NCBI RefSeq assembly: GCF_000143415.4
Contig: NW_003314264.1
Span: 3,771,229 to 3,835,228, forward strand
From: Selaginella moellendorffii
Lineage: Eukaryota; Plantae; Lycopodiophyta
DNA: 64,000 nt
Direction: 5' to 3'
Part shown: piece by piece, positions 1 to 64,000 of the stretch
Layout of the letters: every line of letters begins with the position of its first letter
How positions within the stretch are numbered: position 1 is the stretch's first letter
The notes under the pieces: model-generated
What the model saw: only the letters and a program-made list of their open reading frames with translations
What the model was told of the DNA's origin: nothing
Database searches by the model: none
Position numbers and translations under genes: made by a program

Positions 1-2950
1 CAACTAAAGGAGTTGGTGGACAAAGGGTATGCTAGATTGAGCAAGTTGCCATATAGGGCACCGGTGTTATTTGTGAAAAAGAAAGATGGATCTATGCGCA
101 TGTGCATGACTACCAGTTGCTCAACAAGTATACAAAGAAGAACAAATAGCCTTTGCCAAGGATTGAGGACCTGTTCGATAGGTTGGGAAAGGTAAAATAC
201 TTCTTGAGGATTGACTTAAGGCAAGGATACTACCAAATCAGGGTAGCAGAGGAAGATGTCGAGAAGACACCCTGTCGAACAAGGTATAGGAGCTTTGAGT
301 TTTTGGTGATGCCCTTCAGGCTATGCAATGCGCCGGCAACGTTTTCGGCGTTGATGAACCACATCTTTGTACCCTATCTGAATTACTTTTTGGTCGTCTA
401 TATTAACAACATCTTAATTTATAGCAAAACACTAGAGGAGCATGCCAAACACTTGACAAAGGTGTTTAAGAAACTAAGGGAACACCAACTGTATGCTAAA
501 GAAAGCAAATGTGACTTTGCTCAACAAGAAGTAAAATTTCTCGGGCATGTGATGGGCAAGGACGGGCTTAAGGTGGACCCTGAGAATGTCTAAGCGATCC
601 AGGATTGGGAGCGACCATCGAATGTACATAAGTTAAGGGCATTTTTGGGGCTATGCAACTACTACCGAAAGTTTATCAAACACTATTTGAGAGTAACCCT
701 ACCCTTAACGGACCAAACAGGAAAAGGGAAAATGGTATGGACAGTGGAATGTGAGGCGACATTTGTCCACCTCAAAGGGAAGTTCAGGAAGGCTCTTGTG
801 TTGGCGTTACTAGACTTTGGTAAGGACTTTGAGGTAGAAATGGATGCTTCAGACTTTGCGTTGGGCGCAATTTTGACGCAAGACAACAGTCTAGTAGCAT
901 TCTTTTCGAAAAAGTTGGACAAGGATCAACAGAAGTGGTCTGCCCACGAAAAGGAATTGTTTGCGGTGGTCAAGGTGCTCAAGGAGTGATGACACTACCT
1001 TGGGAGACACTTCAAGGTTTACACGGACAATGTGGCAACGAACAGCCTGACCTGAGAGGGAAATAGAGTCGGTGGGCCAATGCTTTGGCCGAGTTCAATT
1101 GCGAGATTCTATATAAGCCTGGGAAGAGCAACATCATGGCAGATGCGTTAAGTCGAAAAGCAAGCTTGAAGTTAGTGATATCCAGCGCGACAGCAACCTT
1201 TTGGGATGATGTGCGGACAACATATGAGAACGATGGTATAGCACAAGAAGTGTTACTATGGAATTTAGAGGCATGAGAAGTGCACTAGAGAGATGAGCTA
1301 CCAACGGAAGAGAAAACAAGCTATGCGGAACGTAACGGACTCATCTATTACAAGCAAATGAGGGTGTATGTTCTAGAAGGTGAACTAAGGAGGGTAGCCT
1401 TAGAAGAGTGTCATAACAGACCTTTTGCAAGACACAGCGGAGTGCCCAAGATAATGGGCTTACTCAAGAGGAAGTACCACTGGCCAGATATGGCTAAGAA
1501 CGTCCAAGATTATGTAAAGACATGTCCAACATGTCAGTAGGTCAAAGCCGTGATTAAGGCTAGTGGGGGCTTGTTACAAAACATCCCAATTCCAGATCGT
1601 CCGTAGAAATGTCTTACGATGGACTTCATCACAGGACTCCCCCCGAGCGAGGGGTTCGATGTGATATTCGTGGTGGTGGACCGATTTTCAAAGATGGGCA
1701 CATTTCATACCCACCACAACAGAAGTGGATGCGAAAGGTGTAGCGAAGCTGTTCTTCGAATAAGTGGTTCGAGTGCAGGGAAGGCCAGAAGAGATTATCT
1801 CAGATCGAGATAAGATCTTCACCAGTAGGTTCTGGAGAACTCTCTTGGAACAGTATTGCACCAAGTTGAAATTCAGCACAACCTATCACCCACAAACAGG
1901 TATTGGGTATTAAGTCAAGTTTGATGGCAGTAACACTTCTTGACACACAGACAAACGAAAAGGGTGATTAGGCAGTTGGAGGATATGTCTCGGGAGACTA
2001 GACCAATTGGGTAAGTCATTTGGGACTTGCGGAAATGTATTATAACAGTTCACCACATTCGAATATTAAGGTGAGTCCATGGGAAGTCATCAATAAGTGA
2101 GCTATTAAAGGTCTTGTGGAACTCAGCGTGGCTGAGTATCATGGAGGGTTACCTGCAGTGGAGGCATTCATAGCGGAAAGACTCAATATTTGGAATCTAG
2201 TGAGGGATTCCTTGGAACAGGCTCAACAAAGGCAAACCAAGTACGTGAACCAAAAGCGCCGGGATGTAGAGTTCTAAGCTGGGGAGAAGGTATGGCTGAA
2301 CACCAAGAACATTAGGCTACCAAATGGGATCAGTCGGAGGTTGACCCAAAGGTAAAAATACATGTATTCCTGTAAATGAATTGATCTTGAGTTCCTTAAG
2401 CAAGTTCGCAGGGCCTTATGAGATTAAGGCACGAATTGGTAAAATGGCTTACCATCTCCGACTTTCTCAAGAGATGGGGAAGATGCACTCGATGTTCCAC
2501 GTAAACTTACTCAAGCCGTATTTTGAGGATCCGCTTCGCAAGAACTAAGTAAGACCTTTACCTGAGGTTATCTAAGGGGAAGAGGAATACGAAGTCGAGG
2601 CCATCCTCAATACGTGCAAGAGCAAGCGATAAGGACGCGATGTGAAAGAGTTCCATGTGAAATGGAAAGGATTTTATAAGCAACCAAAGGGAACGACTCG
2701 AAAGATGATCTATTGGGGTTCAAATATAGGGAAAAGGGCCCATGAACAAAAGTGCACCCTCTTTTCCAATTAGTTAAGGGTCTTGGGATACTTGGGGTTA
2801 AATGTCCTTGGATTTGAATATTATTGGGTGGGTGACCTCCTGGGAAGTCCAAATTTAGGAGCTTACAAATTTCCACACTGCGAAGCAACATAGGAACCTG
2901 AGAAGAACCTAATGAACGCGCGAGATTTAGTGGAGGAATTTCTGCAAGGC
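1..2950 (+). mobile_element. Degenerate Ty3/gypsy chromovirus pol (RT, RNase H, integrase, chromodomain), cut by the window edge
   Basis: Fragmented ORFs in gypsy order: RT ([35 protein letters not shown]), RNase H (EMDASDFALGAIL, HEKELFAV), integrase (ECHNRPFARHSG...[21 protein letters not shown]). The chromodomain reads EEEYEVEAIL...EFHVKWKGF then PHCEAT*EPEKNL. Many stops and frameshifts. Confidence 0.95.
2675..2867 (+). mobile_element. Solo LTR with 5S rRNA-derived internal promoter (Cassandra-like TRIM), inserted in the chromodomain
   Basis: Ends TATAAGC...GCTTACA (TG..CA inverted termini, one transition). 5-bp TSD GATTT/AATTT. Removing it restores KWKGF-PHCEAT*EPEKNL. Region ~2796-2850 aligns to the plant 5S rRNA A-box to C-box, including an exact TGGGTGACCTCCTGGGAAGTCC. 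Confidence 0.85.
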
Positions 2951-3489
2951 AGAACTCTATGTACTTATGCAAAGTTCAATTAAAGCATCAATTTATGAAG
3001 TTGAGCAATGGCATATTGTGGGACTTGAAGGCACGCCGAAGGTAAGCTAATTAGCATGGGTTAACTAAGTTGACCAGGCATAAAGAACTACGCCCGACTC
3101 CCCACGGGGATGTCGAATCCGTAGATGTATTCTATGGAGGTTGGGTTCGAGTCCCAACTCCCTAGTAAAGCAAAGGGGGTTGCAGGGGGTTCCAAAAATA
3201 TAGTAGGGATAGTGAGGTCTAGGAATCTAGGAACCAATCTTGAAAGAACTCTTTAGTGGTGCTTCTAAACTAACTTGAGGTTGAGATTGGGGTCGAGGGG
3301 CCTTAGGTGGTTGAATGAGCATGGCTAATGCTCTGTTGCTTATGCAGTGAGTAGCTGAAATCAAGTAAGACCAAGTAAGAGTTGGTACAATATGTGAAAA
3401 CTTTGGCGAGGGAACTTAGCAAAAACCAAGGAAGGGAAAAATTTGTGGCTTACATACCCCTTATATGCTCTTCCCCAATTTTAAGCATG

Positions 3490-4495
3490 TTAAAACGTAA
3501 ACTCTATGGTGTTTTAGAGGATAAATATGAAAAACCTCTTGTTCATATGATTCTTCATTTCCCGAAAGAACTTTTATGTCAAGACTTTCCATTGCAGCAA
3601 CATCAATAGAACATTAATGATGCAAAGACCTCCATTTAAAAAATGGAAAACACCAATCTGGAAAACATTAACAACATTGATATGTGTGGCCAACCTTATC
3701 ACATACCCAACAGCTAACATCACAACTATAATCACATCCTTGTTCTTGCTCTTGAACATGGGCAACAGTAGCATCCACCTCCATTAGAACAAGACCTATG
3801 CAACAACAAGTGGAACAAATAATATCTCATAATATTGTATCAATTGAAAAGCATTATTAAAGATGGTAAGAGCAAGTGTATGCACAAGTCCCATAAGATC
3901 TTGATAAAATGTTAGTGGCAATATTCCTAACGTGATTCACTCTAATATATTTGACTTCACAAGAGGTTTCGAAAGTACTAACTTATATAGCTCTTAAAGA
4001 TGATACAATTACTGAAAGGCATCATCACAATTGTTAATATGTTGAAATATAAGCTTCAAAATATTTATGAGAAAGCTAAATCTAATTTGCACAAGCAAAC
4101 TATTGTACCACCATAATGCCATCCTTTGGAGGCACATGTGAAACTCTCACAAATGTAGGGCATCATCCCAAGAATGATAAATGACAATTACTGTAAAGTG
4201 ATTAAACTAATAATACATATCATCCCTAGTATTCTTATAGAAAAACTCCAATTGGATATGAGGATTGGTAATAAAAGTAGAAATTGTACAATATGCCATA
4301 AATGCTACTATCAATTAAGTTTAATTATTCAGTTGCAGCCAAATAACATTAAGTAATAATGCTCTACAGTCAAAGGAGGAGAAGTTATGTAAAAAGTTAG
4401 ATTTAAACCAAAATCATAAATCCAAGCACTCTTCAAGGATAATTAAAGTTATTTTTCACCTCCACCAATATAAGTGCATAGAATACGAAAGTGGT
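3490..4495 (-). mobile_element. Highly decayed 5' part (LTR edge, PBS, gag) of the gypsy family at 33002-38001
   Basis: 4400-4490 matches 37755-37850 (aaatccaagcactc...ttcacctccaccaa plus LTR start). 3575-3800 matches the gag at 36700-36920. Strongly AT-shifted. Confidence 0.8.
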
Positions 4496-4858
4496 GTGTT
4501 ACCTAGTTTATGTCTCAAAAGTTTTATTTATAAGTGTTGAAAATTAAGAATTAGATAATGTATATAAAGTATAAGATTTTTAATGAATAGCTTTTAAAAC
4601 TATACACTAATCTCAAATTTTATTTATATAATAATTCACTTTTATTTATTTATTTATTTAAAAATACTAAATATGTACAGATACAATTCTATATAGTATT
4701 ATTAGTGTAGTGAGATTCTAGTAGCCATTAGATTGATTTAAATCCAGATCACTTGGTTTGGCATATCATATCATGATGTTCTTTTTAAAGAATTCAAATT
4801 TATATTAAACATTTGATATTACTAGTGCTTAGAAAATTTGAATACAATTTTAAATGTG

Positions 4859-5716
4859 TTAAATAATTTATTGCACATTGCATGCAGCAATGTTTGGTTT
4901 GCTTAATAGTCATGTTACTCTTATTTAAAAATCCAATTAATCAAATGGAAGTTTATAATTATAAGTATATTTATATTTTATAAACACAAGTTTAATCTTA
5001 TTGCATATCAACCATTATATGGTAGAATAAAAAAGAATATACTAGAAACTGTTAATAGGGAAAATTTATAAATTATAAACATGCTTATAAATGCAAGATG
5101 AATCTCAACTGTTAGATGGTAGAATATCCTAGAATATCCCAATATATTCTAGGTATATGCACTACCATCCTAGGTTTTCTTAAGCAAACCAAAAAGGATT
5201 TTTATTTATTTCTATTAAAATTATTTCACTACTTTAAAATTAAAATTATAGACATATCATGAAGTTTTATTTAATTTAAATATTTTGTGAATATAAAATA
5301 ATACATCACCCAAAATAATGATCTTCAAGTTTCCTATACTATTTAATAAGTGTAAAGTTATAAACCCCTTTTTCTGTTGAGAAATTGCAATTTTTGGTTT
5401 GCTTAAGCCTGAATATACCTACTGAATATACTGACTATACCTAGAATATGCTTGGATATTCTATAATATTTTACCATCTAACAGTTGTTATTCTTTTAAA
5501 TTAATCTTGTATTTTTAATTTATAAACATATTTATAATTTATAAACTTTCTTAAACCCTTTCTAGTATATTCTTTTTTATTCTATCATCTTATGCAATAC
5601 GCTTAATGTTGTATTTATAAATTAGAATATGCTTATAATTATAAACTATATTTGATCAATTTGATTAATAAGTAAAAATAACACTGCTACATGCAACACA
5701 TAACAATTTATTTAAG
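4859..5716. repeat. Long imperfect inverted repeat (foldback/MITE-like); arms ~4859-5195 and ~5391-5716
   Basis: Complementary blocks in mirrored order: cttaagcaaaccaaaaa/tttttggtttgcttaag, caactgttagatggta/taccatctaacagttg, agaataaaaaagaatatactagaaa/tttctagtatattcttttttattct, gtttataattataag/cttataattataaac. Confidence 0.85.
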
Positions 5717-8444
5717 GTATGTTGCATGAATTTAATATGTATTTATTTTATTCGCTTCCATCACTTTGTAATAATGAATTTATTTTTGGATGTAGATTAT
5801 GTTATTTCTTTAATAGCTACTATCGTGTTATGTGACATAGCAATTACTACTGTAAAATATCCTCCGAAATGAAATAAGTAGCACAAACATCATATTCTAG
5901 AGAACTTCTAGTGAAAAGAATTTTATTGGCCTTGTTCCGTTATGCCTCTAAAAAAAGTTAGACTTGGAAAGTTTTATCTAAAAATCAATACATGTTTAGC
6001 AAAATGGCTTGGTTGGTGGCACCCTTTGTAATAATTTTGTAAACTATAGGAATTCATAGTGCACATCTTTTTTCATACCCTCCTGGAAATTGTTTGAGCT
6101 TTAAGCAAGTCGCCTTTCCTTTAGCACTTGACTCAATACCCGTGCCTTGCTCAGCTGCAGAGGTGCAGCACAAACCAGCAACGTACACCGATACGTCTGT
6201 GTGTATCACGAAAAGGATGAACTCAACTCGCCGGCTCATACATCCACATCCTCAAGAGCATGCTCCTGCAGATTTTCCCCAACCCAAAATCCCAAAGGCT
6301 TGAAAGCAACAACCAAGTTTTGTCTTTCAAGCAAAAGCAAAGCTTTCGTCCGAACTGTGTTACCTCTAGCTGCTCAACGACAGTGTACGCGCACGACTGT
6401 ACAGTACTTGGAAGAGATCCCTCAACTCAACTCTTGCTTTTTCCCCCTGTTGGAAGTCAGATTCGGAAGAGCAGGCTTTTACAGTCAGTCAGGTTCCTCC
6501 CTCCTTCTAGACTACTAAAACCAGAGAGAATCTACCACGGAATCCGGCGGGCAACAAGGGGAATTTCAGCATCCGGAACCAGCATTCTTCCTCGAGAAGC
6601 CCAAATAAGCAGAGGACAGGAAACAAGGACGGAAATGGAACAAGGAAGCCAGCAAACAAAGCAAGCTCTCGGAAGCCATATCTATCCATGTATTAGGGCT
6701 CCTGCTGCTAATGCAGCACTCTGACTCTGACTCAAACCGGCTGCTTCAGAGACCCAACTGACACACGCTGAGGGTGAGAGACGAAGGAGAGGTGAGGTGA
6801 TAAGAATTTTGTTTGCTTTTAAAACAAAGAAAGGCTCTGACCGAGAACATGCTGCCATATGCCTGATCATGAATACTGGAATAATCTCAGAAAGGTGCCG
6901 CTGCATTTTAAACAAGAGAAAGATCTGGCTGCCTGGCCGCTGCTGCAGCTGTTGCCGCTGCTGCTGCCGCTGATGCTGCTTTGACCGATTTCATCACCCA
7001 TCATTCGCTCTTTCGTTTTCATTCATTCTGTTTGAGCTCACTCCTCTCATCTTTTCTATTCTCTTTGAAAACAAATGGTCCATGGTCTCGGGCGATTTTT
7101 AAAATGCCCTTCGCACTCACTCGAATTACTCGCGATGGAGCTTTCAATTGTCTGAGCCGCTGCTGTTGCTGCTGCTGCTCCTGGTGCTGCTGAGCTGAGC
7201 GCACTCCTGAAAGCGAATACGACGACCCGGCATTCTGAAGGATGGATTTGATTCCTCGCGGAAGACATATACAGAGAGACATGTCTCCATACACTCTCCT
7301 CTTCCCATTCATCTTTCTCATTTCCCGTATTGGATGCAGATATACACCATCAACTTGCAGAAATTTTTCTGTTATGTAATATCTTCACTTCAGAAAGGAT
7401 GGCACTTCTTGGAGGCCTAGGACCACCCCACTAAATACTAGCGCTTGGTACTACTATACTACTCTACACTTCTACCTTGTCAAAGACCAAAGACTGCAAG
7501 TTCAATTCAACTCTCCATTTCTGTGTCAAGCGCTTTCGAAGAGTGATTGAGCAAACGACACCACTACACACATAGACACACACACACACACACACACATT
7601 TGGAGTGCGTCGTCCATTTCTCTCTCTTTCTTTCGCCCTCCAAGGACGTCAGGAGCTCTGGGACAATCAACAACAACGCTACGAGACGACACAACTTGAG
7701 TATATAAAAAAGCCCAGTGGAGGTTTTGTCAATCGCCCTCCCCACACTCCAACAATCAAGTTGGAAGCACAGCGACTGAGAATCTGAAAGAACATTAGCC
7801 TATTTCGTTTTTTCTTTTTTTCTCATGCATTTTTTCTCCTTTTCTTCTTTTGTTTTTTTCTTTTTTCCTTGGCTTCGGATGATGATGGCGATGATATGTT
7901 GGTTGATGATGATGAAACATTTACACAAGAAAAAACGACACTCGAGTTGTGGACTGAGCTCATCAGCCCTTCCGTCCGACCAACGCAACAGCATCTTTTC
8001 AATTCTTGTTCTTGATCCTCCTAGCTTCGACATTGCCTCCGGAACTTTCGGGCGGAGAGCTGGAACGGTCGAGATAATTGTCATTTCGTGCTGGATTGTG
8101 CGTCCAGGAGCTGACTGGCGAGACCCACAAGTCTTTGATTGGGATACAAAGAGAGAAACGATGAAACGAAGGCCAAAGATGGTGGACGAGACGAACGAAG
8201 GGAAAAGAGACAACTTTTCTTATACTGAAAGAACCTCTAGGGAATTTAGAAACAAAACAAAGAAGCTACGATGCTTAAATTCTCTCGCTGCGTGGCGCTC
8301 TAGATCCGTGACTCGAAAGAGAGAGAGACAGAGAGAGAGAGAGGAAGGTAAAGGAAACTAGAAAGATTGGAGCAAACTAGAAACCACTTCCGACTCTCCA
8401 TGATCGATCGCCGATGGATGATCCTCCTCTCGCTCCTATCTCGC

Positions 8445-8843
8445 TCATAACCAGAGCGCCCCGGCCTCCTTGAGCTGAGGCACGAGCGAGCCGGAGATGT
8501 GCGCCGCCATCACCTGATCAAGGCCCCCGATGAGCTTGCCGCCGATGAAGACGGTGGGCACGACCTGCGAGTCGCCCATTATCCGGGCCAGGGCCTCCTC
8601 CATGTCGCCGCCATCGCTCTCCTCGTCCATCTCGTACACGGTGGGGTTCACGCCCAGGCTGCACAGCAGGCTCTTGACGACGTGACACATGCAGCAGCTG
8701 CTCATGCTGAAGATCACCACCGCGTTCTCCGACACCATGCGCTCCACCCTCTCCATGGCGCTCAGCGCGCCGTGGCAGTGGCCGCCGCCGCCGGATCCCA
8801 TGAGCTGGAATGCCGTCGAGGCGTGGCTGGAGATGTCGTACAT
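8445..8843 (-). CDS. CC-type (ROXY-like) glutaredoxin, intronless
   Basis: Active site CCMC, VPTVFIGG, C-terminal LVPQLKEAGALWL. First ATG at 8843; the ORF-track start at 8849 is GTG. Confidence 0.95.
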   Translation of the reverse strand: MYDISSHASTAFQLMGSGGGGHCHGALSAMERVERMVSENAVVIFSMSSCCMCHVVKSLLCSLGVNPTVYEMDEESDGGDMEEALARIMGDSQVVPTVFIGGKLIGGLDQVMAAHISGSLVPQLKEAGALWL

Positions 8844-9588
8844 TGTCACTCCCGAGAATTCGGAGAGATGCCGCGCGGAGGCCTGGAGAGCTAGCGCAGT
8901 TCGCGAAGATGGAGGAGGCGGATGAACTGGAGCAAGCGTGCGAGAGAGCTTCTATATTCTTCTGCGGAGAGAGGGACGAGGACGATTCAGGAACAAGACA
9001 GTGGCAGCCGAGAGCTGCGAGAGTGACAAGAGCTATCACAAGCGACAAATGTGCCTTGGCCAAGGAAATCTTGGATATGTCGTCGCGCGATCGATCACAG
9101 CACGGCCACAGCACAGCACAGAGAGAGCAGCACAGCGCGCGCCTCCTCCAAAGGCAAAAAGAGAGCTCGCTTCGTGGCTTCTTCTTTCTTCTTTCAAAGA
9201 AAACCAAGAAACGGGAGAGGCGAAGGTCGACCGATCACACTGCTGCTTTGCCGATGGAGAAAGATTCGCGGGGCGGAATTGGGACCGGAAGAAAGAGAGA
9301 TGCCGCGGCAATCTTTCCGCCAGAGGCGAGGGAATGGGAGGCGGATCAAGAAGGCGCAGAGCTGTGGAGCGAGCAATGCGGCGGAGAAGCTAGCAGCATG
9401 CACGATCGCGATCACGAACCGAGCGAGAGAGAAACACCCAAGAGCCCCGAAAGAAGCAAAATCCCTCTCCTCTCCCGGACGAAACCAGAAGAAATCCCGA
9501 AGAACACAAGCAACAAACAAAGCCAAAAACCAAAAGCGCTCTATGTGTTTTTACCACCCACTGTTACCGTGACCCCTCCCGGCATTGC

Positions 9589-9768
9589 TTTATATACAGG
9601 TGGTTGGGTGGGGTAAAACAAGTTAAACGCCTTCTTTTCGTTTCACACCGGAAGAGAGAGAGTGCCGCGCATGCATGCATCCATCCCGCCATTCCGCCAT
9701 CCATCCAAGATTTTATCTTCCTGCCACGCAAGCACTGACGTGGCTAGTGCTTTCACTGTGCACGTCAG
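9589..9768 (-). promoter_or_regulatory. Putative glutaredoxin promoter: TATA, RY-like repeat and an inverted pair of TGACGTG motifs
   Basis: TATATAAA on minus at ~9589-9596. CATGCATGCAT at ~9670-9680. CTGACGTG at 9735-9742 and CACGTCAG at 9761-9768. A CT-rich leader lies between the TATA and the ATG. Confidence 0.5.
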
Positions 9769-12700
9769 CGATACCGCCAGCGTGGAGAAAGGTCCCCACT
9801 TTCTCGCGCAAAAGCAGAGCCAAGAAAAGCTTGCATTGATATGAAACAATGAATTCAAAGGCTTACATCACATTGAAAACAGCCAGGGATGAGAATCTCG
9901 CAGTTGCAAGCTATTTTTGACCTAATCGGCATTGATACGTTAACATGGAGGGGGAGCAATCACGCCTTTACAACAGGAATATCATACACTTGCAATAATG
10001 AATTGATCTACCAAAAGCAACGCAAACAGTTGATAGATTGCCCCCGAGATACGCAATGAGTCCACCTTCTTAGGGTTGGCATTTTGACTTGGGGGAATCA
10101 TTTTATCTTTTCCTCGACTCCCGATCGAAATCAGCTTGAATCACATCATTTGCGGCATGGAATTTCAAAGGCCATGGTACTGGCCAGGGGGGCAATCATA
10201 GGTTTCCCACTTTGTTCAACCTACTCACGTGCGCTTGCAAGTTAAGAAATCCCCACTGTTGATCATCGTTCCCATAAATCTAGTGCTTTTCTCATGTACT
10301 AAGTTCATTGCAATGGGACATTCCCAAACCCGCACATTGTCAAGTTCCATGGCGGATCACCAGTGACCTAGTTTCCGCTAGACCCCCTTTTGAAATTTTC
10401 AGTCTCCATCTCTCTCTCGCAGTATATATACATACAAAGTTACACCAAAGCAAGGCAAGTGGTCTTTTGCCTTGCCAGCTGGTTAAGTAAGGCCAAAGCA
10501 AATTCTTATTTTTTACCAACCCCCACTGGCAAAAGTAAAATTTCGCTTGTCTCTTGATGATCCATCCCCACTACCATATCAAGAATGAGGATTGAAATGT
10601 TGCCATCAAGCAACGTCTCATGGACATCATGTGGCCATTTCCTTTTTGGCTTTGCAGCTGCCCGCGAAGCTTTGACGTCATGTATGCATCCTACAAAGAT
10701 CACTACCATCATCCATGATGTATGCATATTTCCATGGTTGGTAGTTTTTAATCACTTGCGACCCTCCCCAGAACTCGTCGGTTAAACCATAGCCTTTTGG
10801 GTCCGGAATAGAATGAGGTACCTACGTATAGTCTAGTAACGTCCGGGCGTGCCGTACCACCCCCCCATGGTAGATTTTCTCCCTTCAATCGCCAGGGTTT
10901 AAGCTAATCATCTTCTCAATCATGGAGGCAATTTTTTTGTGCTCGAGTGTGAATTATAAAAACTTTGGGAGTTTGCGTTTTCGATACGTATTTCGAGGCC
11001 AGTCGTATGTACCAACCCAAATCCCTATGGCACCTGTGCGAGATATGTTAAATGCATGTGCTATGAGCCTATGGCTTAAACCTTGCTTGCACCATCGCCG
11101 CCGGCGCGTCTCCGGCTGCCACGTGTGAGCCGTCACCGCCACTGGCACCGCCCTTTTCCATACATAATGCGATCGAGCGGCCTATAGACTACTGGCGGGG
11201 ATTTGCCACGTGGGACGCCCCCTACGTTAGCGATTGCGTGGCGCGCTGTGTGTTTGGTATCTATGTCGGATCCTTTGCATGTGTGTGTGTGTGGTTGTGA
11301 TATTGTAAAATCCCCACCTTTTCCAAGATTTAAAAAATCGATCACTATATGCTTGCCATATGCTCTGGATATCGCAAATCAGCAAACCGGAGCGTACATT
11401 CGTTGGTGTTTCTTTTCGCTTTTCCCTTTTGATTTCTTTTTCATTTTTTATTTGGGCCGCGTTGGTACGGCCCCGGCTAAAAGCCAAATCAGCAGCAGAG
11501 TCAGGTGGTCGTGGCTGCCGTCACGCAACCACGTCAGTGGGGATGACAGGATTTGTCCGCCCACGCGCCCGAGCCCTAAATTTTGCAAAGTTAGTCAGCC
11601 CTAAGTGTGTGACGCGCGCGTGCGCTTGCGTCGCTCTCCCTGCTTTGCATGTTTTCGATTTCTTACGCCCTCGAGCCGGTTTAAAACGGAGGGCGTAAGA
11701 AATCGCAAAAAAACATTGACCGTCCGGAAATTTTCTGGCTGCATGAAGTAAACAAGGATCTTGGTGTGGTGGCGCGATCTTCCAGGGAGCTAATTTGTGA
11801 GAAGCTAATAGGGGGAATTGGGGTTAATACGAGGAAAGCAGCAACAACCAGAACACTGATGGATGATGGATGGAGAAAGGTCTCCTGCTGTTGAGATTCT
11901 CTCCATTAAAGGCGCGGGAAATGAATTGGGCGAGCAAGCAAGGACGTAGACGCCGACGGGCGGACGGGGTGGGAGGGATGTGGAGTCAGGGGGTCGTCTC
12001 ATCTCATCGTTGAATTCTCTCTTTGGAAGGGGAGATTTGATGTGGAAATCCGTGCAGAGAATGGAGCAATCTTTTTAGGGCTAGGGTGGTGGTGGTGGCA
12101 CCATTTTCTTGATTCGCCCACCGTCATTCCATAGCCGCCCTCGCCGCCTTTGCGAGGAATCTGGAATGCGGCCGGTACGGACGGACGGACGATTCCTAAC
12201 GGACGGACAGAGGCCGTCGCGGAACAAGGACGGCGGCCGGACACTCGTGGAATATCCCACGTATGTTCCTTTTTAAATTTTGTAATTGCGCGCTCTCAAC
12301 GGTCAAGAAGAGGGAATGGGAAATTTTTCCAAAATCCCACTGGCAAGAATTTGACAATACAACCGAATCCAGCTCTGCGCTTGCTTGCAATGCTTACGAT
12401 CAAATCCCATTCTCCGATGCGCAATTGACAGACATGCCACACAGGAAAAATATATCTATTTGTCGATGTTGTTTGCTGTTGATGATTTGTCAAGGTGACG
12501 CAAGACTTTACCCATTGTTTTAGAATGAGAACCGCCCAGCTTGTCAAAGACACGGACGAGATTGTAAACTAGAGAACAACTTGTGTCTTTCGATCTGTTT
12601 TTTACGGCTGTTTTTTACCTACCAGAGTCATGTTCCTGATGACGCAAGAGATCTCTCGAGCTAGATCTAATCGAGAATAGCTTTGTAGTCCGTGCGGCAT

Positions 12701-13044
12701 ACGGACTTTCGGCTATCACAGGGGGAATAGCCGCTTTGCTCCTTGTGCATTCTAATCACACAAAACCCCAAAAGCCCCCAACACCAGTGATCTATAGATA
12801 CATTGCATGTACCAATGGAGACAAAAATACTCCCAGCATTTGAGAGATCGAAGCTAGCAATCATCAAATTAATGCGGCCACCCAAATGTTTCGCAATCCG
12901 GTCAAAGCTTGGGGTGGAAAGGTGCGTAAACAAATCAGGCCTGTTTTGAAGAAGTCGCTCCAAGGTCTGAAGGACACGATTTAAGAACCAGAGACAAAAA
13001 AATAAAAGATGGAAGGATGCAAACAAAAGCTTGATACCTGCGTG

Positions 13045-14972
13045 TCAGGAAGAAGTTGCCGCACGCGCCTTTTTGTCGTTGCGAGTCCGCTTTCTTTTCT
13101 CCCTGTGAGTTTCCGTGTACTGCCTCTTGGACAGTAAGTTCTTCATGGCGAGCTCGGCGGCTTGTGCAGCCTCGGCCACCGCTGCCGCCACCGAGACTGA
13201 TGAGTCGGAGGGACTTCCTTGCAATGCCTTGAGCATACGGTCTCCGCCAGGAACTTCGGTATCGTCCAGTGCTTCGTACGAAGACGTGGCGGGAGATTTT
13301 TGTATAACTCGGAGGCGGGTTAACGCAGCAGCAGCGGAAGCTTGGGCGAGTGATGTCAATTCTGTCACCTGTTCCGGTTTCAGTGCTCGATCACCGACTC
13401 CCCTTGTCTCTGCTGCACCAGCAACGAGCCACAGCCTTCCTTTTCTATCGAATTGTAAATCGGTCGGGCATATAGGTTCTTGCCAAGAGATTTTCTAACA
13501 AGACAAAAACAGTCAAGAAAGAAGGAAAAAAGAAAAGAAAAACCATACCTGAAGAAACAAAAGCTTTTTGATACCGAAGTCACAACGAAGTAGGATCACA
13601 CCTGTAAGCCTATGCTTTGCAAAACAGTCAGTCAGTATATGCATGACGCAGGTACCAGAAACAGACACCTCTCAATTGTAGAAGCTACTACAGATCCGCT
13701 GGCTGACATGTTGACAACGGCAGGAGCAACAAATGTATCGGTTTTATCAGTCTGCCCACAACTAAAGGACTTGAGAGAAGGCAGATATATAGCAAAAAAT
13801 AGTAGAAAAGACCTGTAAGAGGTTGGAAATATCAACTGTATCCAGCAGGTACCCCGAAACATGATCCCATAGACGAATCTGTGTTGGGAAAGTACATGCA
13901 AAAAACTTGGTTGTAAATCGAATGTTTAAACTTACCGTAGAGTCGCCTCCTCCGGAAACTAATAACGCTTCAGACGATCCATCACCCACAAATGCAAGGC
14001 AAGATACAAAACTGTAACAAGTTTAGCCCATGTCCACAAAGACAGACGTTGATAGTTGATGTTACCTTGTGTGACCAAGACAGAAGCTCTGGATTTCGTA
14101 AGCTCCTAGCATAGGATTCTTTGGAAGTACACTTACCTGCAAGTGTGGAAGAGTCAGCAGGGAAGAAACCAAAGAGAGCACAGCCTACTGACACGAATTT
14201 TATAGTCTCTATCTGCCGTTACAACAAATTTGCCACAGGGAGACGTCTCCTGCAGACACCCGATTCAAGGATCAGCAAGCGAGTCAGAAGGAGAGCGAAT
14301 AAACCCGACCAGGCTTGTGATTATGCTGCAGCAGTGCGCCAGAAGTTGAGCTGGTTCTTCGTTTGTGTCACTTTTGTCGTCCGCCAGAGTTGGGATAACA
14401 TAAACCACTCCAAATTTGTCCGCGACCAACAGCCACTGGCCATCCCGACTGAAAGCCACAGCGCTGGTTTTCTTGTTCACAGGTCTGTAAGAGTGCTTAA
14501 GATGACGCTTCAACGAACATGAAGAAGAAGAAGAAGAAGAAGAAGAAAGATAACTTACATGGTTTTCGAGCACTTCCACGAGAATGTATCCCAAAGCTTG
14601 ACGAGCTTGTCGTCCCCGGCGGACGCGAAGAATGCACCGTCGTGACTAAATCCAGAAGCTCGAATTGCAGCGCGGTGGCCGGAAGAATCATCAACTGGAG
14701 TCACCGCTTCATTGCTCCTGGAAATAAATCACTCAGCCTCGCAAGCGCCAAGAGCGGAATTCTTACTCTAGATCGAAGACTCGAAATCCAGCTCCCACTG
14801 AGACCACAACCGCGCGAGAATTGGGGTGAATGCTGATAATCGCTGGAGCCATAGCCTGGCTTTGCGAGCCCGGATGGAATTGATCCTCACAAACCTCTTT
14901 CTCCTCCTCATCCTCGAGCTCGTTCTCGTCTCCCTCCGCTTCCGCCGTCGCCAAATCCTCCTCTCCAGCCAT
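13045..14972 (-). CDS. TRM82: tRNA m7G46 methyltransferase non-catalytic WD40 subunit (WDR4/TRM82 homolog), multi-exon
   Basis: Exons encode AVAFSRDGQWLLVADKFGVVY, AHCCSIITSL, LLVSGGGDSTIRLWD and a C-terminal basic REKRKRTRNDKK. Short GT-AG introns. Confidence 0.85.
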
Positions 14973-15118
14973 TGCTAGGGCTTTACTAGGGTATAGTCCG
15001 AGGTGGCATATTTCCCGTGAGTTTGGGACGCCATGTCATAGTCTATAAAGTAAAACTAATGTCAAAGCCATCAACGCGTGGAGAGTAGAGATCTAGTAGC
15101 CTAGGCGCGACCGATTAG

Positions 15119-15868
<750 letters not shown>

Positions 15869-16447
15869 TCAAGTTTGATCGCGTCGGCCTCGTTCTTTTT
15901 TTTACCTCCTTTTTCTCCCCACTCTCTTGCTTCAGCTCTCTTTGTTTTTGTTTGGAAAGTTCTTTCTTTTCTTTCTTTCATGTTAGGACGATTTCACCAC
16001 GTCTCCAAGCTTTAAATTATTGTCCTTCCTTCTCTACGTTTTTAAGATTCTTCGCTAAGTACCAAAGTAATATTTTTACACGCATTGGATGAGCCGTGGT
16101 TGGATTATCAGTAGCTTAACGTGCCGCTTCGTACGTAGTGGCCGCCGCATTTTAATTATTATCTGGACAGTGGTGGCCGTTAGATTCTGCAGATGGACGG
16201 ACGCGGTTGCGCCACGCTCAAAAACGTGATTTCCCCCTCCCTCCAAGCCCTAATTCTAGCGCACTGCTTGCGCAGGGCGCGTGGACTGGAGCCCCGCTGT
16301 TCTTCCCGAGAGAATCATCTCCGCTGGATCTGGCGCTGCTGCACTGTTCTCCTTGCAGCTAGAGAGTAAGCTGCTGCAGAGATTTCGTCCTCCTCGTCGT
16401 CCTCGGGATCTAGGCCTGGAATGAGGTGAGAATTTCGGGAGGAATCG

Positions 16448-18043
16448 ATGAAGGCGTGCAATGGCGATGGCGATGGAGAGAAGCGATCGCGCGGCCCAGA
16501 GTTTGAGCCGGGGCCGATCCCTCCCTTGACGCCCGTGGACAAATACGGCTTCCTGAAGTCGGAGAGCGCCGCCGATGGATCCAACCCGGCGCGCGCAGCG
16601 GATCGCGACAGGTAGCGAGCCTCTGTTTGGAGTTTGTTTGATGGCATTGTCGTGTTCTTGATGGATTGGTTCTTACACGTTTTCTTCTTTGTTTCTTCCT
16701 TGTAGAGAGGATCGAAGGCTCACAAAATGGAGAAAGATGATAGGCACAGGTGGTGCCGACTGGAGGCACTACGTAAGAAGGAAGCCCAATGTGGTAAAGC
16801 GGCGCATCAGGAAAGGTATACCAGATCGGTTGCGAGGACTTGTCTGGCAGTTGATTTCCGGGAGCCGGGACTTGCTGCTCATGAACCAAGGTGTTTATGA
16901 GGTAGCTATGCTTTCGTTTTTTTTCTTCGTTTTTCTTGAGTAGATTCCTCGTTCCTCGTTCTGTTCTTGTCTTTCATGCTTGATGTTTAAGCTTTTCTTC
17001 TGGTGCACTGCGACTACTTTTTTTTTTTCCACTCACGGGGATTCGTTTTTTACGTAGCAACTTGTTCTGTACGAGACTTCGTCCTCGGAGCTGGACATTA
17101 TACGCGACATATCTCGTACTTTTCCGTCGCATGTTTTCTTCCAGCAGCGGCACGGGCCTGGCCAGCGCTCGCTGTACAATGTCTTGAAGGCTTACTCCGT
17201 TTACGACAGAGATGTTGGCTATGTCCAGGTAAGAGCGACACTTTCTCACGCTTGGAAACAATGTTGTTAATCTCCTCGATCATCCATGACCGCAGGGAAT
17301 GGGCTTTTTGGCAGGCTTGCTGCTTTTGTACATGTGTGAGGAGGATGCGTTTTGGTTGCTTGTGGCGCTGTTGAAGGGCGCAGTTCATGCGCCAATGGAA
17401 GGCCTTTACTTGGTTTGTTTCATTGTTTTTTTGGACGTTCTACTGAGATCTAACTGCTTACCTGTAGGCTGGTTTGCCTTTGGTGCAACAGTATCTGTTT
17501 CAATTGGAACGGCTTGTCCGAGAGTATATCCCGAAACTTGGTGCTCATTTCGAAGAGGAAATGATAAACCCAAGCATGTACGCCAGCCAGTGGTTTATCA
17601 CTGTGTTTTCTTATTCCTTTCCGTTCCCGCTAGCTCTTCGGATATGGGACGTTTTTCTGTACGAGGTTTGTATCTCTTTCTTGCTTATCTATTTTTCTTC
17701 TGACGAGTTGCGAGGCTGCTATTATGTTGCAGGGAGTGAAGATTGTGTTTCGAGTAGGACTAGCGCTTCTGAAATACTGTCAAGATGATCTGGTCAAGCT
17801 TCCCTTCGAGAAGCTTGTCCATGCTCTCAGAAATTTCCCGGAGGATGTTCTCCAACCCAATCTTCTGCTACCGATGGCTTACTCGATCAAGGTACTCACA
17901 ACAGCATCGCTCTCAACTTCTCACACGCCTTCGCATCACAGGTTTCGAAGAGGCTGGAGGAACTGAGGCAGGAATACGAACGCATGACTAATTTTTCTAA
18001 ACCAGTGGAAGGCGCGATTGTCAAGAGAAGTTTCAGACGTTGA
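16448..18043 (+). CDS. TBC-domain Rab GTPase-activating protein (EVI5/GYP-like), multi-exon
   Basis: VDKYGF, RIRKGIPDRLRGLVWQ, IIRDISRTFP (arginine finger), GYVQGMGF (glutamine finger), YASQWFITVF, LRIWDVFL. Confidence 0.93.
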
Positions 18044-18157
18044 GAGCTTGAAACAGTGGAAAGTTTCAAGCCCCACTTCCTTTTCTCTTGGCTTCCATCT
18101 CCGAGGTCTCTGGATTTTAGTGGTAGGATCCTCTCGCGGCATTGGTAGCAAACTATG

Positions 18158-19969
18158 TTACAGTCGACCGAGATTTCCAGTGTAAGTATTGGCAACCGAG
18201 ACATAGGACGAAGTATCATCTCTGTTAAGCTCCACAAGCTTTCGTGCTATCTCTCCTCCAAACTCTACGTTCTCGAGAGTTTTACACGAGGCAAGCAGTG
18301 CTCCATAATCTGGAATTCGCGGAGTGTATGGCATCGTGCGGACGAGATTGGCCGCGCATTCCAAGTGTCCAGATCGGCCCAGAATGTCCAGCATGCCGCT
18401 GTAGTGCTCCCTCAGCGGTTGGATCCCATAGTCATTCTGGAACGAAATGACCACCTGCCGTGCGATCTCCACCAGGCCTTGGTGCGTGCACGCCGTGAGG
18501 ACGCTCGAGATGGAAACCTCGTCTGGGATTCCGGCGGCCAATTGCATCTCCCGGAAGAGCTCGATCGCTTCCCTGCCGCGCCCGGAATGCGCAGCTGCCG
18601 CGATCACAGTGTTCCAAGATCCCAGATCGCGCTGCGGCATTCGATCGAAGATCAGGATCGCCAATTCCACGTCGCGAGTGAGCGAGGCGAGAAGGGTGTT
18701 CCAGGAATCGACATTGCGCTCCGGCATCTCGTGGAAGAGCGCCATCGCGCGGTGGGATTGCAGGTTTTGCGTGTAGGCCGCCAGCATCGCGTTCCAGGAG
18801 ACGAGGCTGTGGCTGGGCATGGAATCAAACAGCGATTTGGCGTCGCCCAGGTAGCCGGATCGCGAGAATGCGACGAGCAGCGTCGTCCAGGAGACTGGAT
18901 TCCTCTCCGGCATGCGATCAAACAGGAGCTTTGCTTGTTCCAGATGCCCATTTTGGGCGTAGGCTTGCAGCATTCCCGTGGAGGAGACGACGTTTTGCTC
19001 CGGCATCGCGGAGAAGACCTTGGCGGCCTCTTCCACTCGCCCGGCTCGAGAGAATCCCACCAGGAGCGTCGTCCACGACACAATGTCCCACTCGCGCATC
19101 CTTTCGAAGAGATCGACTGCCCTGTTCATCGAATTCTTGAGAGTGTACGCTGCTAGCATCGTGTTGATGGAGACGAGGTTTCTCTCGGGCATGGAAGCGA
19201 AGAGTTCTTGCGCGAGCTCGAGATTGTTCGTCCTAGCGGCGACGATCTCGCCGATAACATCGTTGGATGTAGTAGCAAAAGCGTGAAGCAGGCCATTCCA
19301 CACCACCAGCGACCATTCGGGCATCCGGTGGAGCAAAGTCACGGCCTCGCCAAGATCCCCAGCCCGGGCAATTGCGATCACGATAGCGGTCCATGAGATT
19401 ATGTTTCGCTCTGGCATCAAATCGAAGATCTTTCTCGCGCCATGAAGATCTTCGTTTTCAAGAAACGATCCGAGAATCGAGTTGTACGTGACGGCATCCC
19501 ACTCTGGCATTGAATCAAAGGTAAATTTTGCTTTATACAAATGCCCTTTTGCGTTATATGCGTCGATCATAGTTGTCCAGGAGACTATGTTTCTATACGG
19601 CATAGCGTCAAATATTTTTTTCACTGTTTCTACTTGACCATAGTCCTTGTACGCTGTCATTATAGTCGTCCAGGATATCACTGTTTTACTTGGCATAGCA
19701 TTGAAGAAAGCACTTGCTTCGTCCAAATGCCCTTTCGTGGCATATGCCGAAAGCATGATATTCCAGGAGAAAGAATTGGGTGCGTGAATGGCATCGAAGA
19801 CGCGACGAGCAGCCTCGACGCTGCCGCATCGCCCATACATTTGGACGATAAGATTGGAGATGTAAGCGTCTTGTTGGCAGTTAAATCTCCCCGACGCTTC
19901 GGTGTGGAGAATTTCGGCCTCGTCGGGAGATACGCAAGCTCGAAGGCGCTGAGCGAAGGCCTCAACCAT
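18158..19969 (-). CDS. PLS-class PPR protein with E domain, no DYW
   Basis: 603-aa intronless ORF. Tandem 31-aa motifs (MPERNVVSWT...), then HYSGMLDILGRSG...MPYTP...ALLASC. Confidence 0.92.
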   Translation of the reverse strand: MVEAFAQRLRACVSPDEAEILHTEASGRFNCQQDAYISNLIVQMYGRCGSVEAARRVFDAIHAPNSFSWNIMLSAYATKGHLDEASAFFNAMPSKTVISWTTIMTAYKDYGQVETVKKIFDAMPYRNIVSWTTMIDAYNAKGHLYKAKFTFDSMPEWDAVTYNSILGSFLENEDLHGARKIFDLMPERNIISWTAIVIAIARAGDLGEAVTLLHRMPEWSLVVWNGLLHAFATTSNDVIGEIVAARTNNLELAQELFASMPERNLVSINTMLAAYTLKNSMNRAVDLFERMREWDIVSWTTLLVGFSRAGRVEEAAKVFSAMPEQNVVSSTGMLQAYAQNGHLEQAKLLFDRMPERNPVSWTTLLVAFSRSGYLGDAKSLFDSMPSHSLVSWNAMLAAYTQNLQSHRAMALFHEMPERNVDSWNTLLASLTRDVELAILIFDRMPQRDLGSWNTVIAAAAHSGRGREAIELFREMQLAAGIPDEVSISSVLTACTHQGLVEIARQVVISFQNDYGIQPLREHYSGMLDILGRSGHLECAANLVRTMPYTPRIPDYGALLASCKTLENVEFGGEIARKLVELNRDDTSSYVSVANTYTGNLGRL

Positions 19970-20015
19970 GAAATTGGGATCTTACATTGCCTACATTTGC
20001 CGCTAGAACGAGGTT

Positions 20016-20024
20016 TTAGGGTTT
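20016..20024 (-). promoter_or_regulatory. Telo-box (AAACCCTAA) in the 64-bp PPR/INTS7 divergent spacer
   Basis: TTAGGGTTT on plus. Similar boxes at 28207-28215 and ~43150-43183 lie in other divergent promoters. Confidence 0.55.
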
Positions 20025-20033
20025 TTTGTAGCA

Positions 20034-23000
20034 ATGAAGGAGATAGGCGCCATGAAGGCGCTGGCGTGGTACCGGGAGCTCGACATGGATTATCGATCCT
20101 TGAAAACAGGTCTGATCGATTTCTTTCTCTTCCTAGCGCAGCATTCGACTCCTTCGATCTCTCTCTCAGGTGGACAATGCGAGGCGATCATGAATCTAGC
20201 CCCGCGGCTGCTGCAGTGGAGCCTGGAGCCCCCGGCTAACCAGGCCGCCGCCGATCACTTTGGGCTGGATCCCGGCCAGGACCTAGCGTCCGCCAACGCG
20301 ATCTTCTCGCGGCTCGCGGACTCTTTCAAGAATGGCAGCAATGTCATCCGGCTGTGCATTCTCAAGGTACTTCTCTATGTGTACAGAGGCCACAGGAAGG
20401 CCAGGACGTCGAGTAAGTCCTTGCTTAGCGGTGAAAGGATCTCCGACTACGTGGAGGTGTTGAAGAAGGTGAAGGCCGTTGCTAGGAGCACCGATCTCAC
20501 AGCTCGGTGTCTCGCCATCCGGGCTCTTGGATGCTTGGCTCAGCTCGACTGTGATAGCAGTGACTTGCATCGGCTTGTTCTACTGTCGATGGACTCCACT
20601 CACGAGCAGGAGGTAGTACGTTTGATTTGATCCTACTGCTGTGAAAACTTGGTGAAAAACTTGTTTTTTTAATTTGTAGGTGGAGGCTGCATTCTTTGCC
20701 GCGGGGTGTTTCTCCGAGAACTCGCCATCTTTTGCTGCTATGTGCTCCAGAAAGCTGAAGAGGGTATTGGAAACATCAACTAGCCTCGACTTTGCGGCAA
20801 TTCGTGTTTTGTCCAAAATGTGGATATCATCTGCAGTGGCGGCTGACGTTCACAAGGCAAGAGTTTGTTTGTTCTGTTTTTTCTTGTGGTTTGGATTTGC
20901 TAATTTTTTTGTGTGCTAGTTTGGAGAAGAGATGCTGCTTAAGCATCCCAACGACGAGGTTGCAAAGGTGACGCTAGCTGCTCTGAGCAACCTCGCCGGG
21001 AAGGCGAAATTATTACTTCCATCTCACGTTCGTCTGCTACTGGAGTATGCCAATTCGGATCGTGGAGCGTCTGTCCAGATGCTTTCGCTGGTTTATCTGA
21101 CCAAGTTATTACCTCAATCGATATATTACTTGGAATCTGTGGAGCAGGAGCTTGTGCCGCTCTTTACAGTGGTCAAAGATACGAACAAGCCATCTGTGAT
21201 ACGCTTACAAGCGTTGCGTCTTCTTCAAAAGGTAACCAGCCTCTCGGCCTCTTTCTGTTATTGAATTTTTCTTTTGTGCAAGGTGGCAACGAATTATCCT
21301 ATAGAATGTTTGAGCGAATTCATTTCTCTCGGGGAAGTGAATTCTCAAGACGGAGAGTGGTCTGTCAGTTTTCAAGCGCTCCGCCTGCTCGTAGAGCTTG
21401 TTTGCAAGCTTGAGCGCTCCAGACAATCATCGGACTCGGAGGTTACTGAACTCTTGAAGAAGATATCTTCACTACTTTGCCATCGTTTTATCACGTCTCC
21501 TGATGGTGCTGCCGTTCATTGCTACCGTTTGACTCTGAGACTGGTCATAAACTCTACGAAAGCCTGCTATATTCTTGTGGAATCTCTTGCTCAGAAGCTT
21601 CAGTCCACTATCACGAAGGACGAAGAACAAAACGACGTCTCCGGCGATACTGTCATGCGTGACGCGACCGACGATTCATCAAATATATCTCTACTGGAGC
21701 CTACTTGTCGCTGCTTACTTATCTGTGCGACAAACCTGGATTTGAACGACTCGAAGATGACCACGATTTGCGAGCGGGTCACACAGGTTTCTCAGCTCCT
21801 GAGCTCTTCCGGTGCTTACGAGAAAGTCTACATGGGCCTACTTCCAGCGGTTTTCAAGGTATCTTTGCTCGAAGGTTTAGATACTCCAGAGTATGCGCAA
21901 AAAGCTGCCGAGGCATTGGTGCAGTCATCAAAGTTTTGGCCTGCATATAAACTTGCAAAGACCGCCTGCATCTTTGGACAGTGGGACATCGCCGAAGGCA
22001 TTTACCGAGTTATCTGCGATGTAGTCACGTCCGAGGCGTGCTATTTCTGGCTCAAGGCTCTTTTACAGCTATGCTCCGCTGAAAAGCTCTGGTCTAGAAC
22101 ACCAGGAGACGCAGGAAACACGACATTTGTGGAAACAGGTTGTCAATCTCTACAGATGCTAAAATCATCGGTAAAATCATTGGAAGCCGGAGTTCAGCTG
22201 GACAGGTCTATAGAGTTTGAGTTTCAACGTCGGTTTGTGAGGCTTCGAATCCGACTATTGCAAATCATGATGGAAGCTGTCGCGCTTTGCAACTCGGTTC
22301 TTCAACATCAGCGTGTACATGGCGGGGATCTTACTTCCAAGGGACTTCTTTTGACCTGTTACGGAAAGGCGCAGCTGCTTGCGTCAGACTTCCAGGTTCT
22401 CGCTGGGGATTTCTACATCTTAAGTATTTCCTTCATCGGCATTGACAACGGCAGCCTAGAACTTTTATACGCCAGGATGTTTCAATCCTCTCTCCTGGCG
22501 TTTTGTACAGCTTTTGCGTTTCTACCATGGCGCAGAAACACTTCCAACGGTTTGAAACGCTCGAGGACGACGGCTTTCAGTTTCACTTACAAGGCGGACG
22601 TGTTTGAAGAAGTTGCCCGCTTTATCCAGGGACGTACTATGCTGCAGCAGTTCCACGACGTGCTGGGACGCATCGCTGTTGGAGATTTACGCTACAGACG
22701 CAACGTTCCTTGGTTTAAAACACAACCAGCTACGCAGGTTGTAAAGAGTGTGTGGAAGCAGGCCTTGCATCTGAAGTTCTCCGAGTCGAACGGGGCTACG
22801 TGGACTCAGGAGAAAGGTATTCCATTCTTAAACGAAGCTATGCGTCAGCTGTTCCGTGAGGAATATGTGCTGCCTAGATACTTCTTCAACTCGAGGTAAG
22901 CAGATATTCTACAATACTTTTTTGTTAACTGAATGTTCCTCTGCTTCCAGGCCTCGAACGCAGCTGCGGTTGCATGCCCATACAAAAGAGCGTTATTTTA

Positions 23001-23395
23001 GTGTTCCCAGGGGCTCGCCTCTCTCTTTAAGTCTCGGCCTGGAGGTAATTAATCTACCAGCAGGTTTTGAGCTGAAGAGGTTGTCTTGCGTGCTCGCGCT
23101 TTCCGGTTCTACGCAGCATGTCTCGAATTTTACTCGTGACACCAAAGACCATGTTCTTCTGAAATGGCTGGCTGGTCGAGACAACGTGTCAGAGTCAGAG
23201 AATACTCTAGCGTTCATTTCTTCGTCTCTGGAAGGCGAGCAGACCCAGGGGTTGTGTTCGTGTACTATAGATGTCTCGAATCTTTCGCCAGGAGTTTACC
23301 AAGTATCATCACACTTATCCGTCTGCACAGACAAAAGAGGTGTACAGTGGATGCTGAAGGGACCGCGCTTCGATCAAAAGTTTAAAGTTGTATAG
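20034..23395 (+). CDS. INTS7: Integrator complex subunit 7 homolog (ARM-repeat, DSP1-like), multi-exon
   Basis: RLADSFKNGSNVIRLCILKV, ARCLAIRALGCLA, EQEVEAAFFAAGCF, WPAYKLAKTAC, LPRYFF. The exon chain joins with short introns. Confidence 0.8.
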
Positions 23396-23522
23396 CTACA
23401 AGGTACTTATTATGAATTATAATAACTCGTCTCATTGTTTTTGTTCGATTTTCAGCGCAGTCGAAAGCAAAAATACGAGATTTCACTGAAGAGAACTTCA
23501 TTTACAAATGACGCGCTTCCAG

Positions 23523-24757
23523 CTATTTTGATTCTTCAGGTAAATTCTCCTGGCTCATCGTCATCTCTGGGATCTCACTGGCTAGTCCCCAGAGGTAGGC
23601 CACTGATCCAACGTATGGAACATAGCTTAGCAGACTCACCATCTTTCGCATTCGCAGGCCTTCAACCTTCTTCAAGTTGCTCTGAACGAGCCAGGCTTGG
23701 AATATCGAATAAAGGAAGACGTCCCAGAGAAAAGCATATGCAACACGGTCTGTTCCTATATAATGGAGAAAATAGTCCCAGCGATCAACGATGTTCCCAA
23801 ATCCTGCGTCAGGTCTGCCTCCCAAGCCCCAGGCTATCGATAGTGCACCAACTGTTCCACCGACTAAAGCGATTGGTTTTGCTGCAGATAGTGCTGCTTG
23901 GCAGAATTTGCTTGGTGATTTGGACTTTGTAGGAACCTGTTCGTTCAACCGAATAGCCATGTAAGGTATGAGAAAGGCTGCAGTCATGTCTTTCATAGTT
24001 AGTGCTTTTCTTACGCGAAGCTCGTTTTACCGTTCGTCAGAAACCACTGTCCCGCCCAGAGTGCTTCCAAGGACCCTTTGAACCGGTTGTTTCGAGCGTC
24101 AGAAAAGATAATGGGTCCGAAGAGCAGAGTCCATCCCATAACGACGTTGAAGAGCGCCTCGGCAGCCTATGGTTCCAAAATGTATGGTGGTGAGTAAATC
24201 TATGGTGGCTTTGTGAGGATGTACTCACCGGGTGAATCACAGGAGCGGTTACTACGTGAAATCCAGCTGAAGAAGAGAACTGAACGTCAGAGATAAAATT
24301 GTGCCATACACACCAGCATTGGCGATAGGTAGTACAAAGAAGAAGTTTAGTGATAGTTGGAAAAGCATTGACAACGTTTCTTGGTCGATTGCCCATGCAG
24401 GATCTCCCTGGCAGCAAGAAGCTCAAAAAATCAAGGAAGAAGGGAAAAGAGCCGAGCTCTCACTGGTGCATATGGGAGAATGAACAGCCAGACAGCGTAG
24501 AAGCCAGTCATGCTCCATAAAACGAGCCGGAGCGCGGCATTGCTGACGAATCCTTCGTCCGGCGCTCGCCTAGCTTTGCAGACTACATTTCTTTCGACTG
24601 GACCGTCTCGACGGTAGGCTTTCGCAATTCTGCAGCTTACTAACCTGTGATCTCTTGTGTGAAGCCACAGAAGTGCTTGGTGTCGTGGAATAACGCACTG
24701 CTTGTAACGTAAGCCCGAGCTCGGAGCTGCGGAAAGTATGACGCTCGCCATAACCAT
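23523..24757 (-). CDS. Conserved uncharacterised multi-pass membrane protein with probable plastid transit peptide, multi-exon
   Basis: S/R-rich N-terminus, then hydrophobic exons: LPYAPGDPAWAI, SLNFFFVLP, EALFNVVMGWTLLF, FLIPYMAIRL, DRVAYAFLWD. Confidence 0.75.
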
Positions 24758-24814
24758 TTATAAAATGCTTTGTGTAGGGTTCCTTTGCCGCAGGGGGAGA
24801 GCTTTCATCAAGCG

Positions 24815-25630
24815 ATGAAACCACCACGAGCAATCTTGCTCGTGGCTGTGCTGGGCGCCATAGCTCATCTCATTAGAGGTACTCTTTCTTTTGCGGCATT
24901 TTAGTTGACTCTAGCGCTTGTGTGGCCACCAGGAAACGAAGTTGTGAAGTTTGCTAGAACGCTTGAGGGTAGTGGTTCGCACCGGGAGCTCAAAACCGAT
25001 ATCAGCCTGCAACTGGATGACAAGTTCCAGGGAGACTCGTGCAGGCTCTCCTTGGTAGAAAATCTCCCAAGCTCCGTTTTTGCCGATACGTTCCAACTCC
25101 AGCGCTTAACTCGGATGGGAAGTAAGTAACTCGTGTATGAAATCCCCCCCGAAGTGATGCAAAAGATGTGTTTTTGCAGGATATGAAGCAGCCCATGTAT
25201 CCGGTGATCTCGATCTGGAGAGGCCAGCGTTTTTCTCTGGACCAGTCACCGTGAGAATACAAGTCTCGCTGGATCAAAACGCGAACGTCTTCCATGCCGA
25301 GACTTCACTCCCTTTACACGCTCGTTATGCGGTAAGTTACATTTTTAATGTGCTACTAACCGAGTGTTTGTTCGTTCCTGGCAGCCACTAGGCATTGACA
25401 GCTACCACCTCATAAACTTGAGCTCTCCATCCGTGGCCGTGAGCTGCAAGAAGAATGCGGAAGAACTCCAACTCGAGCTCGCTGCAAGCGAAGAAGTCCA
25501 ATGGCCAATTCCAGCAGGGAACCCCGACGACGCCAGCACTGTGAATCGATTCACGGCGCTGGCCGCCGCTGCAGGGACGCTGGTCCTTTGCAGCATCTCA
25601 GTCATGAAGAAGAGGTGTCCTTGGTGTTGA
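24815..25630 (+). CDS. PIGX: GPI mannosyltransferase I regulatory subunit PIG-X/PBN1 homolog, multi-exon
   Basis: Signal peptide, RTLEGSGSHREL, ENLPSSVFADTFQL, DLDLERPA, PLHARYA, WPIPAGN, C-terminal TM helix. Confidence 0.8.
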
Positions 25631-25726
25631 TTTCTCCTCTCTCTCTCTCTCGCTCGCGCGGAAAGTAAATGTTATCTTTTTTGGCACACACCTCACCACC
25701 TCGAAAGTAGGGTAGTAATTCTAGAA

Positions 25727-26803
25727 ATGGCTGACGAGAGGGAGAAGGTATGGTTCGTCCGCGTCATACACAAGCCCGTCCGCTTCTCACACCTGGTATG
25801 TTCTAGCTTCCGCATGAATCATAGCGAAAACTCCAAACTTTTCTTGATTCTCTAGTCGGTTCCAAGGCGGCTCGCGAAGGACCAGCTCAAGAAGTTGTGC
25901 AACACCACCGTGTTCCTCCAGGACGAGCGCGGCCAGGAGTGGCCAATCGGCACCAACGAGCACGCCTACTTCTGCTCGGGCTGGAACCGCCTCGCACGCG
26001 ACAAGAGCCTCAAGGGAGGCGAGGTCATCCTCTTCATGCACGAAGGCCGCGGCCGCCTCCGCTTCAAGATCTTCGCCGCCGATGGAGCGGACCGCCAGGA
26101 CTTCGGGACCGAGAGGTTCTGCGGGAGGCCACCCCGGATTGGGGGCTCCAAGCACCGAAAGATCGTCCGGAAGCCCAGGATCGTCAAGAAACCAGCGCCG
26201 AAGCTGGCGGTGCCGGTTTGCGTCCAGGCCGTGGTGAAAGAAGAAGTAGAGGAGAGTGGAATGCTCGGTGATGCAGAGCCAGCAGTAGTAGCTATGGCGG
26301 AAGAACAATCTCCAGACGATCACGAGCCGGCAGTAGAACCATCTCCAGAGCTCCCCCATCACCGTGAAAGCTCCCCTCCTTTTCTCGAGCGGAACTTGAG
26401 GAGCCGGCCGCCGCTGGTGAGATCGAAGCTCCACCTCCACCGCCTCGCCATGGACGCGGCGCTGGCGTACAAATCTGACAAGCCAACGTTTATAGTCAAG
26501 ATACAAGGCGACGAGACGGTTCTGGTAAGAGACAACGTTTACCTCGCAAGATGACTGGATGACTTTTTTTTCCAGAGTGTGAGGAGGGAGTTTGCCGAAA
26601 GATATCTTCCTCGCAAGCCCGCCACGACCAGCGTGGTGGACGGGGATTCGACGCTGTGGACGGTCAAGTGGCTGGGAATTCGAGCGTGCGTCCTGGGTGC
26701 CGGGTGGCCAGAGTTTGCGAGGCATCACGTCCTGAAGAAGCTGGACATATGTCTGTTCGAACTCATCACCCAGAGAGCCTTCCAAGTTCGGATCTACAGG
26801 TAG
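25727..26803 (+). CDS. Two-B3-domain DNA-binding protein (REM-like), three exons
   Basis: B3-1: LQDERGQEWP...FCSGWNRLARDKSLKGGEVILF. B3-2: DGDSTLWTVKW...LGAGWPEFARHHVLKKLDICLFEL. Basic/acidic linker. Confidence 0.85.
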
Positions 26804-26979
26804 AAAAACCAAAGCGACAAGCATCAAAATGCAACTGGCTTTAGGAATGCCAGGCTTTATAGATATGGTTTCTCTTGCATCACAATCACAGTACCTGTAT
26901 CTCACAAAACCGAAACTTTGCGTTTCTTCTGCCTCAATCCGAGGACCGTGCACACGCGAGAATTGTTGCTGGCATGGCG

Positions 26980-28190
26980 TCAAACCTTTTGCTTCTTGAC
27001 CTGGAACAAAAGCTTAGACACCAAGGCTTCATGTTTTTCTAGACATACCTTTCGTTGTTTCTTCCCATCGGTCTCTTTGATTTGCTCCATCTCGACGACT
27101 TCCTCTTCCTCATCGCGCGTCAATGCGCCTGAAAAGCGCACACCACCCATGAGATTCATCACAAGAAAACCAACGAAGAGCTTGCTTACCAACACCAGCA
27201 CTGAAGCCGACAACGCAGGTGAGACGAGCTCGTGTATCGGCTTGCATTAGCGGCACTGGCTTCCCATCATCTTCTGCCTGTGACACCACTCGCAAATCCC
27301 ACACCTTCACAGTCCCGTCCGAAGAGGCCGAAACCAAAAGCTGGGAATCGCCCAGCCTGTCCACTCCCTTGACACGGCTCGCGTGAGCAGCGGCGATTCT
27401 ATGCGCGGTTTTCCCAGACCGAAAGTCCCACACACTCACGCTGCAGTCTTCTCCTCCTGTGCACAAAAGCTCATCCTGATCAAAAGTCCCAGTCACTAGT
27501 TGCTAAAGAGAAAAAAGAAGAACAAAGAGTTCTATCAAGACTTACGTGAAATGGAGCCATGCACAGCACAGGTTTGTCATGATCCAGCGTCTGGAAAACC
27601 TTCCCATCCTCGGCATTGTGAATCTCCACAGCACTGCCGCACGCCATCGCGTAGCTATGCTCCTTCTCGGGCAAGAAACTCACGAGCGAAGCCTGCCTCG
27701 CGACCTTAGTCTTGAAGCTACACCTCCCCCTGAGCAAGTTCCACATCCGAAAGCCACCGTGTCGCTCCACCGAGATCGCCAGCTTCCCGGAGGAATGAAT
27801 TGAGAGATCCAGGATCCCCGCATTGCCCCCTTTCATCGTCTTGAAGTGGATCCAGCTGCCGGCATCCCACACGCAAATGGTCCCATCCTCGGATGCGCTA
27901 AACAAATGCGATGCCTTCCCGGTGGCGTCGGCGCCGAAGAACTCGAGCGCCGTCACGGACGCCCTGTGCCCCTCCGCCACGCCCACGTCGCGATTGGCGG
28001 CGACGTCGAAGATGTGGATCGTGTCATCCGAGCCGCCAGTGACGAGATCGCCGCCCCATCCCGCGGCGCATTTGATCGGCCCTAGATGCGATGGCCGCGA
28101 GAAGGATTGGGAGAGCTCGCCGGTGGCAAGGTCCGCGTCCCATGCCCAGACGAAGCGCTCGTACGAGCCCGCCACGATCTTCTTCTTCAT
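26980..28190 (-). CDS. PAK1IP1: PAK1IP1/MAK11-like WD40 ribosome biogenesis factor, multi-exon
   Basis: IVAGSYERFVW, TGGSDDTIHIFD, LSIHSSGKLAISV, MWNLLRGR, AHASRVKG, ARLTC. Confidence 0.88.
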
Positions 28191-28269
28191 TCTCTAAACC
28201 CTACTAAAACCCTAAACGCATCTCGTCGCATATTCTACTATTCAAACGAAAACGTTCGGTCGATTCTAA

Positions 28270-30390
28270 ATGAATGACCAGGTGGCCTTACTGAAAGCAT
28301 ATGCCCGGAATGGGCATATTGCACAAGCAGAGAAGATTCTCTATGCAATGCCCGAGTGGAATCTTCTTGCCTGGACCACGCTGCTGGCCGCAAGTGCCCA
28401 GTCTGGGAATCTCAAAGAATGTAAAAGGATCTTTGAGGAGATTCCACGAAGGGACATAGCGCTCTGGAACGTAATGCTTGCAGCATACACCCACACCGGA
28501 AATCTTGGTGAAGCAAAGGTCTTCTTTGATTCTATGCCTTGTTGGAATCTTCTCTCCTGGACGACGCTTCTTGTGGGATATGCCCAAAATGGGTTTGTCA
28601 CACAAGCCCGGAGAATGTTTGACAAGATGACTAACAGAAATCTCGTGACATGGAATGCACTGCTCTGGGCTTACGCTCAAAACGGCGACTTAGGCAGTGC
28701 GACTTCCATCTTTAAAATCATGCCTCAGTACGACATAGTTTCATATAACACAGCTCTTTCGGAAATTGCCCAGAAGGGGCATATTGAAGATACAAAGAAA
28801 CTTTACAATGTATTGCCAGAGTGGAACGTCATTACCTATAACATTATGTTAGCTGCATATGAAACAAAAGGGCTTGTGGATGAACTTGAGAAAATGCTAG
28901 GAGAAATGCCCGAACGAGACCTTGTATCATATACCACACTTTTATCAGCTTATGCCCAAGTGGGGAATGTGAAATACACTCAGCTACTGTTTGATTGCAT
29001 GCCACAACACAATTTAGTGTCATGGAATGTGCTTATGGCTGCTTGTGTCTGTCACGGTGATTTTGGTCTTTGCAAAAGCGTTTTTGATGCAATGCCCGAG
29101 CTGAACTTGGTATCTTGGAACTCAATGGTATCAGCCTATGCAGAAAGTGGTTATCTCATACAGGCAAAACATGTACTATCTGTAATGCCAGCTTGGGACT
29201 GTGTATCGTGGACCACCTTGCTGGTAGCTTATTCCCAATACGGGTATCTTGATATTGCAAAAGCCTTGTTTGACCAGATACCCGAAAAGGATACCATTTG
29301 CTGGAACGCAATGGCGTCTGCATATGTCCAATGCGGGCATCTTCAAGAGGCCAAACAAATGATGGACTTGTGTCCGTATGTACGTGTGGCGTCGTACAAC
29401 ACGGTTCTTGCTGGCTATGCCGGCACCCCTCACATCCTAGAGGCAAAGCAGGTGTTCGATTCCATGCACTACCGCAATCTGGTTTCATGGTTGACAATGC
29501 TGTCGATGTACACACAAAGCGATAGCATCAGAGAGGCCAGGCACCTGTTTGGTGAAATGCCCGAGAGAAACTTGGCCGCGTTCCACATCATACTAGGGGC
29601 ATTTGCCAGAAAGGAACTCCTGGAAGATGCCAAGAGTATCTATGATAAAATTCCCGAGAAGACGATAGAATCGTGGTGTCTACTGGAGGCAGGATTGTCT
29701 CAACACGGGCATTTCATCTGCATAGATTCTCAGTACTTCGAGCAAGTTGACGATGCCGTTCGCAACCATGAGATGTTTAAAGCATATGCCCACATTCGGC
29801 ATCTTCACAAGAGCAAACACCATTTTGATCACTTGCAGACCAGAGATTCCGACACGTGGACGCAGATGCTGGCCGTGTACGGATACAACGGCCAGGTGGC
29901 AGAATCGGAGCGGCTGTTTTCCGCAATGCCCGAGCACGAAGAAGCAAGTTGGAGCACCATGCTTCTAGCATATGCCCAGAATGGGCATTTTGAAAAGGTG
30001 GTGGATTTGTATTACAGACTTGTGATGGTCACGAACCCCCGGCTGGTTTGCTTCGTGTCGGTGTTGGTCGCTTGCAGCCGCAAAGGAGACGTGGAATCTG
30101 GACGGCAGTGCTTTGGCTCGATCAAGTCTGACTTTGGCCTTGACTACTCCAAGCAGCACTACAGTTGCATGCTGGATCTCTTGACGCGAGCTGGGCGGTT
30201 CCAAGACGCGACGGACCTCATCAGCAGCATGCCTTTCGAGCCGAGCGATGTGGAATGGAGATGCCTGCTCGCGGCTTGCAGATGCCGTGGCCACAGCGCG
30301 CTTGAAGCTCGAGGAACAGTGGGAAATGCCCTGGATACAGCATCGACAGACTCGTCGACTTATGTTCTAGCAGCCAGCGTTGTGTTTTGA
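28270..30390 (+). CDS. PLS-class PPR protein (long SS-motif array) with E domain, no DYW
   Basis: 706-aa intronless ORF of ~31-aa repeats, ending HYSCMLDLLTRAG...MPFEP...WRCLLAAC. No evident transit peptide. Confidence 0.9.
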   Translation: MNDQVALLKAYARNGHIAQAEKILYAMPEWNLLAWTTLLAASAQSGNLKECKRIFEEIPRRDIALWNVMLAAYTHTGNLGEAKVFFDSMPCWNLLSWTTLLVGYAQNGFVTQARRMFDKMTNRNLVTWNALLWAYAQNGDLGSATSIFKIMPQYDIVSYNTALSEIAQKGHIEDTKKLYNVLPEWNVITYNIMLAAYETKGLVDELEKMLGEMPERDLVSYTTLLSAYAQVGNVKYTQLLFDCMPQHNLVSWNVLMAACVCHGDFGLCKSVFDAMPELNLVSWNSMVSAYAESGYLIQAKHVLSVMPAWDCVSWTTLLVAYSQYGYLDIAKALFDQIPEKDTICWNAMASAYVQCGHLQEAKQMMDLCPYVRVASYNTVLAGYAGTPHILEAKQVFDSMHYRNLVSWLTMLSMYTQSDSIREARHLFGEMPERNLAAFHIILGAFARKELLEDAKSIYDKIPEKTIESWCLLEAGLSQHGHFICIDSQYFEQVDDAVRNHEMFKAYAHIRHLHKSKHHFDHLQTRDSDTWTQMLAVYGYNGQVAESERLFSAMPEHEEASWSTMLLAYAQNGHFEKVVDLYYRLVMVTNPRLVCFVSVLVACSRKGDVESGRQCFGSIKSDFGLDYSKQHYSCMLDLLTRAGRFQDATDLISSMPFEPSDVEWRCLLAACRCRGHSALEARGTVGNALDTASTDSSTYVLAASVVF

Positions 30391-30876
30391 TGGAGAGCTC
30401 TGGAAACAAAGACAAACACTGTTTGTGTCAGGCATGGACATGAAACAGTGCGCAAAGAGGACGTATCACCCCTTTGAAAGCTCCCCGGAGAAGACCGACA
30501 GGCCAAAACTTTGGTGGTGTTTGAGATTCGCGACACAGCTGAGGTAATCCTTGAGAGTTTTCCATATTTTTGCCGCTATGGCCCTGCTCAACAAGTGATT
30601 ACATGATTGGCATTGTCGATAAAGTCTACCGTAAAACGTGAAAACTCCTCCACGTGGAGGGGCCGGCTCGTCGTCAACACGCTGTTGATCGCCGAATTGA
30701 ATCTTCCGTCCCCTCATCAGTTCATGCTTAAGACCTGAGAAAAGGAAAAATATGGTGCTGGCAGACGCGGCGAGCTTACAAAGACGATTGTCGAGTTAAG
30801 TACCTCTCTCGGTCACAGCTTTAGATTATAGCATGGATAGATTTCTTGAGCCAGCCAACTATCTTCGTCTGAGGCG

Positions 30877-32190
30877 ATGATGCCACCAAGAGCAGAAGAC
30901 AACCGTACTAGATCAATGGCTGCCAGCAGCAGCAAGAAGAGATCCCTGGAACAGAAGAGCGATGAGCAAAACAACTTAGAGTTTGGGAAAAGCATCGACA
31001 CGGACCTCTCTGGTTGCTTCCAAAAGTTCATCGCGAACTCCGTCGACACGGCCGGATCAAGCAGCAGCACCAACTGGGCTCCAGAGCTCCTGCAAGAATG
31101 CGCAAAGGCAGTGGACGAGAAAGATGGCCCGAGAGTCCAGTATCTCATGTGGGTGCTAAACGAGCTCTCCTCTCCATACGGCAACACGGAGCAAAGGCTC
31201 GCGTCGGCATTCCTCCAGGCCCTCTTCGCAAAGCTGACGAGAAGAGGCAGCCAGCACTACCGGAGCCTGTGCAGCGCCGCCGCCAAGAGCCACTCCTTCG
31301 CGTCGATGAAGAAGATGGTGCTCAAGTTCCAGGAGCTGAGCCCCTGGATGACGGTGGGGATGGTGGCGGCCAACGGAGCCATCCTGGAAGCGCTCGAGGG
31401 CGAGCGGAGTGTCCACATTGTGGACGTGAGCAACACCTTTTGTACCCAGTGGCCGACGCTCTTCGAGGCGCTGGCGATGAGAGCCGAGCATCCTCCACAC
31501 CTGCGGGTCACAACGCTGCGTCTTAGCTCCAGAGAGGAGGAAGAGAGCTCCGAGCAAGTCATGAGAGAGATCACTCACCGGCTAGAGAAATTCGCTCGGC
31601 TCATGGGAATCCCCTTCGAGTTCTCGGTGCTCGCCGCCGTGGAGACGGAGGAGATCGATCCGGCAATGCTGGAGACCCGGAGCAACGAGGTGCTCATCGT
31701 GAATGCCATGAATTTCTTCCAGCACCAGCGCCACGGCCGCCCCCTCGCTGTTCTAGCCCGGGCCGTAAACCCGAAGGTCGTGATCGTGGTGGAGGACGAG
31801 GTGGACCTCTCCTCTCCTCAATTCTTGACGCGCTTCGCCGAGGCGCAGCGATTCTACTCCGTGTTCTTCGAATCCCTCGACAGCAGCTTCCCCAGGACGA
31901 GCGGCGAGAGGATGATGCTGGAGCGCGTCGCCGGTAGGCGAATCGTGGCGGCGCTAGGCTGCGATGACGATCCCGCTGCGGGTGCACGGCCGCCAGAAAA
32001 ATGGAACCTGGCGATGCAACGCGAGGCATTCGTGCCCAAGCCCCTGAAATCCGAGGTCGTGGACGACATTCAGGCGCTGCTCAAGCGCTACAAACCTGGA
32101 TGGGGCCTCCGGCGTGGTGACATTGGCCTTTTCTTGACGTGGAAGGAAGAGAACGCCATCGCTGTCACAGTGTGGAAGCAACAGCCCTAG
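30877..32190 (+). CDS. SHR: GRAS transcription factor, SHORT-ROOT subfamily, intronless
   Basis: LMWVLNELSSPYGNTEQRLASAFLQALF, LKFQELSPW, VHIVDVSNTFCTQWPTLFEALA, RLEKFARLMGIPFEF, ESLDSSFPRTSGERMMLE. Confidence 0.9.
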   Translation: MMPPRAEDNRTRSMAASSSKKRSLEQKSDEQNNLEFGKSIDTDLSGCFQKFIANSVDTAGSSSSTNWAPELLQECAKAVDEKDGPRVQYLMWVLNELSSPYGNTEQRLASAFLQALFAKLTRRGSQHYRSLCSAAAKSHSFASMKKMVLKFQELSPWMTVGMVAANGAILEALEGERSVHIVDVSNTFCTQWPTLFEALAMRAEHPPHLRVTTLRLSSREEEESSEQVMREITHRLEKFARLMGIPFEFSVLAAVETEEIDPAMLETRSNEVLIVNAMNFFQHQRHGRPLAVLARAVNPKVVIVVEDEVDLSSPQFLTRFAEAQRFYSVFFESLDSSFPRTSGERMMLERVAGRRIVAALGCDDDPAAGARPPEKWNLAMQREAFVPKPLKSEVVDDIQALLKRYKPGWGLRRGDIGLFLTWKEENAIAVTVWKQQP

Positions 32191-33001
32191 CGCGGGGAAG
32201 AAACCATTTTGAAATATTATTAAATTTTACTTAGTATTCATTTAGAGTTAGCTATTTAATTTATGATTTCTTATATCTAAACACTAAACCTTGATATTCA
32301 TTTATAAACATGTTTATAATTTATAAACTAACCCCTTGAGGTTTGTTGATGGTAAAGAACCGGGAAGAAATGGGAATTTGCAATCCTTGTCCAAGATAGA
32401 GAACTGTCTAAACAAGAACAGAGTATATTTATGTGCTTGATTCACCTAACAATTATATGAAACAGGGTCTCACGAGCCTGGGGAAGGGGAGTACTTGGGT
32501 CCTTTGACTCAGTGATTGTTTTCCTCAATGTATGCTTGCTAGCTTATTCAAGTTTTAACATGCTAATTTGGCTTGCTGTTGCTTGGATCATGTTTATTGA
32601 GCTTTGCATGCTCACTCTCTGTCTGTTAGGTGATGAGGCGATTAGGGCTGACTGACTTTGCCAAGCTGTAAACCCAGACTTGCCAAGTGTTCTTCTAGCT
32701 GGCTGACTAACCATTCCTTGGATTTGGAGAGCCAAGACTAAGGAATGTCTATAGTTATAGGATGAAACTTTAAATGCTTTCATCAGAAAAATAAAAGTAT
32801 TTTGTGCAATGACTTGCAATCTTCCTTCAGAAGTTCTTTTGGGAGCAGCACGCCATTTGCCACATCATCCAATTGGAGGCTAAATTAAAATAAGTTTCAA
32901 CTGTGATGGAGTATGGGGCTTTGGTTTACTTCTAACTACACGAAGTAGTTTTTCTCATTTCCAGCAAACGCTTCACATATAAGATTTTAAAAAAGAGATG
33001 T

Positions 33002-36000
33002 TGTGAGTGCTTGGAATATGGAAAGGGAATATAGAAATGTGTATATTAATTAACCCAAAAACCCTAGTTTATATACAGGAGCGAGTGGTCTAGATTGAAA
33101 CCAATCCGACAGCTACCAAAATCCCACTACACTAATATTAGTATATGGCATCGTAACCGTACACTTGGCCCTCACATCACCCCCTCCTCTCGAAATAATG
33201 GAAGACCATCAGAGTTCTCTTGAAGATGGGCCGGGATCCAGAGGAACGTTAAGAGGAAGCATCGGTGGATCTGTAGGTGGTATTAACTCCTCATGATCCC
33301 TTTGTACGAAGCGTTTCAGCCGCTGCACATGCACAATCTCTGAAGGATTGGCTTGCTGAACATCATGCCGAACCTCATAAACTTGTGGTCCAACTTGCCG
33401 CAACACCTGATACGGTCCTTTCCATTGAGCAAAAAGCCCCTTAGATAAACCATGTACCGTAAGATGGGGAAAACGGATTAACACCAAATCATCCACTTTG
33501 TACTCCGCATGTGGACAATGATGGAAGTTGTAGCGCCGTTGTTGTCCCACTTGTACGCGGCCTAAGTGTTCGGCAGACTCTGCTCGGACAAGTGGAAGAA
33601 TGCTCGTCAAATACTAATCCCATGATCTAGCATCGGCAGCTCGTAGCAATCGCGAAGGTAAACCCAATTCCATTGGTAATATTGGATCATGACCATATAG
33701 GAGTTTATATGGTGAAGTACCAACAGAACTCTGCACCCTTATAACATATGCATACCGAAGAGACAACAAATAACCATCCCAATCCGAATGCTAAAAGTTC
33801 ACATACTTCACAATCATCCCTTTGAATGTCCGAACAAGCCATTCCACCAGACCATCTGATTGTGGATGATAAGCACTCGTGAAAGTGTGGCATATCCCCA
33901 ATCGAGACATCAAAACATGAAATGCCTCAACCATAAATGCGGGACTATTATCTAAAAGAATCCGCTCTGGACAAGAATGCTGGAACACCACTCGATTGAG
34001 GAGGAAGTATCCAACAGTAGTTGCAGAGGCGCTAGCAAGAGCACCAACTTCCACCCAACGAGTCAAGTAGTCAGAAGTAATAATAACATACTCATTGCCA
34101 ACAATCGACTGTGGAAAAGGTCCTATAAGATCAAACGCCACTAACTCAAACGGACGGGAAATCGCAATTGACTCCAACTGTCCTTCCGCAGCACGAGGGG
34201 GAGTATTACAAGCTTGGCACCAAACGCAGCTACGCACATACTGGATAATATCACATCGCATCTCTGGCCAATAGAAAGACCTGTGCAGCTTCTCGGTGAC
34301 ACGACGGTGTCTTATATGCCCACCTAAAATAGGAGAATCATGGTAGGCATGGAGAAACCGCGGAATAAACACCGAAGGCACCACTAGCCGTAAATGATCA
34401 TCAGGATCCGTCCCCACAAAATAAAGAAGGCCATCTTCAAGGCGATATTGAGAATGTAAATGCCGGAAAGGCAAGTCATCAGCAAGTGATGCAAGATTTT
34501 CAAACCCATCTCAAAGCCTTCGAATCCACGGCTCAATCTTTTGAGCCTCGCGAACCTCATCAAGAGAAGGTAGATCTTGCTCTGCACCCTGTGGACACTA
34601 AACGTCAAGGACAGCAACCGCCGACAGCACAGAATCCTCATCTAGAAAATCCACAAATGCTGGAACAATAGGTTCGTCAGAAACATGAGAAGTGAGTGGA
34701 GAAGGAAGAGGAGCTCGAGAAAGGGCATCAGCATCAGCCATAGAACTCCTTGGATGATGAACAACATCAAAATCATATATCTGAAGCTTCAAAGCCCATC
34801 GAGCCATACGACCAACCAGGTTCTTCCGCTTCAATAATGAAGTAACAGCAGCATGGTCACCTTCAAGTAACGTCTGAGAACCATGTAGATATGCATGAAG
34901 TTTCTCGAAACCCCAGATTGCTGCTAAACACTCCTTCTCTGTCGTGGAGTAGTTCATCTCTGCTGGTTGTAATGTACAGCTTATGTATGCAATGGGATGG
35001 CACTGACCAGGCACACTCGAGCTCTCTTGCATCAACACACCTCCAAGACCAATGTCAGAAGCATCCACGCGCAAAATAAAAGGTCGAGTGTAGTCAGGAT
35101 ATGCCAAAACCAGAAGAGTCGTCAATAGCTCTTTGAGATCCACGAACGCCCGCTCACAATCTGGAGACCAGATGAAAGATGATGTTGATGACTTCAGCAA
35201 CGCTTGCAATGGTGTAATGCGATTAGAAAGATGATCCACAAAACGACCGACATATTGCACCTTACCCAAAAAGCGCTACACATCATTCACACACTTCGGA
35301 GTAGGGAAATTTAGAACAGCCCAAGTTGGTCAGGATCAACTTGCAAACCCTCACGAGAAATACAGTACCTAAGATAAGTTGTGTCCTTGGACCCAAACAC
35401 ACACTTTGACAGCTTCAGCTTCAAACCAACGTTGCGTAGCTGATCCAACACTTTACAAACATCACGAACGTGCTCCTCCCACGTCCCCTCCAAGTGGATC
35501 AAGACATCATCAATGAAGTCAGCAGTCACCTCCGGCATATCGCAAAGAACCTCATCCATCATCCGCTAGAAAGTTGCTGGAGCATTGTTCAAACCAAACG
35601 ACATCACCAAGAACTCATACAAACCAAATGGTGTACGAAAAGCAGTCTTAGGAATATCTTCTTCAGCCATTGGTACTTGCCAATACCCAGAAGCAAGATT
35701 TAGCTTGGTGAACCAACGACTTCGCCCCAGATGATCCAAGAGATCAGTAGTGTGAGGAAGAGGATACACATCTGGGATCGTCACTTCGTTTAACGGACGA
35801 TAGTCGATGCAGAAACGAATACTCCCATCAGACTTCGTCACAAGATGAGGTTCACATGCCCAAGGACTCCGTGACTTCCGAATAACACCCTTCTCCAGCA
35901 TTTCCTTGACGTTTGCTCGTAAAATCTTGATCTCCTTAGGTGACCGACAACGAACAGGAACCTTGATTGGACGAGCATCCCCGGTTGGAATCAGATGATG

Positions 36001-38001
36001 TGTGGCAATCTTGGCCCCAGACAATAGGTCAAATTCAAAGAGATCAGAATACTCCTTTATAAGCCAGTCAACTGATGCAACACAAAGATCGTCGGAGGGA
36101 TCGGAAAAGGGAAGAGTAGAACAAGATGGAAACACAGAAAGAAAATGTGGGGGAACAAAAGTAATGGAAGCAGAGGTAGAAGTAAAGGGACGAAGAGGTA
36201 TGGAAGTGAAAGGAATAGATGAAACATAAGGAAGTATGAGACAAGGGGGAGAAGCCTTAAAGTTACACTTGGCATGATTGCGCTGCAACCAATCCATACC
36301 AAGAATGAAGTCAAAAGCTTGACTCGGCACCACCCGCAACGACTGCAACTCAAGCTCGAGATCACCCACACGCACAACCAGGTCCACCTCATCCCGTGCA
36401 CATGCATGTGTATGGCCGTTGCCATAAAGAATGAAAACTGATTCCGCCGCACGACGCAAGTGTAGACGACAACGTGTGGCAACAGGTCGAGCAATAGAAG
36501 ATAAACTCGAACCTGTATCAACCAACATGGGGAGAATAATATAAGACCTTTTGTTATAAAAACGAGCTTGGAAAGTAAACACTGGATGAACTGGTGCCGA
36601 GTGAACCTCTTGATGATACTCCCGAAAGAAAGATGGAGGGGTCACTGATTTATTCGCGCAAGGTCCCTCTGTTACTCGCGCGACTCCTCGTTTCTCGGTG
36701 TCCAGACCTTCCACTGCAGCAGCACCCACGGGACGTTGCTAACGCCAAGGCCTCCACCCAGGAAATGGAGGTTGCCAATCCGGAAAACGACGGCAACGCC
36801 GATAAGTATGACAAACTTCATCACATGCCCAGCAGTGAACATCACGGCCACGACCACGTCCTCACGCTTGTCCTTGGACTCGAGCAGCAGCAGCATCAAC
36901 CTCCATTGGAACAGGACTATCACCCATAGGAAGTGGAGCGGAAGGACATGCAGCGAGAAGTGGAAGAGACGACGTCTCATAACGTTGTGCCAAGCAAAGA
37001 GCATCATCAAGGGTGGCAGGAGCAAGTGCATGCACAAGTCCAACAAGATCTTGACGAAGTGCTAGCCACAACATTCCTAGCTTGATCCGCTCCGACATAT
37101 TTGGCTCCACACGAAGCAAAAGACTTCGGAAACGAACGCCAAATTGCATCACCGACTCAGATGGCCCTTGGCGAAGACGATGCAATTGTTGGAAAGCATC
37201 ATCACAATCATCGGCATGTCCGAAGGCGCGTTTGAAGACGTCCGGGAGAACACTCCAATCCCCATGAGTGGCTGCACTCAAACCATTGTACCACTGCAAT
37301 GCCGTCTCTTGGAGACATGTGAGAAACTCATGCAACCGTCAAGCATCATCCCAAGAATGATATGTGACAATCATCGTAAAGTGATCGAACCAATGGTACA
37401 CATCATCCCCAGGATTTCCGTGAAAGAACTCCGGCCAAACGCGAGGATTGGCACCAAGAGCAGGAGGAGTTGTACCACGTGCCGTGAACACCGCCATCAA
37501 CTAAGTTTGGTTGTTCAATTGCAAGCGCATAGCATCAAGCAATTGTACCAATTGCTGCTCTAGAGTCAAAGGAGGAGATTGCTAATCTGCTATGAAGATG
37601 AACGAAAAAAAAAAAGTAAAAGAAGAGAAATGACAAAAAGCTAGAAGGAAATGGTAAATCTAGACAACACAAAAAGCTAAATCTAAACCAAAACCTTGAA
37701 AAGGAAGAACAAAAGAAAGGAAATGGAAAAAGCTAGATCTAGACGATGCAAAAGCTAAATCTAAACCAAAATCCCAAATCCAAGCACTCCTTAGGGATGA
37801 TCAAAGGTGCCCTTCACCTCCACCAATGTGAGTGCTTGGAATATGGAAAGGGAATACAGAAATGTGCATATTAATTAACCCAAAAACCTTAGTTTATATA
37901 TAGGAGCGAGTGGTCCAGATTGAAACCAATCCAACGGCTACTAAAATCCCACTACGCTAATATTAGTATACGGCATCGTAACCGTACACTTGGCCCTCAC
38001 A
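33002..38001 (-). mobile_element. Full-length but mutated non-chromovirus Ty3/gypsy LTR retrotransposon, 5.0 kb
   Basis: 175-bp LTRs TGTGAG..CTCACA at 33002-33176 and 37827-38001. TSD ATGT. PBS TGGTGGAGGTG at 37815-37825; PPT next to 33177. Order gag (36700-37500), protease VDTGS, RT FIDD, RNase H VDASD, integrase HHCC/DDE with GPY. No chromodomain; several stops and frameshifts. Confidence 0.96.
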
Positions 38002-38119
38002 ATGTAAGTTTATATTTATATTTTATTGAGATTTACTTAATTTTTTTTAGTTTAATAATAAAACTCGTTTCTACGTGTTTTGTAAAGTAGTTCAAACTTA
38101 AATAGACCTTCTTTAAAAT

Positions 38120-39690
38120 TGTAGCACACCTTATCTCTCTCCCCTTAAACCAACTGGAAAAGGGGCAATTGCTTGATGAGAGCCCTTAGTGGCTATTTTA
38201 TCCCCATTTATCCCCTAAAGTTCCAAGGATCCACAGTGACAGTATATCCAAATCTCATCCCAAGATCACATGCACTACACTCACCCCCCCTTCAGAGATG
38301 TCAATGTCTTCATTAACTATTGACTAGCAACCCCTACTAAGCCAAGGGGAACCAGCATCTCCATTTCCGCACTCAATCTACCAATCCTTCTATTGTGTAA
38401 ACCAGCTATTCCATGTGAGGCAACTAGTCATCCACCTCCTTCCATTGTGTAGACCAGCTATTCCATGTGAGGCAACTAGTCATCCACCCGTACCGCAGTC
38501 CCACGGTGGATACCTTCGTCCGTGGATACTCCACACAAGAGGAAGAACATACGCATGGATGCCCCACACAAGAGGTGGTTCCCCTCCATTTCCGCACTCC
38601 ATTTCTGCACTCAATCTACCAATCCTTCTATTGTGTAAACCAGCTATTCCATGTGAGGCAACTAGTCATCCACCTCCTTCCATTGTGTAGACCAGCTATT
38701 CCATGTGAGGCAACTAGTCATCCACCCGTACCGCAGTCCCACGGTGGATACCTTCGTCCGTGGATACTCCACACAAGAGGAAGAACATACGCATGGATGC
38801 CCCACACAAGAGGTGGTTCCCCTCCATTTCCGCACTCAATCTACCAATCCTTCTATTGTGTACGCATGGATGCCCCACACAAGAGGTGGTTCCCCTCCAT
38901 TTCCGCACTCAATCTACCAATCTTTCTATTGTGTAGACCTCCATTTCCGCACTCAATCTACCAATCCTTCTATTGTGTAGACCTCCATTTCCGCACTCAA
39001 TCTACCAATCCTTCTATTGTGTAGACCAGCTATTCCATGTGAGGCAACTAGTCATCCACCTTCTTCCATTGTGTAGACCAGCTATTCCATGTGAGGCAAC
39101 TAATCATCCACCCGTACCGCAATCCCACCATTTCCGCACTCAATCTACCAATCCTTCTATTGTGTAGACCAGCTATTCCATGTGAGGCAACTAGTCATCC
39201 ACCTCCTTCCATTGTGTAGACGAGCTATTCCATGTGAGGCAACTAATCATCCACCCGTACTGCAGTCCCACGGTGGATACCTTCGTCCGTGGATACTCCA
39301 CACAAGAGGAAGAACATACGCATGGATGCCCCACACAAGAGGAAGAACATACGCATGGATGCCCAATACGTACGATTTCAAATTTAGGGGTAGGAATATA
39401 CCTTGCTCAAAGGTATACGTACGATTTCAAATTTAGGGGTAGGAATATACCTTGCTCAAAGGTATATTATATTTTTAAGTAGCCACTAATCAATAGAAAT
39501 CGAACCCGTGTCATTTCCTCTGATACCAACTGTAGTGCACTTTATCTCTCCCCTTAAACCAACTGGAAAAGGGGCAATTGCTTAATGAGAGAGCCCTTAG
39601 TGGCTATTTTATCCCCATTTATCCCCCAAGGTTCCAAGGATTCACAGTGACAGTATATCCAAATCTCATCCCATAATCACATACGCTACA
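38120..39690 (-). mobile_element. Non-autonomous LTR element (TRIM/LARD-like) with an internal higher-order tandem array
   Basis: ~160-bp LTRs TGTAG..CTACA at 38120-38279 and 39531-39690. TSD AAAAT on both sides. PBS TGGTATCAGAG (tRNA-iMet) at 39518-39528. PPT GGGGGGGTGAG at 38280-38290. No coding domains. Confidence 0.95.
38360..39465. repeat. Modular tandem repeat inside the TRIM
   Basis: Eight copies of 36-bp ACCAGCTATTCCATGTGAGGCAACTAGTCATCCACC interleaved with repeated ~41, ~16 and ~95-bp modules. Higher-order period ~238 bp. A 49-bp doublet at 39368-39465. Confidence 0.95.
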
Positions 39691-39830
39691 AAAATATAGT
39701 ATAATAAGAGCTTTACATTAACATTTATAGCTTTCACCATACTTGCAAAAGCATGAAGGGGTAACTACCCACAACTCACCCCATGATATAATTTACAATT
39801 TAGGATAATAAAAGGTTATGTGATTAGCTC

Positions 39831-40090
<260 letters not shown>

Positions 40091-40659
40091 AAACAATAAG
40101 AATTTTCATTTGGGATTTCAATTACTAATAAAGGAAATAAATAGTTAAAACAAGAACTATGCAAAATAGAACTCAAAAAGACTATATAAATATAATATTC
40201 TTCTAAGTTGTTGAAATATTTAAATTGTACTTTTGTAATTTTGTAGTCCACTTATGTGTACACTTTCTCTCTAACCTCTTGCCTTTGGCTCAAGTACTCA
40301 TTCACTCTATAGAGAACGCTTGTTGGCTTAACTGCCATTCTAGAATATTTCTACTTTTCACTCAACCCCAAGCGTTCTTCCAATAATTGAAACTTACAGT
40401 TAATGCTGGAAGATTAATCGGCACCACCTTGGCTAGAAACGACGTTCCAGCCCGATTGATATCCGAGCGGGGGCAGATAAGAAGGAAATTACTGTTCATC
40501 GAGATAGAGACGACGGGCATATTCCCCGGCGGCTGCATGGCCGCTGGCACGTGTCTGGCCAAGCTGGCTGGCGTCATTTGATTTTTTTTTCCTTTGCGTC
40601 TATGCCTGTATGGAAAACACAGACATAGAACAAACACTGTTTTGTATTTTCACTCTCCA

Positions 40660-42184
40660 ATGGCGCACGAAGCGAGCATCAAGGTCGAGATTCCCAGCCG
40701 CCTCGAGGAGCTCTGGGAGCTCTCGCCTCATCTCCCATCTCCACAGCGATTAAACGCCGCATTCGACAGCATCGCGGTCTCTTCCTTTCCCCCACTCGGA
40801 GAAGCCAAAGGTGAGCTCCTCTTTCTCTTCTTGATCTTGTTTTAGCTCTTTTCTTCATCGCTGCGCAGTGATCGAAATAGCATCAGACGCGAGCATTGCG
40901 GAAGCTGTCCAGATTCTAGCGAGGAACAACGTTTTGAGCGCACCTGTGAGAGATGTCGAGGCCCCCGACGACGCGAGCTGGATCGATCGGTACATAGGAA
41001 TCGTCGAGTTTGCTGGCATCATCTTGTGGCTCCTCCAACAGGTTGGCCTCTGTTCTTTTCGTTTTCCTATGGTTGTGATTTGAAGCTGTGAGTGTTCCAG
41101 TCCGGAGTGTCGTCTCCCAAGGCTAGTGCAAAGCTTGAAAATTTGCAAGCAGCGGCACTCGCATCTTCGGGGAGCTTTGGACGTACAGCTGTTCCAGAGC
41201 CGTATCCACCGGAAGTTTTAGAAAGCGATTTCTTTGAAGAACTTACTTCCTCCTCCTGCTACAATCAAAGCAAGGTCAGTCCAGCAAAACAAAGATCAAA
41301 GAAAAAGACTTACACGAGAGGTTTCAGGTGAAAGACATCGTTGGATCGTTTAGATGGGCTCCATTCCTCCCGGTGCAAAAATCCGACACTCTTCTCACAG
41401 TGCTACTGCTGCTGTCGAATTATCACATGAAAAGCCTCCCGGTTGTGGAATCTGGACGAGCAGAGATACAAGGTCTCATCACGCAATCAGCAGTAGTTCA
41501 TGTTCTCTCGCAGTGCATTGGCATACCTTGGTTCGACAGCCTCGGTAAGCTGTCGTTAGCTCAGCTTGGCCTCCCATCGACAACATCAGCCAAAATGTTG
41601 AAGGCATGCCAACCATCTCCTTCCTTTATCTCATTCGTCGTTGTACCAATATCTTTCATAAACTTTCCAGATCGTGGAAGACGAGCCAGTTCTTCGAGCG
41701 TTTCGAGTGATGCGGTACCACAACGTTGGCGGCTTGCCTGTCATCACAAAGTCTGACAACAAACCAATCGGTAACATCAGTATCAGAGACGTCCGGTTTC
41801 TACTTACAGCCCCACAAGTTTACAAATCTCACCGGTATAGTCTCATTGTAGTTCTCCAGTGCCAAACTTAGCTTTCCTCTCTGCAGAACAATAACAGCGA
41901 AGGATTTCCTCCAAGTTACAAAGTCGATCTTGCAAAAAGACCAGCCTTCCTCACCGATCCTCCACCCTGTCATCGTTTGCACGTCGAGTGAGAGGCTCCA
42001 GGACGTGATCTCCAAGCTGGACAGGGCCCGAATCCACCGCATCTACGTCGTGGACAAGCACGGCCACCTCGAAGGCGTGGTGACCTTGAGAGACATCATC
42101 TCCAAGTTCGTGGACGAGCCTCCGGGTTACTTTGGAGATTTCTTCGCCGGCGTAGTTCCTGCCACAAGAACTTGCAAAGTGTGA
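40660..42184 (+). CDS. CBS-domain protein, SnRK1 regulatory gamma subunit-like (KING1-like), multi-exon
   Basis: LARNNVLSAPV, YIGIVEFAGI, GSFRWAPFLPV, LLLLSNYHMKSLPVV, EDEPVLRAF, GNISIRDV, IHRIYVVD...GVVTLRDIISKFVDEPPGYFGDFF. Confidence 0.9.
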
Positions 42185-42364
42185 ATTCTTCCTGTCAGTT
42201 ACAGAATGGTAAGAACATACCAGTGAAACAAACGTGGATCTCCCAAGTTCGTGGAGCAGCGTCCGGACGCTTTATTGTGTAGTTCCTGCCACAAGGAACT
42301 CAAACATGCTGTAAATCTGTAAGAACAAACCCAGTGAAAGACTTGGATGAGTAGAGGATTTGGT

Positions 42365-43117
42365 TTATTGCGCTGCTGCCTCTTTCAAGCAAGATCTCAT
42401 AACATCGCCAATCTTGGCACAGGCATCCAAGCAGAGGTCCAATGATTCCGAGGCCCTGGAGCTGGACCATTCCCCGGTCATGGTAACTTGCGTGATCTCT
42501 TTTCTGGAGGGCATATAAGCCACCATGAGACTACCATCCTCGCAATTCTCTTCGCTCGTCGAGGGATCCAACAGGACCTGGCCTTGGATACTACTGACCG
42601 ACACCGCTGCTACTAGATCATACAAGACGATCCCCGCGTCGGCTAGAGCGAGCGATGCGCAAGTGACGATCACCGGAAGATCGCCACCCCCGGATTGAAG
42701 AACAAGCGCGAAGACGTCGACGGTGGTCTTGGGGAACGTTCGAAGATCCACAGCGCCCACCACAGACTTGTAGAGCATCGATGAGAGATCCCTCTCCTCG
42801 GCATTGGCAGCGCCCATCTTCCCTCTCACAGGCGTCGCGAAGGAGCAGTACTTGACGTTGCAATTGAGCCGCCCAGCGTCGCTGAATGCCTCGGCCTTCT
42901 TGCTCTCGCGAGGCCCAAACACGGACACGATCACCTTGGTGTCGCCCGACTCCGCGTAGGCCGATCCCGCCGCCGCCCGGACGGCGCCGGTGCGCAAGAA
43001 TGCCGCGCGGCACATCTGTGCGTGGCGCCCGTCGATCCTCTCTCCATCGCTGGAAAATACGGGGGCGCGATGGGGCTCTTCCTCCAGCGCCTGCGTCGAT
43101 CGCTGCTGCCGCGCCAT
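42365..43117 (-). CDS. RRP41L: Exosome RNase PH-like subunit RRP41-like/MTR3, intronless
   Basis: RIDGR, GSAYAESGDTKVIVSVFGPRESKK, FPKTTVDVFALVLQSGGGDL, ASLALADAGI. Confidence 0.88.
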   Translation of the reverse strand: MARQQRSTQALEEEPHRAPVFSSDGERIDGRHAQMCRAAFLRTGAVRAAAGSAYAESGDTKVIVSVFGPRESKKAEAFSDAGRLNCNVKYCSFATPVRGKMGAANAEERDLSSMLYKSVVGAVDLRTFPKTTVDVFALVLQSGGGDLPVIVTCASLALADAGIVLYDLVAAVSVSSIQGQVLLDPSTSEENCEDGSLMVAYMPSRKEITQVTMTGEWSSSRASESLDLCLDACAKIGDVMRSCLKEAAAQ

Positions 43118-43325
43118 CGCTCTCGGTGCTTAAACCCAAGGCCCCCAAGAACCCTAAAAATGCCAATGCGAGAGTTTAGGGTTCTTGCGATGAAGACGAC
43201 GAAAGCGGGGAATGTAGCTCTTTTGTTTCCTTGTGTAGCCGCCGGCCAAGCATGGAATTTAGGATTTATACTGGAGTACCTCGCGGATTCGATGCACTCG
43301 TGTTGGGATCCCCAGATCCAGCTCC

Positions 43326-44960
43326 ATGGCTTCGCCAAGTTCTGGCTTGACGGTTGCCGTGGGGATCTCCGTCCTGGCTTTCAGCTTCGTCTCGGCGATC
43401 ATCGTGGTCGCGATTTATTGTCTCAAGAGGAGGTTCTCGCATAGATCAGAGCCGATCGGATTTATTTCGCTGGAACAAGGTAGGCACTCTTTTCCCTTTC
43501 TTTCTCCATCTAAGTAGTGGAATGTTTTTCACCAGTTGCTTGGAAGAAGGAAGCTAACAGCATTGATGTTCCAACGCAAGCACGCCCCTTCCAGCTCCTG
43601 GAAATCAAAGTTGCTACCGAGAGCTTTAGCAGGAAGCTTGGAGAAGGAGGATTTGGGCCAGTTTATCACGGGATTCTCCCTGACAGCCATGAAATCGCAG
43701 TGAAAGTCCAGTCCTATGATTCCAAGCAAGGAGCGAACGAGTTCTTCAACGAGGTAAGCCCTTTGAAGCACTGTTCTTTCTTTTGCTCTTGTTACAGTGG
43801 TATCACTCCAGGTCCAACTCCTGTCAAGAGCTCACCATCGTCACGTCGTCTCGCTGGTCGGCTACTGCCACGAAGCGAATTCTCGGATGCTAGTTTACGA
43901 GTATCTCTCTGGAGGAACGCTCGAAAGAAACCTTCACGGTAAGATAGTTTACTCGTCATGAATCGACTGCCATTGTTCTGGAACTCCAGATATCAGCTCG
44001 AAGACACTCTTCTCTTGGAAAACCAGGCTAAAAATCGCGCTTGATGCTGCCAAAGGTACGTTTTCGTGCTGTCGATGTTTTCGAGGAGCTCATTCACTCT
44101 TGCAGGGATCGAGTACCTGCACTGCGGCTGCAATCCTCCAATCATCCACCGAGACTTGAAGAGCGGCAACATCCTCTTGACGAGCGCAATGCAAGCCAAG
44201 GTTGCGGACTTTGGCCTCTCAAAGCTGGTGGAGGGAAGTCGCATCTTTACAGCAGTCAAGGGTACGTCAGGCTATGTCGATCCTGAGTATGTTCTTCATC
44301 TCTTCCCATGATCTATCTTTCTCTTTGCAATACTGATCATTTAATCGTGTTTTGGATGACACAGGTACTATGAAACTCAAGAGTTAACACAGAAGAGCGA
44401 TGTTTACAGCTTTGGGGTGGTGCTGCTGGAGATCATCTCCGGAAGAGAAGCTTTGATCGACACCCCCAAGCCTCGCAAACAGCTCAAACTCAGCGATTGG
44501 GTAACTAAGAATTTGTTCTTTCCTTCTTCCACTTTTTCCATCGCTATAGCCGAGTCGCACTTTCTTCCAGGCCAGGGGCTTCTTGCTGGAGCGGCGAATC
44601 CACAAGATCATAGACCCCATCTTCGACGCTGTCTATAACATCGAATCCATCTGGAAAACCGCGGAGCTCGCCATGTTTTGCGTGGAGCCTCGAGCTGTCC
44701 ACAGGCCTGCAATGCCGGAAGTTGTCCAAGAGCTAAAGCAAGCGCTGGACATCGAGGAAGGAAGGATCACTGTAGCAACGATCGAGGCCGCGACGCCCTT
44801 GGCTCCCGTCCAGGCCGCAAAACACCACCACGCGCGTTCCGAGCCGGTTTACTACCATCAAAACACTCGAAACTTCAGCTTTGGAACTTCCGAAGACGAA
44901 TCTTACAGCTTCTCGAATTTGCGAGAGGTGAAAACAACTGAAGGAGAAACAACAACTTAG
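43326..44960 (+). CDS. Receptor-like Ser/Thr kinase with N-terminal TM anchor and no ectodomain, multi-exon
   Basis: TM at residues ~7-33 followed by [34 protein letters not shown] and [13 protein letters not shown] are all intact. Confidence 0.9.
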
Positions 44961-45050
44961 CTCGTAACAGTCGCTGGAAGAGCGAAGACCCAAGACCCAG
45001 GACTGAGAGAATGAACTTAACTAGGACGAAGCAGCGTGAAAGGTCCGACG

Positions 45051-45251
45051 AAAGAAGATCAACATGTCACATAGTAAACGTAGCTCTCGACTGAACGATG
45101 AGATCAAAGGAAGGAAAAAAAAACCAGAGAACTTAGCTGCAAGTTCGAACGGAAGAAGATCAATAGCAAAAGTAGTGAACTTAGCTCTGGACTGAAAGAT
45201 CCGATCAAAGGAAGCAAAGAAAAAAAATAAACCAGAGCACTTAGCTGCAAG
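45051..45251. repeat. Diverged ~95-bp tandem duplication covering the gag-like ORF stop codon and 3' flank
   Basis: aagaagatcaa...tagctct.gactgaa.gat..gatcaaaggaag...aaccagag.acttagctgcaag occurs at ~45052-45143 and ~45153-45251. Confidence 0.75.
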
Positions 45252-46395
45252 AGGAGAATGGCAGTGGCGTGCTACACCATGGACACACCGTGGAAGGATC
45301 GGTCTCGAAGAAACTGGCCAGGCGCATGGTTGTCTGGAGGGAGATCTTATTGGAGGAGATCATGTGAGTCAGCACGTGACTCAGCTTCTTGTTCCAGAGG
45401 CCCTCCACGTAGGCGAGAACCACGTCCCACGTCGGCAGCCCCACGGCGATGGCGTCCAGGTAGACATCGAGGAATAGCTGATCGTAGTCGCGCAGTGGCA
45501 TGCCATAGTCCTGCTTCATCCCTTCCAGCCGCCGCAAGAGTAGCGATCGATCGCCGCGGCAGCTCCTCCAGTCGTCGTTGGGCATGAAGAATCTGACGAG
45601 CTCGGTCTTGAGCTCCTTCCAGCTCCGGATCCCTGGCGCCCCGGCGCGGCGCTCCGGCGTGAGATTGGGGGAATTCTTGGATCGCGGCGCCCCGCCATTG
45701 CGATCTTGGTGGGCGATCTTGGATGCTGGATCGTTCTTGTTGCATGGCGATGACGAGCCGGAGCCGACAATGCGCCACCACTTGTGCGCGGCGCCCGAGA
45801 GATGGAAGACCGCGCAGTCGATCTTTTCCTGCTCGCTCATCGATGGGCCGCAAATCTGGAAGAAACCGTCCATCTTGCTCACCCATTCCTCGATCGCGTC
45901 CGCGTCCCACTGCCCCTCGTAGACGGGGAGATCCACGCCCTTCCACCTGAAAACCTCTAGCCGCTGGTGATCGAGATCGGGATCCCAGGACGAACTGGAG
46001 AGGGAATCCGGCGATGCCGATCCTGGTGCCGGTGACAAGAATCCGCCCCAGCCATTCTCGTCCTCGTCGTCCGCGAATGGAAATTCCGGGATCACCAGAG
46101 GCGAGGATCGGGGGGAGGATCTGGGCGAGCTTTGGGGCTGGATCCTCCGCGGCGAAGGCGACGGCGACGGCTGCCGCGGCCGCTGCTCGATCGCGGGATT
46201 CTCCTCGTCGGAGCGCACGAAGAGAGGATTGGCGTGTTCTTGGGGCTGCTGCTGCTGCTGCTGCCGGGGCGGGATTGGAACGATCTTGACGGCGTAGTGG
46301 TGGCGAACGTCACTGATGCGCGAGCAGCAGCCGCCAAGATTCAATCCCAGGCCCATCCTGGCGTTGCGCCTCGAATCCACGAACGAAGGCGCCAT
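45241..46395 (-). CDS. Stand-alone retrotransposon gag (capsid)-domain protein, candidate domesticated gene
   Basis: Uninterrupted 384-aa ORF from a CCGCCATGGC start. Capsid-like motifs LPVYEG..DADAIEEWVSKMDGFF, EKIDCAVFHLSGAAHKWW, SWKELKTELVRFF, LEGMKQ...LRDYDQLF, YVEGL. No LTR, PBS or pol nearby. Confidence 0.8.
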   Translation of the reverse strand: MAPSFVDSRRNARMGLGLNLGGCCSRISDVRHHYAVKIVPIPPRQQQQQQPQEHANPLFVRSDEENPAIEQRPRQPSPSPSPRRIQPQSSPRSSPRSSPLVIPEFPFADDEDENGWGGFLSPAPGSASPDSLSSSSWDPDLDHQRLEVFRWKGVDLPVYEGQWDADAIEEWVSKMDGFFQICGPSMSEQEKIDCAVFHLSGAAHKWWRIVGSGSSSPCNKNDPASKIAHQDRNGGAPRSKNSPNLTPERRAGAPGIRSWKELKTELVRFFMPNDDWRSCRGDRSLLLRRLEGMKQDYGMPLRDYDQLFLDVYLDAIAVGLPTWDVVLAYVEGLWNKKLSHVLTHMISSNKISLQTTMRLASFFETDPSTVCPWCSTPLPFSSCS

Positions 46396-47039
46396 GGCGG
46401 GCCTGTAAAAGCCAGATTCTTTGCGCTCGCCGCTATTCATTGGCAAGAACACGAAGAACAAGGGCTCGCGCGGGGGAAAAGAAAACTCTGGGAAGAACAC
46501 TAGCCCTAAGGAAATTTGACTAGTCCCGAACGTTGACGTTGACTAACATACAGGAGCCTTGCATGGTCGATATGCTGCACGACTTGATCCACATGCAAAG
46601 AAGAAGACCGAAGTGCACCGAGTATAGAGCGTGGAATGAGCAAGATTCTCAAACAATTCACAACACACTTGCATTTTGCATCCATCAGTCTCATGCTTCA
46701 AAAAGGGGCACCACCAGATTATCCAAACAGAGATAGAAAGATAGTGAACGCCAGGTTTCACTGCTGCATAGTTTCAGGTCCTTGTTTGCTCTATGAAAGC
46801 CACCATTTAGCAGACAAATGTGTCTTCTCCTCAAGCACTCTTTGTCCAGCTTGCCAGAGCCTTAGAGAACAACGCAACGAAAACTCATGAAGAACAAGAC
46901 AAGCAAAAGAAAACTAGGCATATCCTCCATGCTGTTCCAACAACACCGACTGAACTGTGTTTTCCCCTAATTATTTCAGTTTCACCACATATGGTCTTTA
47001 CATTATTTGTGGTAGATATCTCTACAGTGAAGATATGAT

Positions 47040-47420
47040 TATCGAGGTGCCATCATTGTTCTTTCTGGATGAAGCATTGATCAGTTGGACCAGCAAGCAG
47101 CAAACTTCTATAGCTCTCTCATCAACAAAAGTTGAGTACACTAAAGCCACCTTGGCCAGTGTGGTTACAAGAAACAAATCAAAAGTCAAGCTCCACCTCT
47201 AGTGAAGAGTGACAAGCCATCTAACTATGGAATCTGAGGTATCACTCAGATAAAACACTTTGATATCAAGGTACATTCATTCAAGAGCAGGTACGCAAGA
47301 AGATTCCCTGGAGCATATCTCTACTAAGTGCAACCAAAACATTGACTCATTCAAGTTACATAGAGTTCATTTCTATTGCAAAAAATATAAATTCCTAATG
47401 ACCTTCCACTCAGGGAGGAT
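47040..47420 (+). mobile_element. Decayed Ty1/copia RNase H C-terminal fragment
   Basis: LISWTSKQQTSIALSSTKVEY, then a frameshifted IKHFDIK..FIQEQV and a purine tract near 47412. Confidence 0.75.
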
Positions 47421-47972
47421 TCATGATTTGCATCTGATCTGTATATATTGTAACTCTATTGTAACTAAAATTGTGATGAGCTTAATATATCTGCAGTCAT
47501 TTCCTAGGTGGAGATATATACTCCATTCAAATCTTGTATTCAACCTGCTCTTGAATGAAATGTACCTGATATTCAAAGTGCTTTGTCCTTAAGTGATACC
47601 TGGGGTTCCTCTACAGCTTGATGGCACTTCGATTGTCACAAAATATCTTTACTGAATATGAATTTGAATTTACTTCTTGCAGCCACAATGTTTAGGGCAG
47701 AAATTGGAAAATAGAAATATTGAAAATTATAGAGGGCGTTAAAAACTGAAAATTTGGGAAAAGGTAGGTTAAAAAAGCAATAAAGTCTCTATCCAAAAGA
47801 ATATATTGATTGAATCTTTTATATTAAAACTGGTAAAATAATAATTGGACTGAAAAATAAAACCTGTTTTACGGGAAAAAGGGTGAAAACTGCCAGTTGG
47901 CTATAGTGGACTCAATTTCAAACTTTTCGCTTTTTGAGTCTGTAACCTTATGAGCTGCATTTTTAGAACAGC

Positions 47973-48429
47973 AGCTGCATAGATGACGCCACAAGTCTGT
48001 TCTATGCAGATAGCCATGATCACCGCTTGTGCCGACCACCCGTTTGCATGACACGGCAAGGTTGAACTTCACGAGCCTCCCAGAGCAGGACATGTTCTCT
48101 TGGGATGCCCTCCTAGCCCCACTGCATTTGGACGTGGTGTCAACACTAATATCGGGTGGTACCCAATATCAGTGTCAGTATCGGTGGTTTCCTCCACCAG
48201 GCCAAGAGACTCTCTGACAGAGTGCTGGATCGAAGTGTGATGCTGTGGACATCGGCCTCCAGGTCTGCATTCCTGGGCTGGTGTCTGTGGCTCCCAAGGC
48301 TGAAAAGCTAGTGTTGTGTGAGATGGCCCTGCCTGCCCCAAGAAGCATCACCCCTCCTGGCTCCAGTTTTTTCCCCATTCTACAACCAAGAAGCCAGTGT
48401 TTGTGACTAATGTTGGTTGGGCAATGAAC
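47973..48429 (+). repeat. Copy 1 of a ~430-bp direct repeat (copy 2 at 53530-53942) containing a PPR remnant
   Basis: Shared blocks: gatagccatgatcac, gagcaggacatgttctcttgggatgccctcctagccccactgca, ggtggtttcctccaccaggccaagagactctctgacagagtgctggat. Confidence 0.9.
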
Positions 48430-49659
48430 AAGATCAAAACACTGGCAAGCTGAGATAAGAGGGGTACTCATCTTCGTCTTGAATCTGCAGGGCCTTCTCT
48501 ACTTCCGGCTTTTCCAAACACGTCACCGTGCTCTACCGTGGAGGTTGATGGGCTCGAGTTGGAACAAGCCATCAATCTTCTCCATGGCCAAGATCTGCCA
48601 CAATGGGAACGTGACATCGACATGCATTCTGGAGGGGTTATTCAAACACGATGGAGCCCTAAACATTTTGGTTTTAATGGAGGAGACTATGGCGAGAGCG
48701 CCAGTGATCTCCGCCAGAGCCTCCAGCGGCTCAATGAGTGCCTCTTTCCGGTCAAGTACAAGGACACTTACTACCGGGATGCCGTGCTCGCGGGGAGCTA
48801 CACGAAGCTAGGTCAATGGAGGTTGATGGACTCGAGTGAGGGATCTGGATAAATCCACACCAAGCCAAAGAGCTATGGAAAACATTGGCAAGGCTGGATT
48901 ACTAGATTAAGAACACTCCAACTGGATGTTTTTGCATAAATCTTGTTTTCGCAAGCCTGTGGTTTTTTTTTATGTATGAAGCTCAAACAGGGACTTGAGC
49001 AATCCAACCAGACTAAATGGATATTTCCTAAGTTTTGTACAGAAACAAAGAACAAAAAGTTATTTGAGCTAGAAAAAAAGAAAAACTGGGATCATCCAAC
49101 GAGCTCTGTCTTTAGCTGACAATTATGTGTTGGATTTGTCATCATTGGCATCCAAAACTTGAGTTCTTGGTTGCTCCAAGATGCTAAGTCTTGCAAGTCA
49201 GGATTTAGTCTCCTTGCAAAATCTTTGACTTCCCTAAATCTCTATTATGTATGCCACCTTGAACGAAACTAGCACTTGGAAATTGGATTGGAGATGAAGA
49301 ACCTTGTTTTTCGAGCTCTAGAGACGAGAACAAAGCTCTCAAGCAAAACAATGTGGAAGAAGAGAGTACACACGCACATACCTTCTTTGAGAAGCTGTCC
49401 AGGGACATGATTCTCTAGCCTAACTCTTCCTGAATCAGAGAACATTTGAGTGAAAGGAATACAAAGTTAAAAAAAACAAAGCTGGTTTAAGAATACAAAC
49501 CAAGCTACAAATGTTCCACTCCCGGGCAAGTATATCAATATGCAAAACTACATTGGAACCATAGTCTTCGCTCCCATGCCACCGCTATATGAATCGACAT
49601 CACAGCTTTGGGAGGGCTTTGGGAGGGCAATGGAGGCTATGGTCTCCATCCGGCGATGG

Positions 49660-52600
49660 TGGTGGAGTGGCAATGCCATCAATTCGTGTGTGAAACAAAG
49701 ACGCAATTTCCTGCAGCTCCATCCCCCAAGAAGGTAGAGCTTGCTGCCCAGAGCCTGGCACACGAATACCCATGCCTTTGGTGAGGAGGAATCCAGTGCC
49801 ACTGGGTATCAACCTCTTATCGTCCAAGACTTGTCTGGCTCTGGAGTCTGGCGAATAGTTGATGATCAACTGCGAAAGGAGCAGCGCAAATTTCCCGCAC
49901 AGGGAAGCGTGCTGGATCGATGAGCTAAGCACCGGCAATGCACATTCTTCTTGCTATCACTATATGCCCGGTTTGGGCATATTGACAAGGAGATCAACGC
50001 CTTTCACTCGATTCAGGATCCCAATGTCTTCTCCTGGAAAATCCTTTTTCTTTTGCAGGAGAGGAAGTTTTTCGATGAGAAGCTCGTCCTACTAGACACC
50101 AAGACGTTGTGTGAGCTCAAGTTGGCAGCCGAACGCCTTGAGATGGACTTGACCAGTCGACTCTAGCTCGGATGATGGAAGGAAAGTCACCGAAAGAGAT
50201 CCGGACTGCCAGACGATCTAACTTAAGTAGGAAGCTAATGTTATAGATCTCTAACAGGCATGAAGTTTTGTGACTACTCATTAAAGAGCTTGCGAACTGA
50301 TTAATTCCTGCTCGGCTGTGGACAAGGAATGCATTTTTCTGGGGAGCTTTATCCAGATTGGAGATGTAGACATGGTGGCGTCGTTTAAATTGCAGCACAG
50401 CATGAGATGAAGCCAAAGAAAGGTTTGATCGATAAGAAGGATCAAATCTCATGAACACAATGTTAGAAGCATCAAATTCATGATCACGGCTCTTTCTCCC
50501 CAAGGTGGATATTGTGAAAAGCCTTGCTCTTTCAATCCGCTTAGGACCACCAAAACTACAACACAAGTCCGTCCACAAGCCATCCAGCAGGCTGTTCCCC
50601 TCCTGCTACTAGCGACAACTAATTAAGTTGCTTCGTTTCTTCTTCCCCTTTTTTAGCTGCCACTTAGCTCAAGTTTAGGTTGAAGGTCGGACGAGATGTC
50701 TTGCGGCCCGGTCCACTCTGCCCAGGTGAGAAATAAGCGAGTAAAGAAAGTGAACCTGTTTGCAACGAGAGGTATGATCAACGATAAAAGAAAGGCTAGT
50801 GGCAATCAAGAATTCGTGTTGAAACTCTCAACGTTTGAAGACGATTGCAACGCGAAAAGGAGCCAAATGATATGCTCAAACAACTCAAACAAGCAAAGTA
50901 CAAAACAAGGGCCAAGGAACTCTCAACGCGAAGGGAAACTCACCGATGTGGACAATACGAACGATCATTGAAAGTTGACGATACTTAGCTTCAGGTTTGC
51001 GTGTGTTTCAATTAGTTCTAATTTCTAGTCATGAAGAGGCCAAGTGACCTGCTGAACGACGATAAGAACTGGAAAACGCCATGTCGCAGCGTGCCAAGAA
51101 GAAAAATGCTACGAGATTGGAGAGATTTTGTGTCAACGTGTTTGTCAACTCTTTGAGTTATGTTGTTGTTGCGCTCAACGCAAGACCTGCGAGCTGAGAA
51201 ACAACGTTGCCTGTGATCTTCAGAACCTCAATCCAGCTGAAGACGTACATGACAATTGTCCAACCTCAAAGATCAACTCGTATACTGTTTGTTCTGTTTG
51301 CTGTTCAACGAAATGGACATCAGGTTCGTTAACTGTTTGTTCAACGAACTGGACAACGCCCGAAAACAAGTCACGGTCCGGGAGCAAGGGTGAATGAGGG
51401 CTAGAGGCTTCAACCTTCCAGGTCTATGTTCTCTATTAACTTCTTTTTGTTTTTGCAATGCCATGAGATTGCAACGGTGCCATAGAACAACGTTAGATAG
51501 AAGCTTACGCTGTGGCAGTGGCAAAACCAGACGATCTACACAAAGCTACCCTGTGGTTTCCTTGAAAAGAAATGAATACATTTACAAAGTTGCAAGTAGT
51601 TTTGTCAAAAAACGCGAAAGTAGCTTGTGAGCTTCCCAGAGACGAGCGTCTGGGCGTACTCAAGAGCTCGTTAAACCTCCTGTAGCTGTCCGAGCTTGAA
51701 GACCTTAGCTCGGTAGTGGATTCTCATGCCTTGTTCCAGAGCTTTCAGTTTGATCATCTTCCCACCAATGAGTCTCAGCCGCTAGAGCCGAGCAAGCCTT
51801 GATGGACGCGAAGAAAGTCCCGGAATCCGGTGCAGAGACCTGGATTTCCATCCATGAGAGATTCTATGCCATTCTGTGCGTGTCCCAAGATGAAAGCATT
51901 CCAGGCCACTACATTGTGGCAAGGCATCCTGTCAAACACCCTCCTCGCCTCAACCAGGCTGCCACACCTCCCATACAAGCCGATCAAGCTGCACGAAACG
52001 TAGAGATTGGAGCAAACCCCCCTCTGGATGGCGCTCTAGCTCAACCCTGAAAGGAGCTCCTCTGAGCAGTCTGTGCTGTGACCCTTGTCCCAATCTGTGG
52101 CAGTACCTGTGGAGCGCGGGTCGAAGGAAATGCATCCATCCGTCGAGCGCCAAAAGAATCTTTTGTCGAAGAGCCCTAAAATTCCGAAGAGCCGAAGGCA
52201 CTGTAGCTGATAGGATTCGAACCTTGGACTTGTGATTTGTGCGCCTGACACCCCTACCAAATGGTCTAGGGCTTTTTAGTGAGCCAGCGAACATGAAGTA
52301 GTGGTATTTATTGCGAAGAATTTTTTTTACTAAAGTCCTTGTTGATTGGACTCTTCGGCCGCCTCGAACCCGGGTCATCTACTTCCGGTCCACCTCTACA
52401 CTTACCTGATAACCAATTCCCCAGCAACCGGGTTCGCATTATTTTATTATCATACCTTGTACTTAACCCATACAAGGCCAATGTTAATGTTCTTCCTTTC
52501 CCGCGCGAGACGCCGCTGCCATTGGGCCTGCCGACAAGGGCTTCAGAGCCCATCGTGAGCAGCGTCGTCCAGGTGAAGCTTTGCTTGGCCTAGCCCGGGC

Positions 52601-52730
52601 TTATGCCACAAGCAGCACATTCCACGACACGAGGCGGCATCGGGAAGGAGGTGTTTGATCGGAACCTTGTGGCGTGGAACACGCTGCTTGCTGCATACTC
52701 GAAGCAGGGGCTTGTGGGTTGGAATGCAAT
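49660..52730. pseudogene. Cluster of disabled gene fragments: Kelch, PPR (three) and SKP1-like (ASK20/21 type)
   Basis: Kelch FVCQALGSKLYLLGG (minus, ~49720-49770). PPR LYARFGHID...PNVFSW (plus, 49950-50045). SKP1 ERKFFDEKLVLLDTKTLCEL...DLTSR/LARMMEGKSPKEIR (plus, 50059-50205). PPR LYGRCGSLVEARRVFDRM (minus, 51870-52030). PPR RNLVAWNTLLAAY (plus, ~52650-52720). Confidence 0.75.
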
Positions 52731-53529
52731 TCAGACACAGCTTTGTGTCACGGTGATAGTGCTTTGCTCCACTCAAATCCGGCCTCACACAGTGGTGCTT
52801 GAGCTCCCGGGGAATTTGCTCGGGGCCTTTTTCCCAGCCTCGCTAGCGTGTCTTCTAAGCACGTCCTCACACCCAGATTCAAACCGATTCGAGCGTTGAC
52901 CTCAGAAATCCTCCCTTTTCATGCCGTCGGCGAAGTTCCTGGGATCCATCTCCAGCTGCCCAGACAGTCGTCTCCGCTGCTCTTGAAACAACCTTGGATC
53001 CTGGCCGCTTCCCGGAACAAAACTTCCACTCACGTTTGCCAAAGGAAGAACCGCTGCTGCCGCTGTTCCTGGAAAGCCTTGCGATCCATACACTAGTGGC
53101 TGAGTGGCCTCTACAGCTTCTCCCTGTCCCCCGACTCCTCTCCTCCAAGTCCTCCAAAGTCTAGAGTTAAGATCCTTTCCTGGCATGAAATGTTGCTGGT
53201 TGGCTGGAATAGACCATGAGAAACATTGTTGACGCTGTGGAGGCTCCCAAAGGAAGACTGTAAGATCGGCTTGAGAAAACCAGGAACTAGCTGAGACATC
53301 TTTGATTGTTCTCCAGCGTCATGGACACTATCAGTGGTGGCCATGTTTTGAGCTGCCAGCTGCTGATAATTCTCCCACTCCCACTCTGATAGACGATGAG
53401 CCCCTGGATGCCTTGAACTTATAGTGTCAGTGCCGCCGACTATGACGCTTGATCCACCACCTGTTCGATGGCATGCCCGAGAGGAGCCTCGTGTCGTGGT
53501 CGGCGATGCTAGTGGTGTTTGCAAAGAGT

Positions 53530-53942
53530 GGCTGCGTAGATGATGCCACAAGGCTGTTCGATGCAATGCAGATAGCCATGATCACTGGGCCAAGCTCTGT
53601 TTGCACGACACGGCAAGGGTGACGAGCCTCCCGGAGCAGGACATGTTCTCTTGGGATGCCCTCCTAGCCCCACTGCAGGCGGTGTCGACACTGATATTGG
53701 GACCCGATATCAGTGTCAGTGGTGGTTTCCTCCACCAGGCCAAGAGACTCTCTGACAGAGTGCTGGATTGAAGCGTGACGCTGTGGACGTTGGCCTCCAG
53801 GTCTGCATTCCTGGGCTGGTGTCTGCGGCGCCCAAGGCTGAAAAGCTAGTGCTGTGTGAGATGCATCACCCCTCCTGGGTCCATTCTAAAACCAGGAAGC
53901 AAGTTTTGTTTGTGACTGATGTTGGTGACCATGGGCAATGAA
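53530..53942 (+). repeat. Copy 2 of the ~430-bp direct repeat
   Basis: Aligns to 47973-48429 with several indels. Preceded by a PPR motif remnant LFDGMPERSLVSWSAML. Confidence 0.9.
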
Positions 53943-54634
53943 TTGTAAGTCAACCTGCACTATGACATACCTCTCACGGACATTAGAATCCTCTTGGACT
54001 AGCATTTAAGAACCTGGAAACTATTCCTTGTGCACACAAGGTAGATCCAGCAACCTACACTTGGCTATACAGGATACTCCTCATGATGAGGACTATCCTG
54101 TATAGGCAAGCTGTAGGGAGCTTGATGCATGGCTTAGGACTTTGCACTGCCGTGAGGTGCTTGCATTTGGTTTGGCACATGGCCAACATTGTTGGACGAT
54201 GAAGCGTTCAATCGCTTGAGTCAAATTCCTGTTTCCCCTTCCGTAGTCTAGCATTCTCACGCTGGAGGTTGGCCTAGCAAAATCGGCTTGCTCTCGCCCT
54301 GATCTCCCAACCCTAACTAATGGATCCAATCTGGATATTCTACACGAACTTTGCTTGCTTTGAGAGTCCGAGCCTTCCTCCTCAAGAAGCACATTCTGGA
54401 CCTTCTCCATGAGCTAATAGCTTCTTAATCCGCCCCATTCCTGGGACTTTAGCAGAAGGCCCTAGATAAATGCATGTCCACTTTCGACAGAAGAGACCAT
54501 AGCAACCATCCTTGAAGCTCTTGTTAAACCTTCAATGTCTCCAGCTGCCAAGCCAAACATCAAAACATTCACATAGGTCGTTCCAACGAAATCCCGCCGT
54601 TTTCCTCTCATTTCAAATTTCAAAAACTCTGCTT

Positions 54635-56479
54635 TTAGGATTCTTCGCTTGTCATGAGCTCCAAGAAGGCCGCCATTTGCTGCCCGCCATCGCCGCCCAT
54701 CCTCTGGAGCTTCCAATTCCCTCCAATTCCCCCCTCTCCCCTGGCCTTCCTCGTGAGCCCCATCTCTTTCATCCGGCTCCTCACGAGCTCCCTATCCTCC
54801 ATCTTCCCAGCGGCCGCGTAGATGTTGGAGAGCACTATGTGCGAGGCGGCGCTCTGGGGATCTAGATCATGGAGCCGCTGCGCCGCCACCGCGGCATTCT
54901 CGACTGCCCGGTGGATCCGAAAAGAACCTAGCAACGATCCCCATGCCCTGGCGTCCGGCTCGAATGGCATGCTCTCTATCAGATCCATCGCTCGCCCAAG
55001 ATGTCCCAATCGCCCCAGGATGTCCATCATGAGGTTCCAGTGCTCCACCGCCGGCTGGATCCCGTGCTCCGCCGCCATGCCCGTGAAGTATCCCCAGCTC
55101 GCTTCGATCCGCCCAGCGTGATTGCATGCAACGAGCGCGTTCGTGAAGGAGATATGATCGTGCCCAATCCCCTCCACATCCATCCGGGCGAAGATCTCCA
55201 GCGCCAGATCGCCCCTGCCGCAGTGCGCGCACGCTGCCATGATCGCATTCCACGCCACCACATCCCTCTCCTCAATCAACTCGAAAGCCCTTGCCGCGCC
55301 CGCGAGGTTCCCACTCTGGGCATACGCCTGGATGAGCGCCGTGGCGGCGATGGCGTCCCTGTCTGGCATCGCGTAGAAGATGTGCTCCGCGCTGGGGAGA
55401 TCGCCATTCTCGGCGAATCCCATCAGCATCGCGTTCCACACGACGCGGTCCTTCTCGGGCACAGCCGCGAATAGAGCCCTAGCTTCTTCTAGATGCCCTA
55501 ATTGGGCATATGCTACAAGCATGGCCGTCCAAGATACCACTGTTCTTTGGGGCATAGAATCGAACACCCAACGTGCCGAGTCCACCTCGTTTGAGAGAAC
55601 GTACCCATGCAAGAGTACCGTCCACGTAATGACGTTCGCGTATGGCATTGAATCAAACACTGCTTTTGCTTCCCCCAGATGCCTCCTCGCGGCAAATAAC
55701 TGAAGAACACTTGTCCAAGAGACGATGTTCCTCTCGGGCATACATTCGTAGAGATGTTTGGTGTAATCGAGTTCTCCATGGCGTGACATCGCAGCGATCA
55801 TTGAGTTGTAGCTCACGAGGCTCCGGACAGGCATAGATTGGAAGAACGTTTTAGTATCGCGCAGATCCCCAGAGAGCGTAAAGCCCTGGAGCATCACGGT
55901 CCAGGAGACGACGTTCCTCTCGGGCATGGCATCGAACAGCGCCTTGGCGGGCGCGAATTGCCCGCCAGCGACGAACGCCTGGAGCATCGACGTCCAGGAG
56001 ACGATGTCGCGGACAATCATCTGATCGAAGATCCCTTTGGATCCCTCCAGGCAGGCGTTCTGGGTGTAGGCAGCGATCATCGCGTTCCAGGCGGGGGTGC
56101 TCCAGCCCGGCATCCGATCGAAGAGCCGCTTGGCGCTCTCGATATCCTTGTTCTGTGCGAGAGCGCCGATCATGGTCGTCCAGGAGAAGAGATTGGGGGC
56201 TTTGATCTCCCGGAACACCGCCAGCGCCTCGCCCGCGCTCTCGCACTTGCCATACATCTGCACAAGGAGATTGGCGAGGAAGCAGTCGTCGTGGAGCTCG
56301 CTGTGCCGGATCCGAGCGTGGACGCTCCTCCCCCGGTGGAGATCCTTGCAGTCGCCGCAGGATCTGATCAGCGCCGCGAAGAAGATCTGCGTAGATTCGC
56401 CGCTCGGCTTTGATGGAAGATCTTTGCCATCGCTCCTCTTCCTCGTCTCAAGCGCACCGCCGGCCCCAATCGCGGCCAT
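54635..56479 (-). CDS. PLS-class PPR protein with E1/E2, no DYW
   Basis: 614-aa intronless ORF. SS-type repeats, HWNLMMDILGRLG, MPFEPDARAWGSLL, VLSNIYAAAG. Confidence 0.93.
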   Translation of the reverse strand: MAAIGAGGALETRKRSDGKDLPSKPSGESTQIFFAALIRSCGDCKDLHRGRSVHARIRHSELHDDCFLANLLVQMYGKCESAGEALAVFREIKAPNLFSWTTMIGALAQNKDIESAKRLFDRMPGWSTPAWNAMIAAYTQNACLEGSKGIFDQMIVRDIVSWTSMLQAFVAGGQFAPAKALFDAMPERNVVSWTVMLQGFTLSGDLRDTKTFFQSMPVRSLVSYNSMIAAMSRHGELDYTKHLYECMPERNIVSWTSVLQLFAARRHLGEAKAVFDSMPYANVITWTVLLHGYVLSNEVDSARWVFDSMPQRTVVSWTAMLVAYAQLGHLEEARALFAAVPEKDRVVWNAMLMGFAENGDLPSAEHIFYAMPDRDAIAATALIQAYAQSGNLAGAARAFELIEERDVVAWNAIMAACAHCGRGDLALEIFARMDVEGIGHDHISFTNALVACNHAGRIEASWGYFTGMAAEHGIQPAVEHWNLMMDILGRLGHLGRAMDLIESMPFEPDARAWGSLLGSFRIHRAVENAAVAAQRLHDLDPQSAASHIVLSNIYAAAGKMEDRELVRSRMKEMGLTRKARGEGGIGGNWKLQRMGGDGGQQMAAFLELMTSEES

Positions 56480-56558
56480 TCTCCTTTGCGCGCAAATTCA
56501 AATTCAAAATCATTTAATAAAGAGCCATAGTCAGCCCTAGCCTTGTGCCGTTGACTTG

Positions 56559-58280
56559 TTACAACCGTTGACTTGTTACGTGGATGTTGGACAGCACCAA
56601 GTAGGGAGCCGGATCGCGGTCCTCGGCCATTGACTCGACCACGCTCTTCCCACCGGTTGGGTCTCCGTTGACTCCACAAGCTCCCACCGCCATTGTCAAC
56701 GCCACGGAGCTCGGCTCAAACGGCATGGCGTGGACCAAGTCCGCGGCTTCCTCGGCTTGCCCAGCCCGACCCAGGAGATCGATCATGCACAAGTAGTGCT
56801 CGCAAGTTGGTGCGATTGAGAAGCTCTGGGCAATGTCTGCAAAGTAACTCAACCCTCGGCTCAAGCTCCCGAGGTGGCTGCACGCCGCGAGCACACTCGT
56901 AAATGTGATATCATCAGCGGTTACGCCGTCGAGGTTCATGAGGTGGAATAGATCCAGTGCGGATGCGGCATGCCCGTGCTGTGCGTACGCGGCCAGCATC
57001 GCGTTCCATGTAACAAAGCCCTTAGCCGGCATCGCGTTGAAGATCTCCCTTGCTTGATCCAGATCCCCGCATTTGCCATACATGTTTACCAGGGATGTTG
57101 CCACGGTCACGTCCAGGACGGCCACCTTGGTCGTCGCTACCAGGTGGTCGTGGATGGCTTTGCCGACGATCAGAGCCCAGGACCAGCACGCGCAGGCATT
57201 CAGGGCGCTGATGAACGTTATCCTGTTAGGCGCTGGATCGCTTGCCAGGTCCATGAGTCGGAAGAGGTGAATGGCCTCCTCGTTCCCGTGCTGTGCGTAT
57301 CCCGAGATCATGGAGTTCCACGAGGCCGTGTTCTTGTTCGGAGTGAGATTAAACACCACCTTCGCTTCTTCCAAATGCCCGTTTGTGGCATATGCGGCAG
57401 CCATAGCATTCCAAGATACAACGTTTCTTCTTGGCATTTCATCGAAAGCGTTTCTAGCTTCCTCCAGATACCCAAATTCTCCAAGCGCGGCTATAATCGT
57501 TGTCCACGAGTAGACATCCTTTGAAGGCAGCAACTCAAAAAACAATTTTGCCTCGTCTAGATACCCTGATTGGGCATACACTGCAAGCATTGCGTTCCAA
57601 GTAATCACATTCTTGTGAGGCATTCTGTCAAATGTCTGTTTTGCCGAATCCACTCTACCAAGATTTCCGTACATGGTGACAATTGCAGTGCTGACAATAA
57701 CAAGATCTTCCATCCCGGATTCAGCCACAAGCCCGTGAACGATCCGGCCTTGCCGGATCGATTCACACGCCTCGAGCGCGCTCAGGAACGTGAACTGATT
57801 TGCGCGGACGCCGTCGAGATCCATGAGCGCGAGAAGCAGTAGCGCTCCATCGCCATGACCGCGCCGGGCATACGCCGCGATCAGGATGTTCCACGACACC
57901 TCGTCCCTGGCGGGGATTTGATCGAAGACGAGCTTGGCACGTGGGTAGTCTTCGTTGTGGGCGTACGCCGTGAGCAAGAGATTCCATGAGTAGATGTTGC
58001 GCTCTTCCATGGAAGTGAAGATCTGGAGGGCCTCGTCCAGGCGCCCACACCGGCCATACATCTGGACGAGGAGATTTTGGAGGAGAGTGTTCTTGCCATG
58101 GCCGTCGCTGAGAATGCGTTCGTGGACAATTCGACCTTGATCCAGCGCCCTGGCGCTGATACACTGGCGGAGGAGATGGGTCAGTGTGGAGCAATCCGGG
58201 CGATTGAGCCGCGCGATCGCCTGAGATAACCGGGAGATTTCGGCATCGCGATTCGATCCATCTGGGCACGAGCATCTCAT
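56559..58280 (-). CDS. PLS-class PPR protein with E domain, no DYW
   Basis: Intronless ORF, first ATG at 58280. P-L-S and SS motifs, HYLCMIDLLGRAG, MPFEP, PYLVLSNI. Confidence 0.92.
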   Translation of the reverse strand: MRCSCPDGSNRDAEISRLSQAIARLNRPDCSTLTHLLRQCISARALDQGRIVHERILSDGHGKNTLLQNLLVQMYGRCGRLDEALQIFTSMEERNIYSWNLLLTAYAHNEDYPRAKLVFDQIPARDEVSWNILIAAYARRGHGDGALLLLALMDLDGVRANQFTFLSALEACESIRQGRIVHGLVAESGMEDLVIVSTAIVTMYGNLGRVDSAKQTFDRMPHKNVITWNAMLAVYAQSGYLDEAKLFFELLPSKDVYSWTTIIAALGEFGYLEEARNAFDEMPRRNVVSWNAMAAAYATNGHLEEAKVVFNLTPNKNTASWNSMISGYAQHGNEEAIHLFRLMDLASDPAPNRITFISALNACACWSWALIVGKAIHDHLVATTKVAVLDVTVATSLVNMYGKCGDLDQAREIFNAMPAKGFVTWNAMLAAYAQHGHAASALDLFHLMNLDGVTADDITFTSVLAACSHLGSLSRGLSYFADIAQSFSIAPTCEHYLCMIDLLGRAGQAEEAADLVHAMPFEPSSVALTMAVGACGVNGDPTGGKSVVESMAEDRDPAPYLVLSNIHVTSQRL

Positions 58281-58851
58281 GTAGTAGCTCCTCAAATCAA
58301 GTTTCCCTGGACCAGGATTTCTTCGACAGGCTGAGCGGCAACTGACGCGCCTTGAGTGATCGTTCTCGCGAGCGAATTGATGAACTGATGATCGATTTCA
58401 TGACGTTGATTTTCAGATCCAGATATTCCCTCAAAATGTGTGAAATGCATTACCATTCGGCAAATTTGCGTTTTCACCAAAGAGAACGAACTGAGGGCTT
58501 AAATAAACTAAGAAAGGGATTGTGAAGAGAGAGAGATTTATAATCAGGAGGTCGAGTTGCAGCGCTGGACATGTGTTGGTCCCCAGTCAAAAGAGGTGGT
58601 ACGATCGAGGTTGTTTTATGGTTTTTGTCTATTAACTCTCATTCTATTCTATTTTATGTTTATAAATTGTAAATATGTTTCTAACTATTGCTGGCTGAGA
58701 TAAAAATAAATCTTCAAAAATGTTCTGATTAATCTATGTAATATTAGATGGTTTGCTTAAGAAAACAAAAATATTTAAATGAACAAGCAAATACTTTGTT
58801 TTGGGAGGATTGATTTTGATTTATTTTGATTTTATTAAAAATAAACCACAT

Positions 58852-59950
58852 TTATGCAGCAAGAGAAATAAGAATTTCTCGCTTCTTAGATGTGCATTTC
58901 TGCCTCGAGTGTAACACAGCAGAGTTATCCACGAGGAGAATGTCACCTTTCTCCCATGAGAACACCACCTCTTCCTCGAGCATTATCTCCACGAGTTCCT
59001 CGGCAGTTTCATCCTGAAGCAGTGTTCCATCCTCAAACTTGATTGTCGACTTTGGAAAGTCCTCCTTCTGCATCTTGTTGAACTCCAGAAACGTTCCAAT
59101 GCTGGTGAAGATCGCCATCCTTCCAGCGCTATCTTTTTTAAACAATGGCTGTAAGGGCTGGCTCTCGAGAATTGCTTCGCCTTTGGGGAGCCAAGTTAGA
59201 GTCATGTTCTGCTTCATGGCACTGGAACACGAAAGTTAGGTAGAAAATCACAAGCATCTCGATCCTGTCGGAAGAATTTGCTTACTTGGTCTCGGCGGTC
59301 TGCTTGTCCTGGGCCGAGAAATGCATCCTCCAAGCTTTGTTGTTGAGATAGGAGTAGGTTACAACACGGCCTTTGTTGAGAAGTTGCTCCGCCAAGTGAT
59401 TTCTCTCGAGAACTCGCTTGTACACTACGTGTCCTGGTACAATTGGAGTGGCTCCTCTAGTCCCAGGCTCCGGAGGCTTTGCGGCAAAAAATGCGATCTT
59501 TGAAGGGGGTTTCTTGAGCTAAGAACACAAAGAAAGAGCTATTTGATTAAGAGCAAACAAAGAGACCAAGTTACTCACATAAGCTGCCTCATTGTGGTAA
59601 CCAACGTACCAATCCATGGGAAGATCGTTAGCGGTGAGAACCTTTCCATGGACCCTCTTTCGATTGGCCAGTCCACCTAGCTCCATGTAGTTGTATTCCT
59701 CCCATCCCAGGGCATCGATTATGGAGTCAAGCTCCTGCGCTGTCCACACGTCGAAACCTCGCAGCAAAACCGCGCCACTTTGGATTAGCCATTCTTCCAG
59801 CTGCGATCGTTGCTCCTCGATTAGCAGCGCTCTAGCGAGGGCTCCAGCGTCCTTGGAAGATTCGTGGGCCGGAGCGAGGACGAGCGGAAATGGGGATCCA
59901 TCGTCGAGCTTCTTTTGGAAAGAGAAGGATAATTGTGAGAAGGAAGACAT
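58852..59950 (-). CDS. TauD/clavaminate synthase-like 2-oxoglutarate Fe(II) dioxygenase, multi-exon
   Basis: PFPLVL, GAVLLRGF, YHNE (HxE), WEKGDILLVDNSAVLHSR. Confidence 0.9.
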
Positions 59951-60418
59951 TGAGCTGCCCGAGGGATTAAACGGAAATGACGATGGCTAGGTAACAACTG
60001 TAATTTATTCCTATTTGAATATACTTTGGATATTCTAAATTGCAATACTTTGCAGTAGGGATAAGATGATTTTTTAAAATAATATCTTAAATAGTATATA
60101 ATAATTTTGTTATTTTTGTTGGTTCTGATACTAATAATACAAGTCAATAAGTGAAGAGTTTTCTTTGAGACTAACAGAAATTAATAAAGAAACTTTCAAT
60201 AATTATAGTAATTTCCTAATAGAGGTTTTAGTTCAAAATTCAACAGCTATTAGCATAGTAAATATACTTATCTAGGTGTATTATGGATGCATTTTGATTG
60301 TGGCATGCTGATTAATATCTTACTCAGTAAGTGTTACATCTCTAAATAAAGTAACGGATATATAAATTATGGCTTAAACTAATTAGTCTTTAAAACTTAT
60401 ATATTTGAAAATCAAGCG

Positions 60419-62075
60419 TGTGAGTGTGTGCATAAAATATGGAAAGGGAATACAAAAAATGTGCATATCAATTAGCCCAAAAACCTAATTTATATATAAA
60501 AGCAAATGGTCCGGATTGAAACCAATCTGATGGGTATTAAAATCCCACTATGCTAATATTAGTATACAATTGATATATGCAATAAGATGGTCATGACCAA
60601 GCATACTTAAACTTTCTTATATCACCATACCTTTAAGACCAATATCAAAAGTATTCATGTGTAAAATGAAAGGTCAAGTGTAGTCAGAATAAGCTAAAAC
60701 TAGAGGAGTTGTTAATAGTTCTTTGAGATTTATAAACACCCGTTCAGACAAATGAAAGATGAGGTTGACAACTTCAACAATACTCATAACAGTGCAATGC
60801 AATCAAAAACATGATTAACACAATGACTAAGATATTGCACCTTTCCCAGGAAGTGCTACATATCATTCCCACACTTTGGAGTAGGGAACTTTAAAACAAC
60901 CACAAGTTTGTCAAAATTAACTTGTAAACCCTCATGAGAAATATAATACCCAAGATAAGTTGTGTCTTTGGACTTAAACACGCACTTCGACCACTTCAAC
61001 TTTAAAACAACTTTCCATAGCTGATTCAACACTTTATAAACATCATGGATGTGTTCCTTCCATGTCCCCTTTGAGTGGATTAAAATATTATCGATGAAGT
61101 TAGCAATCACCTCCGGTATATCGTAAAGAACCTCGTCTATCATCTGCTGGTAAGTTGTTAGAGCATTGTTCAAACCAAATGGCATCACCAAAAACTTGTA
61201 TAAACCAAATGGTGTGTGAAAAGAAGCCTTAGAAATATCTTCTTCAACTATCGGTATTTACCAGTACCTGACCTTGCACGAATAAGTATATGACCCATTC
61301 ATCTTTCTTTCAAGAGTATCATTAAGGGGTTTACTCGGCACTAGTTTATTCAGTGTTTATTTTCCAAGGTCATTTTTATAACAAGGTCTTCTATTATTCT
61401 CTTTGTGTTAGTTGATACAAATTTGAGTTTATCTTTTATTGCTTGACCTGTTGCCACATGTTGCCGTTAGCATTTGCATCATGTGATAAATCAAGTTTTC
61501 ATTCTTTATAGCAAAGGCCATACACATGCATGTACATGGGATGAGGTAGATTTGGTTGTGCATGTAGGTGGTCTTAAACTTGAGTTGTAGTCTGGTGTCA
61601 AATTAAGCTTTTGACTTTATCCTTGGCATAGATTGGTTGCAACACAATCATACCAAGTGTGACTTTGAGGTTTCTCCCCTTTGTTTCGTACTTCTTGATA
61701 TTTCTTCTATTCCTCTCACTTTTATACCTCTTTGTCCCTTTACTTTTACCTCTGCTTCTATCACTTTTGTCTCCCCCTTAATTCCTCCTATGTTTTTGTT
61801 TTGTTCCTCTCTTTCCTTTTCTAATCCCTCTGACGGTTTTTTTGTTATAGCGGTTGACCGACTCATGAAAAAATATGCCGATCTCTTTGAATTTGATTTA
61901 TCATTTGGGGCTAAGATTGCAACATGTCATCCTATTCCAATTGGGGATGCTTGTTTAATAAAGGTTCTTATTCATTGTTGGTCACGCAAAGAGATCAAGA
62001 TTTTACATGCAAATGTCAAAGAGATGTTGGAAAAGGGAGTTATTCAGAAGTTGCAGAATCCTTGGGTATGTGACT
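60419..62075. mobile_element. Rearranged, decayed copy of the 33002-38001 gypsy family
   Basis: Truncated LTR at 60419-~60568 joins directly to RNase H/RT on minus (to ~61269). An inverted gag-end/protease/RT-start segment follows on plus (61270-62075). Confidence 0.85.
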
Positions 62076-63118
62076 GAGAGCATTGGCCAGTCGATCTCCC
62101 GGGGGAACTAGAGCCGGCTCTTGAACACTTCACCAAGCTACCCCACTTGTCGGTCCGTGTTCACTCTAGTCTTGGACTTCCCAGTGGGCAGCTCCTCACC
62201 CAACACTGGGTCTGGCCTTCCTGGGCCAAACTGGCCTTTCCTGGCCAAACTGGCTCCACTGCAGTCCTCCCCCCTACTATACTTTTGGAGCTCACCAAAC
62301 CCCGTAGGGTTTGGGAGACGAATGCTTTGGGCTTTCACCCTCTCAGACTCGAACTTGGACTCGGCCTCGGACTCAGACTTGGACTCGGACTCAGACTCGG
62401 ATTCGGACTTGGACTCGGACTCGGCCTCGGCCTCGGTCTCAGTCTCAGTCCCGATCTCGGTCTCGGTCTTGGTCCCGGTCTCGGTCTCGGTCCCAGTCTT
62501 GGTCTCGGTCCCGGTCTCGACTTCGGACTCCATCTCGGGGTCCTTCTCGGACTCCACTTCGGACTCCAACTCGGGTCCATCTCAGACACTTCCACGTGTC
62601 ATGTGTTGGTCCTTTTGGGTCCCTTTTTGGAGCCTCGTTTATTGCTCTCTTTGTGCTTGTTCCTCGAGCACTTCATTGGGAGTTCCACTCCCGCTCTTGA
62701 CCTTTCAAGGCGGAGCTTTTAGTCCAAACGTGTTACGCTCGTTTGGCTTTCGCTTCGGCCACTACCACGTGGCGCCCCTCCGGCTCCACTTTGGGGCCTA
62801 GGGATTTTGTGTCTCACAGGACATACATATGGATGCCCAATACGTACGATTTCAAATTTATGGGTAGGAATATACCTTGCTCAAGGGTATATTATATTTT
62901 TAAGTAGCCACTAATCAATGGGAATCAAACCCATGCAACCTGGCTCCGATACCAATTATAGCACACTTTATCTCTCTCCCCTTAAGCCAATTGGAAAACG
63001 GGCAATTGCTTGATGAGAGAGCCCTTAGGGGCTATTTTATCCCCATTTATCCTCTAAGGTTCCAAGGATCCATGGTGACAGTATATTTAAATCTCATCCT
63101 ATGATCACATGCGCTACA
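62076..63118 (-). mobile_element. Truncated second member of the TRIM/LARD family (5' LTR, PBS, leader, hexamer-repeat interior)
   Basis: LTR 62957-63118 matches 39531-39690. PBS AACCTGGCTCCGATACCA at 62937-62954 matches the tRNA-iMet 3' end at 17/18. Leader 62821-62935 matches 39347-39512. The 3' LTR is not seen. Confidence 0.85.
62345..62580. repeat. Degenerate hexamer tandem array (GACTCG/GTCTCG)
   Basis: Roughly 35-40 consecutive 6-bp units. Confidence 0.9.
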
Positions 63119-63329
63119 CTTACTCACGACTACTCATATAAACCTTCTCAGGGATTGAAGGTTTGAAGTAAGTTTCTAATTAACTCGTGTTTTTGGTAGC
63201 TTGTTCTAGGGTGAGAATTACTATACCAACACAAAATCAATGATAACAAAAGCCCTCTGGCTCTTTGCAACCACAATAGTAGACCGTCGCAGCTAGCTTT
63301 TCACCAAATTTTCTATTGCATCTGCAATA

Positions 63330-64000
63330 AAATTGTAGCATAACTTCATCAGAGTTCTTCTAGTTTTCACATGCCCAACAACAAATATCATGGCCACAGC
63401 CACGTCCTTGCCCTTGTCCTTGAACTTGGGTAACAGTAGCATCAACTTTCATTGGAACAAGATCATTGTAAGCGAGTAATTTTTCCATTCTACTTTAGTC
63501 ACTTAACCACACCTTCGACCACTTGGAGGAGTCTCATTCACAAACTCCATAAATCCAATTTAGGACTTAGGGCTTGCTAGCCCTGAGAATAGTATCCATG
63601 CCACTCAACCTTTGCACTTGGTCCAAGTGCTTCACATGTCCAATCCCATGACCAATACTCAAAGGTACCACCGACATATTAACCCATTACGCTAAAGCTA
63701 TGCCTAATCACCTTTGCCATATCTGTGGTCCAATACCACCTGCATCACAGTCTTGTCTCTCTAAAACTAGGCCATTTGTCCATGAGTGGTCATCCCAGAT
63801 CCACTCCTTAGCATCCTTAGGATGCCCGTAGACGTAGGGAATAACCTTCCCTAACATCCCTTTTTCAGTCCCCATTAAATTCCTTTTTATCCATGGCTGT
63901 GTTCACCAACACTGCCACTGGAACAAGGCCTCTAGGCCTGACCTCTAAGTCTCACTGTCCTTTGGGACTTCCTCACCATGTGACCATATCCTTAGTCATT
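63330..64000. mobile_element. Gypsy gag remnant (63330-63466) interrupted by a probable nested LTR starting TGTAAGC at 63467
   Basis: 63370-63466 matches 36820-36920. Similarity stops abruptly at TGTAAGC; the other end lies outside the window. Confidence 0.5.

Follow-up and report, generated by a model that had tools for sequence, protein, structure and literature searches.

We analyzed a 64-kb window of the Selaginella moellendorffii genome (scaffold GL377568.1) and identified an intact, intronless open reading frame (ORF) on the minus strand at 45241..46395, encoding 384 aa followed by TAA, whose protein matches the Pfam family PF03732 above the cut-off. We think it rather likely that this ORF is a lineage-restricted, single-copy gene that derives from a Ty3/gypsy gag and is kept by S. 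moellendorffii as an ordinary protein-coding gene. A sequence-only reading of the window had described an intact, intronless 384-aa ORF at this place and had proposed that it was a domesticated gag. The ORF itself was confirmed. The proposal of domestication held with respect to a capsid ORF consisting of gag only, a host-gene setting and signs of constraint, but of the conserved synteny or host-following phylogeny that Wang and Han ask for across species, only synteny between the two haplotypes was seen. The ORF is, in our view, a credible candidate for gag co-option that is restricted to its lineage, and its support for domestication is indirect.

On the source scaffold the ORF is already annotated as an unnamed gene model (GCA_000143415.2), and the exact protein is on record from the genome assembly only. 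A literature search for the locus tag found nothing. The start codon stands in the context gccATGg, in agreement with the strong Kozak start that had been claimed for it. A second in-frame ATG is located downstream of this start at 46356, and a further one, in a weaker context, 15 codons upstream at 46440. It had been suggested that the protein beginning MGLGLNLGGCC might carry a lipidation signal; the in-frame ATG at 46356 is real, but the signal was unsupported and would require translation to skip a strong first ATG and start at the second or third. The 129 bp on the 5' side of the ORF ATG (46396..46524, minus strand), which contain the upstream ATG, are identical between the two haplotypes and are likely the 5' UTR or core promoter. 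Beyond this segment the flank is full of indels and CpG-poor. For the other allele, GenBank holds a 249-aa model (SELMODRAFT_412422) that we rejected as a mis-prediction: an out-of-frame splice removes the capsid, yet a 386-aa ORF is intact there.

The C-terminal ~230 aa of the protein are, by profile matching and structure modelling, a predicted Ty3/gypsy-type capsid (gag) with a complete two-lobed fold. The Pfam Retrotrans_gag profile (PF03732, clan CL0523) matched with an E-value of 9.2e-7, and its score of 29.5 bits exceeds the cut-off of 24.1. This match came in two stretches with an insertion between them, the best stretch being aa 253-334. The core motifs (LPxYxG, W..F, L.G.A..WW, W..F...F.P, Q....Y..F and GL) are present in that order, and ordinary gags align across both lobes. 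When the protein was aligned with seven others, including five that have a Pfam gag-family match, W171, F179 and W206-W207 were invariant. The motifs that had been quoted earlier (DLPVYEGQ..EEW, AVFHLSGAAHKWW, SWKELKTELVRFF, MKQDYGMPLRDYDQLF and YVEGL) were all found, and their order matches that of ordinary Ty3/gypsy gags. A single-sequence phmmer search against PDB chains gave nothing meaningful, and known capsids were reached only by profile and fold search. The profile generated from the gag alignment matched dArc2 (5.5e-14), dArc1, Arc and Ty3 capsid chains. The AF2 model contained nine core helices in two lobes (four plus five), with 102 residues at a pLDDT of >=90. The top PDB matches of this model in Foldseek were dArc1, Arc, dArc2, copia, PNMA2 and the PEG10 CTD, with probabilities of 0.82-1.00 and weak E-values (best 1.3e-3). 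The global TM-scores were low, as the relative placement of the two lobes and the loop is flexible. Almost all of the top Foldseek matches were retroelement or retroviral capsids or coat proteins, and a BFVD search agreed. Comparison with the Retrotrans_gag HMM and structure prediction had been proposed as checks on the capsid assignment, and both were positive (a Pfam match above the cut-off and a two-lobed, nine-helix capsid fold).

The N-terminal ~134 aa (45994..46395, minus strand) are of low complexity and contain a poly-Q tract (46246-46263), SP/RS repeats and an acidic patch; predicted disorder covers the entire N-terminal 136 aa. An exhaustive local phmmer search of 1.84e9 representatives, with no length limit and with the N-terminus included, found no relatives of this region. 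The poly-Q tract, SP repeats and acidic patch had been taken as host-like, but the region has no relatives and resembles the low-complexity N-termini of ordinary plant gags, such as that of XP_024537088.1 (P0004). Helices 1-3 of the capsid N-lobe follow (aa 153-212; 45760..45939, minus strand), with the motifs LPxYxG..W..F and L.G.A..WW, and single-sequence searches reached other gags through this region only. Both the alignment and the model place an insertion of ~42 aa (aa 213-254; 45634..45759, minus strand) between helices 3 and 4; the insertion is basic (pI 10.3), Ser/Pro-rich, predicted to be disordered and missing from every aligned gag. The insertion inside the capsid that had been noticed earlier maps to ~40 aa of the N-lobe. 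An unspliced intron is an unlikely origin for it, the seven in-frame GT..AG pairs all being 59-66% GC with poor donors. Helix 4 of the N-lobe and the five-helix C-lobe (aa 255-366; 45298..45633, minus strand) carry the MHR-like Q..LRDY..F and YVEGL motifs, and this part matched the PEG10 CTD (7lga) with a TMt of 0.73 and an rmsd of 3.3. The last 18 aa form a C-terminal tail (45244..45297, minus strand) that includes CPWC-x8-C and was modelled with low confidence. A regex scan for a CCHC zinc knuckle (C-x2-C-x4-H-x4-C) downstream of the capsid found none. The tail had been likened to a modified zinc knuckle; CPWC-x8-C is present, but it has no His and only three Cys, and we rejected it as a CCHC knuckle.

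On both haplotypes the ORF is convergent with a host protein kinase gene (Pkinase; 43326..44960, plus strand), which encodes 423 aa and has introns. The 3' spacer shared by the two genes (44961..45240) is 280 bp in length and consists of a tandem duplication of ~101-108 bp, within which the final codons and stop of the gag ORF fall. The tail-to-tail arrangement with a host kinase was as described earlier, and a spacer of this length is too short to hold pol or an LTR. Self-BLAST and repeat searches with 10-12 nt seeds detected no LTR pair and no direct or inverted terminal repeats bracketing the ORF. A tRNA-iMet primer-binding site (PBS) pattern, the one primer searched, had no match with <=2 mismatches within 5 kb of the ORF, and its total in the window did not exceed chance. 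Domains of pol (protease, reverse transcriptase, RNase H or integrase) were likewise absent beside the ORF. The lack of LTRs, PBS, protease and reverse transcriptase around the ORF, on which the earlier reading had relied, was confirmed. The nearest pol is part of a distinct LTR-bounded gypsy element at 33002-38001, which lies 7 kb from the ORF with three host genes between and is missing from the other haplotype. We rejected the gag of this element as the source of the ORF, having found no significant similarity. The surroundings are not free of transposable elements (TEs): in addition to the gypsy element, CpG-poor TE debris (CpG o/e 0.43) starts ~130 bp upstream of the ORF.

The gene order around the ORF (RNase PH, kinase, gag ORF, PPR) is identical on both assembled haplotypes, each of which carries an intact ORF, of 384 and 386 aa respectively. 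The two alleles differ in the ORF by 6 synonymous and 5 non-synonymous changes, which gives a pN/pS of 0.25 (P=0.024) on a sample of 11 substitutions between two haplotypes. This ratio is within the range of the neighbouring host genes (RNase PH 0.13, PPR 0.10 and GRAS 0.39), and the neutral ratio near 1 that would have spoken against domestication was not observed. The pS of 0.022 was about equal to the flank divergence of 2.3%, while pN was four times lower. In total, the ORF had 2.4-fold fewer substitutions than the flanks (0.95% vs 2.3%; P=0.013) and a single, in-frame indel where ~10 were expected (P=5e-4). Both deficits could be due in part to slower mutation of GC-rich unmethylated sequence relative to the AT-rich methylated flanks. 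The CpG o/e of the ORF was 1.08, as compared to a host-gene range of 0.73-1.20 and a range of 0.43-0.78 in TE or intergenic DNA, and the host-like CpG richness noticed at the outset was borne out. The GC3 of the ORF was 0.79, which is likewise host-like, while the five ORFs of the neighbouring gypsy element all had a GC3 of 0.37-0.41 and a CpG o/e of 0.69-0.78. In its evolution the ORF resembles the host genes next to it and not the TEs of the window.

As far as can be seen, the gene is single-copy. The 64-kb window contains one copy, and an exhaustive phmmer search of 1.84 billion representative proteins returned only the allele and 8 weak matches, with no paralogous TE family and no orthologue. 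One of the weak matches, the second-best overall (P0002), was a 53-aa tandem-repeat artefact with 25 residues matched and was disregarded; the others, which are matches to gags, cover only about aa 100-220. Word-index protein searches with the full protein, with the gag domain and with a two-sequence profile that included P0004 returned only the allele or P0004. No orthologue in another species was found among ~15 billion predicted proteins, in databases that may lack other Selaginella genomes. The identity of the ORF protein to any gag found, annotated S. moellendorffii gags included, was at most ~35%. Near-identical copies in LTR-bounded elements, which would have argued for a TE, were seen neither in the window DNA nor among the predicted proteins. 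These searches also identified a second lone gag in S. moellendorffii, XP_024537088.1 (P0004, LOC112348553), an uncharacterised protein encoded by an intronless gene between the laccase and RPL18 genes. It resembles the ORF in having no LTR or pol, no zinc knuckle and an S/P-rich N-terminus, and has a similar composition (GC3 0.80, CpG o/e 0.91). On the other hand, it has no loop insertion and has a coiled-coil-like N-terminus. We rejected XP_024537088.1 as a close paralogue, since it is 24% identical to the ORF protein and no nearer than angiosperm TE gags; it probably arose independently.

How the ORF came to stand alone can be explained in more than one way. It is possible, though doubtful, that the ORF is a neutral relic, left when a gypsy element inserted before the haplotypes split and lost its LTRs and pol to a deletion, with the gag ORF unbroken by chance and without function. 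Such a relic would fit with the lack of orthologues among predicted proteins, the lack of expression evidence for the ORF and the TE debris (CpG o/e 0.43) directly upstream. The haplotypes are only about 1-2% apart and the ORF may stay open by chance; the selection test involves 11 changes (P=0.024), and lone gag models are common annotation by-products. However, the GC3 of 0.79 and CpG o/e of 1.08 are unlike those of any ORF of the window's TE and point to long residence as an unmethylated coding frame. Divergence to ~35% identity or less from any gag would, without selection, have broken the frame, whereas only one in-frame indel was found against ~10 expected, and pN is four times below a pS that equals the flank divergence. 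In addition, LTR elements are purged fast in Selaginella and unconstrained LTR-element sequence is deleted fast (PMC5750206). A mobile non-autonomous element, either an LTR element of the TR-GAG type or a piece of gag picked up by another transposon, is largely refuted and highly improbable. Although TR-GAG elements of <4 kb with a single gag ORF exist in angiosperms (PMC4350172), our ORF is not flanked by direct or inverted terminal repeats (10-12 nt seeds) or by a PBS (tRNA-iMet pattern), and only 280 bp with a local tandem duplication separate its stop from that of the kinase. In addition, the window holds a single copy of it, no close relatives turned up among proteins, and its site is identical on both haplotypes.

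A host-kept gag could also act as a decoy that co-assembles with or caps active gypsy particles and poisons them in the style of Fv1, enJS56A1 and Ty1 p22, and this we consider unlikely. A complete predicted capsid fold without nucleocapsid or pol would suit such a protein. Gypsy elements are active and polymorphic in the S. moellendorffii genome (PMC5750206), including the one 7 kb away that the other haplotype lacks, and the ORF is species-restricted as fast-turnover defence genes would be. Dominant-negative gags, however, usually stay near their targets, while the neighbouring gypsy gag is not significantly similar to the ORF, which has at most ~35% identity to any gag found; the haplotypes show purifying and not diversifying selection. 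Retention as an ordinary host gene is the reading we prefer. On this reading, the gag of a Ty3/gypsy LTR retrotransposon would have lost its LTRs, nucleocapsid zinc knuckle, protease, reverse transcriptase and integrase. The protein would then work via self-association, which is the activity of capsid lobes, and its most likely role would thus be that of a cytoplasmic oligomeric scaffold or shell-like assembly, as in Arc, PNMA and Gagr. Any binding of nucleic acids or partners may have passed from the lost zinc knuckle to the basic loop and the RS/SP-rich N-terminus. Interference with gypsy particle assembly, as by Fv1 or Ty1 p22, would be a less likely activity because the identity to any gag is so low. 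A stronger version seems to us a long shot. In it, the lycophyte gene would still form capsid-like shells and bind RNA via the N-lobe loop and RS-rich N-terminus; it would be the first case of capsid domestication from outside the seed plants, and Selaginella would have exapted gag independently at least twice, counting XP_024537088.1.

Co-option of gag is well documented in animals. To our knowledge, it was first reported in plants in 2021, for four angiosperm gene families only. If our reading is true, the ORF would be a lycophyte example and would indicate that capsid proteins have been recruited also in plants outside the seed plants. With 384 aa, no introns, a genome of ~100 Mb and a published expression atlas, it would offer a small and tractable case for studying the capsid fold in a plant cell. 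The two assembled S. moellendorffii haplotypes provide an internal test of constraint, and its genome-wide use could separate relics from candidates among lone TE-derived ORFs. A literature search on gag domestication in Selaginella found nothing specific.

The closest plant counterparts are Crtg8 and Crtg11, which are angiosperm genes co-opted from Ty3/gypsy gag (Wang and Han 2021, PMC8321522); no co-opted gag was reported from lycophytes in that study. Like these, our ORF is a plant gene in which a Ty3/gypsy gag stands by itself, with no LTRs or pol, and bears signs of purifying selection. The Crtg genes, however, were defined by synteny or phylogeny across at least two plant families, while no orthologue of the ORF was detected outside S. 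moellendorffii, and it has no detectable similarity to them beyond the common Pfam family. TR-GAG elements also have gag as their only ORF, but these have terminal repeats, a PBS, a PPT and many copies (PMC4350172), none of which were found for our ORF. Fv1, enJS56A1 and Ty1 p22 are likewise gag- or capsid-only proteins encoded apart from a functional element; they act on closely related capsids, whereas the ORF protein is too diverged from every gag found. The ORF protein shares with Arc, dArc1, dArc2, PNMA and PEG10 a predicted two-lobed, all-helical capsid, and these gave the best structural (6s7y, 7r23, 6tap, 8uyo and 7lga) and profile matches. Its origin is independent of Arc, PNMA and PEG10, to which it has 12-20% identity; it also differs from them in the 42-aa N-lobe loop insertion. 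It does not have the N-terminal coiled coil of Arc, while the CCHC knuckle is absent from mammalian Arc and the ORF protein alike. Gagr of Drosophila has conserved counterparts in several Drosophila species and documented expression (PMC7231272, PMC8956099), whereas no orthologue of our candidate was found among predicted proteins of other species; our candidate resembles Gagr as a putative lone gag-derived host gene that originated from an LTR retrotransposon.

The gag ORF (45241-46395, minus strand) was found to be uninterrupted, with 384 codons and a TAA stop. An identical 384-aa protein is already annotated as a gene on GL377568.1, a scaffold of the Selaginella moellendorffii assembly GCA_000143415.2, so the window is lycophyte DNA. 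The annotated start at 46395 has the strong Kozak context that the sequence-only reading had assigned to it (gccATGg), and a second in-frame ATG with a weaker context lies 15 codons upstream, at 46440. The downstream in-frame ATG at 46356 is real, but the lipidation signal proposed for its product (MGLGLNLGGCC) is unsupported and would require initiation at this site, behind one strong and one weaker ATG. Every capsid motif quoted in the earlier reading was present, and the sole Pfam family was Retrotrans_gag (PF03732), matched over two stretches (E=9.2e-7, 29.5 bits; curated cut-off 24.1 bits).

Alignment with the few database relatives indicated that the C-terminal 250 aa track ordinary Ty3/gypsy gags across both capsid lobes, with ~40 extra residues directly after the WW motif and 7 more early in the C-lobe. 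A profile of this alignment matched the solved structures of dArc2 (5.5e-14), dArc1, mammalian Arc and the Ty3 capsid, in agreement with the capsid pattern first read from the sequence. We modeled the capsid with AlphaFold2 from eight sequences only and obtained a mean pLDDT of 75, with 102 residues at pLDDT of at least 90, an N-lobe of four helices and a C-lobe of five. The full-length model contributed nothing but disorder (aa 1-136 and the C-terminal tail). The best 50 Foldseek matches in the PDB were all retroelement or retroviral capsids, led by dArc1 (6s7y, E=1.3e-3, probability 1.0) and including Arc, dArc2, copia, PNMA2, HIV CA and the PEG10 C-lobe (TMt 0.73, rmsd 3.3 A), while the top BFVD matches were mainly Gag proteins of retroviruses, coat proteins of caulimovirids and the ORF1 of a metavirus. 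The E-values and global TM-scores were modest because the capsid lobes are flexibly joined; the ranking was unambiguous nonetheless, and on sequence and predicted fold the gag ORF encodes a capsid. The insertion noted within it (~aa 213-254) was disordered in the model. It could in principle be an intron, but the in-frame GT..AG pairs are GC-rich with poor donors, and we therefore think that it is translated. No CCHC knuckle was detected by alignment or sequence scan. The C-terminal CPWC-x8-C, once read as a modified zinc knuckle, was rejected as such on account of its three Cys, lack of His and low model confidence.

An exhaustive phmmer search of 1.84 billion cluster representatives (E<=1e-3) returned nine proteins: the allele, one tandem-repeat artefact and seven weak relatives with 30-39% identity confined to about aa 100-220. 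Six of the seven matched gag families in Pfam; the other, P0009, had no Pfam match yet aligned with the six. Word-index searches with the full protein, the gag domain alone or a profile including P0004 added nothing, and the N-terminal 134 aa had no relatives whatever in the databases searched. Among annotated proteins these searches gave no sign of a paralogous TE family, or of the many near-identical LTR-bounded copies that would have told against domestication, and they revealed no orthologue in the other organisms represented. One weak match, P0004 (XP_024537088.1; L003:10001-10912 on GL377595.1), comes from S. moellendorffii too. This 303-aa ORF is a second lone gag without introns, with Retrotrans_gag and Ty3_capsid matches, flanked by a laccase gene and the ribosomal-protein L18 (RPL18) gene; its locus had no LTRs, pol or zinc knuckle, and it had no relatives in the databases. 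Since it is 24% identical to the gag ORF, no closer than angiosperm TE gags are, it probably represents a separate event.

The reported lack of retroelement parts around the ORF was borne out. Self-comparison and short-seed repeat searches found no direct or inverted repeats bracketing it, and no tRNA-iMet PBS pattern was found nearby. The ORF lies tail-to-tail with the host protein kinase, their convergent stop codons being 280 bp apart, and this gap is filled by a local tandem duplication (~101-108 bp), leaving no space for pol or a 3' LTR. The motif CTTAGCT recurs in the spacer (44953-45251) and gives both the kinase TAG (plus) and the gag TAA (minus); the two transcripts probably overlap at their 3' ends. 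The nearest pol belongs to a Ty3/gypsy LTR retrotransposon (33002-38001, minus strand) with its own 175-bp LTRs (94.3% identical), three host genes away. Its gag, PR-RT, RNase H and integrase are in broken frames, its CpG o/e is 0.69 and GC3 ~0.39, and its gag had no significant similarity to the gag ORF. It is missing from the other haplotype and is thus a polymorphic insertion or deletion. A tandem array adjoining it (38359-39363; ~238-bp units with nested 73-bp repeats) is mostly missing there as well.

Elsewhere in the window, a short plus-strand ORF (46957-47202) encodes the peptide ISWTSKQQTSIALSSTKVEY..., which may resemble the conserved Ty1/copia RNase H motif; Pfam gave no match. It is embedded in 1.5 kb of AT-rich DNA with a CpG o/e of 0.43. 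Direct repeats at 47974-48428 and 53531-53942, 5.5 kb apart (79% identical overall, 94% in a core of 143 nt), occur in both haplotypes, perhaps as the two LTRs of an old element or as a segmental repeat; ORFs between them had no Pfam match.

A 99% identical gag copy was found on scaffold GL377582.1, where the neighbors and their order match the window (PPR genes, gag, convergent kinase, RNase PH, CBS-domain gene, GRAS), and we interpret this region as the second assembled haplotype. At this allele, GenBank model SELMODRAFT_412422 (L001:10001-11161; 249 aa) loses the capsid domain through an out-of-frame splice after residue 207, and is probably a gene-model error because the underlying 386-aa ORF is intact. 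Between haplotypes the gag ORF had 11 substitutions in 1155 bp (0.95%), against 2.3% in 1156 bp of adjacent non-coding DNA (Fisher P=0.013) and 0.93% in the RNase PH CDS. A single indel, 6 bp and in-frame in the poly-Q run, was seen, whereas the flanks predict about 10 (Poisson P=5e-4). The substitutions were 6 synonymous and 5 non-synonymous, a pN/pS of 0.25 (binomial P=0.024; n=11) and not near 1, a value that would have told against the domestication reading; host genes gave 0.13 (RNase PH), 0.10 (PPR) and 0.39 (GRAS), and gag pS (0.022) was on par with flank divergence. In the PPR gene at 54635-56479 (minus strand; pN/pS 0.10), allelic synonymous divergence reached 0.098 against 0.02-0.03 in its neighbors, a three- to fourfold difference that may reflect gene conversion among clustered PPR paralogues or deeper coalescence. 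The haplotypes are identical over the 129 bp preceding the gag start (46396-46524), then differ by 13 substitutions and 6 indels in the following 360 bp; the identical stretch may be a 5'UTR or core promoter, the statistics being marginal.

As had been noted, the gag ORF is CpG-rich like the host genes (CpG o/e 1.08 versus 0.73-1.20), the pattern expected of DNA long unmethylated; the gypsy element, the gag upstream flank and other intergenic DNA gave 0.43-0.78. GC3 was 0.79 for the gag ORF, 0.80 for P0004 and 0.54-0.77 for six intronless host genes, versus 0.37-0.41 in all five gypsy-element ORFs, gag included. Allelic divergence, CpG o/e and codon-position composition are three independent lines, on small counts, by which the gag ORF behaves like a gene. 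Slower mutation of GC-rich unmethylated DNA, with or without selection, may explain in part why it changed less than its flanks. In S. lepidophylla, gypsy elements are gained and deleted fast and TE blocks are haplotype-specific (PMC5750206), a background that makes it noteworthy for a gag to stand alone and intact within a collinear block of genes.

The locus thus combines a predicted capsid-fold protein lacking NC and pol, a single copy among annotated proteins, and gene-like evolution. We lean toward a gene maintained by the host; a neutral relic is a serious rival, which we consider rather unlikely. The protein would most likely act through self-association of its capsid lobes, as an oligomeric scaffold or shell, and its interaction surfaces are likely to be the basic loop, with a pI of 10.3, and the disordered N-terminus rich in RS/SP. 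That it forms capsids or carries RNA seems improbable to us. It could also serve as a decoy against gypsy Gag, although this is less likely given how very little it resembles any gag found. The observation behind the domesticated gag proposed earlier was confirmed, and its interpretation has partial support. Four gag co-options are described in plants, all in angiosperms, in a study in which Selaginella and lycophytes are unmentioned (Wang and Han; PMC8321522). Those genes are defined by cross-family synteny and selection, whereas the gag ORF shows selection weakly, and it is therefore a candidate co-opted gag gene of a known kind and not a new kind of system.
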